In this document: positions 1-64,000 of the stretch, piece by piece
Layout of the letters: each line of letters starts with the position of its first letter
How positions within the stretch are numbered: position 1 is the stretch's first letter
Assembly (NCBI GenBank): GCA_024304995.1
Contig: JAMWZD010000004.1
Coordinates: 75,282-139,281, forward strand
Direction: 5' to 3'
Length of the DNA: 64,000 bases
Source of the DNA: Rickettsiales bacterium
GTDB lineage: Bacteria > Pseudomonadota > Alphaproteobacteria > Rickettsiales > UBA998
Position numbers and translations under genes: made by a program
The notes under the pieces: generated by a model
What the model was told of the DNA's origin: nothing
Database searches by the model: none
The model's input: the letters and a program-made list of their open reading frames with translations, nothing else

Positions 1-841
1 AAATCAGCGGTGTAAAGTAAATGCTGGCATCTGGCAACATTGGCAGTGAAAAACGCAGAAAACCATAACCACCAATTTTCAGCAACACTCCTGCCAGAAT
101 GACAGAACCTGCAGTCGGAGCCTGCACGTGTGCATCAGGTAGCCACGTATGCACAGGCCACATTGGCATTTTTACAGCAAAAGAAGCAAACATTGCCAGC
201 CACAGATACTGCTGAATGGATAATGGTAGTGTAGCAGATTGTTTCATCAGCACTGGGATTTCAAATGTTCCAAAAGTGAAATACAGATACAGTAATGCAA
301 CCAGAAACAGGATGGAACCAAGCAATGTAAACAGGAAGAATTTAAACGCTGCGTAAATGCGGTTTTGCCCTCCCCATATGCCGATAATAAAATACATGGG
401 GATCAGCACTGCTTCGAAAAATATGTAAAACAGCAATGCATCCAGTGCGCAGAATGCGCCAATAACTAAAGATTCCAGTACCAGAAACGCAATCATATAA
501 TCACGTACGCGATGTTTAATGGTGTTCCAGCTGGTTATAATACAGATAGGGATGAGCAGGGTTGTCAGCAGCACCAGATATATGGAGATACCATCAATTC
601 CCAGATAATAAAAAATATTGGCCCCATCAAACCAGCTCACCTTCTCAACAAACTGATATTCTGCATTAGATGCATCAAATTTAAACAGAATATAGAGCGA
701 AATCACAAAATTAACGGCGCTTGTCCATAATGCGGTAAGTTTGGCATTATGGTCGTTATTCTCTTTTCGAACAAAGAAAAGAATGAAGAGCGCGCCAATA
801 AGCGGAAATATAATGAGTGCTGAAAGGAGATATATATCCAT
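1..841 (-). CDS. nuoM: NADH-quinone oxidoreductase subunit M, N-terminal part (gene continues beyond window start)
   Basis: Missing from the ORF track because it is open at the window edge. Reverse translation from the ATG (complement of 839..841) reads MDIYLLSALIIFPLIGALF...PVHTWLPDAHVQAPTAGSVILAGVLLKIGGYGFLRF, the ND4/NuoM antiporter-like signature. The ATG overlaps the nuoL stop as TAATG, and its position after nuoL fits nuoA-N order. Confidence 0.9.
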   Translation of the reverse strand, partial: MDIYLLSALIIFPLIGALFILFFVRKENNDHNAKLTALWTSAVNFVISLYILFKFDASNAEYQFVEKVSWFDGANIFYYLGIDGISIYLVLLTTLLIPICIITSWNTIKHRVRDYMIAFLVLESLVIGAFCALDALLFYIFFEAVLIPMYFIIGIWGGQNRIYAAFKFFLFTLLGSILFLVALLYLYFTFGTFEIPVLMKQSATLPLSIQQYLWLAMFASFAVKMPMWPVHTWLPDAHVQAPTAGSVILAGVLLKIGGYGFLRFSLPMLPDASIYFTPLI

Positions 842-2802
842 TAGAGAGCCATATTTTTAAATAGATCGTGAGTAAGTGAGAACCAGATGATGAAGAATAC
901 CAGTCCGATAATCATTAATAATGCATAGTGATACAAATATCCTGATTGAGCTTTGGAGATGTTTCTTCCGTTAAACATGGCAAGCGCACTGATGCCGCCA
1001 ATCGCAAATTTATCTATGGCGCTTCCGTCCCCTTTTTTCCAGAATACGCGCCCCATCGCAAGGGAAGGTTTCACGAAGATATTATGATAGAGTTCATCAA
1101 TATACCATTTATTCAACAGGAAGTAATAAACAGGCTTAAACTGTGTAGCCAGCTTATGAGGCAATTTAGTGAATTTGAGATACATTAACGCTGATAATAG
1201 CAGACCGCTTACCGCCATAATCAGTGGCAGTGCGATTACCCAGCCAGGCACGTGATGTGCTTTATCTAAAATACCGTCTTCACCACCTGTTACAACAGAA
1301 CCATTCCAGAACGTTCCTGCCGCCTCTACCATTCCGAATTGCTTCGCGCCAAGATACCCTGCAAATAATGCTCCGAATGCCAAAAGCAGCAATGGATAAG
1401 TCATAATGCCAGGAGATTCATGAACATGCGACTGCACTTCTTTTGATGCGCGGGATTTGCCGTGGAAAGTCATAAACAATAAACGTCCTGAATAAAACGC
1501 GGTTAGAAAGGCTGCGCCTATCCCCGCCCAGAATGCAAAGCGTGCAGCATCTCCGTCAGCAGCGAATGCAGCTTCAATGATAAGGTCTTTAGAATAATAT
1601 CCTGCGAAAAACGGTATACCTGCCAATGCAAGAGAACCCAACCACATATAGGCATATGTCCACGGGATTTTCTTGTATAATCCGCCCATATTGCGCATAT
1701 CCTGCTCATCTGACATGGCATGGATGACTGACCCTGCGCCGAGGAACAATAATGCTTTGAAGAAAGCGTGTGTAAAGAGGTGGAACACTGCCGCGCTATA
1801 TGCCCCAACACCACATGCGAAAAACATATATCCTAACTGCGAACAGGTGGAATATGCGATAACACGTTTAATGTCATTTTGCACCAGCCCCACAGAAGCG
1901 GCGAACAATGCGGTGATAGCACCAATGACAGTGATAACTGCTAAAGCAAATGGCGCCATTTCGTATAATGGAGAAAAACGCGCTAAAAGGAACACGCCAG
2001 CGGTTACCATAGTTGCCGCGTGAATTAAGGCTGAAACGGGGGTCGGACCTTCCATTGCATCTGGAAGCCAGACATGCAGCAGGAACTGAGCAGATTTCCC
2101 CATGCATCCGATAAATAATAGCAACCCTATCGCATCTGCCATAGATAATCTGTAACCTAAAAACTCAATCGTTTGCGTGCGCAACTGTGATATGGATGAA
2201 AATATCTCATCATATTGCACGGAGTTTAGCGTGAAAAACAATAAGGCTATACCCAGCGCCAGACCAACATCGCCGACACGGTTGACGATAAACGCTTTCA
2301 TCGAGGCTGCGTTTGCAGAATCTTTCTTAAACCAGAACCCAATCAGCAGATAAGAACTCAGCCCTACCCCTTCCCAGCCGAAGAAAAGCTGTACCAGATT
2401 GTCAGACGTAACCAGCATAAGCATACAGAAAGTAAATAAAGACAAATATGCCATGAAGCGGGGTTTGTGGGGGTCGTGACTCATATAACCAATGGAATAT
2501 AGATGCACCACAGACGAGACCCATGTGACGACAACCAGCATCACAGCAGTCAGCATATCTACTCGCAACACCCAGTCTGCCTTGAAATCACCTGACTCAA
2601 ACCAGCTTAACAAATGCACCTGCAGCATTTGATTGCCAGATAATAAATGATTGAAGAGATAAGCAGAGAGAGCAGCTGACACAATGAGCAGTGACGAAGA
2701 AAGATATTGCGCTGCTTTGTCTGAAATTTTGTTAATGCTTGCACCAATCACTATAAATGACAGTAAAGGCAAAAATACCAGAAGTTTGATTATAAATTCC
2801 AT
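841..2802 (-). CDS. nuoL: NADH-quinone oxidoreductase subunit L
   Basis: 653-aa polytopic ORF with ND5/NuoL motifs (FFGWEGVGLSSYLLIGFW, SALIHAATMVTAGVFLL). Lies between nuoK and nuoM. Confidence 0.95.
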   Translation of the reverse strand: MEFIIKLLVFLPLLSFIVIGASINKISDKAAQYLSSSLLIVSAALSAYLFNHLLSGNQMLQVHLLSWFESGDFKADWVLRVDMLTAVMLVVVTWVSSVVHLYSIGYMSHDPHKPRFMAYLSLFTFCMLMLVTSDNLVQLFFGWEGVGLSSYLLIGFWFKKDSANAASMKAFIVNRVGDVGLALGIALLFFTLNSVQYDEIFSSISQLRTQTIEFLGYRLSMADAIGLLLFIGCMGKSAQFLLHVWLPDAMEGPTPVSALIHAATMVTAGVFLLARFSPLYEMAPFALAVITVIGAITALFAASVGLVQNDIKRVIAYSTCSQLGYMFFACGVGAYSAAVFHLFTHAFFKALLFLGAGSVIHAMSDEQDMRNMGGLYKKIPWTYAYMWLGSLALAGIPFFAGYYSKDLIIEAAFAADGDAARFAFWAGIGAAFLTAFYSGRLLFMTFHGKSRASKEVQSHVHESPGIMTYPLLLLAFGALFAGYLGAKQFGMVEAAGTFWNGSVVTGGEDGILDKAHHVPGWVIALPLIMAVSGLLLSALMYLKFTKLPHKLATQFKPVYYFLLNKWYIDELYHNIFVKPSLAMGRVFWKKGDGSAIDKFAIGGISALAMFNGRNISKAQSGYLYHYALLMIIGLVFFIIWFSLTHDLFKNMAL

Positions 2803-2804
2803 GA

Positions 2805-3128
2805 TTAGCCCTTTAACGTGTTGATGTCATCGACAGCGATAGACCCTCTGTTACGAGAGAGTGCAACAAGAATTGCCAGCCCGATGGCAGCTTCAGCTGC
2901 GGCAATCGTCAATATGAAAATAACAAAAATCTGACCCGTAATGTCCTGCAAATGCACTGAGAATGCAGCAAGATTAATATTGACAGAAAGCAATATCAGT
3001 TCAACGGACATTAATATCGTAATGATATTCTTACGATTTGCAAGGATCCCACAAATGCCGATAACGAATAATATGGCAGAAAGAAACAGATAATGCGTTA
3101 CCGTGATATTAGAAAATAAAATATCCAT
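2805..3128 (-). CDS. nuoK: NADH-quinone oxidoreductase subunit K
   Basis: 107-aa protein with three predicted TM segments, ND4L-like ([17 protein letters not shown]). Operon position supports the call. Confidence 0.93.
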
Positions 3129-3739
3129 TATGACACTCCCTTGCCAGATTCCACTTTGACTAACTCAATACCTTCTGAACGCTTGCGCATCAACTGCTTT
3201 GTAATATTCTGGCGTTTTACGGAGACGCTATGACGCAATGTCAGCACAATCGCACCAATCATTGCCACCAGCAGAATGATGCCCGCAATCAGAAAGATGA
3301 TGGCGTAATCTGTGTATAGTACCATGCCAATGGCCTCTGTGTTCGTCATTGCTTCAGCAGAGGCTATGGTCACTTTTGGTGCGATAGAGATGCGGGATGC
3401 ATAAAAAATACTACCCAGATTGATAAATAAAAACAGGGAGACAAGCAATGCAGCTGGCAGTTGTTTTGTGAACCCTTCACGCCATTTAGCAAAATCCACA
3501 TTCATCATCATCACAACAAACAGGAACAACACCGCAACCGCTCCGACATACACAATAACGAGTGTCATTGCCAGATACTCCGCGCCCAGCAACACAAACA
3601 AACCCGCGGAATTGAAGAAAGTAAAAATCAAAAATAATACGGAATGTACTGGATTTCGGGAACTGATCACCTTTGTGGCAGAAAAAATCACCAACAAAGC
3701 GAAGAAATAGAATAATCCGTCCAGTACTGTAACAATCAT
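3128..3739 (-). CDS. nuoJ: NADH-quinone oxidoreductase subunit J
   Basis: 203-aa ND6-like membrane protein. Its stop overlaps the nuoK start by 1 nt, and operon position fits. Confidence 0.9.
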
Positions 3740-3811
3740 AATGTAGCTTCTTTTATTTCGTGTTGAGTCTTATCATGCGTTGCAAAAGCGTTGCAAGTAA
3801 TGTTTTATATT

Positions 3812-4306
3812 TTAGCGATATTGCGCGTCAGCCTGTAACATTGCTGCCAGCTGTGGTTCCCAGCGCTCACCATTTTCAAGCAATTTTTCTTTATTATAGA
3901 ACAGTTCTTCGCGCGTTTCGGTGGCATATTCAAAATTAGGGCCTTCCACAATCGCGTCAACAGGGCAGGCTTCCTGACAAAATCCGCAATAAATGCATTT
4001 TGTCATATCAATATCATATCTTGTTGTGCGTCTCGAATTGTCAGCGCGTTCTTCTGCTTCAATCGTAATCGCCTGAGCAGGGCAGATTGCTTCGCATAGT
4101 TTGCAGGCAATGCAGCGCTCTTCCCCGTTCGGATAACGACGCAGCGCGTGTTCACCGCGGAAACGCGGGCTAAGCGGTCCTTTTTCATAAGGGTAATTAA
4201 TAGTAACAGGTGTTTTAAAGAAATATTTCAGCGTCATCCAAAAACCGATAATGATTTCGCGTAAAAATAACGCCGCAGCACTGTGAGTTATAACATTCAT
4301 AACCAA
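3812..4306 (-). CDS. nuoI: NADH-quinone oxidoreductase subunit I (2x4Fe-4S ferredoxin-type)
   Basis: Two CxxCxxCxxxCP motifs ([24 protein letters not shown]), and the TYKY-like N-terminus [18 protein letters not shown]. Confidence 0.95.
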
Positions 4307-4309
4307 TCC

Positions 4310-5347
4310 CTATTTTGGAAGCATATCGTTAGAGAGTAAATATCCAGCCGTCAGCACGACCCATAATAATGAAATGGGCAAAAAGACTTTCCAGCCAAGT
4401 CGCATCAGCTGATCATAGCGGTATCGCGGCAATGTTGCGCGTGCCCAGATAAAGACATACAGCATCAGCACTACTTTAAGCACAAACCAGATAACGCCAG
4501 GCACGAAAGACAAAGCCTCAAAAGGAGCCAGCCAACCACCTAAAAACAGCGTCACCGTGATAGCACTCATCAAAATCATATTGGCATATTCACCGAGGAA
4601 AAATAGCGCAAATGTCATGGACGAATATTCCACGTTGTAACCTGATACAAGCTCTGCTTCTGCTTCTGGCAAATCAAATGGATGGCGATTTGTTTCCGCC
4701 AGTGCTGAAATAAAGAAAATCACAAACATGGGGAATAAACCAGAGAATACGAACCATCCCTTTTCCTGCTGTGCAAGCACAATATCATTCAGATTTAACG
4801 AACCAACCACCAGCAATACAGTAATAATTACCAGTCCGATGGAAACTTCGTAAGAGATCATTTGCGCAGCGGAACGAATTGCCCCTAAAAATGCATATTT
4901 GGAGTTACTGGCCCACCCCGCCATGATGATGCCATACACACCAAGAGACGAAATGGCAAAGATATAAAGAATACCTACATTAATATCAGCCAGCACAAAC
5001 TCGCTATTTACAGGAATAACCGCCCATCCCAGCAGCGCTAACATGAATGTCAGCATAGGCGCAAGAATAAACACCGCCTTGCTCGCCTCTGTTGGAATAA
5101 TAACTTCTTTCAAAAACAGCTTCAAACCATCCGCAATAGGCTGCAGCAACCCGAAAGGCCCCGTAACATTTGGTCCTTTGCGAAGCTGCATCGCGGCGAT
5201 CACCTTACGTTCCATTAACGTAAGATATGCCACACCCAGAATAAGCGGTATGGTGATCATAACGATGCGTAATAATTGCTCCAATATAGGCATTACGGGT
5301 TCTAAAAAGATGATAACCGGCTGAAAGAACAAAGTGACAGAGTCCAT
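4310..5347 (-). CDS. nuoH: NADH-quinone oxidoreductase subunit H
   Basis: ND1-like 345-aa membrane protein with [16 protein letters not shown] and [23 protein letters not shown]. Confidence 0.95.
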
Positions 5348-5348
5348 A

Positions 5349-7433
5349 TTACGCAGCCTCTTTTGTTTGTTTCACCATAGCAATATCACGGCTGCACGCT
5401 GCCATCGTTGGCGAGATGCGGCTGATAACATCAGTCATATAGTAATTGGTTATAAAATCATAAAATGCTTCGCTTTGCAGTGAAACCGAATCAGCGTCTG
5501 CGATAAATTCTGCAGGGACCACTTCATCCATATAGGCAAATTGCTTATGCTCATAAGCGAGCTTTTCCCTGAGTTCATCTAAAGTGTTGTAAGGCAAAAC
5601 GGCTCCAGCACGCTCTGATAGTGCGCGTATAATCTTCCAGTCTTCCTTTGCTTCACCCAAAGGAAACGCCGCCTGATACGCATATTGTGGGCGACCTTCA
5701 GTGTTCACATAAATCGCATTTTTTTCTGTATAGGCTGTACCTGGCAACACAACATCCGCACGTGAAGCACCAATATCCCCGTGATGCCCTTGATACACCA
5801 CAAATGCATCACCAAAATATTGCGGATCAATATCATCAACACCGAGAAGATATAGGAAGGAAACATCACCGTCCGAAATTCCCTGAATGATGCCATCAAT
5901 ATTGCGGCCTCCTTCCTGAGGAACAAAACCAACATCAAGCCCGCCCACGCGCGAAGCAGCGTGATGCAGAATGTTAAATCCGTTCCAGTCTTCCTGAAGG
6001 AACGCGCTGTATGTTGCAACCAGAGTTTTCACCGCCTGATGCAGCGCCACGCCATTAGCACTTGCCAGTGCCGCTGCACCGAGAATCACCATAGGACGCT
6101 GAGCATTTGCCAGCGCATCACATATTTTATGATTGCCGCTGATAATATCGCTAACGACAGATGCATCATTCCCCAGCTCTGTAACGGGGTAAGTCAAATC
6201 ATGCGGCACGCCGATATTTGCCACGGTAAGCCCGCCCTGCAAATAGCGCTTGCGGATGCGGGAATTGATTAACGCCGCTTCCAGACGTGGATTACTACCA
6301 ATAATCAATACAAAATCAGCATCTTCTATGCCAGCAATAGTCGTATTGAACAAATAATCTGAGCGCTGAGAGGTTGGCAGCAATGCGCCATCCTGACGGC
6401 AATCCAGATTGTCAGACCCTAACTGTTGCATAAAATCCTTCAAAGATTTCATGCTTTCAACACAAGCGAGGTTACCCGCCAATGCTGCAATATTATCTCC
6501 TGAGAGTCCTTTCAGTTTCTCTGCCACAACATTTAATGCCTCATCCCAGCTTGCGGGAACCAATGCGCCATCCTTTCGGACGTAAGGCTTATCCAGCCTT
6601 TGCAATTTCAGCCCATCACATGCGAAACGGGTTTTGTCTGAAATCCATTCCTCATTAATATCTTCATTTAAGCGCGGAAGCACGCGAAGTACGCTATTGC
6701 CACGCACATCCACCCGAACATTGCTGCCCACTGCATCATGCACATCAATCGTTTCCACCTTGTTCAATTCCCACGGACGCGCGGCAAACGCATATGGCTT
6801 GGATGTCAAAGCACCCACAGGACACAAATCAATAATATTGCCTGAAAGCTCAGAACCAATAGCTTTTTCAACGTAGGTGGTCACTTCCATAGACTCGCCG
6901 CGTCCCGTTGCGCCTAAGTCTGGCACACCAGCCACATCTTCGGTAAAACGGATGCAACGTGTGCAGTGAATGCAGCGCGTCATATGGGTTTTAATCAGCG
7001 GACCCATATATTTATCTTCCACGGCGCGTTTCATATCGTCATATCGGCTTTTGCCTTTGCCGTAATACATCGCCTGATCCTGAAGATCACACTCACCACC
7101 TTGATCGCAAATCGGGCAATCCAGCGGGTGATTAATCAGCATAAACTCCATCACACCTTCGCGTGCATTTTTTACCATCTCAGAATTGGTACGTACTTTC
7201 GGTGCAGATCCATCACGCCCAGGGCGCAAATCATTCACGCCCATCGCGCAGGATGCCACGGGTTTGGGAGCGCCAACCGCTTCCACCAAACACATACGGC
7301 AGTTTCCAGCAATCTCCAGCCTTTCATGATAACAAAAGCGCGGAATTTCAATTCCCACCTGCTCGCAAGCCTGTATAAGCGTTAGCCCATCTTCAAATTC
7401 ATGATCGGTTCCGTCGATATTAATAACTGGCAT
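5349..7433 (-). CDS. nuoG: NADH-quinone oxidoreductase subunit G (75-kDa Fe-S subunit)
   Basis: 694 aa with N-terminal Fe-S cysteine clusters ([50 protein letters not shown]). Confidence 0.95.
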
Positions 7434-7438
7434 AGATA

Positions 7439-7858
7439 TTACGTCTTACAATAGTTGAGCAATTGATTATAGGATTTTGCATCGTCAGGCAATGGTTCAT
7501 TGAACATGGACACAATATAGATAAGTTTTAAATTCTGACTGTAGGATTCTTCCAACGCTTCCTTGCGGTAAGCATCATACCCATTGTCACGCGCATGGAT
7601 GCCAGCGGCGCATCGCAGATTTTTATATAATTCGTGTTTCTGGTGCTTCCCAGGAGCAACACCAGCAAATATATAATCCGTTCCACCCGTATCATAAATC
7701 TCATTGGTAGCAGGCACAATATATACATCCATAACACTAGTTACGGCGTTCTTTTTCATTGCGTGCAGCTCGGAATATACTGTGGGATCAATGGGATAAC
7801 GCGAACCACCACATGCGGTCAAAAATGACAGCATCAATAATGCAGATAAAATACGCAT
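7439..7858 (-). CDS. Hypothetical lipoprotein encoded inside the nuo operon
   Basis: The ORF track gives 7439..7903. I prefer the internal ATG at 7858 (MRILSALLMLSFLTACGG, a lipobox L-T-A-C), which removes the overlap with nuoF (stop at 7860). It sits 1 nt after nuoF and 5 nt before nuoG. I recognise no family. Confidence 0.6.
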   Translation of the reverse strand: MRILSALLMLSFLTACGGSRYPIDPTVYSELHAMKKNAVTSVMDVYIVPATNEIYDTGGTDYIFAGVAPGKHQKHELYKNLRCAAGIHARDNGYDAYRKEALEESYSQNLKLIYIVSMFNEPLPDDAKSYNQLLNYCKT

Positions 7859-7859
7859 A

Positions 7860-9134
7860 TTATGCAGCCTTACTATATGCATCAATACGTGCTTCAATTT
7901 CATGGCGGAAATGACGTATTATCCCTTGCACAGGCCAAGCCGCAGCGTCACCCAATGCACAAATTGTGTGACCTTCAATGCGGTGAGAGATTTCTAATAA
8001 TTTATCAATGTCACTTTTTGCGGCACTACCTTCCGCCATGCGCTCCATCATGCGCCATAACCAGCCTGTACCTTCACGACACGGCGTACATTGCCCACAA
8101 GACTCATGCTTATAAAATTTAGACAGGCGTGCAATGGCGCGAACAATATCAGTTGATTTATCCATGACAATCACCGCAGCCGTTCCCAGACCAGACTGCA
8201 CCGCGCGGAGTGAATCAAAATCCATCAACACATCATCACAAATGGATTTTGGCAATACGGGCACAGATGATCCGCCAGGAATTACGGCAAGCAGATTATC
8301 CCAGCCACCGCGTACACCGCCTGCATGTTTCTCAATCAATTCTTTGAGCGGAATACCCATTTCTTCTTCTACATTGCACGGATTATTTACGTGCCCCGAA
8401 ATGCAGAAGACTTTAGTTCCCGCGTTATTTTCGCGCCCCAAAGACGCAAACCAGTCTGCCCCGCGACGCAAAATGGTTGGCACTACGGCAATAGATTCTA
8501 CATTATTGACCGTTGTTGGACAACCATAAAGACCAGCGCCTGCTGGAAATGGCGGCTTCAAACGTGGCTGCCCTTTTTTGCCTTCAAGACTTTCAATCAA
8601 CGCTGTTTCTTCACCACAAATATATGCACCAGAACCACGATGAACGACAATATCAAAATCCCAACCAGACCCGCACGCATTTGCACCTACATAACCCGCT
8701 GCGTAGGCTTCACGGATTGCTTCTTCAAGATGATTTGCTTCTTCGTTAAACTCACCGCGAATATAAATATAGCAGCTATGTGCTTGAATGGCGAAAGATG
8801 CAATCAAACAGCCTTCAATTAATTTATGCGGCTCATGGCGCATCATGTCACGGTCTTTGCATGTGCCTGGCTCGCCTTCATCGGCATTGACCACAAGGTA
8901 ATGCGGGCGTTCTTTCACCTCTTTTGGCATGAACGACCATTTCATGCCTGTGGAAAACCCTGCCCCGCCACGTCCGCGAAGCCCTGAATTTTTTACATTT
9001 TCAATAATCCATTCACGACCATTGGACAAAATCTCTTTTGTATTAGACCAGTCACCACGGGCTTCTGCGCCTTTAATGCCCCAATCTTCAAAGCCATAAA
9101 GATTTTGAAATATTCTGTCTTCGTCTTTAAGCAT
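7860..9134 (-). CDS. nuoF: NADH-quinone oxidoreductase subunit F (51-kDa, FMN/NADH site)
   Basis: Contains [28 protein letters not shown] and [12 protein letters not shown]. Confidence 0.96.
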
Positions 9135-9148
9135 GATATATCCTTAAT

Positions 9149-9991
9149 TTATGCCGCTTTAGGTTGAATCATATGCAAATCGCGCTGAGGGAATGGTATT
9201 GAGATTCCTTCTTCATCAAAGCGCAGTTTCACATTTTCAAGCAAATCGAAAGTCAAAGGCCAGTAATCTGAAGATTTTACCCACGGACGCACTGCCAGAT
9301 CCACCGAACTTTCACCAAGATTTCTGACCACAATCTGCGGCTCTGGTTCTTCTAAAACGCGCGGATCATTGAGAAGTATATCTTCAAGAATCTGCTTTGC
9401 TTTTTTAATATCGTCACCATACCCAATACCAAATGTCAGATCAATTTTGCGTGTGTCATTCGCAGAAAAATTGGTAATCGCACTGTCAATGATCTGCCCG
9501 TTGGGAAGAATGATACGTTTATTATCTGGAGTATTCAGTTTCGTAGTAAATATGCTCACTTCTGCAACGGTTCCCATAGACCCTGCAGCTTCAATAAAAT
9601 CACCTACTCTGAACGGTCTGAACGCAATAATCATCACACCTGCCGCCAGATTGGACAAAGAACTTTGCAGTGATAGACCAATCGCCAGACCCGCAGCCGC
9701 GAAAATAGCGGCCAGTGAAGTTGTCTCAACGCCCAGCTTGCTTAATGCAGCAATAACTACAAAAATAAGCACTAGCACGCTGAGAATATTGCCTACAAAC
9801 GATACTAAAGTAGGGTCAATATTGGCGCGTTTCATGCCTTTCTGCATAAGACTTACCAGACGATTTCCCAACCAACGCCCAATAATAAAAATAGCAATCG
9901 CAGCGAGGATATTCAGACCCCAGTCAATCCCTTCTTTTGCGAGAAATTCTTTAATCTCAGTTATAGTTTCCGTAGAAAAATAATGTTCCAT
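9149..9991 (-). CDS. Small-conductance mechanosensitive channel (MscS family) embedded between nuoE and nuoF
   Basis: 280 aa with three N-terminal TM segments and the pore-helix/beta-domain motif SLSNLAAGVMIIAFRPFRVGDFIE...GTVAEVSIFTTKLNTPDNKRIILPNG. It has 3-nt and 14-nt spacers to nuoE and nuoF. Confidence 0.85.
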   Translation of the reverse strand: MEHYFSTETITEIKEFLAKEGIDWGLNILAAIAIFIIGRWLGNRLVSLMQKGMKRANIDPTLVSFVGNILSVLVLIFVVIAALSKLGVETTSLAAIFAAAGLAIGLSLQSSLSNLAAGVMIIAFRPFRVGDFIEAAGSMGTVAEVSIFTTKLNTPDNKRIILPNGQIIDSAITNFSANDTRKIDLTFGIGYGDDIKKAKQILEDILLNDPRVLEEPEPQIVVRNLGESSVDLAVRPWVKSSDYWPLTFDLLENVKLRFDEEGISIPFPQRDLHMIQPKAA

Positions 9992-9994
9992 ATC

Positions 9995-10648
9995 TTAAGA
10001 TGCCTGTCTTTTTTCCCAGATGTCTCTTTGATTCTGTAATGTAGTGGGGCCTGTTTTTGGTTCAGATGCATGACGACCAGCACGCGAACCTGTCTTCATG
10101 CGGCGCTCATTGGCCAGATCTTTTAACACCGTTACGATAGAATCTGCATTCAGGTCTTCATAATATGCATCATGATCCGAGCTTTTCACTTGACACATTG
10201 GTGCATTCACACATGCTCCCAGACATTCCACTTCTTCCAGTGAAAACAGACCGTCTTCTGTCACCTGCCCCATACCAACACCAAGATGTTTTTTTGCGGC
10301 ATTGACGATTTCATCCGAACCTCGCAGCCAGCAAGGAGTTGTGGTGCAAAGCTGCACGTGATACTTGCCTTTTGGCTTGAGATTATACATGGAATAAAAG
10401 GTGGCTACTTCATATACCTTCATTGCAGGCATATCCAGCAATTCTGCCACTGTGTCCATCGCCGCCTTTGGCAGCCAGTTGCCATTTTCACGCTGCGCAA
10501 TCATCAACACAGGAAGCAATGCGCTCGCCTGACGACCTTCAGGATATCGAGAAATAATCTCGTTAATTTCCTCAAGCACTTTTTGCGTAAACTTGAAATG
10601 CTGTGGCTGATGCTCAGCCGCAATAATTTTGCCTGGAGGGACGTCCAT
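9995..10648 (-). CDS. nuoE: NADH-quinone oxidoreductase subunit E (24-kDa, 2Fe-2S)
   Basis: Thioredoxin-like 2Fe-2S ligands (QLCTTTPCWLRG ... ECLGACVNAPM). It also has a basic C-terminal extension. Confidence 0.94.
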   Translation of the reverse strand: MDVPPGKIIAAEHQPQHFKFTQKVLEEINEIISRYPEGRQASALLPVLMIAQRENGNWLPKAAMDTVAELLDMPAMKVYEVATFYSMYNLKPKGKYHVQLCTTTPCWLRGSDEIVNAAKKHLGVGMGQVTEDGLFSLEEVECLGACVNAPMCQVKSSDHDAYYEDLNADSIVTVLKDLANERRMKTGSRAGRHASEPKTGPTTLQNQRDIWEKRQAS

Positions 10649-10651
10649 ATA

Positions 10652-11860
10652 TTACCTATCTATTTCACCAAATACGATATCAAGAGTACCGATAATTGCA
10701 CTTACATCTGCGAGCATATGCCCTTTGCTCATAAAGTCGAGCGCCTGCAAATGCGGGAAGCCAGGCGCACGGATCTTGCAGCGATATGGTTTATTTGTGC
10801 CATCTGAAATCAGATACACACCAAACTCACCCTTCGGCGCCTCTACGGCGCTGTAAGTTTCACCTGCTGGTACGTGATATCCTTCACTATAGAGCTTAAA
10901 GTGATTAATCAGCGCTTCCATCGAATGTTTCATCAAATGGCGACGCGGTGGCGCAATTTTTGAATCACTTGTAAGCACGTCGCCTTTTGGCATTTTTTCA
11001 ATACATTGACGAATAATATGCATTGACTGACGCATTTCTTCCATGCGCACGAGGTAACGATCAAAACAATCACCATTTTTGCCAATTGCCACGTCAAATT
11101 CCAACTCATCATAGACATCATATGGCTGAGATTTGCGCAAATCCCACGGCACACCAGAACCACGGAGCATAGGACCAGAAAATCCCCATAACTGCGCATC
11201 TTCAGGGGTAATCACGCCAATATCAACGGTGCGCTGCTTCCAGATACGGTTTTCTGTAAGCAAACTTTCCACATCGTCAATATATTGCCCAAATCCATCA
11301 CAGAATGTTAAAATATCTTCCAGCAACCCTTCAGGAATATCCTGATGCACGCCACCTGGGCGGATATATGCTGAATGAAAACGCGCCCCAGAGGCACGCT
11401 CATAAAATTCCAGCATTTTCTCACGCTCTTCAAACAACCATAAAAGTGGTGTCATCGCACCAATATCAAGCGCTTGCGTTGTTACGTTCAAAATATGGTT
11501 TAGAATGCGCGTGATTTCAGCAAACATGACGCGAATATATTGCGCGCGTTTTGGCACTTTACAGCCCAGCAACTTTTCAACTGCCAGTGAATATCCATGC
11601 TCCTGACACATAGGTGACACATAATCCAGACGGTCAAAATAAGGCAGTGCCTGCAAATATGTTTTATGCTCTATCAGTTTTTCAGTGCCGCGATGCAGCA
11701 GACCAATATGCGGGTCCGCACGATCCACCACCTCGCCGTCCATTTCCAAAATCAGACGCAACACGCCATGCGCCGCAGGGTGCTGAGGACCAAAATTAAT
11801 GGTCATATTTTTTAAATTAGGATTCTGCTCTTCTTTCATGTTCGTGATGTCTAAGGTCAT
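10652..11860 (-). CDS. nuoD: NADH-quinone oxidoreductase subunit D (49-kDa)
   Basis: 402 aa with [16 protein letters not shown] and a C-terminal [14 protein letters not shown]. Confidence 0.96.
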
Positions 11861-12465
11861 GCTGCGTCTCCTTCAGCCTTTTCATCACCTGGCAAGGCAT
11901 ATTTCGCCCCTTCCCACGGGCTTAAATAATCAAAATTGCGATATGCCTGCGTCAACTTCACTGGTTCATACACCACTTCTTTTTGCTCAGGGTCATAACG
12001 CATTTCCACATATCCCGTTAATGGGAAATCTTTGCGAAGCGGATGCCCATCAAAACCATAATCCGTCAAAATGCGGCGCAGATCAGGATTATCAGAGAAG
12101 AACACGCCATATAAATCCCAGATCTCACGCTCATACCACCCTGCATTTGGGAAAATAGACACGACTGAAGGAATGGGTACACCCTCATCCGTTGCCGTTT
12201 TCACGCGAATACGCTTATTAAATTTATAACTTAACAGCTGATACACCACGTCAAAACGTAATTCTCTTTGCGGATAATCCACACCTGCAATATCTACTAG
12301 CGTTTTGAACTGACACTGAGAATCATCTTGCAAAAATGCCAGAACATCGACGATTTTGTCAGACTTTACATACAGGATAAGTTCGCCATGCAAAATTTCG
12401 GTTTCTAAAATCAGCCCTTTTAAATGCGCTGAAACATGCTGAATGAGTGAATCAAAATCCGCCAT
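11857..12465 (-). CDS. nuoC: NADH-quinone oxidoreductase subunit C (30-kDa)
   Basis: 202 aa with [14 protein letters not shown]...[12 protein letters not shown]. Overlaps nuoD by 4 nt. Confidence 0.94.
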
Positions 12466-12468
12466 AAC

Positions 12469-13011
12469 TTATCGCTTTATCGTTCCTGTGCGTTCAATTT
12501 TGCGTTGCAATGTCAAAATGCCATACATCAGCGCTTCCGCCGTTGGAGGGCAACCTGGCACATATACATCGACTGGCACAATACGGTCACAACCACGCAC
12601 TACAGAATATGAATAATGATAATATCCACCGCCATTTGCGCAACTTCCCATTGAAATCACATATTTTGGCTCCGCCATCTGGTCATAAACCTTGCGAAGC
12701 GCAGGAGCCATTTTATTGCATAACGTCCCCGCTACAATCATCACATCTGCCTGACGTGGGGACGGACGAAATACTACGCCAAATCTATCCATATCATAAC
12801 GACTAGCTGCTGCCTGCATCATCTCCACCGCGCAACATGCCAGACCAAAGGTCATTGGCCACAAAGAGCCTGTCCGCGCCCAATTGACGACCTTGTCCAG
12901 ATTAGCGACCACAAAGCCTTTATCGTTAAATTCATTCATCACCTGCCCAAGCAGCGCATCCTGATTTGCGCCTGGCAGAATTGGAGATTGTGTTGTTATA
13001 TCCGTAGTCAT
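12469..13011 (-). CDS. nuoB: NADH-quinone oxidoreductase subunit B (PSST, N2 cluster)
   Basis: Contains [24 protein letters not shown] and PGCPP. Confidence 0.96.
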
Positions 13012-13017
13012 GTTATA

Positions 13018-13383
13018 TTATTCCCACTCCAGTGCGCCTTTTTTCCACTCATACATAAATCCAATCGTCAAAATGCCCAAAAACGCCATCATAGACCAAA
13101 AGCCAAGCATTCCGATTTTACCGAGCGTCACTGCCCACGGGAACAAAAACGCCACTTCCAGATCAAAGATGATAAACAAAATCGCCACCAGATAAAAACG
13201 CACATCAAATTTGCCGCGCGCGTCTCCAAATGGCTCAAACCCGCACTCATATTGTGATAGCTGCTCAGCAGACCCTTTTCGACGATTAATAATCATCGGC
13301 GCAAACGCCATGATACATGCGATGATGATGGCAACCCCCATGAAAATGAGAATTGGGAAATAGGAAATTACGACGTCATTCAT
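13018..13383 (-). CDS. nuoA: NADH-quinone oxidoreductase subunit A
   Basis: 121-aa ND3-like protein ([32 protein letters not shown]). It is the first gene of the operon. Confidence 0.94.
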
Positions 13384-13480
13384 AGGCTAATGTTTTAACC
13401 TATCCCCCCATGACCTTCAACATCAAACTTGCATTTGCGCCATGAAAAAGACGTAATAGATATAAGTAATATCTTATATA

Positions 13481-14743
13481 TCACGCAGCATCTGTTAGTG
13501 AACGCGCAAAATCATGCGCATTGAAGACCTGTAAATCATCAATTTGTTCGCCCACACCAACAAAATGGATGTTCAATTTTTCCTGCTGCGAGAGCGCTAC
13601 CACCATGCCACCTTTTGCCGTGCCATCCAACTTGGTGACCACACATCCTGTCACTTCCACAAACTCTTTAAATGTCTGCACCTGAGAGAGCGCATTTTGC
13701 CCTGTCGTTCCGTCCAATACCATCACAATATCATGCGGTGCATCCGCATCCAGCTTCTGCAACACACGCACAATTTTTGCTAGTTCCTGCATCAGATTAT
13801 GCTTGTTCTGCAACCGTCCTGCCGTGTCAATTAACAACACATCTGCTTGCTCTTGCTTCGCTTTTTCCAGTGCTGAATATGCCACACTGGCAGGGTCTGC
13901 TTCATGCTTCCCTGTGACAATCTCCACATCTGCACGCTCAGCCCAGACCTGCAACTGCTCCACTGCTGCGGCGCGAAACGTATCTGCCGCCGCCAGCATC
14001 ACTTTATTGCCATCCGCTTTAAATTTAGATGCAATTTTGCCAATGGTTGTTGTCTTGCCGTTCCCATTCACACCAACCACCATCACTACATGCGGCGAAT
14101 GAGATTTGTCCACTTGCAGTGGCTTTTCAGATGGCTCTAACATCTGCTCAATCTCATACGCCAATGCACTACGCACTTCTTGCGTCTCAATATCTTTGTC
14201 AAAGCGTCCTTTGCTAAAATTCTTAACAATAGTTGCTGCATTCGCTGCGCCCATATCCGACATAATAAGCAATTCTTCAAGCTCATCAAGCATCTCGTCA
14301 TCCAGACGACGCTTCGTGAAAATGCCGCCTATACCACCACCAATCTGAGAAGACGTTTTGCTCAACCCTTGCTTCAGTTTGGCAAATAGACCTTTGCTTT
14401 CTGGCTCAACTGCTTCAACCTGCTCTGTTTCCAACTCAGTTTCCTGATGAGGGGCATCAGAAATGCTTATCGCTTCAAGCTCTGGATCAGTCACCTGTTC
14501 TTCAAGTTCAAGAAGTTGATCTGCCGCGTCGTCCGCAGAATCTTCTGTAAACTCTTCTGACTCAACCAATGCATAATCAGCTAGAATATCAGGGTTCTCA
14601 ATGTCATGCTGAGGCGCAACCGAAGCATCCAGAGATTCTTGCGCGAGTGGAGAGATGGATTCTTCGCTTTGCTCAGAATGACCGCTTAACTCAGACTCCT
14701 GAATTGCTTCGTCTTTTTTCTTTTTCTTAAATAACTTGAACAT
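13481..14743 (-). CDS. ftsY: Signal recognition particle receptor FtsY
   Basis: Acidic N-terminal A domain followed by an NG domain with GVNGNGKTTTIGK, DTAGRL and TKLDGTAKGG. Confidence 0.95.
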   Translation of the reverse strand: MFKLFKKKKKDEAIQESELSGHSEQSEESISPLAQESLDASVAPQHDIENPDILADYALVESEEFTEDSADDAADQLLELEEQVTDPELEAISISDAPHQETELETEQVEAVEPESKGLFAKLKQGLSKTSSQIGGGIGGIFTKRRLDDEMLDELEELLIMSDMGAANAATIVKNFSKGRFDKDIETQEVRSALAYEIEQMLEPSEKPLQVDKSHSPHVVMVVGVNGNGKTTTIGKIASKFKADGNKVMLAAADTFRAAAVEQLQVWAERADVEIVTGKHEADPASVAYSALEKAKQEQADVLLIDTAGRLQNKHNLMQELAKIVRVLQKLDADAPHDIVMVLDGTTGQNALSQVQTFKEFVEVTGCVVTKLDGTAKGGMVVALSQQEKLNIHFVGVGEQIDDLQVFNAHDFARSLTDAA

Positions 14744-14752
14744 AAACTTTAT

Positions 14753-15994
14753 TTAGTCTGCCAGCTCTGCAATTACAACCTTTCCGTCATATTTCACGGC
14801 ACGCATGGAATATATCTCACCCACTTTGCACTGTTCAGGCACAGCCACATCCACAAATTGCTCACTATGCCCCCTGCCCGCTGATTCCACAAGCACCTGC
14901 ATCTTTTGCCCCACCTTGCTGACGTAAAACGCATCAAGATTCGCCTCTCCCGCTTTGCGCAGCTGCGCTGCTCTGCTTTTGCGGACATTACCCTGCACTT
15001 GCGGCATTTTGGCAGCTGGCGTGCCATCGCGCTCAGAATATGGGAACACATGCAGATAGAGCAGCCCCGCCTCTTTCACCAGATTGAGTGTGTTCTCAAA
15101 CATCGCATCTGTTTCTGTCGGGAAACCTGCAATAATATCTGCACCGAATACCATATCAGGGCGCAAATCACGCATCTCAGCACAGAAATCCAGCGCATCC
15201 TGCCGGTTGTGACGGCGCTTCATGCGCTTGAGGATCATATCATCTCCCGCCTGCAAACTAATATGCATATGCGGCATCAGGCGTTGCTCACTTGCAATGA
15301 CTTCGCGCAGTGCGTTATCCACCTCCACGGCATCAATGGAAGAAATACGCAGGCGTGGAAGTTCTGGCACGGCGCGTAAAATGCGGGCGCATAAAATGCC
15401 CAGCGTTGGTGCGTTGGGCAAATCCTCGCCATAAGCGCTCACATCCACCCCCGTCAGCACAACCTCTTTATATCCCTTCTCCACCAGCATTTTAATTTCC
15501 TGCACCACTTCACCCATTGGCACAGAGCGGCTATTGCCGCGTCCATATGGAATGATGCAGAAGGTGCAGCGATGATTACAGCCATTTTGCACCTGCACAA
15601 AGGCACGCGTCTGCTCCGCAAAATGAGACACCATATGCGAGGCCGTTTCTTTCAGCTCCATAATGTCATTCACGCGGATACGCTCATGCGCACCCATGAA
15701 CGCATTTGGCTGCATTTTTTCTTCATTGCCAATCACGCTGCTCACTTCGGGCATGTTCGCAAAATCTTCAGGGTGAATCTGCGCGGCACAGCCCGTGACG
15801 ATAATATTTGCATCTGGCTGCTCACGGCGTTTCTTGCGGATGATTTGGCGCGTTTGGCGCTCTGCCTCAGATGTCACCGCGCAGCTATTAATGATCACCG
15901 TGTTTTGCAGCCCCGCTTTCTGCGCGTTCGTGCGCATCACTTCGCTTTCATAGGCATTCAGGCGGCAGCCCATGGTGATGACATCGACACTCAT
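14753..15994 (-). CDS. mtaB: Radical-SAM methylthiotransferase, MtaB-like (tRNA t6A37 methylthiotransferase)
   Basis: UPF0004 N-terminal domain (TMGCRLNAYESE) and a radical SAM CNHRCTFCIIP motif. The dapF-mtaB-ftsY order is typical of alphaproteobacteria. Confidence 0.8.
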   Translation of the reverse strand: MSVDVITMGCRLNAYESEVMRTNAQKAGLQNTVIINSCAVTSEAERQTRQIIRKKRREQPDANIIVTGCAAQIHPEDFANMPEVSSVIGNEEKMQPNAFMGAHERIRVNDIMELKETASHMVSHFAEQTRAFVQVQNGCNHRCTFCIIPYGRGNSRSVPMGEVVQEIKMLVEKGYKEVVLTGVDVSAYGEDLPNAPTLGILCARILRAVPELPRLRISSIDAVEVDNALREVIASEQRLMPHMHISLQAGDDMILKRMKRRHNRQDALDFCAEMRDLRPDMVFGADIIAGFPTETDAMFENTLNLVKEAGLLYLHVFPYSERDGTPAAKMPQVQGNVRKSRAAQLRKAGEANLDAFYVSKVGQKMQVLVESAGRGHSEQFVDVAVPEQCKVGEIYSMRAVKYDGKVVIAELAD

Positions 15995-16824
15995 GACCAG
16001 ACTCCTTCAGGTAATGTGCCAGAAAAGACATAATTCGCATCGCCTGTCATCAATACGTGATGACTTTTGTTTTGCTCATCGCCCTTCCATTCAATGTGTA
16101 ACATGCCACCTGGCATGTGAATATTCATCTGCGGCTGCGTCAAGCCCCTTCTGCGTGCTGCCACAGCCGTGGCACATGCCCCCGTGCCACAGGCTTGCGT
16201 CAAACCCACGCCACGTTCAAATGTTTGTAGCCTGATATTTTCGGCATCCAGCACGTGCGCAAAATTGATATTTGCCTTTTCGGGAAACAGCTTGTGCTGC
16301 TCCAGCAATGCGCCATGCGCAAGGCAATCTGTCTGTTCGATATTTTCCACAAATAACACAAGATGCGGATTGCCCATATTAACGCACACGCCTTCTGGCA
16401 AACCTGTCACGCCATGTGGCACGTGCAAACTGTCAATCGCCTCAGAAAGCGGAATCTCTGCTGAGTTGCATTTCGGCGCGCCCATATTCACCGTGACTGC
16501 TGTGTCACCAATCTCACATTGCAATAAGCCTGCTTCTGTCTGAATGTTGATGTGCCGCTTGCCTTCGCTCACCAATTTCGCCACACAGCGCGTGGCATTG
16601 CCACAAGCGCCCGCGCGGGAACCATCAGCATTGAAAATCAGCATATACACATCAGCTTTCTCACTGCTGCGCAGCACCAGAAACTGGTCACACCCAATGC
16701 CCGTTTTGCGGTTGCTCAACGCTGCCACCAATTCCGTTTTCACAGGCACATCAGCCGCCAGATGACGTTCATCAATAATGATAAAGTCATTGCCCAGCCC
16801 GTGCATTTTGTGAAATTTCGTCAT
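15991..16824 (-). CDS. dapF: Diaminopimelate epimerase
   Basis: FHKMHGLGNDFIIID start, with catalytic Cys motifs GNATRC and ACGTGACA. Confidence 0.94.
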   Translation of the reverse strand: MTKFHKMHGLGNDFIIIDERHLAADVPVKTELVAALSNRKTGIGCDQFLVLRSSEKADVYMLIFNADGSRAGACGNATRCVAKLVSEGKRHINIQTEAGLLQCEIGDTAVTVNMGAPKCNSAEIPLSEAIDSLHVPHGVTGLPEGVCVNMGNPHLVLFVENIEQTDCLAHGALLEQHKLFPEKANINFAHVLDAENIRLQTFERGVGLTQACGTGACATAVAARRRGLTQPQMNIHMPGGMLHIEWKGDEQNKSHHVLMTGDANYVFSGTLPEGVWS

Positions 16825-16976
16825 AACCAGATTTTAGCGTGTCATATTTCCGCGCACTATAAACAAAGACACCACCAAAATCCATTCATTTTGCTTTAAG
16901 CAAGATTATCTTTTTCGCTATTTCGTTCTCAGCTATTTAAAAAATGCATTTTTTTTCACTTTTTTGCAAAATAGGG

Positions 16977-17005
16977 TTGACGCGAGGCGCAATAAATGGT
17001 TTTTA
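16977..17005 (+). promoter_or_regulatory. Possible sigma70-type promoter for tRNA-Asp
   Basis: TTGACG at 16977..16982, followed 17-19 nt later by a weak T/A-rich -10 (TTTTTA/TTTACA), about 12 nt upstream of the tRNA 5' end. Sequence reading only. Confidence 0.3.
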
Positions 17006-17018
17006 CACTCCACCGAAT

Positions 17019-17095
17019 GGGGGTGTAGCTCAGCTGGTTAGAGCGCCTGCCTGTCACGCAGGAGGCCGCGGGTTCGAGTCCCGTCACTCCCGCCA
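17019..17095 (+). tRNA. tRNA-Asp (anticodon GTC)
   Basis: A 77-nt cloverleaf folded by hand. Acceptor stem is GGGGGTG/CACTCCC, the anticodon arm is CCTGC-CTGTCAC-GCAGG, the T arm is GCGGG-TTCGAGT-CCCGT, and CCA is encoded. Confidence 0.9.
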
Positions 17096-17116
17096 TTCGG
17101 TTTTTCCATTTTAAAT

Positions 17117-17941
17117 TTATATTGCGTTAGAATGTTGATTTAACTGCGCGTTACTTCTTTCATTATTGATTCTGTTTTGCCAGTGATTACTTGGAGCAAT
17201 ATCAATTTCTTTTGCTGAATATTGCGCAGGCATAATCTGCGCTGCGTTTATGGCTTGTGGACTATTGATTGCAATTCCAGATACATTTGGCGGTAAACTC
17301 CCAATATGCATAGGCGGCATGTTTGAATGATGCACAACATTCGCATTCAACCCAGAATGGGCAATGCCTTGCGGCATAATTGCCGTTGCAACTGCATTAC
17401 TATTCAAACTATCTTTTGCATAATTTTCTTCTTTAGTGCCACCCAGCAGCTTGGTTGTTGTATTTTCTGCAAAGTCGCCAATATGGTCTGATAAAAATTT
17501 TCCTGTTAGCAATTTGAGACCGATTTCTGGAAGCAACGTAAGTCCTGTGAAATTCAGCACTATCACACCCGCTTCTACCGCGCCACGCACCACTTTTCCT
17601 GTGCCACCAACTGTGTCACCTTCTCTAAACTCTCCGACCGCCTGCGCCCCGCGACCCAACAGAACCGCGCCGCCAATGATAGAATTTATTGGACCAATCT
17701 TGAATGCTGTTTTAGCACCTCCTTTTAAGCCGCCAATAATATTTCCGCCAAATGACTTTACCCCTACTGTTTCAAGCCCTTTTTGAACTGTTTCACCAAT
17801 AAGCGGCATCTGCCCAGCTATGCGATGCGCACCTGAAGTTGCACTTCTCCAACCAACTGATTTTATGGCATTATCAATATTAGCAATTTGTTTTACAACA
17901 TTGCCTGTGGTTGCAACTTTATCTACAGTATCCTGATCCAT
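17117..17941 (-). CDS. Hypothetical glycine-zipper-rich protein (orphan)
   Basis: 274-aa ORF in an AT-rich islet convergent with tRNA-Asp. It has no signal peptide, repeated GxxxG-type amphipathic segments (FGGNIIGGLKGGAKTAF, INSIIGGAVLLGRGAQAVG, GAVEAGVIVLNFTG) and a low-complexity N/Q/P/A-rich C-terminus. No family recognised. Confidence 0.55.
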   Translation of the reverse strand: MDQDTVDKVATTGNVVKQIANIDNAIKSVGWRSATSGAHRIAGQMPLIGETVQKGLETVGVKSFGGNIIGGLKGGAKTAFKIGPINSIIGGAVLLGRGAQAVGEFREGDTVGGTGKVVRGAVEAGVIVLNFTGLTLLPEIGLKLLTGKFLSDHIGDFAENTTTKLLGGTKEENYAKDSLNSNAVATAIMPQGIAHSGLNANVVHHSNMPPMHIGSLPPNVSGIAINSPQAINAAQIMPAQYSAKEIDIAPSNHWQNRINNERSNAQLNQHSNAI

Positions 17942-18066
17942 TAATTATAAGTGTTCAATATTTTCAATCTATATTATGACACTTAAAAATGACAACTATA
18001 TGTCAAATAAGTAAAAACTGCTCTTTATTTGAAAATACTTAATTTATTGTGCTTTTAATTATTGCA

Positions 18067-18327
18067 TCAACCCGCCAACAACTCGTCCAGCCCACCTTTC
18101 TGGTTCAGCGCGTATAAATCGTCAAAGCCGCCCACATGCGTATCCCCGATGAAGATTTGCGGCACGGTTTTGCGTCCGCCCGCTTTGCTCATCATTTCGT
18201 CGCGTAGTGCTGGGTCTTTGCTGATGTCAATTTCGTGAACTTCGCTCACGCCCTCGTCGCGCAGCAGCGCCGTGGCGCGGTGACAATATGGGCAGATAGG
18301 TGTTTTATACATAGTGACTTTAGGCAT
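18067..18327 (-). CDS. grxC: Glutaredoxin (Grx3-type)
   Basis: 86 aa with the CPYC active site plus TVPQIFIGDTHVGGFDDL. Confidence 0.9.
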   Translation of the reverse strand: MPKVTMYKTPICPYCHRATALLRDEGVSEVHEIDISKDPALRDEMMSKAGGRKTVPQIFIGDTHVGGFDDLYALNQKGGLDELLAG

Positions 18328-18341
18328 ATATATCCTTTAAT

Positions 18342-19019
18342 TTAAAAATCAGGGTTTTCATAATGTGCAGGAGGTTTTAACCCTCTCACACGGTCTTTCA
18401 ATACACGTTGCATAGACGGGCGGGATTTCATCAGTGCATACCAGCTTTTCAGCTTGCTGTTGCGCTTCCACGGCATATCATCCAGATAATCATAGAGTGA
18501 GATATGCGCCGCGACAGACATATCCGCGAGTGAAAAATGCTCACTGGCAATAAATTCATGTTTTTCCAGCATGGATTCAAAATAGGCGATATGATCTTCC
18601 AGAAACTTTTTCGCGCGGCGAATTTTGTTGGTGTCTGGCTGCCCCAGCTTCAACATGCTGCAAAAAAACTTCTCATGCAGCAAGGGCTGCGTCACTTCTT
18701 TAAGCAATTTATTATCTGCCCAATGAATCATGCGGCGCACTTCTGCGCGGTCACCCAGAGTTGCACCAATGAAGGAATCCACCTGATAGCCCTCTTCCAG
18801 ATATTCCGTCACCACATATGACCCACAAAGCCTCAAGCCATTGCCATCTATCATCACAGGAACATCTCCCGCAGGGTTCATCTCCAAGAACTCTTTGCGC
18901 TGCTGCCAGACAGGCTCTTCAATCAGCTTATATTCCAGTCCCATTTCGTCCATCAGCATCCGCATTTTGCGGCATGATGGCGAGAAAGATGTATGATAAA
19001 GTCGGCGAGAATCTGGCAT
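18342..19019 (-). CDS. Glutathione S-transferase family protein
   Basis: 225 aa with an N-terminal thioredoxin-like GST fold (LYHTSFSPSCRKMRMLM...NPAGDVPVM) and a helical C-terminal domain. Confidence 0.8.
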   Translation of the reverse strand: MPDSRRLYHTSFSPSCRKMRMLMDEMGLEYKLIEEPVWQQRKEFLEMNPAGDVPVMIDGNGLRLCGSYVVTEYLEEGYQVDSFIGATLGDRAEVRRMIHWADNKLLKEVTQPLLHEKFFCSMLKLGQPDTNKIRRAKKFLEDHIAYFESMLEKHEFIASEHFSLADMSVAAHISLYDYLDDMPWKRNSKLKSWYALMKSRPSMQRVLKDRVRGLKPPAHYENPDF

Positions 19020-19984
19020 CAGGCGGCATCATCCTCTATATCTTTGATAGATTCTTCTGCATAGCGATCCAGATACGCTGGCACGACCAGATCTGCATCC
19101 GTAGGCTCAATCCCCAAATCTTTAAAAGTCAAAGCATCGTCACTCACTACATTATCATATTTCAGCATTTCCACCTGATCCCTCGTGAGCGGTGGTGTTG
19201 GCAGAAACTCAGCAAAGAACGCTCCCGCACTTGCCATGCAGCTAGGCACTTTTACAAGCATACGTTCACGATTGGTCATCTGGTTAATGGTTTGCAGAAT
19301 TTCTTTAAAACTCATCACGTCTACACCGCCAAGCTCATATGTCTTCCCTTTTGTTTGCGGATTTTCGAGCGCCTTCGCATAGGCTTTGGCAACATCATCC
19401 ACATAGACGGGCTGAAACTTCGTGTTCCCACCACCAATTAAAGGCAATGCGGGCGAAAACACCCCCATTTTGGCAAATTGGTTATAAAAATTATCTTCCG
19501 CACCAAAAATGACGCTGGGCTTAAAAATGGTCGCATCTGGGAAATATTCCAGCACCGCATGTTCGCCTGCTGTTTTGCTTTTGGCATATTTTGCGGTGGT
19601 TGCCTGCTCCACTCCCAAAGCTGACATATGCAAAAAGCGCGTAACGCCTGCTTCTTTGGCATGTTGCGCCAGTTCTTTGGGCGCTTGCGTATGGATGTTG
19701 TCAAAGGTCTGCTTGCCCTTTTCAAACAAAATCCCTACCAGATTAATCACTGCATAGGAATCCTTCAACGCATTTTTATAGGTTTCTGGTTTAGTAATAT
19801 CGCCGTACACCAAAGCAATCTGCCCTACGTCACCCTGCGTTTTCAGATAAGCTGCACCTGGCACATCCCGCACAATCGCACGCACACGATAGCCCGCACG
19901 AGCAATATGTTTCACCACATACTGACCAACAAAACCTGCGCCGCCAAAGATAGTAACAATTTTATTTTCTGCTGACATTTCCAT
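19019..19984 (-). CDS. NAD(P)H-binding SDR-type protein, complex I NDUFA9 (39-kDa)-like
   Basis: 321 aa with a Rossmann GGAGFVGQYV motif. The overall pattern is typical of alphaproteobacterial NDUFA9 homologues. Confidence 0.75.
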   Translation of the reverse strand: MEMSAENKIVTIFGGAGFVGQYVVKHIARAGYRVRAIVRDVPGAAYLKTQGDVGQIALVYGDITKPETYKNALKDSYAVINLVGILFEKGKQTFDNIHTQAPKELAQHAKEAGVTRFLHMSALGVEQATTAKYAKSKTAGEHAVLEYFPDATIFKPSVIFGAEDNFYNQFAKMGVFSPALPLIGGGNTKFQPVYVDDVAKAYAKALENPQTKGKTYELGGVDVMSFKEILQTINQMTNRERMLVKVPSCMASAGAFFAEFLPTPPLTRDQVEMLKYDNVVSDDALTFKDLGIEPTDADLVVPAYLDRYAEESIKDIEDDAA

Positions 19985-20101
19985 TTCCTATATCAATCAA
20001 CTTACTTTATGCCATGAGCAGGAAAGTATAATCAAGGAGTTTATACTGATATTGTGAATAGAAGTATAATATAAACAATCTTATTCTTTCAGCATTTAAT
20101 G

Positions 20102-20869
20102 CTAATCAATAAATAGTCCATAAAATGCGCATATTTTACCCTCTTTTCCAAGATTATATTCAGCCGTATCTTCATCATTTGACGTGGTACAGCCATATCC
20201 ACCATTGGGACCAATCCATGCTTTTTGCGCAATGACGCTTCCATATACTGGGTGGCCATCATCAATTTTTTTGTCTATGTTAAATAGCTCTAATGATGTC
20301 AGATACGGTTCCCAAGGTTGATGCGCTCCACCCGATCCCCCCGCACCAGTAAAGAAAATATTTCCCTTTACTGTATTAAAATATAAATAATACCCATTTT
20401 GAAGATACTGCATCATATAATCAACATTTTCGATTGATGAGATAGGCACGTTTTCACCAGAAACAGCGTCATTTGGGCCTAAAGATCCTGCAGTACCAGT
20501 AAATTGCCCTGGCAATAAACCTGAATTGCTCAAATGTTGCCACATTCTAAACCCTTCATGATTTACAATATTTCCATCTCCGTTGCCATTGCATGTTCTT
20601 TTGTCTGTTGCCGCAATAGAACGACATGCAATGGCACTAACATTTAATGCACCCCAGAATTCCGTTGCATTATGCAGGTCTCCCGCCTTACCGTTATATT
20701 TTGCCTCAAATAAATGCATGTTGTTGCGAAACTGTTCCATTTCCTCCACTAGACCACGCAATTCAGAAGCGCGGATTAATGAACTACCAGCCGTGATGGC
20801 TCCTGCTATAACCCCTATAATAACCAGAGCTATGGCTATTTCAATTAGCGTGAACGCATTTTTAAACAT
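20102..20869 (-). CDS. Prepilin-type N-terminal cleavage/methylation domain protein, paralogue 1
   Basis: The track ORF is 20102..20905. I prefer the ATG at 20869, which gives the leader MFKNA followed by FTLIEIAIALVIIGVIAG (class III signal). The C-terminal domain of about 230 aa shares TCNGNGDGN and IDKKIDDG motifs with the upstream paralogue. Confidence 0.8.
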   Translation of the reverse strand: MFKNAFTLIEIAIALVIIGVIAGAITAGSSLIRASELRGLVEEMEQFRNNMHLFEAKYNGKAGDLHNATEFWGALNVSAIACRSIAATDKRTCNGNGDGNIVNHEGFRMWQHLSNSGLLPGQFTGTAGSLGPNDAVSGENVPISSIENVDYMMQYLQNGYYLYFNTVKGNIFFTGAGGSGGAHQPWEPYLTSLELFNIDKKIDDGHPVYGSVIAQKAWIGPNGGYGCTTSNDEDTAEYNLGKEGKICAFYGLFID

Positions 20870-20873
20870 ATCA

Positions 20874-21686
20874 TCATGTCTCGGGATTATTAAGAGAGAA
20901 AACAAGTGAACATGCTATAACGTCTACCGTGGTATTATATTCTGCGGTCAGTTGGTTGGCTCTGCCCAACTGGGTTACACAATCAGCATTGTTCTGGTGA
21001 GTTCTTATTTTTCCAAGCCCTGGTTTGCCGTCATCATTCTTATGATCAATCTTGTGTGCTTCAACTGCAGTTAATATGGGTTGATCTGTTTCCCAATAAT
21101 CTGATTCAGCGCCAAACATCAGCATTAATTCATAATGCCCATCATACCAGCTGGAAGCAAAGCCGTTTGGCCATGTGATGCTCATTAAAGTATAGCCTCC
21201 TCCCATATCATTATTAGCTGGAATATTTACCCCAGGAACTGCGTGTCTTCCATCATTAGGGCCTCTTCTGCCTGTAAATGCGCCTTCAACCAGACCAGCA
21301 TTGGCAAGCTGCACCCAACCATGAAACCATTCCTGACCATAGTCCCCTGTTGCATCATCTCTGCGCAGTTCTCCGTTTCCATTCCCGTTGCAGGTGGTTC
21401 CGTTCGTGCTGACGGCATCGCGGCAGTCCACCCCAACACCATCTCCCCCGTCAGCTGCTCCCCAATATTTAACGGCGTGTTTCATGTCGCCAGGCAATTC
21501 TCGATATTTTGACTTGAATGTGTCTATAGCGGCTGTAAATCTGGCGACATCATTTGTGATAGAGCGAATTTCAGCCGCGCGGATTAGTTCTCTTCCTGTC
21601 AGCACTCCACCTACGAGAAGTCCTAATATCGCCAGTATCACTGAAATTTCTAATATCGAAAAGGCTCGGAGTGTGTTGTTGCGCAT
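20874..21686 (-). CDS. Prepilin-type N-terminal cleavage/methylation domain protein, paralogue 2
   Basis: MRNNTLRA followed by FSILEISVILAILGLLVGG. Shared motifs with the neighbour are TCNGNGNGE, WVQLANAGLVEGAFTG and IDHKNDDGKPG. There is a 4-nt gap to the downstream paralogue. Confidence 0.8.
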   Translation of the reverse strand: MRNNTLRAFSILEISVILAILGLLVGGVLTGRELIRAAEIRSITNDVARFTAAIDTFKSKYRELPGDMKHAVKYWGAADGGDGVGVDCRDAVSTNGTTCNGNGNGELRRDDATGDYGQEWFHGWVQLANAGLVEGAFTGRRGPNDGRHAVPGVNIPANNDMGGGYTLMSITWPNGFASSWYDGHYELMLMFGAESDYWETDQPILTAVEAHKIDHKNDDGKPGLGKIRTHQNNADCVTQLGRANQLTAEYNTTVDVIACSLVFSLNNPET

Positions 21687-21720
21687 ATAATATTATATAC
21701 ATCAACAGTTTAAATTAAGG

Positions 21721-22185
21721 TTAATTCCTGTGATAAGGGTGTCCTGTATTGATGGTATAGGCACGATATATCTGCTCAGCTAATAAAGCACGAACCAAAA
21801 GATGTGGCCATGTCATCTGACCAAAAGAAAGAATCGTGGAACATTGCTTCAATTGCGCTTTGTCAAACCCCACATCACCGCCAATCAGCCATGCAGTTTT
21901 GCGATTGCCTGCATCTTCCATCTGCTGCAGTTTTTCTGCCAGCTTCACGCTTCCAGTTGTTTTCCCTGTTTCATCTAATGCAATAATGGCATCTGCACCC
22001 CATTCTTTTGCGGTGGTAAATAATAATTCCGTTTCCTGAATCTGGCGTTGTTTCGCATCCAGCTTTGGGAAGCCATTTAATTCACGCAATTCACACGCTT
22101 CCCTGATGCGGGATACATAATGTTCAAACAGTGCTTTTTCAGGCGCACGTTTCCATTTGCCAATCGTTATGATAGCATGTTGCAT
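21721..22185 (-). CDS. rlmH: 23S rRNA (pseudouridine1915-N3)-methyltransferase RlmH
   Basis: 154-aa SPOUT protein ending in LSFGQMTWPHLLVRALLAEQIYRAYTINTGHPYHR. Confidence 0.9.
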   Translation of the reverse strand: MQHAIITIGKWKRAPEKALFEHYVSRIREACELRELNGFPKLDAKQRQIQETELLFTTAKEWGADAIIALDETGKTTGSVKLAEKLQQMEDAGNRKTAWLIGGDVGFDKAQLKQCSTILSFGQMTWPHLLVRALLAEQIYRAYTINTGHPYHRN

Positions 22186-22192
22186 GTTCTTA

Positions 22193-22549
22193 CTAACTTA
22201 TAAGATGCGTATCAGTGAGTGGAGCATCCATCGGGGCAATAGCCCACATTTTTTCCAGATTATAGACTTCTCTCACACCAGGTCTGAACAGATGTACCAC
22301 AATATCGCCTGTATCGAGCAATACCCAGTCGCATGTTTCTGTTCCTTCGATGGAAATATGCGGAGAGTTGATCTCTTTGAGCATATCTACAATAGAATCA
22401 GCAATGGAAGCAACGTGACGGGCTGAGCGCCCATCTGCCAGAACCATCATATCTGCAAAGCTAGTCTTTCCTTTAAGATCAATAACAGAAATGCCTTCTG
22501 CCTTGTCTTCTTCAAGCGTGTGAACAATTAATTCCTTTAAAGATTCCAC
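22193..22549 (-). CDS. rsfS: Ribosomal silencing factor RsfS
   Basis: 118 aa with DMMVLADGRSARHVASIADSI...WVLLDTGDIVVHLF. Sits in the nadD-rsfS-rlmH arrangement. Confidence 0.9.
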   Translation of the reverse strand: MESLKELIVHTLEEDKAEGISVIDLKGKTSFADMMVLADGRSARHVASIADSIVDMLKEINSPHISIEGTETCDWVLLDTGDIVVHLFRPGVREVYNLEKMWAIAPMDAPLTDTHLIS

Positions 22550-22618
22550 ACTGCCGTCCCATGTCGCGTTGCCGATAAAACATTCTCCTGTTATTTGTTA
22601 CACCAGCCAATAATAATA

Positions 22619-23242
22619 TTATGACGCAAAAATGCGTTCTTGCCAAGTATTTTCACCATATTCCTGTCGCAATCTTGTTGCAGACTCTGCATGACGGCGA
22701 ATCGGCACATAGTCCCATGCGGGCGCATCTGAAAGTGCCAACTCACGGTAATATCTGCGGTAGGGTTGCAGACTTTGCGCTGCGTGAGAACGCAATGCCG
22801 CTTTTGCAAAGGGCGCTCTGTCTAAAACAGCAATCGGCATAATATCTGCAATTTCCCTCCAACCCTGCCAGTGGTGAAAACCTGCCAGATTGTCTCCTCC
22901 CATAATCCATGTGAAATGATGGTTGGGATATAATGAGGTTATTTTGCTGATTGTCTGCTGCGTGTAAAAAAGCCCGTGACGCTGTTCAAAGTCTGATACG
23001 ATAATCTTGGGATGCGACACCAGCTTTTGCGCGTATGCGAAGCGTTTGTCAAATGGGGCAAGCGTTTTGGGGTCTTTCAAAGGGTTGGCGGGGCTGACCA
23101 GCCAGATCATGCGATCCAGCTCCAGCCGCCTTAATGCTTCAAGAGAAATATGCACATGCCCCGCATGAGCAGGATTGAATGACCCTCCCAGCAGCCCCAC
23201 TTTCTGCGGCGCTGCGGAGCGCAAAAATGCAAGTTTTGTCAT
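22619..23242 (-). CDS. nadD: Nicotinate-nucleotide adenylyltransferase
   Basis: GLLGGSFNPAHAGHVHIS (an HxGH-type motif), 207 aa. Confidence 0.9.
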   Translation of the reverse strand: MTKLAFLRSAAPQKVGLLGGSFNPAHAGHVHISLEALRRLELDRMIWLVSPANPLKDPKTLAPFDKRFAYAQKLVSHPKIIVSDFEQRHGLFYTQQTISKITSLYPNHHFTWIMGGDNLAGFHHWQGWREIADIMPIAVLDRAPFAKAALRSHAAQSLQPYRRYYRELALSDAPAWDYVPIRRHAESATRLRQEYGENTWQERIFAS

Positions 23243-23270
23243 AATATTATATGACTGGTGCAGCGAAACG

Positions 23271-24008
23271 CTACACCATCAACAAACCACCATTAATATG
23301 AATAGTCTGCCCTGTAATATATCCCGCAGCGTCAGAACTTAAAAAGGCTACACTTGCCGCAATATCTTCTGGCAAACCAAAGCGCCCTGCAGGAATATTG
23401 TCCGTAATGCGTTTTGCCTGCGCTTCATTTAATTCATCTGTCATTGGTGTTTTAATGAAACCAGGGGCGACGCAATTCACCGTAATCCCTCGGCTCGCCA
23501 CTTCAGCCGCAAGCGACTTGCTCATGCCAATCAACCCCGCCTTGGACGCACAATAATTTGCCTGCCCAGGATTGCCCATGACACCCACAACCGAGGTAAT
23601 ATTAATAATGCGCCCCGTGCGACGCTTCATCATGCCTTTAATGGCTGCGCGTGACAATTTGAAGGATGCACCAAGATTAATATCCAGTACGTCCTGCCAG
23701 TCTTCATCTTTCATGCGCATGGCAAGCCCGTCACGCGTAATCCCTGCATTATTCACCAGAATATCCAGACCATCCAATGCGTTTTCAGCATCTGGCACAA
23801 GGTTCGCCAATGCATCTGCATCGTTTAGTTTGCAGGGAAGAATTGCCACTTCCTTGCCAAGCTCCGCCTTCAATGCCTCCAGCTTTTCCTGACGTGTGCC
23901 AGAAATGGCTACTATTGCTCCAGCATTTAGCAACGCTTCCACAATCGCTTTGCCAATGCCACCTGTTGCGCCTGTAACCAGCGCTTTTTTTCCATGTAAA
24001 TCAATCAT
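23271..24008 (-). CDS. fabG: 3-oxoacyl-[ACP] reductase
   Basis: The track ORF extends to 24104 with a Cys-rich, non-SDR N-terminus. The ATG at 24008 gives MIDLHGKKALVTGATGGIGKAI. The catalytic YCASKAG and NAGITRD motifs are present. Confidence 0.88.
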   Translation of the reverse strand: MIDLHGKKALVTGATGGIGKAIVEALLNAGAIVAISGTRQEKLEALKAELGKEVAILPCKLNDADALANLVPDAENALDGLDILVNNAGITRDGLAMRMKDEDWQDVLDINLGASFKLSRAAIKGMMKRRTGRIINITSVVGVMGNPGQANYCASKAGLIGMSKSLAAEVASRGITVNCVAPGFIKTPMTDELNEAQAKRITDNIPAGRFGLPEDIAASVAFLSSDAAGYITGQTIHINGGLLMV

Positions 24009-24078
24009 GCAGATGGTTAAAGCGCAAGAGTTGCAATATCGCAAGCATTTATTGCACATTTTGCTGTTGGGTTTTTGA

Positions 24079-24795
24079 TTGGCTTTTGCTAAAACGCAGC
24101 ACATGAAAGAATTTAAAAAAGCGGGCGAACTTCGCTCTTATGGGCGCAGAAAAGCGCGAAGGCTGAGTGATGCTCAGCAGAATGTGTGGGATAATTTACT
24201 GCCACAATTGCGTATAATGCTGCCCGAAGAGGGGTGCATTGATGTTGCATCATTAAAGGAACATTATAAAGAATGCTGGCTTGAAATAGGCTTCGGCGCA
24301 GGTGAGCATCTGGTGCATATGGCACAAACCTATCCTGATATTCTGTTTATAGGCTGTGAGCCTTTTGCAAATGGCGTGGCTAAATGTCTGCTGGATGTTC
24401 GTGAACATCATATAGATAATATCCGCATCTTCCCGGATGATGTGCAGTTGCTGCTGGATGCGTTGCCAGAAAACTGCATCACTCGCACAGATATCCTGTT
24501 TCCTGACCCGTGGCGGAAAAAGGCGCATCATAAAAGACGATTGGTCAATCCTGTAACGCTGAATAAAATATCACGCATAATGCCCGAGGAGTCATTATTG
24601 TGGCTTGCATCTGATCATGAAAATTATGTGGAATGGATGTTAGAACATATTACGTTGCACCCCCATTTTGAATGGCTGGCAGAAAATAAAGCAGATTTTC
24701 TTCTGCCTCCGCAGGATTGGACGCAGACACGCTATCAGGGAAAAGCGCTGAAGGAAGGCAGGCACGCAACATTTATCCAATGCAGGAAAATCTAG
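24079..24795 (+). CDS. trmB: tRNA (guanine-N7)-methyltransferase
   Basis: LEIGFGAGEHLVHMAQTYPDILFIGCEPF and FPDPWRKKAHHKRRL. The true start may be the downstream MKEFKK. Confidence 0.9.
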   Translation: MAFAKTQHMKEFKKAGELRSYGRRKARRLSDAQQNVWDNLLPQLRIMLPEEGCIDVASLKEHYKECWLEIGFGAGEHLVHMAQTYPDILFIGCEPFANGVAKCLLDVREHHIDNIRIFPDDVQLLLDALPENCITRTDILFPDPWRKKAHHKRRLVNPVTLNKISRIMPEESLLWLASDHENYVEWMLEHITLHPHFEWLAENKADFLLPPQDWTQTRYQGKALKEGRHATFIQCRKI

Positions 24796-25175
24796 CGGCT
24801 TTGCGTTGCTCTGGCTTTTGAAAGCCCTAATGCACGATGTTTTCTGGCTTTTTCTCCCGTGCCTGGCAATGCGCGCCACTGACACCCGTGCGCAAGTGCT
24901 TTTTTGCACATATCACGCACAAAAGACGGTTCAAACCCAGCATAATCACACACGGTTAGAAAGTCCTTGCTATTGCCGCGTAACCAGATGAGCGCTTCCC
25001 GCTTGCTTTGCAGATTCTCTGTTTTTTTGCTGTTTGAAGAGGCATCCATTAAAGCTTGCACAATAACTGCGCGCCAGATAGATTGCTGAGACGCAGTGGG
25101 ATTATGCATTTCATTGTTAGACGGGTCATATGAAGAAACATTAGCTTGTGACGCAGAAATGACATTTGTAGACAT
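24792..25175 (-). CDS. Hypothetical protein (orphan, basic C-terminus)
   Basis: 127-aa ORF. Its stop shares the CTAG tetranucleotide with the convergent trmB stop. The central segment IWRAVIVQALMDA...ALIWLRGNSKDFLTVCDYAGFEPSFVRDM resembles small mobile-element-associated proteins I cannot name. Confidence 0.5.
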   Translation of the reverse strand: MSTNVISASQANVSSYDPSNNEMHNPTASQQSIWRAVIVQALMDASSNSKKTENLQSKREALIWLRGNSKDFLTVCDYAGFEPSFVRDMCKKALAHGCQWRALPGTGEKARKHRALGLSKARATQSR

Positions 25176-25221
25176 AATATACTACCTATAGTTTTAATTC
25201 TTATTATAAATAATCCAATAA

Positions 25222-25252
25222 TTGCACAATGGATTGTGCGCATATGGTGCAA
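25222..25252. promoter_or_regulatory. Nested palindromic operator-like site in a divergent promoter region
   Basis: GCACAAT-GG-ATTGTGC forms a perfect 7-2-7 inverted repeat at 25224..25239. It is flanked by TTGCAC (25222..25227) and GTGCAA (25247..25252). Confidence 0.4.
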
Positions 25253-25287
25253 TTCATTTAAAATAAGATTAATGCTCGCCATAATTG

Positions 25288-25323
25288 CTGGAAGGGGGAA
25301 AAATGCACTTCCAGTTGTTTTTT
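25288..25323 (+). terminator. Intrinsic-terminator-like hairpin upstream of the 25346 ORF (attenuator or sRNA end?)
   Basis: CTGGAAG (25288..25294) pairs with CTTCCAG (25308..25314) around a 13-nt loop, followed by TTGTTTTTT. The U-tract exists on the plus strand only. Confidence 0.35.
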
Positions 25324-25345
25324 ATGTGCGATAGAAAATAACTAT

Positions 25346-25642
25346 ATGAATAATAATGATAATGCGAAGAAAAGAATTGAGAAGCAAATGCGTATGTTAG
25401 AGCGCATTATGGCGGATATTAGCAAAACCACGCGCCAGTCGACAGCCTTAAAAACAGGATTAGTAACTGACAAAGAAAAAGATTCGCCAGTGACGTTAAT
25501 CCTAAAATTATCGCAGATGCTGCTAAAATGGCACGAGGCAGAGCAAAAATATGCTCAGTCTTCGCAGGAAATTTCTGAAGAAATTATAATATCTGATACA
25601 GATATAGATGTAATTGAAGCATATTTGAACAGAAAAAAATAA
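25346..25642 (+). CDS. Hypothetical protein (predicted helical/coiled coil)
   Basis: 98-aa charged ORF followed by a strong terminator. No family recognised. Confidence 0.45.
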   Translation: MNNNDNAKKRIEKQMRMLERIMADISKTTRQSTALKTGLVTDKEKDSPVTLILKLSQMLLKWHEAEQKYAQSSQEISEEIIISDTDIDVIEAYLNRKK

Positions 25643-25645
25643 AGT

Positions 25646-25672
25646 AGTTGCATTTTTTATTTAAATGCAACT
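25646..25672. terminator. Bidirectional intrinsic terminator hairpin
   Basis: Perfect 10-bp stem AGTTGCATTT/AAATGCAACT with loop TTTATTT. It lies in A/T-rich flanks between convergent ORFs. Confidence 0.6.
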
Positions 25673-25685
25673 AAAGTTTGTGATA

Positions 25686-25811
25686 TTATAGAGCAATGAG
25701 TGAAAACATCACACCAAACAACATTCCTAAGATGATCATAAACAGATATGCTACAACGATGCCTGAACCATAACGGCTATCATCCTGAGCATTAAATTTG
25801 GGGTCATTCAT
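25686..25811 (-). CDS. Possible 41-aa small membrane peptide (unannotated, below the ORF-track cutoff)
   Basis: My translation is MNDPKFNAQDDSRYGSGIVVAYLFMIILGMLFGVMFSLIAL. It has one C-terminal TM segment, GAGG about 13 nt upstream of the ATG, and a terminator hairpin immediately downstream. Confidence 0.3.
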   Translation of the reverse strand: MNDPKFNAQDDSRYGSGIVVAYLFMIILGMLFGVMFSLIAL

Positions 25812-25870
25812 TTTAAATTTTACCTCGGTTTCTTTTTACACTAGCCTAAAGCGTCAAACTTTAGACGACC

Positions 25871-26053
25871 GGGCGTTCAAAACCGCTAGCTTAAAACGGC
25901 GCAACAGTCTTTATCGTGGTAACACGACTGGACATACACCATCACCACCCGGTCTGTAAAAGAATCCTAGGTAGATATATGAGGCGCATAAAGGAATTGC
26001 GCCGCCACTATCGACTATATCTCAAGCCGTAAGCTAGTTGGGTTTTGAAGCCC
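25871..26053. repeat. 183-nt imperfect inverted-repeat element or candidate structured RNA
   Basis: Arms 25871..25900 and 26026..26053 pair over 25 bp with three small bulges. The interior contains hairpins TCGTG-GTAA-CACGA (GNRA loop on the plus strand), GACTGG/CCGGTC, GGCGCA/TGCGCC and AGATATA/TATATCT. Extra hairpins flank it at 25846..25864 and 26055..26096. Confidence 0.5.
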
Positions 26054-26221
26054 ACTATCTTGCTATAGATCTACGGAAATGCTCTTCGCAAGATAGTATG
26101 CAATAATTATTAACGTAAAAAGAATCAATACACAAGCAGTTTTTTGCAGTTTTTTGCAATTTGCTTCAAACAACACAAAGTGATTGTGCTTTGCCATTTC
26201 GGTTGTTATGGCTAGTGCGCT

Positions 26222-26881
26222 ATGATTTTTGAGATTCTGTTTTTCGTATTGGCATATTTAATCGGCTCAATTCCGTCAGGAATTATTGTCGCCAGATTGT
26301 TCAAACTGAAAGATCCACGAAAAATAGGATCAGGAAATATTGGTGCGACCAACATGGTGCGTGCTGGTGGCAAATTGCCAGGGCTCATCACGTTATTATT
26401 AGATGCGATGAAAGCAGTAATCACTTTTTTTATATGTAATCAATTTCTTCAGCCAGATATTGCCTATCTGAACAGTGATGGCACTTATGGAACTGCCAAA
26501 GCCTATATCAATATACAACAAGCCTATCTCATTGGTTTTACTACTATGATAGGACATTGTTTTCCCATATGGCTTAAATTTAAAGGTGGGAAAGGAGTGG
26601 CCACGGGGCTGGGGTTAATTGCCGTCATCCATCTGCATGAGCAGCCAGAAACCGCCTATTGGTTGTTGATGTTCGCGTGCATCTGGATCGGCACATATAA
26701 ATTTACAAAAATTGTGTCTGTTGCCTCATTAGTCACCTTTGCTATTTTGCCACTTTATTCGATGGCAGTTTATGGCATCTGGCTTGCGCCATTGTTGGTA
26801 ACCCTGCTTATTTTCATCCGCCATAAGGAAAACATTGAACGGTTAGTGCGCGGAGAAGAAAATGCCTTTAAACGCAATTAA
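26222..26881 (+). CDS. plsY: Glycerol-3-phosphate acyltransferase PlsY
   Basis: 219-aa membrane protein with GSGNIGATN and FKGGKGVATGLG. Confidence 0.93.
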   Translation: MIFEILFFVLAYLIGSIPSGIIVARLFKLKDPRKIGSGNIGATNMVRAGGKLPGLITLLLDAMKAVITFFICNQFLQPDIAYLNSDGTYGTAKAYINIQQAYLIGFTTMIGHCFPIWLKFKGGKGVATGLGLIAVIHLHEQPETAYWLLMFACIWIGTYKFTKIVSVASLVTFAILPLYSMAVYGIWLAPLLVTLLIFIRHKENIERLVRGEENAFKRN

Positions 26882-28016
26882 TACTGTGGAACAACAAGAA
26901 AACATAGCGTCCGAAACTGACCTGCTGGATATTGTTCGGCTCATCCGCAGTGATAATGTGGGAGCTGTTACCTATCATAAATTAATCGCGCGATATGGCA
27001 CAGCAGCAAAAGCGCTTGAAGCCATCCCCCATCTTGCAACGCGTGCTGGCAGCAAACGCAGCATTTCAATCTGCCCAAAAAACAAGGCGCAGATGGAGAT
27101 TGAAAAAACGCAGTTGATTGGTGCGCAGTTTGTTCCATATGGCAGCGCAGATTATCCTGATTTACTGTCACAAATAAACGATGCCCCTGCCCTTTTAATT
27201 GCTCATGGCAATGTGAGCATGTTGCGCCATAAAAATATCGTGGCGATTGTTGGTTCACGCAATGCCTCTGCCAATGGCAGAAAATACGCACAAAAACTTG
27301 CCACTGAACTTGGCGATGCTGGCTTTTATATGGCATCTGGTCTGGCGCGCGGCATAGACCGTTATGCCCATCAGGGAGCATTGGAAACAGGCACAATCGG
27401 CGTAATTGCTGGCGGGATTGACCATATTTATCCACCAGAAAACAAGGATATGTTCGCCGCAATGAAAGAACGCGGGGTGGTGGTGACAGAAGCGCCATTT
27501 GGTTCTTCGCCGCAGCACCGCCATTTCCCAGCACGCAATCGCATTATAGCGGGCATGTCTCACGGAACGGTGATAGTCGAAGCCGCCAAAAAGTCTGGCT
27601 CTCTCATCACTGCGCGATATGCGCTGGATTACAACCGTGAAGTCTGCGCAGTGCCAGGTTCACCGATGGATCCCCGTTCCGAGGGAGGCAATCATTTGAT
27701 TCAGCAAGGCGCGACACTGGTAAGCTGTACGGATGATATTATTCACGCCTGCCGTGATGCACAGATGCAGATTAAACCTGCTGCACAATCAGGACTTTTC
27801 GATGCACCTGCAGAACTGGATGATAATAATCTCGATTCAGAACGGCAGGCAGTGCATGTATTGATTGATGCAACACCTGTTGCAATTGAGGATATTATCG
27901 TCATGTCTGGCGTTGATGCACGAATTGTTAACGTTATTTTGCTTGAAATGGAACTTGCAGGCATGTTACGGCGTCATCTCGGTGGCACTATCAGTCGAAA
28001 TTATGAGGAAGAATAA
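26862..28016 (+). CDS. dprA: DNA processing protein DprA
   Basis: Rossmann-like core VGSRNASANGRKYAQKLATELGDAGFYMASGLARGIDRYAHQGAL. Sits in plsY-dprA-topA order. Confidence 0.92.
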   Translation: MPLNAINTVEQQENIASETDLLDIVRLIRSDNVGAVTYHKLIARYGTAAKALEAIPHLATRAGSKRSISICPKNKAQMEIEKTQLIGAQFVPYGSADYPDLLSQINDAPALLIAHGNVSMLRHKNIVAIVGSRNASANGRKYAQKLATELGDAGFYMASGLARGIDRYAHQGALETGTIGVIAGGIDHIYPPENKDMFAAMKERGVVVTEAPFGSSPQHRHFPARNRIIAGMSHGTVIVEAAKKSGSLITARYALDYNREVCAVPGSPMDPRSEGGNHLIQQGATLVSCTDDIIHACRDAQMQIKPAAQSGLFDAPAELDDNNLDSERQAVHVLIDATPVAIEDIIVMSGVDARIVNVILLEMELAGMLRRHLGGTISRNYEEE

Positions 28017-30647
28017 TTGAATACTTTAATCGTTGAATCGCCCGCGAAGGCAAAAACTATCAATAAATATCTCGGCAAGGACTTTACCGTGCTTGCGTCT
28101 TTCGGGCATGTGCGCGATCTGCCATCCAAAAATGGTTCAGTCCGTCCTGAAGAAGATTTTGCGATGGATTATGAAGTCGATAGTGATTCCAAAAAACGAT
28201 TGAGCGATATTGCCAAAGCCGTTAAAGAATCAGATATACTCTATCTCGCAACTGACCCTGACCGTGAAGGCGAAGCCATTTCATGGCATGTGGTGGAAGC
28301 CTTGCGTGCTTCCAAACGTTTGCGCAAAGACGTAGAAATTAAGCGTGTTACCTTCACCGAAATTACAAAAAAAGCCGTGCTGGATGCGGTGGCAAATCCT
28401 CGTGATATTGATATGGACTTAGTCAATGCGCAGCAAGCCCGCCGCGCCTTGGATTATCTGGTAGGCTTTTCACTCTCGCCTGTCTTATGGCGCAAATTGC
28501 CAGGGGCGCGTTCTGCGGGGCGGGTGCAGTCTGTGGCATTACGTTTGGTCTGTGAACGTGACGCGGAAATTGAGCAATTTATCTCTCAGGAATATTGGGA
28601 CATTAGCGCCGATTTGGCAAAAGCAGGTACATCCCTCAATGCACGTCTGACACATTGGCAGTCTGACAAGCTGGAGAAATTCTCTATTCCCAATGAAGCA
28701 CGTGCCACAGAACTAACCAAAGCACTGGAAGGCAAAAAAGTGACTGTGGAGACGGTCAAGCCGCGCCAGATGCGCCGCAACCCTTATGCGCCCTTCACCA
28801 CCTCCACTTTGCAAATGGATGCGTCCCGCAAGTTGGGTTTCAGCGCCAAGCAAACCATGATGATTGCACAAAAACTCTATGAAGGGATTGACATTGGCGG
28901 GGAAACGGTTGGTTTAATCACTTACATGCGTACGGATGGCGTGCAGGTATCTGCCGAAGCAGTGCAAGGCGCGCGTGAGTGGATCGTGAATGAATGTGGC
29001 AAACCATATTTGCCAGAAAAACCAAAATTTTATAGCTCAAAAGCAAAAAATGCTCAGGAAGCACACGAAGCGATTCGCCCCACCTCTGTGGCACGCACTC
29101 CTGCTTCCCTGCGCAAGCGTTTAAATGATGAGCAGTTTAAGCTCTATGATCTGATCTGGAAGCGTATGGTGGCATCTCAAATGGAACCAGCGGTATATGA
29201 TCAGCTTTCCGTTGAATTTAAGGAAAAAGACAATCCCGCCATGCTTCGCGCCTCTGGTTCTGTGCTGAAATTTGACGGGTTTTTGAAGCTCTATCGTCAG
29301 GGAATGGATGACGACCAGAAAGAAGAAGCTGAAAATCAGGCGCTGCCTCCGCTGGAAGTGGGTGATGTGCTGGACATCAAAAAAGTGATGCCTGAACAGC
29401 ATTTCACCGAGCCTCCACCACGATATACAGAAGCATCGCTTGTGAAACGTCTGGAAGAACTTGGCATTGGCCGCCCTTCCACCTTCGCAGCTATTTTGTC
29501 TGTATTGCAGGATAGAGGGTATGTGCGTCTGGACAAAAAACGCTTCATCGCCGAAATGCGCGGGCGTTTGGTGAGTGCGTTTCTGGAAAGTTACTTCCAC
29601 AAATATGTGGAATATGACTTCACGGCAGATCTTGAACAGAAGCTGGATGAAATTTCAGCTGGTAAACTGGACTGGAAAGCCGTCCTGCGTGAATTCTGGG
29701 AACCGTTTATTGCAAAAATTACTGACACAAAAGATGTTGCCCCGCGAGACATTTTGGAAGTGCTGGACAGCGCCCTTGCCACCTTTATTTACGGCAAACA
29801 GGACGTATCTGAAGAAGATCGCCTTTGCTCAAAATGCAAAGAAGGCGGATTATTTTTAAAAACTGGGAAATTCGGCGCGTTCTTAGGCTGCAATCGTTAT
29901 CCTGACTGTAACTACACCAAACCACTGGATACGGGTGATAATGCTGCAGATGAGGGCATTCCTGCAGATGCAGAATTTCCAAAAATGCTCGGCGCTTCCC
30001 CCACTGGCGCTGATGTGTTGCTCAAAAAAGGGCCCTACGGCATTTATGTGGAAATGGATGTGGACGGCAAAGCCAAACGCACAGGAGTGCCACGCGGCAC
30101 TAACGTCGATGATATTACGCTCGATATGGCTCTTGGTCTGCTTTCCCTACCGCGTGAGGTGGGTGAACACCCTGAAACAGGCAAAATGATTAAAGCAGGC
30201 ATCGGGCGTTTCGGACCATATCTGATCCATGACAGCAAATACACTACCCTGAAAGAAGATGATGTGCTGACCGTGGGCATGAACCGCGCAGTCACGTTGA
30301 TTGCTGAAGCAGATGCAAAACGCAAAGGTATGAGCGAACCGCTTAAAGTGCTAGGAAAACACCCTGATGATGACACTGAAATTGCTGTCTTCAAAGGGCG
30401 ATACGGGCCTTATGTGAAATATAATAAAGTCAATGCATCCCTGCCGAAAGGCACTGAGGTGGAGGATTACACGCTGGAAGAAGCGCTGGAACTGATAGCT
30501 AAAAAAGCAAAAACACCTGCGAAGAAAAAAGCTACTGCCAAAAAACCTGCAGCGACTAAATCTACAGCAAAAAAGCCTGCTGCAAAGAAAGCAGCGCCCA
30601 AAAAAGCAGCTGCAAAAAAATCTGCTGCAAAGAAAAAAGAAGCGTAG
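28017..30647 (+). CDS. topA: DNA topoisomerase I with Lys/Ala/Pro-rich C-terminal tail
   Basis: TTG start. It has a TOPRIM N-terminus (LIVESPAKAKTINKYLG, ATDPDREGEAISWH), the active-site region GLITYMRTD and a zinc-ribbon CSKCKEG...CNRYPDC. The tail reads KKATAKKPAATKSTAKKPAAKKAAPKKAAAKKSAAKKKEA. Confidence 0.95.
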   Translation: MNTLIVESPAKAKTINKYLGKDFTVLASFGHVRDLPSKNGSVRPEEDFAMDYEVDSDSKKRLSDIAKAVKESDILYLATDPDREGEAISWHVVEALRASKRLRKDVEIKRVTFTEITKKAVLDAVANPRDIDMDLVNAQQARRALDYLVGFSLSPVLWRKLPGARSAGRVQSVALRLVCERDAEIEQFISQEYWDISADLAKAGTSLNARLTHWQSDKLEKFSIPNEARATELTKALEGKKVTVETVKPRQMRRNPYAPFTTSTLQMDASRKLGFSAKQTMMIAQKLYEGIDIGGETVGLITYMRTDGVQVSAEAVQGAREWIVNECGKPYLPEKPKFYSSKAKNAQEAHEAIRPTSVARTPASLRKRLNDEQFKLYDLIWKRMVASQMEPAVYDQLSVEFKEKDNPAMLRASGSVLKFDGFLKLYRQGMDDDQKEEAENQALPPLEVGDVLDIKKVMPEQHFTEPPPRYTEASLVKRLEELGIGRPSTFAAILSVLQDRGYVRLDKKRFIAEMRGRLVSAFLESYFHKYVEYDFTADLEQKLDEISAGKLDWKAVLREFWEPFIAKITDTKDVAPRDILEVLDSALATFIYGKQDVSEEDRLCSKCKEGGLFLKTGKFGAFLGCNRYPDCNYTKPLDTGDNAADEGIPADAEFPKMLGASPTGADVLLKKGPYGIYVEMDVDGKAKRTGVPRGTNVDDITLDMALGLLSLPREVGEHPETGKMIKAGIGRFGPYLIHDSKYTTLKEDDVLTVGMNRAVTLIAEADAKRKGMSEPLKVLGKHPDDDTEIAVFKGRYGPYVKYNKVNASLPKGTEVEDYTLEEALELIAKKAKTPAKKKATAKKPAATKSTAKKPAAKKAAPKKAAAKKSAAKKKEA

Positions 30648-30659
30648 TATATTAGCGAT

Positions 30660-30968
30660 ATGAAACATAAAGTAAAAATCTATCAGCCTGCAAAAACTGC
30701 CATGTCTTCTGGACGGGCAAAAACGAAAAAATGGAAGCTGGAGTTTGACAAGCTGCACGGCAATTTCATTGACCCGCTCATGGGCTGGGTGGGGCAGCGT
30801 GACACGCAACAACAGCTAAATCTATATTTTGATTCTCAGGAAGAAGCCATTGCCTACGCGGAAGAAAAAGGGCTGGATTACCGTGTGATTACGCCGAAAA
30901 CCAAGCGTTTTAAAAAGAAATCCTACGCTGATAATTTCAAATTTGATGCGGTGAGAAAGCGCTCTTAA
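30660..30968 (+). CDS. ETC complex I NDUFS4 (18-kDa/AQDQ)-like protein
   Basis: 102 aa with KIYQPAKTAMSSGRAKTKKWKLEF...DPLMGWVGQRDTQQQLNLYFDSQEEAIAYAEEKGLDY, the pattern typical of the alphaproteobacterial NDUFS4 homologue. Confidence 0.85.
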   Translation: MKHKVKIYQPAKTAMSSGRAKTKKWKLEFDKLHGNFIDPLMGWVGQRDTQQQLNLYFDSQEEAIAYAEEKGLDYRVITPKTKRFKKKSYADNFKFDAVRKRS

Positions 30969-30979
30969 GGTTCAGCGCG

Positions 30980-33715
30980 TTAATGCGCCTCACCCCAATG
31001 CGCTCCTGTTCCTGAATCCACAATTAACGGCACGTCCAATTGCGCGACCTGCTCCATGCGCTTTTTGATGCGGTCTATCAATGTCTCTTCACCTTCTGCC
31101 AGCTCAAACACCAATTCATCATGCACCTGCAGCAACATGCGGGTGTTGCATTGTTCAGCCTGCAGCAATTCATGCACAGAAATCATTGCACGCTTGATAA
31201 TGTCCGCAGCACTACCCTGCAGCGGCGCGTTAATTGCTGCGCGTTCTGCAAAGGCGCGGCGATTGGGGTTGCGGTCATTGATCATCGGCGTATGACAACG
31301 TCTGCCCCATAAGGTCGTCACATATCCTTTCTCACGCGCTTCCTGTTTGGTCGCCTCCATATATTTCCGAATGCCAGGATATTGCTCAAAATAAAGTTTA
31401 ATATAATCCGCTGCCTCCCCGCGTGAAATACCCAGACGCGCAGAAAGCCCATGCGCAGAGATACCGTAAATAATACCGAAATTAATCGTCTTTGCGCGAC
31501 GGCGCAGCTCTGAATCCACCTCATCAATGCTTACACCAAACATCTGTGATGCCGTGGCGGCATGAATATCGCGTCCATTTTTAAACGCCTCAATCAGCGG
31601 TTCAATTTTGGCGACGTGTGCTAGCAAACGCAACTCAATCTGTGAATAATCTGCTGCCATCAGTTTAAATCCATCTTCCGCAATAAAGGCCTCACGAATC
31701 ATCCGTCCCTGCTCTGTACGAATCGGGATATTCTGTAAATTCGGATCAGACGAACTTAACCGCCCTGTGGAGGTTGCTGCCAGAGAATAACTCGTATGCA
31801 CACGCCCTGTTTTCGGGTTAATCTGCTTTACCAGCGCATCCGTATACGTGCTTTTCAGCTTGGAAAGCTGTCGCCACTCTAACACTTTTTCAGGCAGCGT
31901 ATGCCCCTGCAACGCCAATTCTTCCAGCACTTCCGCCCCTGTGCTATACGCTCCACTTTTAGACTTTTTGCCGTCTGCCAGTGCCAGTTCGTCAAAAATA
32001 ATCTCGCCTAATTGCTTCGGCGAACCAATATTAAATTCACGACCTGCAAGGCCATAAATCTCTCCTTCCAGAGTATGCATCAGCCCTGCAAAATTATTCG
32101 ACATAGCCCGAAGCTGCGCCTTATCCACCTTCACGCCATATTGTTCCATCTCAACCACAACAGGAACAAGCGCGCGTTCTATCCGCTCATATACTGTTAC
32201 CAGTTTTTCTTCCAGCAAGCGAGATTTGAGCAACTGCCACAGGCGCATTGTTACATCCGCATCTTCCGCAGCATAATCTTTCGCCTTTTCCAACTCGACA
32301 TAATCAAAGGTGATCTGTGATTTTCCCGTGCCAACAATATCTTTAAATTTGGACGTATTCACACCTAGATATTTCTCAGCCAACTCATCCATATTGTGGT
32401 TATGTGCACCCGCATTCAGGCAATATGAAATCAACATCGTATCTTCTACAGGTGCGACGGACACATTATAGCTGCGCATCACCAGCATATCATATTTGAT
32501 ATTATGCCCGATTTTCAGCACTGCGTCATCTTGCAGCAATAATTTAAGCGCGGCAAGCCCAGCATCAAACGGCACTTGGTCTCTCAGGCGCGTGTCTTCC
32601 TGCTCAAACAACCCACCCTGCTCTTCTGGCTGTGTTTTGTGATTCAGCGGAACATAATATGCCTTTCCAGCTTGCGTGCTTAGCGACACCCCGACCAGTT
32701 CCGCCTGCGTGGCATCCAGCGAAGTTGTTTCCACATCAAACGCCACGACGCGCGCGGCTTTGCATTCAGCAATTAATTGATGCAGCGCATCCATATTGGT
32801 GACAAGCTGATAATCCGTTTCAACCGCGTCATGCGCTTCTGGCTTTGGTGCAGCATCCGCACCATATTTTTGTTCCACGCGATTGCGAAGCGTTTTGAAA
32901 TTCTGCTCGAAGCAAAAATCTGCAAACTTGCTCGCGTCAATGGCTTTTAGCTCATATTCTTTGAAGTCTGGCAAATCCTCGCAATCATCTTTCAGCGTGA
33001 CCAGCTGCTTGGAAAGCAATGCCTGCTCTTTAAATTCAATCAAAGTTTCGCGGCGTTTCTTTTGTGGTATTTCCTCTGCGTGGTCCAGCAAATTTTCCAG
33101 CGTGTCATATTCACCAATTAACTGCGCCGCTGTTTTCGGTCCAATACCAGGCACGCCAGGAATATTATCCACCGAATCGCCCATCAGCGCCTGCACTTCA
33201 ATCACCTTGTGCGGCAATACGCCAAACTTCTTCTCCACATCTTCCAGCCCCATCCATGCATTTTTCATGGGGTCAAACATGGTCACGCCATGCGCCATCA
33301 ACTGCATTAAATCCTTATCAGATGACACAAGTGCCACTTCAAACCCTTCTGCCAGTGCATGTTTTGCATACGTCGCAATCACATCATCTGCCTCTACGCC
33401 TTCCTGCTCCACAATATCCAGATTCAGCGCACTTGCTGCCTGACGCACAATTGGGAATTGCGGCACAAGGTCTTCTGGCGGCGGCGGACGGTGGGCTTTA
33501 TAGTCCAAATAAATATCATTGCGGAACGTAATACTGGATGCATCAAACACCACCACCGCGTGGCTGGCTTCCATTTCCTCTCGCAATTTCAGCAACATGG
33601 TGGTGAAGCCATAGACAGCGCCTGTGGGCGTTCCGTCCAAGCGGGTGAGTGGTGGCAATTTGTGGTATGCACGGAAAATAAAGCCCGAGCCGTCTATTAG
33701 CATTAGTTTTTTCAT
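30980..33715 (-). CDS. polA: DNA polymerase I
   Basis: 911 aa with a 5'-nuclease N-terminus (LIDGSGFIFRAYH), a 3'-5' exonuclease domain (AFDVETTSLD) and polymerase motifs (DYSQIELRLLAH, RRRAKTINFGIIYG, QVHDELVFE). Confidence 0.96.
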   Translation of the reverse strand: MKKLMLIDGSGFIFRAYHKLPPLTRLDGTPTGAVYGFTTMLLKLREEMEASHAVVVFDASSITFRNDIYLDYKAHRPPPPEDLVPQFPIVRQAASALNLDIVEQEGVEADDVIATYAKHALAEGFEVALVSSDKDLMQLMAHGVTMFDPMKNAWMGLEDVEKKFGVLPHKVIEVQALMGDSVDNIPGVPGIGPKTAAQLIGEYDTLENLLDHAEEIPQKKRRETLIEFKEQALLSKQLVTLKDDCEDLPDFKEYELKAIDASKFADFCFEQNFKTLRNRVEQKYGADAAPKPEAHDAVETDYQLVTNMDALHQLIAECKAARVVAFDVETTSLDATQAELVGVSLSTQAGKAYYVPLNHKTQPEEQGGLFEQEDTRLRDQVPFDAGLAALKLLLQDDAVLKIGHNIKYDMLVMRSYNVSVAPVEDTMLISYCLNAGAHNHNMDELAEKYLGVNTSKFKDIVGTGKSQITFDYVELEKAKDYAAEDADVTMRLWQLLKSRLLEEKLVTVYERIERALVPVVVEMEQYGVKVDKAQLRAMSNNFAGLMHTLEGEIYGLAGREFNIGSPKQLGEIIFDELALADGKKSKSGAYSTGAEVLEELALQGHTLPEKVLEWRQLSKLKSTYTDALVKQINPKTGRVHTSYSLAATSTGRLSSSDPNLQNIPIRTEQGRMIREAFIAEDGFKLMAADYSQIELRLLAHVAKIEPLIEAFKNGRDIHAATASQMFGVSIDEVDSELRRRAKTINFGIIYGISAHGLSARLGISRGEAADYIKLYFEQYPGIRKYMEATKQEAREKGYVTTLWGRRCHTPMINDRNPNRRAFAERAAINAPLQGSAADIIKRAMISVHELLQAEQCNTRMLLQVHDELVFELAEGEETLIDRIKKRMEQVAQLDVPLIVDSGTGAHWGEAH

Positions 33716-33819
33716 AGATTGGTTTTAATTGAAGAAACAAAGCGATGCACGAATATTCTTTTTAATAGAGGTTAATTATGTTATAATTTTAATTGTACAC
33801 TATTCTTTAAGACGAAATT

Positions 33820-34314
33820 ATGTCTACTAATTCTAACAACGCACAAATCTTTGACGCAAATTTTTCCGTAGAACAAATTTTGATTTTGTTCAAAGCAGGA
33901 AATTTAACTCTAGAAGAAGCAACAGATCTTCTTAAACGTAATAAAAAAACAGAAGCAAAAAAAGCAATAGCGGAAACAGAAAAAAAACCTACTGATGTTT
34001 TTCAGAAAAAGCTTAGCATGTTTATATACAATTTTCTTGGGGATGGATGTGTTCTCGTTGATCATAATTTAAAAAGTTCAAACTATGAATTTATGGGAAA
34101 TTATCTCCTTAAAATTGAGACCCGAGGTCTCATCTGGACCGCAAATTTTGTGAACGAAAGTTCGGTTATAGATAATCGAAAATTCTGTAGAGCGCTTAAA
34201 GCATTGGAAAGAAATAAAATAGTTCTATCCCAAAATGATTTTGTTTGGAATTGGGAAAAACATTCCACAATATGGTGGAATGCTCAATTACTGATTCGCC
34301 TACTGGAAGAGTAA
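33820..34314 (+). CDS. Hypothetical protein (orphan)
   Basis: 164-aa ORF in an AT-rich islet, followed by an intrinsic terminator. No family recognised. Confidence 0.5.
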   Translation: MSTNSNNAQIFDANFSVEQILILFKAGNLTLEEATDLLKRNKKTEAKKAIAETEKKPTDVFQKKLSMFIYNFLGDGCVLVDHNLKSSNYEFMGNYLLKIETRGLIWTANFVNESSVIDNRKFCRALKALERNKIVLSQNDFVWNWEKHSTIWWNAQLLIRLLEE

Positions 34315-34325
34315 AAATCAACTTA

Positions 34326-34357
34326 AGCTGGAAAGCATATTTCCAGCTTTCTTTTTT
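34326..34357 (+). terminator. Rho-independent terminator
   Basis: AGCTGGAAA-GCATA-TTTCCAGCT (9-bp stem) followed by TTCTTTTTT. Confidence 0.75.
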
Positions 34358-34391
34358 CATACAATAATTAAAAATCTAAAAATACGTTATA

Positions 34392-34874
34392 ATGCGTAAT
34401 ATAGCTGTAACATATCTTGCATATTATAATCACATGACTAAAAATAACATTACCAATTATTCTTCTTTAGAAACGAAAAGTCTTGAGCGGCTTCAACAGA
34501 ACCTTTCGCATGAAATTGAACATCCAAAAGTTGAATTATCAGACAAAATAAAAAATTTTACAGAATCTGCTGTATTTATGGGAACAACGGTACGAACAGT
34601 AGCATTTGGAGCCGCAGCGGTTGTTTTAGCAACCAATGAAAAGGCTCAGGAGCTGGCTGGAATTGAAAATGTTCTTGCAGAACCTGAAAAACTAAGAAAC
34701 ATTAGTCTTGGCGTTGGAGCATTAGCAGGTGGATTGAGTGGTGTCATCAATATGGTTGGAACACATCAAAAGCAACGTATTGATCAGGCACGCGCAAACG
34801 CCACAGAATTATCTTATGTGAATAAATTGCTGGATGAAAGAGATAGTGAACCATCTATTGAACCAGTTCGCTGA
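34392..34874 (+). CDS. Hypothetical membrane-associated protein (orphan)
   Basis: 160-aa ORF (possible start at the internal MTKNN). It has two hydrophobic, Gly/Ala-rich segments (AVFMGTTVRTVAFGAAAVVLATN, ISLGVGALAGGLSGVINMVG). No family recognised. Confidence 0.45.
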   Translation: MRNIAVTYLAYYNHMTKNNITNYSSLETKSLERLQQNLSHEIEHPKVELSDKIKNFTESAVFMGTTVRTVAFGAAAVVLATNEKAQELAGIENVLAEPEKLRNISLGVGALAGGLSGVINMVGTHQKQRIDQARANATELSYVNKLLDERDSEPSIEPVR

Positions 34875-34877
34875 TAA

Positions 34878-36095
34878 TTACGCCACCTTCTCATAATGCG
34901 AATCAATATACGCTTCCACGCGGCTCATAAATTCCTGTGCAATATGGTCACCGCGTAACGTTACGGTTTTCTTGCCATCTTCAAAGACGGGGGCGACGGG
35001 GCTTTCGCCTGTGCCGGGCAGTGAAATTCCAATATTCGCATGGCGGGATTCTCCCGGACCATTTACAATACATCCCATCACCGCAACACTCATATTTTCC
35101 ACACCGCTATATTGCTGTTTCCACTGCGGCATTTGGGTGCGCAACCATTGCTGAATGTCACTGGCGAGTTGCTGAAAATACGTGCTGGTCGTGCGTCCGC
35201 AGCCCGGGCAGGCGGTCACCAGTGGCATGAAAGAACGGATGCCCATCGTTTGCAGAATTTCCTGCGCCACCACCACTTCGTCTGTGCGCGGCTGCCCCAC
35301 TTCAGGTGTGAGAGACACGCGAATCGTGTCCCCAATGCCTTCCTGCAACAATACAGAAAGCGCTGCTGTACTGGCGACAATTCCTTTGGAACCAATACCT
35401 GCTTCGGTCAACCCCAGATGTAGCGCATAATCGCAACGCCTTGCCAACTCACGATAGACCTTAATTAACGGCTGGACTTCGCTTACCTTGCAGGAAAGCA
35501 GAATTTTGTTGCGCGGCAAGCCGATTTTTTCTGCAGCCTCGGCACTTTCCAGCGCAGACACAATCAGTGCTTCACGACTTATTTCTTCAGCACTAAGTGG
35601 ATTGTCACGCTCTGCATTTTCGTCCATCAGCCGCGCCATCACCTGCTGATCGAGACTGCCCCAATTCACACCTATGCGCACAGGCTTGTCATATTTTATT
35701 GCCTGCTCAATCATCTCGGCAAATTGACGATCATGCTTTGCACCAAACCCTACATTGCCAGGATTGATGCGATATTTTGCCAGCGCCTCTGCCATATCAG
35801 GAAAATCAGCCAGCAGGCGATGCCCATTATAGTGAAAGTCACCCACAATCGGCACATCCAGCCCCAACACTGCCAAACGGTCACGAATATGGGGTACGGC
35901 TTTGGCAGATTCTTCGTTATTCACGGTAATGCGCACCACTTCAGACCCTGCACGGTGCAATTCAGCAATTTGTTGTGTGGTGCTGTCAATATCTGCCGTA
36001 TCTGTATTGGTCATGGATTGCACGACAATTGGCGCATCTCCGCCGACTGTTACATGACCAACTTTAACAGGAACGCTTTTGCGTCTTTCCTGCAT
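34878..36095 (-). CDS. ispG: 4-hydroxy-3-methylbut-2-en-1-yl diphosphate synthase
   Basis: 405 aa with [20 protein letters not shown] and [10 protein letters not shown]...[10 protein letters not shown]. Confidence 0.95.
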
Positions 36096-36727
36096 TAATT
36101 CACTCCAATATAAGGGATAGGATCAAGCGAGGCTTTTTGATATTGTGAGAAATAACAGCCATATACATCATCTGTCGATTCAAAGCAGCTATAGCTGTAA
36201 AATGGGGAGTCGTTAAGCTGGCTATAATCCTGCAGTGATTGTGGCACAGGCTGCACTAAAGACTGACGACCATCTGACGAGCCCATATTTTTAAACAAAA
36301 ACGCAAGAAGAAACGCGGCTAGCAGCAACCCGCCCACTACAAAAAACGGAACCAGATTCACAGGTTGATGATGAGTGCGCATATTGCCATGACGGATTGG
36401 CTGATGAATGGGTGCTGGGGTGGTGATTTTTTTTAAAATCGCTGCAGAATCCAAATCCAGATATTCAGTGTATTTCTTCAGATAGCCACGCGCATAGACT
36501 TCACCTGGCAGCAATGACCAGTCACCTTTTTCCAATGCTGCAATATAATGTTCTAATATATTGGTTTCCTGCGCAGCAACGGGAAGTGAAATAGCTAAAG
36601 ACTCACGGGTCTTTTTTAAATCCATCCCTATAATCGCATGAACATTTTCCTGCGTCTTTTTTTGCAGCTCAACAATGGAGCCTGTTTTTTTCTGTGGAAT
36701 GTCAGGAAGTTCTAACGCTGCGCCCAT
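36095..36727 (-). CDS. Helix-turn-helix membrane protein, RodZ-like
   Basis: 210 aa with an N-terminal HTH-like segment followed by [18 protein letters not shown], and one TM segment ([20 protein letters not shown]). Its position directly upstream of ispG matches rodZ-ispG in many proteobacteria. Confidence 0.55.
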
Positions 36728-36755
36728 AATATTAACCTCTGCTACTCGAATTATA

Positions 36756-37802
36756 TTATGCCGCTTTTACATGTTCTCTGGCAAGAAAGTCACACGCCTG
36801 GAGCACTAATTCGTCCATAATTTCCTGCATAGGCTGAATTTTTGTGACCAATCCAACACTCTGACCTGCCATAACAGAGCCATGCTCAATATCACCATCC
36901 ACCACGGCTTTGCGAAGCGCGCCTGCCCAGAAATGTTCGATTTTGAGCTGTGCTTCTTTCTTGTCCAGCTTGCCTGCGCGGTAATCTGCAATCACATCCA
37001 CCTGCGTTTGCGCAAATGCCTGCGTGGCTTTGTTGCTAAGTGCGCGGACGGGAATAACAGGAAAATCAGGGTCAATCTGCACAGATGCAGTCGCCGATCG
37101 TGCTTCGCTGCGAATGAAAAAGTTTTTGAAGTTTTCATGCGCAATGGATTCTTCAGCGCAGACAAAACGCGTGCCAAGCTGCACCGCAGCTGCACCCATT
37201 TTCAGGTAAGAGATAATCGCTTCGCCGCGGCCGATGCCACCTGCCACAAACACGGGAACATCACGAATTTCGGGCAGAACTTCCTGCGCCAGAACTGATG
37301 TCGACACAGGGCCAATATGCCCGCCAGCTTCTGTGCCTTCAATCACCAGTGCGTCCGCGCCCAGCTTCACCAGCTTTTTGCCAATGCGCAAAGACGGCGC
37401 AAAACAAATGACTTTTGCAAACGCTTTCACCTGTTCAATGGTGGATGATTTCGGGATTCCCCCTGCCAGCACCACATGCGTGATTTTATGCTTTTTGCAG
37501 ATGTCTATTAATGTGCTTAATTCGGGATGCATCAAAATAAGATTCACTGCAAATGGTTTGCTCGTCAGTTTTTTTGTCTCTGCAATTTCTGTATCAAGTA
37601 ATTCAGGCGTCATCGCCCCGCAGGCTATTACACCAAATCCACCAGAATTAGACAATGCCGCAACCAGATTGCGTTCAGACACCCATGACATTGCACCACC
37701 TAAGATAGCGTATTCCGTGCCGAGAAATTCTTTTCCACGCTGCCACAGCGCGTGCAATTCGTTTAATTTTGGATGATTTTTTAAGGTATGTACTGCATTC
37801 AT
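36756..37802 (-). CDS. Nitronate monooxygenase / FabK-like FMN-dependent oxidoreductase family protein
   Basis: 348-aa TIM-barrel NMO pattern with ILGGAMSWVS, VIEGTEAGGHIG and VAGGIGRGEAI...GAAAVQLGTRF. Confidence 0.8.
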   Translation of the reverse strand: MNAVHTLKNHPKLNELHALWQRGKEFLGTEYAILGGAMSWVSERNLVAALSNSGGFGVIACGAMTPELLDTEIAETKKLTSKPFAVNLILMHPELSTLIDICKKHKITHVVLAGGIPKSSTIEQVKAFAKVICFAPSLRIGKKLVKLGADALVIEGTEAGGHIGPVSTSVLAQEVLPEIRDVPVFVAGGIGRGEAIISYLKMGAAAVQLGTRFVCAEESIAHENFKNFFIRSEARSATASVQIDPDFPVIPVRALSNKATQAFAQTQVDVIADYRAGKLDKKEAQLKIEHFWAGALRKAVVDGDIEHGSVMAGQSVGLVTKIQPMQEIMDELVLQACDFLAREHVKAA

Positions 37803-37859
37803 GGAGAACTTATAGTCGTTTAAAAACCAAGATGCAACATTCTTGATATTGTGTGAATA

Positions 37860-38030
37860 TCACTCTTTCGTTTCGTCTTTTTGCTTTGGCTCGTCATCCT
37901 CTTTCAGCCCTTCTTTTAAAGAGCGAACGCCTTTGCCAATATCCCCCATCACGCGGGGTAAGCGTCCTGCGCCAAAAAGAATCAGCACAACCAGTAAAAT
38001 CAATAAAATCTGCCAGACGCTAATGCCCAT
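37860..38030 (-). CDS. tatA: Twin-arginine translocase subunit TatA/E family
   Basis: Below the ORF-track cutoff. My translation is MGISVWQILLILLVVLILFGAGRLPRVMGDIGKGVRSLKEGLKEDDEPKQKDETKE (56 aa), a canonical TatA N-terminus with the FG hinge. The 70-aa plus-strand track ORF 37843..38055 is its antisense shadow. Confidence 0.8.
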   Translation of the reverse strand: MGISVWQILLILLVVLILFGAGRLPRVMGDIGKGVRSLKEGLKEDDEPKQKDETKE

Positions 38031-38042
38031 AAAACTATCCTT

Positions 38043-38369
38043 TTATTTACTATAGGTTGCCTTATTCATTTCTGCAATGTCAACTGATAAGCGGTCAATA
38101 TCAGTATAATTCTCACGGATTTTTTCGAATATAGCTTTGCTGAGTTCGCTGCGCTCTTCTTCCGTACGCCCAGAAAGAATGGAAATGGTGATATGCATGA
38201 AATTCGCTGCGCCATCTGGCAGCAATTCACGCTCATAAGAATGTGTACGCGCTTTGACAGCCTGCGGAGAAAACAACCCGCAATGGGTAACATGCTGATG
38301 CACGTCATACATTGCCAGCGGAGCAATTTCATTTAACAGTTTTGAATGTTCAATAATGATATGCGGCAT
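38043..38369 (-). CDS. 5-carboxymethyl-2-hydroxymuconate isomerase-like (tautomerase superfamily) protein
   Basis: 108 aa starting MPHIIIEHS (Pro1 after Met removal). The length and pattern fit the CHMI family. Confidence 0.65.
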   Translation of the reverse strand: MPHIIIEHSKLLNEIAPLAMYDVHQHVTHCGLFSPQAVKARTHSYERELLPDGAANFMHITISILSGRTEEERSELSKAIFEKIRENYTDIDRLSVDIAEMNKATYSK

Positions 38370-39610
38370 TATCCCTTCTCCACCACAGCATCCAAGCCAT
38401 ATGCCTCGTGCAAAGCACGAATTGCCAATTCAAGATAGGCTTCTTCAATCAACACGCTAATTTTAATTTCAGAAGTGGTAATCACAATAATATTAATGTT
38501 CTTTTCTGCCAGTGTGCGGAACATATCCTGCGCAACACCTGCGTGAGAACGCATACCCACACCCACCACAGACACTTTGGCAACTTTGCCATCTGTATGC
38601 AGGGATTCATAGCCAATTTTGCCACGTGCTTTTTCAAGCTCTGCCTTGGCGCGTTCTAAGTCCCCCTGACCTACGGTAAATGTCACATCGGTGGACATGC
38701 CGTCTGGTGTCACATTCTGCACAATCATATCCACATTGATTTCCGCTTCTGCCATTGGTCCAAAAATAGCCGCAGAAATGCCAGGCTTGTCAGATACATT
38801 TGATAAGGTAATACGCGCTTCATCACGGCTATATGCAATGCCTGTGACCCGTTGTTTTTCCATAATATCTTCTTCTTTCACGAGTAATGTCCCCTCTGCA
38901 TCATTAAAACTTGAACGCACCTGCAAGGTGACGTTGTGATTCATTGCCATTTCAACAGACCGCGTCTGCAACACTTTTGCGCCCGCAGATGCCAGTTCCA
39001 GCATTTCTTCAAATGAGATTTTGTCCAGCTTGCGCGCCGATTTGACGATGCGTGGATCTGTTGTATAGACCCCGTCCACATCCGTATATATATCACAGCG
39101 CTCTGCCTTAAATGCTGCCGCAATCGCCACGGCTGAAGTATCAGACCCACCACGCCCCAGCGTGCTGACGCGGTTATGTGGCGTAACTCCCTGAAACCCT
39201 GTGATCACTGCAACGCGGTCATCATTAATGCTTTTCATTACGGCATCTGTTTCAATCTGGTCAATACGGGCTTTGCCGTAACTATCGGTCGTATGAATTG
39301 GCACTTGCCACCCCGTCCATGACCGTGCCAGAATGCCCATGGAACGCAGACGCAGTGCCAGCAGCCCAGCAGTTACCTGTTCACCCGCAGAGACTACCAT
39401 ATCATGGTCTGCATAGGCTTCCACATCATCAAGGCTGGAAAGCTCTTTCACATATCCCACCAATTCATCCGTAATGCCCGCCATTGCAGACACCACAACA
39501 ATCACCTGGTTGCCAAGCTCCACCTCTCGCGCCACATGGGCGGAGACTGCTTTGATGCGCTCAGTTCCTGCAACGGACGTGCCGCCAAATTTCTGTACTA
39601 TTAATGCCAT
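38369..39610 (-). CDS. lysC: Aspartate kinase
   Basis: The track ORF extends to 39646. The ATG at 39610 gives the canonical MALIVQKFGGTSV. C-terminal tandem ACT domains are present. Confidence 0.94.
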   Translation of the reverse strand: MALIVQKFGGTSVAGTERIKAVSAHVAREVELGNQVIVVVSAMAGITDELVGYVKELSSLDDVEAYADHDMVVSAGEQVTAGLLALRLRSMGILARSWTGWQVPIHTTDSYGKARIDQIETDAVMKSINDDRVAVITGFQGVTPHNRVSTLGRGGSDTSAVAIAAAFKAERCDIYTDVDGVYTTDPRIVKSARKLDKISFEEMLELASAGAKVLQTRSVEMAMNHNVTLQVRSSFNDAEGTLLVKEEDIMEKQRVTGIAYSRDEARITLSNVSDKPGISAAIFGPMAEAEINVDMIVQNVTPDGMSTDVTFTVGQGDLERAKAELEKARGKIGYESLHTDGKVAKVSVVGVGMRSHAGVAQDMFRTLAEKNINIIVITTSEIKISVLIEEAYLELAIRALHEAYGLDAVVEKG

Positions 39611-39678
39611 GACTAGTCTTTTATTCAGTAAATACACAAAAAGCAACTATAACAAGCAGTGTTGTTGCATGATAAGCC

Positions 39679-39707
39679 TTGACTTGAGAGACAAACACGC
39701 TATGAAT
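39679..39707 (+). promoter_or_regulatory. Possible sigma70-type promoter for rpmG-yajC
   Basis: TTGACT (39679..39684), a 16-17 nt spacer, then TATGAAT (39701..39707), about 35 nt upstream of the rpmG ATG. Confidence 0.35.
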
Positions 39708-39741
39708 ACCGCTTTAACATTAACATTGACTTTATAATATT

Positions 39742-39909
39742 ATGGCAAAGAAGAATACGATTCTTGTGAAATTGGTAAGCACAGCAGGCACTGGCTTTTA
39801 TTACGTGAAAAAACGCAACCCGCGCAAGCAACCAGAAAAACTGAACTTCCGTAAGTATGACCCTCGCGTGCGCAAGCACGTGGAATTTAAAGAAGAAAAG
39901 CTGAAATAG
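39742..39909 (+). CDS. rpmG: 50S ribosomal protein L33
   Basis: Below the ORF-track cutoff. My translation is [55 protein letters not shown] (55 aa), which is canonical L33. Confidence 0.92.
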
Positions 39910-39913
39910 TTTC

Positions 39914-40306
39914 ATGTTGGTTTCTGCTTTATTATTTACAGATGCATTTGCTCAGGATGCTGCAACAAGTCAGTCTTCTTTAGTAAGTTTTGCACCGCTG
40001 ATTCTGATTTGTGCCATTTTCTATTTCCTTATTCTGCGTCCGCAAAATAAGCGTTATAAAGCGCATCAGGAAATGATCAATTCTGTAACCAAAGGTGACC
40101 AGATCGTGACCACTGGCGGCTTAATCGGTAAAGTCGTAAAAGTGGATTCTGACGACAAAACACTGCATGTGTCAATTGCTGAAAATACGACAGTGAAAGT
40201 TTTGCGTTCTGGCGTTGCATCAAAAGTGGAAACAGAAGCAGTTACGGCTGAAAAGCTCGACACAAAAGCGAATACGAAAAATAAGAAAATTGCCAACGAC
40301 AATTAA
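39914..40306 (+). CDS. yajC: Preprotein translocase subunit YajC
   Basis: LILICAIFYFLILRPQNKRYKAHQEMINSVTKGDQIVTTGGLIGKVVKV. Confidence 0.9.
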   Translation: MLVSALLFTDAFAQDAATSQSSLVSFAPLILICAIFYFLILRPQNKRYKAHQEMINSVTKGDQIVTTGGLIGKVVKVDSDDKTLHVSIAENTTVKVLRSGVASKVETEAVTAEKLDTKANTKNKKIANDN

Positions 40307-40389
40307 GAATAACTCTTAACTATTGCTTAGGTGCATTTTTCGCTTATATCTATACATATAGATATACAAAAAATAAAAAGGAGATAGTT

Positions 40390-40713
40390 ATGAGCACCAA
40401 AAAGATTACAGACGAAAATTTTGAACAGGAAGTGATTAAATCAGATAAACCTGTTTTAGTGGATTTTTGGGCTGAATGGTGTGGACCCTGCCGTCAACTT
40501 TCTCCAATCATAGATGAACTTGCCGCTGAATATGGCGACAAAGTGACCATCGCAAAAGTCAATATTGATGACAGCCCAGAAGCACCAAGCAAATATGGTG
40601 TACGCGGCATCCCGACCATGATTTTCTTCAAAAATGGTGAAGCAGTCGCAACAAAAGTGGGTGCAGTGCAGAAAACCAAACTGAAAGAATGGATTGACGA
40701 AAACGTAGCTTAA
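40390..40713 (+). CDS. trxA: Thioredoxin
   Basis: 107 aa with VDFWAEWCGPCRQL and YGVRGIPTMIFFKNG. Confidence 0.95.
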   Translation: MSTKKITDENFEQEVIKSDKPVLVDFWAEWCGPCRQLSPIIDELAAEYGDKVTIAKVNIDDSPEAPSKYGVRGIPTMIFFKNGEAVATKVGAVQKTKLKEWIDENVA

Positions 40714-40758
40714 CTTAAACGTTGCGTTTTTGATGCGCGCTGGATAGTTTATTTCAAT

Positions 40759-41790
40759 ATGGACGCAGAACGCATCACCACAGCACATACAATAATGACA
40801 GACGAACCAGACAAGGCACTCCGCCCGTCTGGTTTTTCTGAATTTACAGGGCAGAAAAAAGCCTGCGATAATCTTAAAGTCTTCGTCGCAGCCGCCCGCG
40901 CACGCAAGGAAGCGCTGGATCATACATTACTTTATGGTCCTCCTGGGTTGGGAAAAACCACTTTAGCGCACATCATCGCTAATGAAATGGGCGTAGGCTT
41001 GCGCTCCACTTCAGGGCCATTGCTCAGCAAAGCGGGGGACTTAGCAGCGATTCTGACCAGCTTAGAAGCCAATGATATTTTATTCATTGATGAAATTCAC
41101 CGCCTCAACCCTGCGGTGGAAGAAATACTCTACCCTGCTATGGAAGATGGCAAGTTGGACTTAATCATTGGAGAAGGCCCTGCGGCACGAACAGTGCAGA
41201 TAGACCTAAAACCGTTCACATTGGTAGGTGCAACAACGCGGCTTGGCTTGCTCTCCAACCCCCTGCGCGACCGTTTCGGCATTCCATTGCGCCTGGAGTT
41301 TTACAGCAAAGCAGAACTTGCCAAAGTGATTACCCGCGCGGCAAACATATTGCGTCTTCCCATGCATGAAGACGGCATCAATGAAATTGCAGGGCGCTCA
41401 CGCGGCACACCCAGAATTGCCGTGCGCCTGTTGCGCCGAGTGCGTGACTTTGCGCAGCTTTCATCACAGGATATGGTGGATAAAACTCTTGCTCATGCCT
41501 CCCTCACCTCTTTGGAGGTTGATGAAAAAGGACTGGATAGCGCAGACAGACGCTACCTCAATTTCGTCATCGCGCATTATGGCGGTGGCCCCGTGGGCAT
41601 AGACACCATCGCCGCGGGACTTTCCGAACAGCGCGACACATTGGAAGAAACGATTGAACCGTTTTTGCTGCAGCTTGGCTTTTTGCAACGCACGCCGCGA
41701 GGGCGCGTTATCACTGCCACGGCATATGCGCATCTGGGCATAGACTCATTGCCCCAGGCGCTCACCTCACAACAACAATTTGATGTATAA
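40759..41790 (+). CDS. ruvB: Holliday junction branch migration helicase RuvB
   Basis: [14 protein letters not shown], Walker [18 protein letters not shown] and [18 protein letters not shown]. Confidence 0.95.
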
Positions 41791-42197
41791 TGCACGAATA
41801 TTCTCATAACATCAGAATCTATTATGAAGATACCGACGCAGGCGGCATCGTCTATTATGCAAATTATCTTAAATTTGCAGAACGCGCCCGCACAGAGTGG
41901 CTGCGGTCTTTAGGGTTCAATCAGCAGATCATGCGTGAAGAACTGGGCATCGGGTTCGTAGTCAAACAATGCAATGCAGATTATCATGCACCTGCATTGC
42001 TGGATGATGTCATCACCATCAACACCTCTATTATCGAACAGCGCAAAGCAGGCTTCACTATGCAACAACGCATCATGAAAAATGATTTATTATTATGCGA
42101 GATTATAGTGGTAATTATCTGCGTAAATGACGTGATGAAACCAACGCGCATCCCATCCAACATCACAGAAAAGATTGTTGCATGGCAACATCAATAA
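41790..42197 (+). CDS. ybgC: Acyl-CoA thioesterase, YbgC/4HBT family
   Basis: IRIYYEDTDAGGIVYYANYLKFAERARTEWLRSLG. Its position after ruvB is as in tol-pal loci. Confidence 0.85.
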   Translation: MHEYSHNIRIYYEDTDAGGIVYYANYLKFAERARTEWLRSLGFNQQIMREELGIGFVVKQCNADYHAPALLDDVITINTSIIEQRKAGFTMQQRIMKNDLLLCEIIVVIICVNDVMKPTRIPSNITEKIVAWQHQ

Positions 42198-42297
42198 AAC
42201 ATATGCGAATTGCAGAAAAACAGCCAAAAGTCATTGTTAAGAGAAAAAAAATCATTTAATGATTAGATGCAAAAAACTTTAAAAGGACAAAGATACT

Positions 42298-43503
42298 ATG
42301 TGTGCTGAAATTGTAGTTCCCTCATTAGGTGAATCCGTATCAGAAGCAACGATTGCAAAATGGTTCAAAAAACCAGGTGAAGCGGTCACAAAAGACGAGC
42401 CGTTGGTTGAGCTGGAAACAGACAAAGTGACGATGGAAGTGAACGCGCCAGCGGATGGCGTGCTGGAATCTATCGCAGCAAATGAAGACGATACCGTGGA
42501 AGTGGGCGCAATTCTTGGCGCAATTAAAGAAGGCGCGACTGCAAGCGCTGCTCCAAAAGAAGCAAATGCAGGCGAAAAGAAAGATGACACAGTAGCTGAA
42601 AAAGCAAATGAGCCAGCAACGGGAAAAGCAGCACATGATGCAAAAGATGGGCCTGCCGCTGAAAAAGCACTGGCTGAAAACCCGCAGGTGGACAGAAACG
42701 CGATTGCAGCAAGCGGAAAAGATGGTCGCGTAACCAAGTCTGATGTGTTGAGCGCAGCGGCTTCTGGTGCTGCAGCCCCTGCAAAAGAAGTGGCGCGCAG
42801 TGGCCCACGTGAAGAACGTGTGAAGATGACGAAACTCCGTCAGGTGATTGCAAAACGCCTGAAAGAATCTCAGGATACGGCTGCTATCTTAACGACATTC
42901 AATGAAATTGACATGTCCAATGTCATTGAGTTGCGCAAACAATATAAAGACCATTTTGAGAAGAAATTTGGTCATAAGCTCGGCTTTATGGGTTTCTTTG
43001 TGAAAGCGGCGGTGACAGCATTGCAGGAAATTCCTGAAGTGAATGCGCAGATTGACGGCAATGAAGTGATTTACAAAAATTACTATGATATTGGCGTTGC
43101 TGTGGGCACAGAGCAGGGTCTCGTTGTGCCTGTTATTCGTGATGCAGATGTGAAAACACTCTCTGAAATTGAAAAAGACATTGCAGACAAAGCCAAAGCG
43201 GCGCGCGAAGGCACGCTTGCCATGAAGGATCTGCAGGGTGGAACATTCACCGTCTCTAATGGTGGTGTCTATGGGTCGCTAATGTCTACGCCTATTATCA
43301 ACCCACCACAATCTGGCATTTTGGGGATGCATAAAACAGAAGAACGTGCCGTTGTGGTGAATGGACAGATTGTCATTCGCCCTATGATGTATGTGGCACT
43401 CTCCTATGACCACCGCATTATTGACGGACGCGAATCTGTAACGTTCCTGAAGCGCATTAAAGAGTCTATTGAAGACCCTCGCCGCTTCTTACTTGGACTT
43501 TAA
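42298..43503 (+). CDS. sucB: Dihydrolipoyllysine-residue succinyltransferase (E2 of 2-oxoglutarate dehydrogenase)
   Basis: Lipoyl domain ([16 protein letters not shown]), an Ala/Pro/Glu linker, an E3-binding domain and a catalytic domain ending in [14 protein letters not shown]. Confidence 0.93.
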
Positions 43504-43518
43504 TTTACAAGGATTATT

Positions 43519-44907
43519 ATGACTGAATCATTCGATCTTATCATCATTGGCGCAGGCCCTGGCGGATATGTCGCTGCGATTAAAGCAGCGCAACTGGGCA
43601 TGAAAGTAGCGTGCGTGGAAAAACGCGGCACATTGGGAGGCACATGCCTGAATGTGGGCTGCATTCCGTCCAAAGCATTGCTGCAATCATCCGAACTCTA
43701 CGAAGAAATGCAACATGCGGAAGAACATGGCATTTCTGCAAATGGTGTGAGCATTGATGTGGCAAAATTGCTGGATCGCAAAAATGATGTGGTCGATAAA
43801 CTCACCAAAGGCATTGAAGGGCTGTTTGCCAAAAACAAGGTGACATGGTTGAAAGGCACGGCAAAAGTGACTGGCGCAAATAATGTAGATGTGGATGGGC
43901 AATCTTATGATGCTAAAAACATCCTCATTGCTACTGGTTCTGACGTGATGCCACTGCCTGGCGTGGATATTGATGAAGAACGTATTGTCTCTTCCACTGG
44001 TGCATTAGAGTTGAAAGAAGTGCCGAAAAAACTGATTGTAATTGGCGGCGGATATATCGGTCTTGAGATGGGAACTGTCTGGGGGCGTTTAGGCGCAGAG
44101 GTGGAAGTAATCGAATATGCAGATACGATTGTGCCAGCGATGGACAAGGACATCCGCAAAGAATTTCAGAAAATCCTTGAAAAGCAAGGCATGACGTTCC
44201 GCTTGAATACGAAAGTATCTGCTGTTGAACGCAACGGTGAGAAGGTATCAGTCACTGTGGAACCAGCCAAAGGCGGAGATGCTGAAACTATTGAAGCAGA
44301 TGTGGTGTTGGTGGCAATTGGCCGCAAACCGCATACGGATTCTTTAGGTCTGGATGCAGTCGGTGTGGCACTGGATGAACGCGGACGCATCAAAGTGGAT
44401 GCGCATTTCAAAACCAATGTGCCGTCTATCCACGCGATTGGGGATGTGATTGCAGGGCCAATGCTGGCGCACAAGGCGGAAGAAGAAGGCGTTGCATGTG
44501 TGGAAATGCTCAGTGGGCAAAAGCCGCATGTGAATTATGACTGCATTCCAGGTGTGGTCTATACATGGCCAGAAGTGGCAACGGTTGGCAAAACAGAAGA
44601 TGAGTTGAAAGCAGCTGGCGTAAGCTATAACGCAGGAAAATTCCCGTTTATGGCGAATAGCCGCGGTCGCGCAAGCGGCAATACGCAAGGCTTTGTGAAA
44701 ATTCTGGCGGATAAAGCAACAGACCGCGTGCTTGGTGTGCATATTATTGGTGCAGATGCAGGCACAATGATCGCAGAAGCTGTGCTGGCGATGGAATTTG
44801 GTGCATCATCAGAAGATATTGCGCGCACCTGCCATGCGCACCCAACCATGAATGAAGCTGTGAAGGAAGCCGCACTGGCAACCTTTGCCAAGCCAATTCA
44901 TATATAA
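43519..44907 (+). CDS. lpdA: Dihydrolipoyl dehydrogenase (E3)
   Basis: GAGPGGYVAAIKAAQLG, the redox disulfide GGTCLNVGCIPSK, and a C-terminal HAHPT. Confidence 0.95.
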   Translation: MTESFDLIIIGAGPGGYVAAIKAAQLGMKVACVEKRGTLGGTCLNVGCIPSKALLQSSELYEEMQHAEEHGISANGVSIDVAKLLDRKNDVVDKLTKGIEGLFAKNKVTWLKGTAKVTGANNVDVDGQSYDAKNILIATGSDVMPLPGVDIDEERIVSSTGALELKEVPKKLIVIGGGYIGLEMGTVWGRLGAEVEVIEYADTIVPAMDKDIRKEFQKILEKQGMTFRLNTKVSAVERNGEKVSVTVEPAKGGDAETIEADVVLVAIGRKPHTDSLGLDAVGVALDERGRIKVDAHFKTNVPSIHAIGDVIAGPMLAHKAEEEGVACVEMLSGQKPHVNYDCIPGVVYTWPEVATVGKTEDELKAAGVSYNAGKFPFMANSRGRASGNTQGFVKILADKATDRVLGVHIIGADAGTMIAEAVLAMEFGASSEDIARTCHAHPTMNEAVKEAALATFAKPIHI

Positions 44908-44914
44908 AATATCA

Positions 44915-44969
44915 GCCACGTTCATTTAGCACTTGCGATGCAACAAGCCATCCGCTAAAAGAACGTGGC
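44915..44969 (+). terminator. Long hairpin terminator after lpdA
   Basis: GCCACGTTCATTTAGC pairs with GCTAAAAGAACGTGGC (15 of 16 bp) around a 23-nt loop that has an internal CTTG/CAAG stem. It is followed by ATATTTT. Confidence 0.6.
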
Positions 44970-44978
44970 ATATTTTGC

Positions 44979-45041
<63 letters not shown>

Positions 45042-45063
<22 letters not shown>

Positions 45064-45320
45064 ACCCTTATTTTGATAGATGCATATAATATTGAATTGT
45101 GTGAAAATTCATGTGAGATAACATCTGTAAAATTAGACGGATCTGGAATCTTTTGATCATGAAGATTTAATAATTCTATATGTACCTCTAATGCGTCACG
45201 CGAGGATTCGAACAGTTCAATTAAATTTGCTCCTGCTGAAATGCATCCTGGAAAATCAGGAAAACACATACCATACTGGCTATCAATATCTTTGTGAATA
45301 ATTCCGATATAGTTCGTCAT
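45042..45320 (-). CDS. HicB-family antitoxin-like protein (orphan; the last ~7 codons are read from the tRNA-Leu gene)
   Basis: 92 aa with YIGIIHKDIDSQYGMCFPDFPGCISAGANLIELFESSRDALEVHIELL...KIPDPS, which matches the HicB N-terminal fold pattern. The 3' 22 nt overlap the tRNA-Leu T arm and acceptor. No hicA is adjacent, because rnpB starts about 17 nt upstream. Confidence 0.65.
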
Positions 45321-45336
45321 TCTGATCTCCTAAAAC

Positions 45337-45768
45337 GTTGTCAGACAGTCTGTAAGCCGGGTTCTGTCTTCGCCAAAAGCGGAGGCAATCATTCATCTGG
45401 ACAATGCATTGCTGCACCATTCTAGCAACCTACCCGAACACCAACGACGTGAAACGCGTCTGCCACAAGGGCGGCATTCCTATTTGGTCTTGCTCCGGAT
45501 GGGGTTTACCCTGCCATCTTTGTTACCAAAGACGCGGTGCGCTCTTACCGACACCTTTTCACCTTTTCCTGAACTTAAATTTGCATTTCACCCCATAGAT
45601 GGCTGAAATAGCAAGCACAGGTAGTTTATTTTCTGCGGCACTTTCCCTGAGGTCGCCCTCGGCGGGCATTACCCGCCATCCTGTTTCATGGAGCCCGGAC
45701 TTTCCTCGCACAAAAATTATGTTTGCACATAAAATGTGATGCACGCGATTGCCCGACTGTCTGACCTC
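45337..45768 (-). ncRNA. rnpB: RNase P RNA, bacterial type A
   Basis: The minus strand carries the universal blocks GAGGAAAGTCCGGGCTCC (complement near 45689), GGTAAGAGCGCACCGCG, GGTAAACCCCATCCGGAGCAAGACCAAATAGG, AGATGAATGATTGCC and ACAGAACCCGGCTTAC (complement near 45349). P1 pairs GGTCAGACAGTC with GACTGTCTGAC. The ends are approximate. Confidence 0.95.
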
Positions 45769-45835
45769 AGTAGCATAAACCGAGTGTAAAAAAAAACCAA
45801 CTGGTATATTTCACCAAATCTGGTATTGAAGAGTC

Positions 45836-47194
45836 ATGCAACAATCTAAAACGCACATCCTTTCTGGCTGGGGCAGAACGCCGCGCTATCTTTGCAAAAG
45901 CTGGCGGGCAGAACAGGTGCGTCACGCGGAAGATATCGTCACTCATGCATCAGAAGCGCTCATTGCGCGTGGCTGCGGTCGGTCATACGGCGATGCCGCC
46001 CTGCAACCAGATGGCGTATTGCATGTGCACCGAATGGACAAAATCCTCTCTTATGATGTGCAGACAGGAATCTTCACAGCGCAGTCAGGTGTGACATTGC
46101 GAGATATTATGCAGCGTTGCGTGAAAGATGGCTGGATGGTTCCTGTATTGTCTGGCACACAACATGTCAGCCTTGGCGGAGCGCTTGCCAGCAATATTCA
46201 CGGCAAAAATCACTATTGTGAAGGCAATATTGCAGATCATGTGCTGGAATGCAGCATCATGCTCGCCAATGGCGAAGTGGCATATTGCTCTCACACCGAG
46301 AACAGCGATTTATTTTACGCAACTGCAGGCGGCATGGGCATGACAGGGATTATTCTGGATGTCACATTGCAGCTTAAACGCATCAGCAGCACCACGCTTG
46401 AAAGTGCCACAAAGAAGGTGGATTCTTTGGAAGCGATGCTGGAATGTTTCGACACATCCAAAGACACTTCAGATTATATGGTCGGCTGGATTGACCATTT
46501 CGCCACAGGGAAAAAACTGGGGCGCGGTGTGTTTGAACGCGCTGTGCATCAGCATAATGGTGATGCCACATACCCTTTGCAGGTGCAGCCCCCCAAAAAA
46601 GCAAAGACTGTTCCAGACATTATCCCTTCTTTTTTGCTAAATCGTTACAGTATGGCGCTGTATAATCTGCTGCGGTTCCGCAAATATGACGAGGATTGGC
46701 GCGAAGAAATATCAGGATTTGAGCAATTTTTTCATCCGCTGGATAATCTGAATCACTGGAATAGATTATACGGCAAGAAAGGGTTCTATCAATATCAGTG
46801 CATTATTCCTGACAACAACAAGACGCTGGAACATATCACCCAGTTTTTGCAAACTATTCAGAAGAAACGGTGTTTTTCCTATCTGGCAGTGATGAAATAT
46901 CATCAGCCCCATCATTCCATGTTAGGGTTTGATATGGCAGGATATAGCATTGCGCTGGACTTTCCGAACGCTCCAAAATTTGTGGCGCTGCAAGGCGAAT
47001 TAAACCAGATGATCGCAGAAATGGGCGGGCGGGTTTACCTTGCAAAGGATGCGCTGCTGGAACGCAGATCATTTGAAGCAATGTATGCAGCAGAATTGGC
47101 AGACTGGAAAGCGGCTATCAAACAGATAGATCCCAATTTCCGTTTCCGCTCCGTTATGGCAGAACGACTAGGCTTTAAGGATGGTGCATCATGA
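45836..47194 (+). CDS. FAD-dependent oxidoreductase, DprE1-like (polyprenyl-phospho-ribose 2'-oxidase)
   Basis: 452 aa with full-length resemblance to M. tuberculosis DprE1 as I recall it. Matching blocks are SGWGRT, ARGCGRSYGDAA, SGTQHVSLGGALASNIHGKNHY, LFYATAGGMGMTGII, FFHPLDNLNHWNRLYGKKGFYQYQCIIP and RVYLAKD. Confidence 0.8.
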   Translation: MQQSKTHILSGWGRTPRYLCKSWRAEQVRHAEDIVTHASEALIARGCGRSYGDAALQPDGVLHVHRMDKILSYDVQTGIFTAQSGVTLRDIMQRCVKDGWMVPVLSGTQHVSLGGALASNIHGKNHYCEGNIADHVLECSIMLANGEVAYCSHTENSDLFYATAGGMGMTGIILDVTLQLKRISSTTLESATKKVDSLEAMLECFDTSKDTSDYMVGWIDHFATGKKLGRGVFERAVHQHNGDATYPLQVQPPKKAKTVPDIIPSFLLNRYSMALYNLLRFRKYDEDWREEISGFEQFFHPLDNLNHWNRLYGKKGFYQYQCIIPDNNKTLEHITQFLQTIQKKRCFSYLAVMKYHQPHHSMLGFDMAGYSIALDFPNAPKFVALQGELNQMIAEMGGRVYLAKDALLERRSFEAMYAAELADWKAAIKQIDPNFRFRSVMAERLGFKDGAS

Positions 47195-47889
47195 AACGGG
47201 CTTTGATTATTGGCGCAACCTCATCCCTTGCCGTCACTTTGTGTCGCAACCTGTCCGAAGAAGGCTGGACGTGTGATCTGCTGGGGCGCAATGAAGGTGA
47301 ACTGCACGCGCTGGCGGCAGATATTCTGGCACGCTACGGCATTGAAAGTCATATTATTTTAGCAGACTTAAGCGCTGCCCCCCCTGCCCTGAATTATGCA
47401 CCTTATCAGGCAGTGTTCATGCTGGCGGGAGCCATCAGCGATAATATCGCCACCTCTATGCAGGTGAATGTGACTGCACCTTGCGAAATGCTGCGCACGG
47501 CAGCTCAGAACATGCAGCAGCGTGGCATTGAGCAACGCAAGGAATGTCAGATTATTGTAGTCTCTTCCGTAGCAGGGGACAGAGGACGCGCCAGCAACTA
47601 TGTGTATGGCGCAGCAAAAGCGGCGCTCACAGCATTTGCTTCAGGGCTGCGCAACGAAATGCACGCTTACGGGATTCATGTGATGACGGTGAAACCAGGG
47701 TTTATAGATACGCCTATGACCTATCATATTTCCAGCCCGCTCATGGGCAGCCGCGAAACAGTGACGCGGGATATATTACGCGCGATGAAAAAACGAAAGG
47801 ATAGTATCTACACTCCATCCTTCTGGTATCTTATCATGCTGGTGGTGCGCAATATTCCTGAGCGTATCTTCAAACGACTTTCATTATAA
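47191..47889 (+). CDS. Short-chain dehydrogenase/reductase, DprE2-like
   Basis: 232 aa with IIGATSSLA and YGAAKAA. It has a 4-nt overlap with the DprE1-like gene, the same arrangement as dprE1-dprE2. Confidence 0.7.
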   Translation: MKRALIIGATSSLAVTLCRNLSEEGWTCDLLGRNEGELHALAADILARYGIESHIILADLSAAPPALNYAPYQAVFMLAGAISDNIATSMQVNVTAPCEMLRTAAQNMQQRGIEQRKECQIIVVSSVAGDRGRASNYVYGAAKAALTAFASGLRNEMHAYGIHVMTVKPGFIDTPMTYHISSPLMGSRETVTRDILRAMKKRKDSIYTPSFWYLIMLVVRNIPERIFKRLSL

Positions 47890-49706
47890 TGCAACCACGC
47901 ACCATCACGATTCTTGCGTTAATATATGCATATATCGTTTTTGTGCCGTGGTGGACTGCCCCTCCGCTGGCGGGGCTGGATGCATCATGGGAATGGATGC
48001 TGCACTGGGCGAATGCTCATAATAAACAGTTTGGCACAGAAATTATCTGGCCTTATGGCCCGTTAGGGTTTGTGTTTGCACCACAATATCATCCTGACAC
48101 CTTTGCAGGGCTTATTTTTATACGCGCGATTCTAGTCACTGCGTTGTGCGCAGGTGCATATTATATATTCAATCCCGCACAATCCTACAAACGCGCAGCA
48201 AGCTATGTTTTGCTGATTATCAGCGCTGGCTATACACTGGATGCGTTATACATCACATTGTTGTTGCTATTGTTGCATCAGCAATATTTCAGATATTATA
48301 TGCCGTCATGGGCATTGCATCTTCTGATTATTGCTCTTTCCATTGCTTCATTAGTGAAATTCTCAGTGTTGGTAATGTGTTTATGCGCCTTTGCCATGTT
48401 GTCATTATGGCAGCTTAAACGCCGCCATATGCCTTATAGCACTTTGCTATATGGCGTTTCTCTCATCATATTATGGATGATTTGCGAACAGAAACCTGGC
48501 AATATTCCAGATTATCTGGCGCATAGTCTGGAATTGTCACGCTATTTCGGCACGATGACGAAAATAGGATCATGGCAGCAGCTTTGCCTGTTTGTTTTAT
48601 CTGCCATGCTGCTTGGCTGTTCATACCTAACAAATATCAAACAGAAAGCCGTGTTATTTTATGCTCTGACAATGGGAGGATTGCTGTTTTTAAGTTATAA
48701 GGCAGGGTTCATTCGTCATGATGCACTGCGCAGTCTGCTGCCATTCATTGTGCTGGTGCAGCTTTATGTGTTATATGCCTGTCATTGCACCAAAATGCGG
48801 GCAAAATGTGCATGGTCTATTGGAATCTGCTTTGCCGCAGCAGGCGCTATTTTGATGTTCTGGCAATATAGCTTCCCAACGCACCGCCATAATAACTATA
48901 CGGTTCAGGGATTTTTGCACCGTGTTCAGCATGACAAAGCTGCAGCACGCACTGCGTTTTTGCAACAGCAGCAAAAGCGACTTTCTGTGAAGCATAATGC
49001 AGCATCTGACATATATATGCATGAACTTGCGCCATTGCTGGCACATGACACCGCAGAAAATCTGCAATACGCCCCTCGCCCTGTGCCACAAAGTTATTCA
49101 GCTTATAGCGCCGCCCTGCAGCAGATAAATGCACAGCATATTTCAGCCAATGTCATCTATATTGAAGTTTACACGATTGATAACCGCCTACCCGCTTTGC
49201 AGGATGCACCTTCATGGCTGCAATGGTTGCAGCATTTCAGCGTTGAACGAATTATTAATAATGCAGAAGGCAGGCAGTTTGTGGTTTTGAAGCGTCATCA
49301 AAAAGCTGCGCCAGTATCGTTGCAGAATCTATCAACGCATAAAATTTCAGTTGGTGACATATTGCGCGTGCCAGAAGCAGGCGCTGTCTGGGCGCATATT
49401 ACGACAAATCAAACATGGCTGGGAAAAACGGCATCCTTTCTCTACAAACCAGAAATGGTCGCAATAGAGCTGCAACTTGCAAATGGGAAAAAAGTTACGC
49501 ATCGTCTGATTGCTGATATGGCGACAGGAGGGTTTCTGCTCAGCCCATACGTGCATGATGCAACCTCTTTGACGCAGTGGCTTAAAGGGGAGTCACAGCA
49601 AGAAAATCATGTAACTTCCTTGCGAATCATCAATGAATCAGGTGCAGATCTTACAAGCTGGTTTTATGAAACGCCAACCGTAACATTTCAAAAAATCATA
49701 CGCTAG
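47889..49706 (+). CDS. Polytopic membrane protein with large C-terminal extracytoplasmic domain (candidate GT-C-type glycosyltransferase)
   Basis: 605 aa. About ten hydrophobic segments fall in the first ~330 aa, the first loop carries acidic/aromatic residues (GLDASWEWMLHW...WPYGPLGF), and a soluble domain of about 270 aa follows. The start overlaps the DprE2-like stop. I recognise no family, so the function is inferred from context only. Confidence 0.45.
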   Translation: MQPRTITILALIYAYIVFVPWWTAPPLAGLDASWEWMLHWANAHNKQFGTEIIWPYGPLGFVFAPQYHPDTFAGLIFIRAILVTALCAGAYYIFNPAQSYKRAASYVLLIISAGYTLDALYITLLLLLLHQQYFRYYMPSWALHLLIIALSIASLVKFSVLVMCLCAFAMLSLWQLKRRHMPYSTLLYGVSLIILWMICEQKPGNIPDYLAHSLELSRYFGTMTKIGSWQQLCLFVLSAMLLGCSYLTNIKQKAVLFYALTMGGLLFLSYKAGFIRHDALRSLLPFIVLVQLYVLYACHCTKMRAKCAWSIGICFAAAGAILMFWQYSFPTHRHNNYTVQGFLHRVQHDKAAARTAFLQQQQKRLSVKHNAASDIYMHELAPLLAHDTAENLQYAPRPVPQSYSAYSAALQQINAQHISANVIYIEVYTIDNRLPALQDAPSWLQWLQHFSVERIINNAEGRQFVVLKRHQKAAPVSLQNLSTHKISVGDILRVPEAGAVWAHITTNQTWLGKTASFLYKPEMVAIELQLANGKKVTHRLIADMATGGFLLSPYVHDATSLTQWLKGESQQENHVTSLRIINESGADLTSWFYETPTVTFQKIIR

Positions 49707-50517
49707 GCTTGGGGCGCTCCTGCCAGAGAGTGCTATGATGGGTCTTCATCGCCTCTTCATCATGTGGGGCAGATGTATAATAATATAGCGCTATTGATTT
49801 TCGCGTCATATGTTCTGGGCAATTTAGCGGTTCAGGATGACCGTGATATGAGGTGCTGTCCGTATTGAATATTACGCAGCGGTTAAAGACTGGTGCAATT
49901 TTCTGCACGCATTGCTTCATGTTTTTGTCCCACAATTCCACATGACCGCCATAGTCATCCTGCCAGTTTTTGTTGAGATATAGCAACACATTGATACGGC
50001 GATATAATTGCAGTTTTTCAAGATAGTTAAAGTCTGCATGAACTTTCAGCTTGCCACCGCGCAAAATCTGATGCATTGCGCCGCCGTGAAAATGCGGATC
50101 AGGTATCAATCCTTCAATGCCTGTCAGCTTTTCTAAAAAATTAACGATAGCAAATGAGTTCAGTTGATTCAGCACATGAAACAAATAAGGGTGCGCACCT
50201 TCCATACGTTCAATATGGCGCACGCCCTGTTTCTTTGGCTGATTTTCCATGTCCCCTTTGCGCCAGTCATACCAGACCTTGTCATTGACTGCAGGGAAAT
50301 GTTCCAGCACCCCGTTAGCAACATGCTCAGGCAGGAAATTATCAATCATCACATGCGGATAAGGATCAGCGTTCTGGTAGCTTTCAGCGAATCGTTCACC
50401 CAGTGACGCATAATGCGCATTTTCGAGTGGTGAATAATCCAGCACTGAGTCCTGTTTCGGTTTGAAGAATGATAACATAATAGTCCCTGATAATTGCCTT
50501 AATCTTAGAATTAACAT
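49696..50517 (-). CDS. 2OG-Fe(II) oxygenase family protein (prolyl-4-hydroxylase-like)
   Basis: YPHVMIDNFLP..., HADFNY (HxD), GGHVELWD, and HGHPEPL/TRKSIALYYY (distal His and Arg). The probable start is the internal MLSFFKPKQ. It overlaps the 605-aa gene convergently by 11 nt. Confidence 0.75.
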   Translation of the reverse strand: MLILRLRQLSGTIMLSFFKPKQDSVLDYSPLENAHYASLGERFAESYQNADPYPHVMIDNFLPEHVANGVLEHFPAVNDKVWYDWRKGDMENQPKKQGVRHIERMEGAHPYLFHVLNQLNSFAIVNFLEKLTGIEGLIPDPHFHGGAMHQILRGGKLKVHADFNYLEKLQLYRRINVLLYLNKNWQDDYGGHVELWDKNMKQCVQKIAPVFNRCVIFNTDSTSYHGHPEPLNCPEHMTRKSIALYYYTSAPHDEEAMKTHHSTLWQERPKPSV

Positions 50518-50569
50518 GAGAGAAATGAAAGGGTTTTTTAATTTATGACTTTTATGTTATGACACTGAC

Positions 50570-51427
50570 ATGAGTGCCACCTTACAGTTGATTCGCCCGC
50601 GCCAATGGACAAAGAACCTCTTTGTTCTCGCACCATTATGCTTTTCTTTTGAATATGATTCTATGGAATCCGTTGCGCTTGCATTCATCGCTGTGGTTGC
50701 ATTCATTCTGGCTTGCTGCACAACCTATATCATTAATGATATGTATGACATTGAAGAAGACCGTGCGCACCCTATCAAATGTCACAGACCTTTAGCCTCT
50801 GGAAAGATAGGCATTAAAACTGCGTTTATCTTAGCCATTTCGTGCCTCAGTGCTGCAACATTATTCACGGTCTTTTTTCTGCCTCCATTCTGTCTGGTGA
50901 TCATCGCCTTATATCTGTTTTTGCAGGTGGCATATAATTTCAAACTCAAACACACCGCTTTGCTGGATGTTGTGACGATTGCATCTGGCTTTGTGTTACG
51001 TGTGCTTATGGGAGCCTATGCGATTAATGTGCCTGTTTCATCATGGATCGTAGTGACGACTTTCCTGCTTGCCTGCTTCCTTGGCTTTGGCAAACGGTTT
51101 CACGAAATTAACATGCTGGAATATGCCAATTCACGCATTAGTTTGCAGCGATATAGCAAAGAATTGCTGAATCAGCTTATCAGTGTGTCCTGCGCCGCAA
51201 CCTTCCTGAGTTACACCCTATATGCCGTGGATATTGGCAATGAACTGGACAAACCCGAAATTATGTATAGCGCCTTATTTGTGATTATGGGGCTGTTTCG
51301 TTATCTGCAGGTGCTATATGTTGATAAAGAAGGTGGAGAGCCAGAGCGCGTGTTGCTGCATGATGGTTTTTTCATGTGCAACTGCATCATCTGGCTGCTG
51401 GTCACCATCGGTATATTGTCATATTAG
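50570..51427 (+). CDS. UbiA-family prenyl-phosphate 5-phosphoribosyltransferase-like protein (Rv3806c-like)
   Basis: 285-aa polytopic protein with LIRPRQWTKNLFVLAP and NDMYDIEEDRAHPIKCHRPLASGKI, which match the decaprenyl-phosphate phosphoribosyltransferase pattern. Confidence 0.78.
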   Translation: MSATLQLIRPRQWTKNLFVLAPLCFSFEYDSMESVALAFIAVVAFILACCTTYIINDMYDIEEDRAHPIKCHRPLASGKIGIKTAFILAISCLSAATLFTVFFLPPFCLVIIALYLFLQVAYNFKLKHTALLDVVTIASGFVLRVLMGAYAINVPVSSWIVVTTFLLACFLGFGKRFHEINMLEYANSRISLQRYSKELLNQLISVSCAATFLSYTLYAVDIGNELDKPEIMYSALFVIMGLFRYLQVLYVDKEGGEPERVLLHDGFFMCNCIIWLLVTIGILSY

Positions 51428-51429
51428 CC

Positions 51430-51819
51430 ATGATAAAAACACTCACCCAACATCGTTTTTTCAGATTCTTGCTGGTGGGGGGAGTATGCACACTCATAGA
51501 TTTTGTGCTGTTTTATATCTTACACATCATCATTCAATGTGATTTAATCCCCAGCAATATCGCATCCTATGGGACAGGGCTTGCCTGTGCGTTTTTCATC
51601 AACCGCTACTGGACATTTGCAGATAGCCAGCACCGAACAAGACTGCAATTCTGGGTTTCTCTTTTGCTGGGTTATTTTGGATTGATACTGAACACGGCAA
51701 TCATCTGGATTCTGGAAGATGATATGCATGTCATGCTGGCAAAATGCATTGCGGTGTTTATTGTGGTATTTTATAATTATTTCGGCAATAAATGGCTGGT
51801 CTTTAAGGTGAAACAATAA
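51430..51819 (+). CDS. GtrA-family membrane protein
   Basis: The track ORF starts at 51376. The ATG at 51430, 3 nt after the UbiA stop, gives MIKTLTQHRFFRFLLVGGVCTLIDFVLFYIL, followed by NRYWTF and NKWLVF, typical of GtrA. Confidence 0.8.
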   Translation: MIKTLTQHRFFRFLLVGGVCTLIDFVLFYILHIIIQCDLIPSNIASYGTGLACAFFINRYWTFADSQHRTRLQFWVSLLLGYFGLILNTAIIWILEDDMHVMLAKCIAVFIVVFYNYFGNKWLVFKVKQ

Positions 51820-52239
51820 ATGGAATATATAATTCTTCTTGCACTGACCTGGCTGTTCAATGGCAGCGCAAAATACGCTGTGAATATGTGCTTTCACGGC
51901 AGAAAAAATGCGCTGGGACTGGTGGGTTATGGCGGTTTTCCAAGCACACACACTGCCATTGTCAGTGCGCAGTTATTCTATGTCGGTATGCAACATGGAT
52001 TTAACCATCCCGCCGTGGCAGCGATCCTTGCGCTATTATGGGTGGTTGTGAATGACGCAACTTCCTTGCGCAAAAAAATTCAGGATCATGCACAGCATCT
52101 GAACAAGCTGGATGACTCGCGCAATCACCGTGAACGCATCGCACATCACTGGCGGGATATTGTGGGTGGATTTGCAATGGGCGCAATCACCGCCCTGATT
52201 TATGCCGAAATCATAAAAAAAAGCCTTCTAACATTTTAA
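51820..52239 (+). CDS. Divergent PAP2-family (acid phosphatase/vanadium haloperoxidase-related) membrane protein
   Basis: 139 aa with GGFPSTHTAIVSA and a C-terminal HHWRDIVGG. The start abuts the gtrA-like stop. Confidence 0.7.
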   Translation: MEYIILLALTWLFNGSAKYAVNMCFHGRKNALGLVGYGGFPSTHTAIVSAQLFYVGMQHGFNHPAVAAILALLWVVVNDATSLRKKIQDHAQHLNKLDDSRNHRERIAHHWRDIVGGFAMGAITALIYAEIIKKSLLTF

Positions 52240-52244
52240 AAGGC

Positions 52245-52619
52245 TTATTCCCATACTCCTTCTATTCGGGGACTTTTGGGTTTTATTCCAGTTTTACGCT
52301 GAAATTCTTTGATTATCTGGTCTGTACGCGTATTAATAACTTTGCAATATGCTACTACATCACCATATTTTTTGTACAGTATATCATACGCCTTTTCCCA
52401 ATCATTTGCATAACATACTAAAGACGTTTTTGCGCTAAAATCATCATTATAGCGTTTTGGTGACAATTCAATACCATATCTCATACGAATATAATTATCG
52501 AAAAGCTCTCCATATTCTTCACGCTCTAAAGGTGTGTATTCAAAAGTGTCTGCGAAATATCTTCGTGCAGCTTCTGATGCAAACAGGTTTATTGCATCCA
52601 CTACTGTGAGTGAGTTCAT
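52245..52619 (-). CDS. Hypothetical protein (orphan)
   Basis: 124-aa soluble ORF, AT-rich. No family recognised. Confidence 0.45.
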   Translation of the reverse strand: MNSLTVVDAINLFASEAARRYFADTFEYTPLEREEYGELFDNYIRMRYGIELSPKRYNDDFSAKTSLVCYANDWEKAYDILYKKYGDVVAYCKVINTRTDQIIKEFQRKTGIKPKSPRIEGVWE

Positions 52620-52680
52620 GTTTATGATAAAGAAAAACGGTTATATCCTATATAACCGTTTATGTTTTTTATTACAAATG

Positions 52681-53046
52681 CTAATCTTCCCAGAGCGGTT
52701 TTTGCATTAAAGCGGGTTTGGGTGGTGCTGCTTCTGCCTGATGCACCATGCCATATTGAATGCCCATTTCGGCGCGAAGTTCTGGTGGAGGGTTTCCATG
52801 CCCTGCGGCAACAACCTGTCCAAAATCACTCGGAAAAAAATTATCGTTATTTAAAATTGCTTCCTTCATTTTGCGAAGGTTCAAAAGACTGAGCTTTACA
52901 TAAGAATACACACGTTCACCCATTGCATTGTTACCCTGAAGAAGCATTACAATGTCTTCACGCCGAAGAAGCTCTTCATCTTCTGCGCTTAAATGCTGGG
53001 GTGAAGCAGCATTTGTACTTATTTCATTGTCGCTCCATGAATCCAA
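52681..53046 (-). CDS. Hypothetical protein (orphan)
   Basis: 121-aa ORF. The track start is a TTG, so the true start is uncertain. The core reads YSYVKLSLLNLRKMKEAILNNDNFFPSDFGQVVAAGHGNPPPELRAEM. No family named. Confidence 0.4.
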   Translation of the reverse strand: MDSWSDNEISTNAASPQHLSAEDEELLRREDIVMLLQGNNAMGERVYSYVKLSLLNLRKMKEAILNNDNFFPSDFGQVVAAGHGNPPPELRAEMGIQYGMVHQAEAAPPKPALMQKPLWED

Positions 53047-53202
53047 AGGAATACTCTAATCTGTTATCTTTAAATGATATTATAATATTTTACACATTGT
53101 AACACAAAGGAAAACACACAGTTCTTTATTTTGCGTAAAATATTATCGTATAAATTGCTGTATCTGTTGGAAAAAAGTCAGTCTTGATATAATTAAGTCA
53201 GA

Positions 53203-53475
53203 TTAACCTAGTTCGATGCCACCTGATTTTGCCTGCACAGTATTTGCGCGCTCAACTGAATCTGCGTTAATAATGTTCGAAACATCCAGATCTTTTAATG
53301 AATTAACAACATCGTTTAACTCCTGATTACCACTTAATGCCTGAGACATTTGCTTGTCTTTGCCGATACTGTTAATTTCACCAAGCAACGCTTGCACTTC
53401 TGCGAATCTTGGGTCTTGATCGCTCATGCCTTCTACTGATGCTTCAATGCCTGCGGTTTGGAATGCTATACTCAT
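53203..53475 (-). CDS. Hypothetical small acidic helical protein (orphan)
   Basis: 90-aa ORF with no signal peptide. No family recognised. Confidence 0.4.
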   Translation of the reverse strand: MSIAFQTAGIEASVEGMSDQDPRFAEVQALLGEINSIGKDKQMSQALSGNQELNDVVNSLKDLDVSNIINADSVERANTVQAKSGGIELG

Positions 53476-53568
53476 ATTGTGTGTCTCCTTGTTACAAATT
53501 CATCATACCGCGACTGGTTTATACAACACAAGCAACAAAGTACCGCTGCCACTGAATGTTCACAGTCC

Positions 53569-53590
53569 TGTAACACAACTGTAACAAAAC
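53569..53590 (+). promoter_or_regulatory. Pho-box-like tandem direct repeat
   Basis: CTGTAACACAA-CTGTAACAAAA is two 7-nt half sites with 11-nt periodicity; compare the enterobacterial Pho box CTGTCATAWAWCTGTCAY. Related copies are TGTAACAC 53098..53105, TTGTTACA (reverse) 53489..53496, TGTAACAA 53673..53680 and CTGTCAC 53695..53701. Confidence 0.4.
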
Positions 53591-53630
53591 TCGCGTTTTT
53601 ACTTCGAATATGACAAAATAATGACAATAA

Positions 53631-53646
53631 ATAGTAATATTACTAT
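53631..53646. promoter_or_regulatory. Perfect 16-bp palindrome (operator-like)
   Basis: ATAGTAATATTACTAT lies in the 330-nt AT-rich intergenic region upstream of the cfa-type cluster. Confidence 0.35.
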
Positions 53647-53804
53647 GTAATACACAAGTAATTTGACTTCATTGTAACAAAACTTCGTATCAGACTGTCA
53701 CATAAAATGACCGTTTCTAACATGAAATATTATTATAGTTTATAATTGCTCTATTACTCTGTATTCATTTGTATACATAGCTTTGCATTTGATACAGATG
53801 ATGC

Positions 53805-55064
53805 ATGAAAAAAATTGCGATTATTGGAACAGGCATCTCTGGTTTGAGCGCTGCGTATTTGTTACGGAACGACTTTGAAATAACCGTTTACGAGAAACAA
53901 TCACGTTTAGGTGGTCATGCACGCACATTAACGGTGGATTATGACGGAACGCCTATAAATGTAGATACAGGGTTTATTGTCTTTAACTATAGAAACTATC
54001 CTAATTTGACAGGATTATTTAAAGAACTGGATGTAAAAGTTGAAAAAAGCGATATGTCTTTAGGGCTAAGTCTGGAGAACACATCGTTTGAGTGGGGTTG
54101 CAAAGACTTAAACGCCGTATTCGGGCAACGCAGTAATATTGTTAAACCGCGCTTCTGGGCAATGCTGCGCGATATATTCAAATTTAACAAACACGCATTA
54201 ACTACTGCAAAAGAAAATAAAGACCTTACATTGCGCCAGTTGCTTAACAAGCTCAATCTCTCGGATGATTTCCGCCACCGTTTTTTGCTGCCGACGGCAG
54301 GTGCAATATGGAGTACCTCACCAGAGCAGATATTGGATTTCCCCGCCTATAGCTTCGCCATCTTCTTTGATAATCATGGGCTATTAACCATAAACGACCA
54401 GCCGCAGTGGCACACGGTGAGTGATGGATCACAACAATATGTTAATAAAGTGGCGCAGCATTTTGAAGATGCTATTAAACTGAACAGCCCCGTGGCTTCA
54501 GTGGAACGTTTTGATGATGGCGTGTTTGTCACAACCGAGGCAGGTGAAACAGAACGCTATGATGATGTGATTATTGCATCACATAGTAATCAGGCACTGT
54601 CTATGCTGGTTAATCCAAGTGAAGATGAGTCTGAAATTTTGGGCAAAATGCAATATCAGCCAAATATTGCTTACCTTCATAAAGACCCATCATTCATGCC
54701 GAAACGCAAGGCAGTCTGGTCAAGCTGGAATTATGTGTGTGATGATGCAACGGACGAGCGCCCGCACATCACCGTAACGTACTGGATGAATTTATTGCAG
54801 AATATCAGTGACGACACACCATTATTTGTCACGCTCAACCCGCCTGCCCCGCCACGCGAAGATACTATCTTTAATAAGCACGTTTTTGAACATCCTGTCT
54901 ATAATATGGAGATGCTGGATGCGCAGGAACGGTTCAACACCATTCAGGGCAAAGATCGCATCTGGTATGCAGGAGCATATCAGCGTTATGGCTTCCATGA
55001 AGATGGCATTTTGAGCGCGGTGAACATAGTCAAACAAATGGGATGTTCGATACCGTGGGAGTAA
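53805..55064 (+). CDS. NAD(P)/FAD-dependent oxidoreductase (amine-oxidase-like) of the cfa-type cluster
   Basis: KIAIIGTGISGLSAAYLL...VYEKQSRLGGHA dinucleotide-binding motif, 419 aa. Confidence 0.85.
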   Translation: MKKIAIIGTGISGLSAAYLLRNDFEITVYEKQSRLGGHARTLTVDYDGTPINVDTGFIVFNYRNYPNLTGLFKELDVKVEKSDMSLGLSLENTSFEWGCKDLNAVFGQRSNIVKPRFWAMLRDIFKFNKHALTTAKENKDLTLRQLLNKLNLSDDFRHRFLLPTAGAIWSTSPEQILDFPAYSFAIFFDNHGLLTINDQPQWHTVSDGSQQYVNKVAQHFEDAIKLNSPVASVERFDDGVFVTTEAGETERYDDVIIASHSNQALSMLVNPSEDESEILGKMQYQPNIAYLHKDPSFMPKRKAVWSSWNYVCDDATDERPHITVTYWMNLLQNISDDTPLFVTLNPPAPPREDTIFNKHVFEHPVYNMEMLDAQERFNTIQGKDRIWYAGAYQRYGFHEDGILSAVNIVKQMGCSIPWE

Positions 55065-55831
55065 GCCACCTTCATACGCCATCTATCTTAACGGCGCGTG
55101 TCATACATGAGCGCACACAACCAAAGCAGAATAAATTTGCGTATAATGTGTATTACCTGTGTTTTGCCACGCATCTGGTGCAGCAATTAAAACGCTTCAT
55201 GCTTCCGTTAAAGCGTTTTGGCGTGCTGAGTTATTATGAGCAAGACCGTGGCGACAAAACACAAACGAATGATACGTGGATTCGTTCTGTTTTGAAAGAC
55301 TGGGAATTACTGGACGTTGTTACAGGAAACATCATTCTGGTAACCATGCCAAGAATTTTAGGATATGCCTTTAATCCTGTCAGCTTCTGGTTTTGCTTTG
55401 ATGAAGAAGAACAGCTTCGCGCGGTGCTATCTGAAGTGAATAATACATTTGGTGAGCAACATTGCTATATTTCCTATCATGATGACACACGCCCCATCAC
55501 GCAGGATGACTGGATGCAATCAGAAAAAGTGTTTCACGTTTCACCTTTTCTCAGCATTGAAGGCAGATATGAATATCGCTTTATTTGCAATGCAGAAAAA
55601 GTAGCAGTATGGATTAACCATATTACAGAAAAAGGCGTGATGCTGCGCACTTCTGTGATTGGGAAACGCATACCACTCACCAATAAAAACCTTTTTATTC
55701 AGTTTATAACCAAACCTCTGGTCACGTTTAAAGTGACGGGGTTAATATATATGCAGGCAATGAAGCTAGCATTAAAAGGCATAAAATACACCCGAAAACC
55801 AACTCCACCCGCTAAGGACATTACGCGATAA
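55043..55831 (+). CDS. DUF1365-family protein
   Basis: 262 aa with HERTQPKQNKFAYNVYYLCF...GYAFNPVSFWFCF, the pattern usually found between the oxidase and the CFA synthase in this conserved cluster. The start is uncertain. Confidence 0.7.
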   Translation: MFDTVGVSHLHTPSILTARVIHERTQPKQNKFAYNVYYLCFATHLVQQLKRFMLPLKRFGVLSYYEQDRGDKTQTNDTWIRSVLKDWELLDVVTGNIILVTMPRILGYAFNPVSFWFCFDEEEQLRAVLSEVNNTFGEQHCYISYHDDTRPITQDDWMQSEKVFHVSPFLSIEGRYEYRFICNAEKVAVWINHITEKGVMLRTSVIGKRIPLTNKNLFIQFITKPLVTFKVTGLIYMQAMKLALKGIKYTRKPTPPAKDITR

Positions 55832-55832
55832 T

Positions 55833-57017
55833 ATGAAACACTGGATTGAACAAAAGACCATCAATTATTTCTTCTCTTTGCTAAAGGATCTGGAAATAGG
55901 CACGCTGACCATTATCACTCCAGATAAGGAAACACGCACCTTCATTGGGGATGATTCGCTCGAAGCGACTATGGAGTTTCATGACTGGTCTGTGCTGGTA
56001 AATGCGGCACGTCGTGGTGACATTGGGCTGGGGGAAGATTATATTGAAGGCAAGTGGGATAGTCCTGATATTGGCAAATTGATTGAATTGTTCCTGCGCA
56101 ACATGCAGGTATTTGATGATTTTGCACATGGAAATGCATTAAATCGCTTCCTGTTTCGTTTCGCAAATCTCATGCGCAGCAATCGCAAAGCGCAAAGCAA
56201 GCGTAACATCAAAGCGCATTATGATGTTGGCAATGAGTTTTACCAACTCTGGCTGGATGAAAGCATGACCTATTCCAGCGCGATTTATGCGGGTGGAATC
56301 ACAGAACTTGTTGATGCACAATATGCGAAATACCAACGCATGATTGATATTGTGTCACCAGATGGCGATACAAAACATATTCTGGAAATTGGTTGCGGAT
56401 GGGGCGGGTTTTTAAGGCAGGCTGGAAAACAGGGACATGATGTGACCTCTGTCACTATCTCCCCTTCTCAGCATGACTTTGCCAAAGAGCGAATTGAAAA
56501 AGAGCAGTTGCAGGAAAAAGTGGATTTACGCCTGCAGGATTACCGCGAAATTAATGGTGAATTTGATGCCATTGTGTCCATTGAAATGTTTGAAGCAGTG
56601 GGTGAGCAATATTGGAGTGAGTATTTTAACACTGTCAAAGCACGTTTGAAAAAAGACGGTACGGCAGTGATTCAAACCATTACTATTGATGATAATTTGT
56701 TTGAAGATTACCGTGAACGCAGTGACTTTATCCGCCAATATACTTTCCCTGGCGGGCTGCTTCCGTCACAAAAACGCTTTTTAGAAGAAGCGGAAAAAGC
56801 AGGGCTAAAATGCAACAATATATACAATTTTGGATTAGATTATGCCGCGACATTAAGCGAATGGTTGCATCGCTTTGACAGCAGCCGTGACAATATCAAA
56901 AAAATGGGGTATAGTGACGGCTTCATACGGAACTGGCGTTTTTATTTGAGTATGTGTATCGGCTCATTTAATGCGAGGAGAACAGATGTAATACAGGTGA
57001 GTTTGACGCATGGTTAA
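55833..57017 (+). CDS. Cyclopropane-fatty-acyl-phospholipid synthase family SAM-dependent methyltransferase
   Basis: 394 aa with HYDVGNEFYQLWLDESMTYSSA, the SAM motif ILEIGCGWGGF, and IEMFEAVG. Confidence 0.9.
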   Translation: MKHWIEQKTINYFFSLLKDLEIGTLTIITPDKETRTFIGDDSLEATMEFHDWSVLVNAARRGDIGLGEDYIEGKWDSPDIGKLIELFLRNMQVFDDFAHGNALNRFLFRFANLMRSNRKAQSKRNIKAHYDVGNEFYQLWLDESMTYSSAIYAGGITELVDAQYAKYQRMIDIVSPDGDTKHILEIGCGWGGFLRQAGKQGHDVTSVTISPSQHDFAKERIEKEQLQEKVDLRLQDYREINGEFDAIVSIEMFEAVGEQYWSEYFNTVKARLKKDGTAVIQTITIDDNLFEDYRERSDFIRQYTFPGGLLPSQKRFLEEAEKAGLKCNNIYNFGLDYAATLSEWLHRFDSSRDNIKKMGYSDGFIRNWRFYLSMCIGSFNARRTDVIQVSLTHG

Positions 57018-57531
57018 CAGGTTGATATTATTTGCATTATTATGCTTCATGCCGTCTGCACTCTGGTCGCAGCCAACCTGCGTTAATGACATCATCAAAT
57101 CTGAAAAACCTGCATCACGCGCGAAATTGCAGAAACTTCTTTTTGATATTTACGATATTGAATTATGGCATGATTATAAAGAATGGGAACCACAAAAACC
57201 CTATGCATTGCACATTATCTATTATCAGAATGTCAGCAAGCAGGAATTTGTGGATTACACCATCAAAGAACTTAAGCTAAACCCTGATGTTACTTCAGAT
57301 ATGATCACGCAATTTGAGCGAAAATTGTCTTTTATCTATCCTGACGTGCAAAAGATGGATACCATCACGGCGGTGAATGTGCCTGAAGAAGGCATATTAT
57401 TATGCCATAATGAAAATAAGCTCGGCTGGATGCGTGAAAAAGAACTTGTGCTGCCTTTCTTTAATATCTGGCTTGGTAGACACAGTTCAGAACCTGTCAT
57501 TCGCAACAAGCTGTTAAAGCCCAGAAAATAG
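57010..57531 (+). CDS. Secreted chalcone-isomerase-like (lipid-binding fold) family protein, putative
   Basis: 173 aa with a signal peptide (LILFALLCFMPSALWS). The family call comes from typical cluster composition and a weak sequence impression only. Confidence 0.4.
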   Translation: MVNRLILFALLCFMPSALWSQPTCVNDIIKSEKPASRAKLQKLLFDIYDIELWHDYKEWEPQKPYALHIIYYQNVSKQEFVDYTIKELKLNPDVTSDMITQFERKLSFIYPDVQKMDTITAVNVPEEGILLCHNENKLGWMREKELVLPFFNIWLGRHSSEPVIRNKLLKPRK

Positions 57532-57533
57532 CT

Positions 57534-58784
57534 ATGAATAGTAAAACGCTGCTGCAATATGCCATGCTGTCCATCCCGCTGGCATTTGCAGGCTTGCCGA
57601 TTTATGTGCATGTACCACATTTTTATGCCACAAACTATGCGGTAACACTCACATCTCTTAGCGCGGTGCTGCTGGTGATTCGCTTTATTGATGCCTTTCA
57701 AGACCCCTTTATCGGCATTCTAAGCGAAAAATATGCGGTGTATAAACAGCGCATCATCAGTGCATCTGCCTGCGTGCTGTTCTGCGGTTTTTATGGGTTA
57801 TTCCACGTGCCTTCTTTTGCTGAACATATCGCTGAAATCTGGATGGGGCTAATGCTTCTGGTGGTATATACCAGCTTTAGCACAATCATGATCAATTATT
57901 ATGCCGCCAGCGTAAAGCTCGGCAGCTCGCAAAAAGAACAAACACGCATCTCTGCATTTCGTGAAGCATTCATGCTATTTGGAGTGATGCTCGCTGCCAT
58001 ATTGCCGCAAATGCTGACCAATCACTATGGTGAATTGCAGGGCTATCATTATTTCAGCCTGTCTTTTGTTCCAATCTGCGCCATCTGCCTTATCACTGCC
58101 ATACGCACCATTCCCAATAGTGCCGCGCAGATAGTTCAGTCTTATAATCTGAATGACACAAAATTACTGATAAAGCAAAACAACATCAAATCGCTTTTAT
58201 GGCTCTTCTTCATTAATGCTATCCCTACCGCCATCACCAGCACCTTATTTTTGTTCTTTGTGGAAGATGTGCTCGGCGCAGATGCACAGGCAGGGCAAAT
58301 GCTCATGCTATACTTCTTCTGTGCCGCTCTCTCTGTGCCTGCGTGGAATGCACTTGCAAAATATTACAACATTTATCACGTGCTAATTAGCGCTATGATA
58401 CTCGCCATTATCTCCTTCATCTGGGCATATTGGCTGAATGCTGGCGACACATTCCCGTTTTACGGCATTTGCGCCATGTCTGGCATCGCGCTGGGGGGCG
58501 ACATGGTGTTGCTGCCCGCAATTTATGCCAATGCGTTGGATCGCGCATCAACAGCACAACATAAAGAACTAGGCAATATCGGTTTTAGCCTGTGGAACTT
58601 CATCAGCAAACTGAACATGTCTCTTGCGGCGGGGCTGGCATTGCCTGTGCTGGCATGGATGCAGTATGAACCCCAGAACAGTGCCTCAAACATTGACGCC
58701 TTGTCATTTGCATATGCACTCATTCCATGCGCATTTAAGGTGATAGCCTGCTGTTATGCATGGAAACTAAAACAGATGAAATAA
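57534..58784 (+). CDS. MFS-type transporter (GPH-like)
   Basis: 416 aa with about 12 TM segments. The N-terminal pattern LPIYVHVPHFYA...RFIDAFQDPFIG is typical of MFS_2 proteins in these clusters. Confidence 0.8.
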   Translation: MNSKTLLQYAMLSIPLAFAGLPIYVHVPHFYATNYAVTLTSLSAVLLVIRFIDAFQDPFIGILSEKYAVYKQRIISASACVLFCGFYGLFHVPSFAEHIAEIWMGLMLLVVYTSFSTIMINYYAASVKLGSSQKEQTRISAFREAFMLFGVMLAAILPQMLTNHYGELQGYHYFSLSFVPICAICLITAIRTIPNSAAQIVQSYNLNDTKLLIKQNNIKSLLWLFFINAIPTAITSTLFLFFVEDVLGADAQAGQMLMLYFFCAALSVPAWNALAKYYNIYHVLISAMILAIISFIWAYWLNAGDTFPFYGICAMSGIALGGDMVLLPAIYANALDRASTAQHKELGNIGFSLWNFISKLNMSLAAGLALPVLAWMQYEPQNSASNIDALSFAYALIPCAFKVIACCYAWKLKQMK

Positions 58785-58786
58785 TT

Positions 58787-59308
58787 ATGATAACCCGCCT
58801 CATATCACTGATAGGATGCCTTATGTTGCTAAGCTGCTGTTCACCCAATGTGGAAGATTATAACACCACCAGCCCTAAACTGGATATTCGTGAATATCTA
58901 AGCGGAAACCTTCGGGCGCACGGCATAATATTTGACTGGAAAGGCAAAGCCTCCCGCCATTTTGTTGCAGATATTATCGGCACGTGGGAAGGCAATAAAG
59001 GCACACTCGACGAAACGTTCACCTATAGTGACGGCACAACCGAAAAACGCATCTGGACGATTACTTTTGAAGATGAGCATCATTTCACAGGAACAGCAGG
59101 TGACGTGGTCGGCACATCCAAAGGGGCGCAATATGGCAACACACTAAATATGAAATATGTTCTGGCACTGAAAGACCCTGAAATCAACGTCACTATAGAT
59201 GACTGGATGTATCTTACAGAAAAAGGCGTATTGCTGAATCAGAGCAAGATTTATAAATTTGGTCTGCCTGTGGGAAGAGTGATGATTGCATTCACGAAAG
59301 CATCATGA
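58787..59308 (+). CDS. DUF3833-like lipoprotein
   Basis: The track ORF starts at 58760. The ATG at 58787 gives MITRLISLIGCLMLLSCCSP (lipobox). The core reads DIREYLSGNLRAHGIIFDWKGK...RIWTITFED. Confidence 0.65.
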   Translation: MITRLISLIGCLMLLSCCSPNVEDYNTTSPKLDIREYLSGNLRAHGIIFDWKGKASRHFVADIIGTWEGNKGTLDETFTYSDGTTEKRIWTITFEDEHHFTGTAGDVVGTSKGAQYGNTLNMKYVLALKDPEINVTIDDWMYLTEKGVLLNQSKIYKFGLPVGRVMIAFTKAS

Positions 59309-60063
59309 CCTATCAACTGAAAGACAAAATCATCTGGTTAATCGGCGCGAGTTACGGTATCGGCGCACAGCTTGCGGAGGATTTGTCTGACAAAGGCGCA
59401 ATTATCTGCCTGTCGGCACGCAGTGAAGATGCATTGCATAAGGTAGCGACACAATGCACCCATAAAACACATGTAGTTTCATGTGATGTCACAGACACAG
59501 AGTCAGTACAGCAGGCTTATAACAGTATTATTGCAGCACATTCTCATGTTGATATGGTGATATATAATGCAGGGGCATATGAGCCCACATCATCACTGGA
59601 TTTTGATTTGCAGAAAATATTCACCATGATTGACGTGAATCTGCATGGTGCAATCCGTGTGCTGCACACCATCCTGCCAGAGATGAAACATCGCAATGAT
59701 GGGGTGATTGCGCTGGTGGGCAGCGTGGCGGGCTATAAGGGTTTGCCCAAAGCAATGGGATATGGCGCAAGCAAAGCGGCAGTGATTCACCTTGCAGAAA
59801 ATCTCAAACAGGATCTGGGCGAAAAAAGTGGCATTAAGGTGCAGCTGATTAACCCAGGATTTGTGAAAACACGCCTGACAGACAAGAATGATTTTGATAT
59901 GCCTATGCGCATATCCGTTGAAAAAGCGTCAGACTATATTGTGAAAGGATTGGAGAAACAGACCTATGAAATCCATTTCCCCAAACGTTTCACTTATATC
60001 ATGAAATTCCTGTCATTGCTGCCCAACCGCATATATTTCTGGTTAAGCGAAAAACTGCTTTAG
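59305..60063 (+). CDS. SDR-family oxidoreductase
   Basis: IGASYGIGAQLA, NAGAY and YGASKAA, 252 aa. It is the last gene of the cluster. Confidence 0.88.
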   Translation: MTYQLKDKIIWLIGASYGIGAQLAEDLSDKGAIICLSARSEDALHKVATQCTHKTHVVSCDVTDTESVQQAYNSIIAAHSHVDMVIYNAGAYEPTSSLDFDLQKIFTMIDVNLHGAIRVLHTILPEMKHRNDGVIALVGSVAGYKGLPKAMGYGASKAAVIHLAENLKQDLGEKSGIKVQLINPGFVKTRLTDKNDFDMPMRISVEKASDYIVKGLEKQTYEIHFPKRFTYIMKFLSLLPNRIYFWLSEKLL

Positions 60064-60068
60064 CAGCT

Positions 60069-61865
60069 TTATTTTGCCAGCACATAGGAACCAGGTGCAT
60101 CTTCAAACGGTTTATAGGTTCCATTGCCAAATTCAAGCGGCGCTTTTTGCTGCTTGCTGAAGTTTTTCTGCCAGTCATTCCAGTGCTGCCACCATGAGCC
60201 ATCCTGCTGTTTTGCCATTTTTAACCACTGTTCAGGTGTAAGCCCTTTGGTTTTGTCATGCAACCAATAACCATATTTGTTCTTTGCTGGTGGGTTAATG
60301 ACCCCCGCAATATGCCCAGACCCCGCAAGCACAAAAGTGATGTCACCACCATAAATCTGCGTTGATGCATAGGTAGACATCCACGGAGCAATATGGTCTT
60401 CACGGGTGGAGAGAATATAGCTTGGCGTATTAATGGTTTTCAGGTCAATTTTCTCACCTGCAAGTTCCAGCTCTCCCTTCGCCAGTTTATTTTTAAGATA
60501 CAGATTGCGCAGATAAAAACTATGTGTTGCCGCTGGCATCCGCGTGCAATCCGCATTCCAGTAAAGCAGGTCAAACGGGAATGGCTCTTTGCCAAGCAGA
60601 TAGTTATTCACCACGAATGACCAGATCATATTGTTCGGGCGAAGCAGACTGAACGTAGTGCTCATCTCTGTGCCATCCAGATAGCCTTTTTTCTCCATTT
60701 TGGCTTCCAGCGCCTGAATCTGTTCTTCATCTATGAATACGCCCAGTTCACCAGGTTCTGAGAAATCCAGCATAGTGGTCAGATATGTTGCTGACGCTAC
60801 CTTGTTTTCTTCGCCCTTTGCATGAAGATATGCCAGCGAACATGCCAGCAATGTGCCGCCAAGACAATATCCCATACAGCTGACCTGTTTGGATTTTGCA
60901 ATATCTGACACCACATCAATGGCGCGCAGCAAGCCGTCCGTCATATAATCATCAAATTTTTTGTCTTTGAGTGACGCATCAGGATTTACCCATGAAATCA
61001 CAAATACGCTATAACCCTGCTCCGTCATCCAGCGGACAAACGAATTTTTCTGCTGCATATCAAAAATATAGAATTTGTTGATCCATGCAGGAATCAGCAA
61101 GAGCGGAGTATCATGCACTTTTTCCGTTTGCGCTTTATATTGTAATAGCTGGAACAACTCATTCTCAAACACCACTTTGCCTTCAGTGGCTGCCAGATTT
61201 TTTCCCAGTTCAAAGGCTTCATTATCGGTCGTGCTGATGGCAAGTTTGCCTTTGCCGCGCTCAAAATCCTTCCGCAGGTTTTCCAGCCCGCGCAGAATAT
61301 TCTCACCATTGCTATCCAGCGTTGCTTTCAGCACTTCAGGGTTGGTGATCATGAAATTGGTAGGTGCCATTGCATCCACCCATTGCTGTGTGTAGAAGCT
61401 CAATTTCTGCTTGCGGTGTTCGTCGTCTCCATCATCCAGCGAACTGACCACATCCTGCATCCATGATGCCGTCATCAGATATTGCTGTTTAATATAGTCA
61501 AATAAAACATTATCTTCCCAGCTTTCATCTGAAAAGCGCTTATCGGCAGGCATGGTTTTTTCGTGCTTTACAGGAGCATCCATGTATTTCTGCATGGATT
61601 GCTGCCAAAGCTGCGCCGCATCATTAAACCAGACGTAGCCAAGCTGCATTACGCGCGCAGGGTCTGCAAAGGCATTCTGCGCCAGCTGCATCATGTCAGA
61701 TCCCATATGCCATAGCGACATCTCCCCATTGCGCAGGTCAGAAAGTCCGTCCTCCTGTGCGATAATCTTTAAAATATCCTGCCAGATGATGAAAGATTCT
61801 TTCATATTATGGCTGAACATAAGCGGGTTAAACTGAGTGGAGGTTGATGTATGTGTATCTGTCAT
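60069..61865 (-). CDS. phaC: Class I poly(3-hydroxyalkanoate) synthase
   Basis: The track ORF extends to 61985. The ATG at 61865 (MTDTHTSTSTQFNP) is more plausible. It has the lipase-box GYCLGG, an alpha/beta-hydrolase core, and a C-terminal DGSWWQHW. Confidence 0.9.
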   Translation of the reverse strand: MTDTHTSTSTQFNPLMFSHNMKESFIIWQDILKIIAQEDGLSDLRNGEMSLWHMGSDMMQLAQNAFADPARVMQLGYVWFNDAAQLWQQSMQKYMDAPVKHEKTMPADKRFSDESWEDNVLFDYIKQQYLMTASWMQDVVSSLDDGDDEHRKQKLSFYTQQWVDAMAPTNFMITNPEVLKATLDSNGENILRGLENLRKDFERGKGKLAISTTDNEAFELGKNLAATEGKVVFENELFQLLQYKAQTEKVHDTPLLLIPAWINKFYIFDMQQKNSFVRWMTEQGYSVFVISWVNPDASLKDKKFDDYMTDGLLRAIDVVSDIAKSKQVSCMGYCLGGTLLACSLAYLHAKGEENKVASATYLTTMLDFSEPGELGVFIDEEQIQALEAKMEKKGYLDGTEMSTTFSLLRPNNMIWSFVVNNYLLGKEPFPFDLLYWNADCTRMPAATHSFYLRNLYLKNKLAKGELELAGEKIDLKTINTPSYILSTREDHIAPWMSTYASTQIYGGDITFVLAGSGHIAGVINPPAKNKYGYWLHDKTKGLTPEQWLKMAKQQDGSWWQHWNDWQKNFSKQQKAPLEFGNGTYKPFEDAPGSYVLAK

Positions 61866-62011
61866 AAGCCTGTATGATTTAAGGTTCACACGCACTTTAG
61901 CCCAGCACTTGCGCAACACAAGTGAAAAATCCGATATTCTGCTCAAAAACTGCGTGACAAATAATTCTGCAGTTGCTAAACACAATGCTCATTTTGCGCA
62001 TATGCGCATGT

Positions 62012-62088
62012 GGCGGAGTAGCTCAGCTGGTTAGAGCAGCGGAATCATAATCCGCGTGTCGGGGGTTCAAGTCCCTCCTCCGCTACCA
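62012..62088 (+). tRNA. tRNA-Met-type (anticodon CAT; elongator Met versus Ile2 not resolved)
   Basis: A 77-nt cloverleaf. The anticodon arm is GCGGA-ATCATAA-TCCGC, the T arm is GGGGG-TTCAAGT-CCCTC, and CCA is encoded. It lacks the three consecutive G-C pairs of initiator tRNA. Confidence 0.85.
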
Positions 62089-62102
62089 CTTTAATTTTCG
62101 TC

Positions 62103-62146
62103 AAAAAAAAATCTGCGCTGCCTATATGGCGAAACGCAGATTTATA
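62103..62146. terminator. Bidirectional intrinsic terminator
   Basis: An A-run, then stem AAATCTGCG/CGCAGATTT around a 17-nt loop, then a T-run. It lies between tRNA-Met (+) and the HAD gene (-). Confidence 0.6.
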
Positions 62147-62158
62147 TTAGTTATCAGG

Positions 62159-63073
62159 TTAGATTACAGTTATTCCATAAGATTGTTTAAAGTTGCGATA
62201 CTCAGCATAACAGTCTTTCGCAAGATCAATATGCCCGTCCCACGACAGCACATCCAACAATGCTGCGCCTGCTGGCAGCTGGCTGTAATAGACTGAACTC
62301 ATTAAATATGCTGATAGATGCACTACTTTGCGCAGCGTATCACATGCGTTTTTCGGCATAATGACGTTTGCACCTCGCTGAATCAACTCTCTGTCATTCA
62401 TACTGTCTCCCATCACATAAAATTCAGCAGGGTTTACAATATCAATCATTCGCTTCAGTGCTGCACCTTTTCCTGCATTTTCATGAAGAACATCCAGATT
62501 GCGGATGCGTTTCATTCCAAAGGTTTTGGCTGCTGTCAACTCATCTGCTTCTTTCACATCAGACACCTGAACTTTCACCTTAAAACCTTTTGCAGTTAGC
62601 AATTCGGTCATTCGTGTTTCAAGTTGTTCTTCTGTAATCGAAGAAGGCAGATTCATCCAGCCGCTTGCTTTGCCATCCCCATTCTTTTCTGGTTTATGGG
62701 GAATGAAACTAATGCCGAAGCCAGAAAGTGCCTCTCTGGTTTCAAATAATATCATTTTCCAGTCAAAGCAGTCTGTCATTATGCTGGAGAATATTGCATC
62801 TTTTTCATAATCATCACGCTTTCGCTGAAATAATTCAGTTCCGCATTTTGAGCTGATAAATGGAACATCCCAGCCAAGCTGATTGCAGGATTGACTTAAT
62901 GTTTTAAAGTCGTTTCCACTGCATAATGCAAAGATTTTGCCTTGCTCGCTAAGTTCACGCGTAGCGTGTCCAACTGCAATATTCAGCATCTTTGCTTCCT
63001 GAGCGCTAATAAACCCGTCTCCTTCTAAAGAAAAAGCGGAATGGTCGCGGTCACACACAATTAAGCTAGTCAT
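62159..63073 (-). CDS. HAD-superfamily hydrolase, subfamily IIB-like
   Basis: 304 aa with motif I VCDRDHS (DxDxS), motif III KGAAL and motif IV GDSMNDRELI. The cap domain is sucrose-phosphatase/Cof-like. Confidence 0.65.
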   Translation of the reverse strand: MTSLIVCDRDHSAFSLEGDGFISAQEAKMLNIAVGHATRELSEQGKIFALCSGNDFKTLSQSCNQLGWDVPFISSKCGTELFQRKRDDYEKDAIFSSIMTDCFDWKMILFETREALSGFGISFIPHKPEKNGDGKASGWMNLPSSITEEQLETRMTELLTAKGFKVKVQVSDVKEADELTAAKTFGMKRIRNLDVLHENAGKGAALKRMIDIVNPAEFYVMGDSMNDRELIQRGANVIMPKNACDTLRKVVHLSAYLMSSVYYSQLPAGAALLDVLSWDGHIDLAKDCYAEYRNFKQSYGITVI

Positions 63074-63179
63074 GGTTTTTTTGATGCCTTATAGACATAA
63101 CGAAAAATATATCTGAAATCCTGTCAAAAAACTAAGATTGCTATTCATTTAATCCATTAAAACCAGCCATACAAGCGCT

Positions 63180-64000
63180 TTATTTCTTTTCGAATAATTT
63201 CACCAGTTCGTTGGTCATGGTTTCACCCAGCTTGGTGATGTCGCGTAGGCAGATGGAACGTTCATAATAGCGCGTTACATCATGCCCGATGCCAATCGCC
63301 ACCAGTTCCACATCTGCATCCTGCTGCACCTGTGCAATAATATGCCGCAGATGCTTGTCTAAATATCCTGGGTTATTGGCAGAAAGCGTGGCATCATCCA
63401 CGGGTGCGCCGTCAGAAATCACCATCAGAATTTTGCGTGCCTCACTACGTGCTTTAATGCGCGAATAAGCCCATTGCAGTGCTTCACCATCAATATTTTC
63501 TTTCAGAATGCCATCTTTAAGCATTAAACCCAGATTGCGGCGTGCGCGCACAAACGGCATATCGGCAGATTTATAGATAATATGACGAATATCATTTAAA
63601 CGCCCAGGGTTACTTGGCTTGCCAGCCTGCATCCATTGTTTATAATGCTTTCCGCCTTTCCATTCTTTCGTAGTAAAGCCCAGAATTTCGGTTTTAATAC
63701 CCACCCGTTCCAGCACTTTGGCAAGAATATCTGAACTCAGCGCTGTAATCGTAATCGGTCGCCCACGCATAGACCCTGAATTATCCAAAAGCAACGTCAC
63801 CACCGTATCGCGAAACTCATTTTCTTGCTCCATCTTGAAGATGTTGGTTTGATGCGGGTTAATCACCAACCGCGCCAACCGCGCGCTGTCCAGCTGCCCT
63901 TCTTCCAAATCAAATTGCCAGTGGCGCTGCTGCTTTGCCAGCAAATAGCGCTGCAATTTCGCCGAAAGTGCAGTAAATGTGCCGCTGACCTGTTCCAGTT
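63180..64000 (-). CDS. CobT-like von Willebrand factor A domain protein, C-terminal part (gene continues beyond window end)
   Basis: The frame stays open upstream of the track start to position 64000. The MIDAS motif [11 protein letters not shown] and the overall pattern resemble the CobT/vWA partner of CobS-type AAA+ proteins found in many alphaproteobacteria. Confidence 0.75.

Follow-up and report, generated by a model that had tools for sequence, protein, structure and literature searches.

Gene cluster and translational coupling

Within the 64-kb window (the whole stretch of DNA that was analysed), the gene for a 605-amino-acid (605-aa) polytopic membrane protein lies in a compact cluster resembling the mycobacterial decaprenyl-phospho-arabinose (DPA) route (Table 1). 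All five DPA-pathway functions were found within 6.4 kb, and the 605-aa protein alone combined an unassigned function with a large extracytoplasmic domain. The remainder of the window consists of housekeeping genes (nuo, ftsY, topA, polA, phaC), and no other GT-C candidate was present among 10 large open reading frames (ORFs) scanned in it.

The 605-aa ORF overlaps the stop codon of the gene for the DprE2-like short-chain dehydrogenase (SDR), as the initial annotation had stated: in the sequence TAATG (positions 47887 to 47891), the TAA of the SDR gene and the ATG of the 605-aa ORF share one base. No Shine-Dalgarno-like purine run was seen upstream of this ATG, which fits coupled translation. 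Two homologues (55% and 53% identity), the closest ones, occur in an identical cluster on other metagenome contigs and, together with thousands of distant relatives, indicate that the ORF is a real gene. The listed GTG start of the GtrA gene falls inside the UbiA gene, and translation may actually begin further downstream. An adjacent gene encoding a 2OG-Fe(II) oxygenase was considered as a pathway member and rejected; since its family is extremely common and also strongly conserved away from clusters of this kind (4,997 matches), the oxygenase is probably a bystander. Neither base composition nor scans for promoters and terminators revealed anything distinctive, and the sequence was found in DNA metagenome runs only.

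Table 1. Features of the cluster and of the 605-aa protein, with positions in the window
Feature	Position	Strand	Basis
DprE1-like FAD oxidase, putative first half of 2'-epimerase (polyprenyl-P-ribofuranose to arabinofuranose form)	45836..47194	+	NF053785, 375 bits (below 500-bit equivalog cutoff); PF01565
DprE2-like short-chain dehydrogenase, putative second epimerase half	47191..47889	+	NF053786, 124 bits (below 250-bit cutoff); PF00106
Candidate GT-C-like pentofuranosyl (D-Araf) transferase gene, polytopic membrane protein	47889..49706	+	ATG start, 605 aa
Membrane domain, residues 1-327, 11 predicted helices, predicted cytoplasmic N terminus	47889..48869	+	AlphaFold2/DSSP, hydropathy, topology
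First extracytoplasmic loop, residues 19-71, with juxtamembrane helix 30-43	47943..48101	+	Model and predicted topology
D31 codon, proposed catalytic acid/base	47979-47981	+	97% conserved
K157 codon (KFS motif), turn/kink joining helices 140-156 and 158-177, may contact the phosphate or the donor	48357..48359	+	98% conserved
Second long outward loop, residues 199-228, motif W196...GQ...LPxY...(G)Y219xxAM223	48483..48572	+	Conservation and topology
K271-x-G-F-x-R276-H-D278-x-x-R281, periplasmic end of helix 253-276	48699..48731	+	Conservation
Periplasmic C-terminal domain, 278 aa, residues 328-605, mixed alpha/beta	48870..49703	+	Model, predicted topology
Family signature P396-R-P-V-P-Q401-S-Y403-S-A-Y406-S, consensus PRPVFQSYSAYT	49074..49109	+	Conservation
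UbiA-family polyprenyl-phosphate phosphoribosyltransferase, putative donor synthase	50570..51427	+	NF008977, 220 bits; NF008978, 209 bits (above 207-bit cutoff)
GtrA-family small membrane protein, candidate flippase for lipid-linked sugar	51376..51819	+	PF04138, E=7.8e-24
Divergent PAP2 (DUF212) membrane phosphatase, candidate 5'-phosphoribose phosphatase	51820..52239	+	PF02681, E=1.3e-21

A large, unnamed protein family

The 605-aa protein occupies its own long branch within an unnamed family of 10,741 representatives at 50% identity, with relatives in 466 species genomes (retrieved with a pattern for the PRPxxQSYxxY signature) that include bacteria and at least one archaeon. The earlier failure to assign the protein to any named family was reproduced at the level of sequence: it had no match in Pfam-A or NCBIfam at E≤0.1, apart from a single 13-bit noise hit, and none among PDB sequences at E≤10. 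Likewise, the family profile retrieved nothing but noise from all PDB chains at E≤10, a Pfam search with 33 family members gave no match, EpsG included, at E≤1, and no description of the family was found in the literature. Since there is no sequence relationship in Pfam, NCBIfam or the PDB, the suggestion that the protein may represent a new GT-C family seems fair.

A relationship to PMT_2 proteins, suggested by phmmer, was traced to an extra C-terminal module that is absent from the window protein, and not to the membrane domain. Long family members have this module in common with neighbouring PMT_2-type GT-C proteins (hhalign P=97%). When the membrane-domain alignment was compared with nine PMT_2-type proteins, hhalign returned P=0.4% and E=0.15, and there was no match to Pfam PF13231.

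Membrane topology, predicted fold and conserved residues

The initial annotation described about ten hydrophobic segments followed by a hydrophilic C-terminal domain of about 270 aa, a layout that agrees well with the 9 to 11 helices and the 278-aa domain found here. Hydropathy showed 8 strong peaks within residues 1 to 329, and 11 helices were assigned by DSSP in the full-length AlphaFold2 model (pLDDT 92.3, pTM 0.92): 3-18, 72-94, 100-113, 117-134, 140-156, 158-177, 183-198, 229-247, 253-276, 279-299 and 303-327. Their number drops to 9 if residues 100-134 and 140-177 are each taken as one long kinked helix, with the same orientation of the conserved loops. Either number lies in the range of 7 to 13 helices expected of a GT-C protein, an architecture also matched by the first loop, with its juxtamembrane helix and conserved acidic residue, and by the large domain predicted to be periplasmic. 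Lysines and arginines close to helix ends were distributed 17 inside versus 8 outside, and all eight acidic residues in inter-helix loops fell outside in the predicted topology. The positive-inside rule, combined with helix parity, predicts a non-cytoplasmic location for the C-terminal domain and likewise for the first loop with its acidic residues, consistent with the outward position on which the earlier reading of this loop depended. The stretch quoted in that reading corresponds to residues 29 to 61 (GLDASWEWMLHWANAHNKQFGTEIIWPYGPLGF) and carries GLDASW...YGPLGF. In the C-terminal domain, linker helices (333-364) are followed by a highly conserved alpha/beta part (approximately 366-450) and then by a part of lower conservation that resembles a beta-sandwich (approximately 450-605); the domain gave weak Foldseek matches to the AlgX carbohydrate-binding-module/jelly-roll.

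A Foldseek search of the PDB with the full-length model ranked GT-C proteins in all of the best six places (among them DPY19, E=4.3e-4; AftA, 6.6e-4; ArnT, 1.2e-2; STT3; and AftB), these matches being weak (E=4e-4 to 7e-2, probability 0.84 to 1.0, TM-scores of 0.25 to 0.40, rmsd above 10 Å). With a model of the membrane domain (residues 1-365, pLDDT 90), AftB, AftA, ArnT, DPY19 and STT3 again ranked at the top, with nonsignificant E-values of 0.15 to 1 and TM-scores of 0.31 to 0.41. This restricted model had been expected to sharpen the GT-C match; instead, the E-values were weaker and the ranking was unchanged. A transporter or other non-glycosyltransferase family, which the initial annotation had named as the outcome that would speak against a transferase, did not emerge from the structure or HMM searches, and the structural neighbours that came up consistently were all GT-C proteins. 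Among viral structures, Foldseek yielded nothing useful (one uncharacterised siphovirus protein at E=8e-3).

Residue conservation, computed over 194 family members, revealed the motifs GLD31xS33W34, G49xD/E51 and Y56-G57-P58 in the first loop, with D31 and S33 conserved in 97%, W34 in 98% and G49, G57 and P58 in 100% of the members; position 51 is acidic in 94%. Where helix 253-276 ends on the periplasmic side, K271 (96%), R276 (99%) and D278 (85%) stand out, while position 281, a histidine in 95% of the family, is an arginine in the window protein and in both of its close relatives. Conservation in the family is highest in a block made up of the PRPxxQSYxxY signature, D374, L410, N414 and I430-D431-x-R433. 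According to the predicted topology, the near-invariant polar residues (D31, K157, K271, R276, PRPxxQSYxxY and IDxR) are all on the periplasmic side.

Genomic context across the family

In 26 of 80 species-genome loci, genes for DprE1, an SDR and UbiA were found no more than 10 kb from the homologue, whereas such a cluster is expected in <0.5% of random 20-kb stretches (assuming a 5-Mb genome and at most one cluster in each). The co-occurrence with polyprenyl-sugar donor genes that the initial annotation had proposed as a check is thus far above chance. The order UbiA-DprE1-DprE2-X, with X (the 605-aa protein's homologue) directly after DprE2, recurs in Janthinobacterium, Paraburkholderia, Legionella gratiana, Erwinia, Nitrospiraceae and others, and the same module is present on RefSeq plasmids of Rhizobium tumorigenes and Burkholderia stagnalis, where X is annotated as a hypothetical protein. 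In roughly two-thirds of the 80 loci, donor genes were absent from the 10 kb around the homologue, so the family does not use donors uniformly; other members adjoin genes resembling GT2 polyprenyl-P-sugar synthases or PMT_2 GT-C genes.

Comparison with known systems

D-Arabinofuranose (D-Araf) glycans are best known from mycobacteria, in which their synthesis is a drug target; among Gram-negative bacteria, we are aware of only a few understood cases (Pseudomonas pilin, rhizobial Nod factors and some O antigens). The mycobacterial GT-C arabinofuranosyltransferases are AftA, AftB, AftD and EmbA/B/C (CAZy GT85, GT89 and GT53). Their donor, polyprenyl-P-D-Araf, is supplied by the same UbiA, PAP2, DprE1 and DprE2 enzymes, with a GtrA-family flippase, as are encoded in the window cluster, and AftA and AftB were among the best structural matches of the 605-aa model. 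However, the family profile showed no sequence similarity to the Emb/Aft chains included in the PDB, the TM-scores were 0.25 to 0.37, the periplasmic domain is unlike theirs, and the window comes from a Gram-negative host sampled in an algal metagenome.

The pathway logic is shared with the "three-component" systems for pentofuranose side chains, in which hypothetical GT-C proteins were recognised as a third component and for which this logic was proved with a different GT-C family, GT136 (Citrobacter youngae O1 ORF12) (Kelly et al. 2024, PMC11127046). As in the window cluster, a UbiA-type polyprenyl-P-ribose synthase and a small flippase accompany a polytopic protein assigned to GT-C from an AlphaFold model; DprE1/E2 homologues are added when the sugar is Araf. 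The architectures are also alike, with about 11 helices, a conserved aspartate directly following helix 1 (D31 in either protein) and a periplasmic C-terminal domain rich in beta structure. In contrast, ORF12 has a reported EpsG match in CDD, while EpsG, like every other Pfam model, was matched by none of the 33 family members; E34, H106, R349 and Y350, which are essential in GT136, have no counterparts at similar positions in the 605-aa protein's family, which has its own invariant set (S33, W34, G57-P58, K157, R276 and PRPxxQSYxxY); and the flippase is a GtrA protein in the window cluster but a MATE protein in the C. youngae prototype. The GT-C protein of Rhizobium sp. CCGE531 (Kelly et al., Fig. 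S12) proved unrelated (hhalign P=1.4%), and this and the lack of EpsG matches are indirect evidence that membership in GT136 is unlikely. The Burkholderia multivorans locus held no member of the family. The 605-aa protein and its relatives are a new sequence family that would fill an already known role, the pathway concept having been published in 2024 (Kelly et al., PMC11127046).

TfpW, the D-Araf glycosyltransferase/oligosaccharyltransferase acting on Pseudomonas aeruginosa pilin, resembles the 605-aa protein in its Gram-negative host, its DprE1/DprE2/UbiA/GtrA-derived donor, its 11 predicted helices with the N terminus inside, its large periplasmic C-terminal domain and the acidic motif in its first loop (features as given in the bioRxiv paper). 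Nevertheless, the C-terminal domain of TfpW is an all-helical TPR domain, whereas that of the 605-aa protein is modelled as alpha/beta plus beta-sandwich; tfpW follows pilA, whereas the 605-aa gene has no adjacent pilin gene; and TfpW, according to its published description, has an Emb-like proline motif and DDX in the first loop, where the 605-aa protein has LDxSW.

The operon slot beside UbiA, DprE1, DprE2 and GtrA genes is elsewhere occupied by NoeP, by DUF6044 proteins and by other unannotated proteins. Comparison with Sinorhizobium alkalisoli NoeP, the rhizobial Nod-factor arabinosyltransferase candidate, gave P=0.1% in hhalign (a weak test with a single-sequence template); DUF6044 (PF19510) gave no Pfam match, and a DUF6044 protein from a PPPRS cluster gave P=0.1% in hhalign. 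A faint relation was seen to a 518-aa Rhizobium leguminosarum protein from the same slot (hhalign P=27%, hmmsearch E=2.9e-5). Finally, the GT-C_A proteins ArnT, PMT_2, DPY19 and STT3 may share the overall fold class, to judge from the Foldseek ranking, and the PMT "DE" motif lines up with the acidic residue opening the first loop in a nonsignificant hhalign alignment; their membrane domains show no significant sequence or profile similarity, and they use another class of donor sugar.

Proposed role and alternative explanations

On the basis of the GT-C fold ranking, the predicted outward position of the acidic loop and the co-occurrence with donor genes, the 605-aa protein is quite probably the glycosyltransferase that acts on the periplasmic side in a self-contained pathway similar to the mycobacterial DPA route, in agreement with the transferase role put forward in the initial annotation. 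In such a pathway, the UbiA enzyme would transfer 5-phosphoribose from phosphoribosyl pyrophosphate (PRPP) to polyprenyl phosphate, the PAP2-like phosphatase would remove the 5'-phosphate, the DprE1-like and DprE2-like enzymes would epimerise C2' to yield polyprenyl-P-D-arabinofuranose, the GtrA protein would flip the lipid-linked sugar across the membrane, and the 605-aa protein would transfer the pentofuranose to a cell-envelope acceptor at the outer side of the inner membrane. With help from D/E51, D31 might place the sugar correctly or make the hydroxyl of the acceptor reactive; the lipid phosphate might be held by K157, K271 and R276, which lie at the outer boundary of the membrane; and the periplasmic block (D374, PRPxxQSYxxY, N414 and IDxR) might supply the rest of the active site or recognise the acceptor, comparable to the periplasmic domain of PglB/STT3. 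The analysis itself established the structure and neighbourhood of the gene, its conservation, its family and the predicted fold; the catalytic activity, the part played by each residue, the identity of the sugar as D-Araf and the acceptor we infer.

Alternatively, the protein might be another, possibly non-catalytic, membrane component (a lipid-diphosphate glycan polymerase or ligase, an acceptor-presenting scaffold, an exporter or a periplasmic enzyme that modifies or hydrolyses glycans and is anchored by a helical bundle), with the transferase encoded elsewhere. The GT-C similarity falls below the usual same-fold threshold (TM<0.5), conservation peaks in the periplasmic alpha/beta block instead of the first loop, and a glycosyltransferase might lie beyond the 64 kb of visible genome. 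Still, we consider this explanation unlikely: no transporter, Wzy/WaaL/SEDS-type or hydrolase match ranked above the GT-C ones in structure or HMM searches, the protein is the sole candidate for the missing transferase step in dozens of operons, and the GT-C pattern is present in the form of a near-invariant aspartate opening the first loop and basic residues on the outer face of the membrane.

The protein might also be a GT-C-like transferase acting on a different sugar (ribofuranose, the 2-keto intermediate or a sugar whose donor is made elsewhere in the genome). Since the DprE1-like and DprE2-like proteins score below the NCBIfam equivalog cutoffs, the sugar could differ from D-Araf; moreover, GT136 accepts both Ribf and Xylf donors (PMC11127046), most canonical-operon relatives encode an additional NAD epimerase and an additional FAD oxidoreductase, which implies that the sugar is tailored further, and other clades associate with GT2 genes. 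However, the clusters of the window and of its two closest relatives contain exactly the DPA enzyme set with no extra epimerase, the 605-aa gene is translationally coupled to the DprE2-like gene, and the DprE1/E2 homologues of Pseudomonas and rhizobia yield D-Araf, which makes a different sugar quite improbable.

It is distinctly doubtful that the family represents a mechanistically distinct class of lipid-phosphate-sugar transferase, in which the periplasmic alpha/beta block, and not just the first loop, would carry catalytic or acceptor-selecting residues and the product would be a novel D-arabinofuranose envelope glycoconjugate of an algae-associated host. Hydroxyproline arabinosylation occurs in plants and algae, and in a more speculative variant the acceptor would be a protein hydroxylated by the adjacent, prolyl-hydroxylase-like 2OG oxygenase. 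Chance synteny, with the 605-aa gene unconnected to the lipid-linked pentose pathway, is exceedingly improbable, since, despite the oxygenase as an example of an unrelated gene inside the cluster and the many family loci lacking donor genes nearby, the linkage is found again in different classes and phyla, where the genes keep their order and a stop codon overlaps the next start codon, and at a frequency far beyond the chance expectation.

This very large family is likely to supply the missing transferase of many such clusters; if the transferase reading is correct, this would imply a new CAZy family, an annotation for thousands of hypothetical proteins and many unknown pentofuranose surface glycans relevant to host-microbe and alga-microbe interactions, serotyping and glyco-engineering. 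Family members are carried by culturable strains of Paraburkholderia, Erwinia, Legionella and Rhizobium.

Gene context of the 605-aa membrane protein

The ORF at 47889 to 49706 is genuine, and the initial annotation's observation on it was confirmed. Its ATG overlaps the TAA stop of the upstream SDR gene (TAATG) and no Shine-Dalgarno-like sequence was found 5' of it, a combination that fits the claimed translational coupling to the DprE2-like gene. The first-loop sequence (residues 29 to 61, GLDASWEWMLHWANAHNKQFGTEIIWPYGPLGF) agrees with that initially given, and the hydrophilic C-terminal domain of about 270 aa reappears in the AlphaFold2 model as a 278-residue mixed alpha/beta domain. For the about ten hydrophobic segments, hydropathy shows eight strong peaks in residues 1 to 329 and the model eleven helices. 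As claimed, no named family was matched, either by Pfam-A and NCBIfam models (E≤0.1) or by sequence searches of PDB chains.

The gene belongs to a compact 6.4-kb cluster, which covers the five functions of the decaprenyl-phospho-arabinose (DPA) pathway in mycobacteria, judging from established knowledge of Rv3806c, Rv3807c, DprE1/E2, and Rv3789; within this set, only the 605-aa protein has no known function. A scan of ten further large ORFs of the window gave housekeeping functions (complex I, FtsY, TopA, PolA, aspartate kinase, and PhaC) and no other glycosyltransferase candidate. The sequence derives from an algal metagenome, and the surroundings of the gene contained neither pilin nor O-antigen nor Nod genes.

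Features of the cluster and its flanks, and transferase-slot proteins of comparison loci (L numbers)
Feature	Position	Strand	Remark
tRNA-Leu(TAG)	44979-45063	+
HicB-like antitoxin ORF	45042-45320	-
DprE1-like FAD oxidase	45836-47194	+	NF053785, 375 bits
DprE2-like SDR	47191-47889	+
605-aa protein	47889-49706	+
2OG-Fe(II) oxygenase	49696-50517	-	PF13640; convergent, prolyl-hydroxylase-like
UbiA-type polyprenyl-phosphate phosphoribosyltransferase	50570-51427	+	NF008978, 209 bits, above cutoff
GtrA-family protein	51376-51819	+
Divergent PAP2 phosphatase	51820-52239	+
Three small ORFs	52245-53475	-	124, 121, 90 aa
Transferase-slot protein	L088:10051-11256		NoeP
Transferase-slot protein	L089:10212-11768
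Transferase-slot protein	L091:14533-16509
Transferase-slot protein	L087:3722-5419

The convergent oxygenase gene, with an 11-nt 3' overlap with the 605-aa gene, divides the cluster into two operons, a position kept in two loci of relatives (L001 and L002). Since its family is very widespread and highly conserved (4,997 matches, 50 to 60% identity across phyla), the oxygenase is probably a bystander outside the pathway. The GtrA ORF as listed (GTG start) overlaps the UbiA gene end by 52 nt (51376 to 51427), with a similar overlap called in L001; translation may in fact begin at an internal ATG. The tRNA gene, immediately 5' of the cluster and overlapping the listed end of the antitoxin ORF, might mark an insertion site, although the GC content is not unusual across the cluster. 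Downstream, the three small ORFs precede amine-oxidase/DUF1365/cyclopropane-fatty-acid-synthase genes; in L001, two genes of similarly small size (125 and 89 aa), neither with a Pfam match, take this place.

A very large, unnamed family

A word-indexed search returned 55 relatives, all without Pfam domains and called "hypothetical protein" wherever the source gave a name; the closest two, at 55% and 53% identity, come from other metagenome contigs with the same cluster of seven genes. From 1.84 billion representatives, a 33-member profile retrieved 10,741 proteins at E≤1e-3, of which 6,823 reached E≤1e-30. When one genome per species was scanned with a pattern, relatives, all with ≤29% identity to the window protein, turned up in 466 genomes, from phyla including Pseudomonadota, Verrucomicrobiota, Acidobacteriota, and Planctomycetota and also from the archaeon Methanoculleus. 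RefSeq labels members "hypothetical protein," the 33 aligned members matched no Pfam model at E≤1, and their profile matched no PDB sequence. On these sequence grounds, the family (here, the X family) is very large and unnamed in the libraries searched, which bears out the suggestion of a new family.

In a rough neighbour-joining tree, the window protein and two close relatives formed their own long branch and most DPA-linked members fell into one large clade; other clades were associated with GT2 and PMT_2 genes or lacked nearby donor genes. The member from the methanogenic archaeon Methanoculleus sediminis (L076, NZ_JXOJ01000001.1; 25% identity over residues 26 to 579) lies at most 10 kb from a GT2-like gene. 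Among viral structures, the best match was an uncharacterised 810-aa protein from a viral contig (BFVD A0A8S5S3I0, Siphoviridae sp. ctBLh2; 16% identity over 304 columns, with a Foldseek probability of 1.0 and E=8e-3); it may represent a relative carried by a phage or prophage.

Predicted structure and topology

The AlphaFold2 model (33-sequence alignment) had a mean pLDDT of 92.3 and a pTM of 0.92. In a Foldseek search of the PDB, its best six matches were exclusively GT-C glycosyltransferases, namely, the C-mannosyltransferase DPY19 (E=4.3e-4), AftA (6.6e-4), ArnT (1.2e-2), two STT3 chains, and AftB, with Pmt4 at rank 10; the C-terminal part weakly matched the AlgX carbohydrate-binding module and jelly-roll proteins. 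Residues 1 to 365, modelled separately (pLDDT, 90.4), again ranked AftB, AftA, ArnT, DPY19, and STT3 at the top. GT-C enzymes headed the ranking for both models, but with low TM-scores (0.25 to 0.40 for the full-length model; 0.31 to 0.41 for residues 1 to 365, at E=0.15 to 1). The ranking is consistent, although the statistics by themselves would not suffice for the claim, and we read the model as a GT-C-like architecture that has diverged strongly from all solved families.

The proposed extracytoplasmic location of the acidic first loop was supported by the predicted topology. With the modelled helix boundaries, each cytoplasmic loop has ≤5 residues and is basic, K/R residues near helix ends number 17 inside versus 8 outside, and all eight acidic residues of the inter-helix loops lie outside. 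Helices 100-113 and 117-134, like 140-156 and 158-177, could form either a hairpin or one long kinked helix; under both readings, loops 19-71 and 199-228, R276, and the C-terminal domain are predicted outside. Among 194 diverse family members (window protein numbering), near-invariant positions lay in the first loop (D31, 97%; S33, 97%; W34, 98%; G49, 100%; acidic at 51, 94%; G57 and P58, 100%), the helix 5/6 turn (K157, 98%), the second long loop (Y219, 93%; M223, 98%), the end of helix 9 (K271, 96%; R276, 99%; D278, 85%; H281, 95%, Arg in the window protein), and the periplasmic domain (D374, 94%; P396-R-P398; Q401, 99.5%; Y403, 98%; Y406, 95%; N414, 94%; D431, 96%; R433, 91%). In the predicted topology, all conserved polar residues are on the periplasmic side, the arrangement expected of an enzyme using a flipped lipid-linked donor.

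Association with donor genes and proposed role

When the ORFs of 85 loci were searched with the window's own proteins, family members did co-occur with dprE1/ubiA genes: in 26 of the 80 species-genome loci, genes for DprE1-like, SDR, and UbiA proteins lay no more than 10 kb from the X-family member, against a chance expectation of <0.5% (random 20-kb stretch, 5-Mb genome, at most one such cluster per genome). The recurrent order was UbiA-DprE1-DprE2-X, with X directly 3' of DprE2, in carriers including Janthinobacterium, Paraburkholderia, Legionella gratiana, Erwinia, Nitrospiraceae, and Desulfobulbaceae; annotated plasmids from Rhizobium tumorigenes and from Burkholderia stagnalis carry a matching module.

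We consider it likely that the 605-aa protein is the transferase of a lipid-linked pentofuranose pathway, the role initially claimed for it, and somewhat likelier still that it is a GT-C-like glycosyltransferase in general. The UbiA enzyme would produce polyprenyl-P-5-phosphoribose, from which PAP2 would remove the 5'-phosphate; DprE1 and DprE2 would epimerise C2', and GtrA would flip the lipid-linked sugar. At the outer leaflet boundary, K157, K271, and R276 would hold the lipid phosphate, and D31, located on the first juxtamembrane helix, would act together with D/E51 as catalytic acid/base; the conserved periplasmic block could serve in acceptor binding or active-site closure.

Comparison with known systems

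Three components were previously shown to add alpha-pentofuranose side chains, namely, a synthase of the UbiA type, a flippase, and a GT-C enzyme, the founder of GT136, with DprE1/E2 homologues present where the sugar is Araf; most such GT-C genes were noted to be annotated as hypothetical (Kelly et al. 2024, PMC11127046). The concept is therefore already known: what is new is the very large sequence family, not the role or the kind of pathway. The finding should interest glycobiologists and is directly testable, without overturning current ideas.

By description, GT136 has a reported EpsG match in CDD (PMC11127046), whereas the X family has no Pfam match; the pilin D-Araf glycosyltransferase TfpW differs from the window protein in its TPR C-terminal domain and DDX motif. 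Three proteins in the same operon slot, a DUF6044 protein, the Nod-factor arabinosyltransferase candidate NoeP, and the GT-C of Rhizobium sp. CCGE531 included in the list of Kelly et al., had no detectable relation to the X family; a 518-aa Rhizobium leguminosarum protein was faintly related. In UbiA/DprE clusters, the transferase slot is filled by at least four other families of polytopic membrane proteins (three without a Pfam model, one DUF6044), so this component looks highly polyphyletic.

In many Proteobacteria, UbiA (in many cases a fusion with a HAD phosphatase), DprE1, DprE2, and X are joined by an NAD-dependent epimerase and an FAD (amine-oxidase-like) oxidoreductase, usually next after X, and sometimes by GtrA, in an apparently uncharacterised operon. 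This extended form occurs in L006, L008, L017, L019, L025, L032, L056, L065, L066, L072, L086 (NZ_CP117256.1, 730589 to 741144), and L093 (NZ_CP156687.1), with Legionella gratiana, Erwinia sp., and Paraburkholderia among the carriers; the two additional enzymes suggest that the pentofuranose is modified further.

PMT_2-type enzymes have no profile similarity to the X membrane domain (P=0.4%); in that nonsignificant alignment, D31 aligns with the PMT "DE" motif. Long X-family members (about 780 to 800 aa; e.g., L004:5521-7965, L004:8001-10361, and relatives in L053, L078, L079, and L005) have an extra C-terminal module of ~130 aa, absent from the window protein, with the motif HAPS..G.FG..DG.EF...DR...F...DW.YW.D. 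Neighbouring PMT_2-type GT-C enzymes also carry this module (hhalign P=97%), which may be a shared glycan-binding domain.
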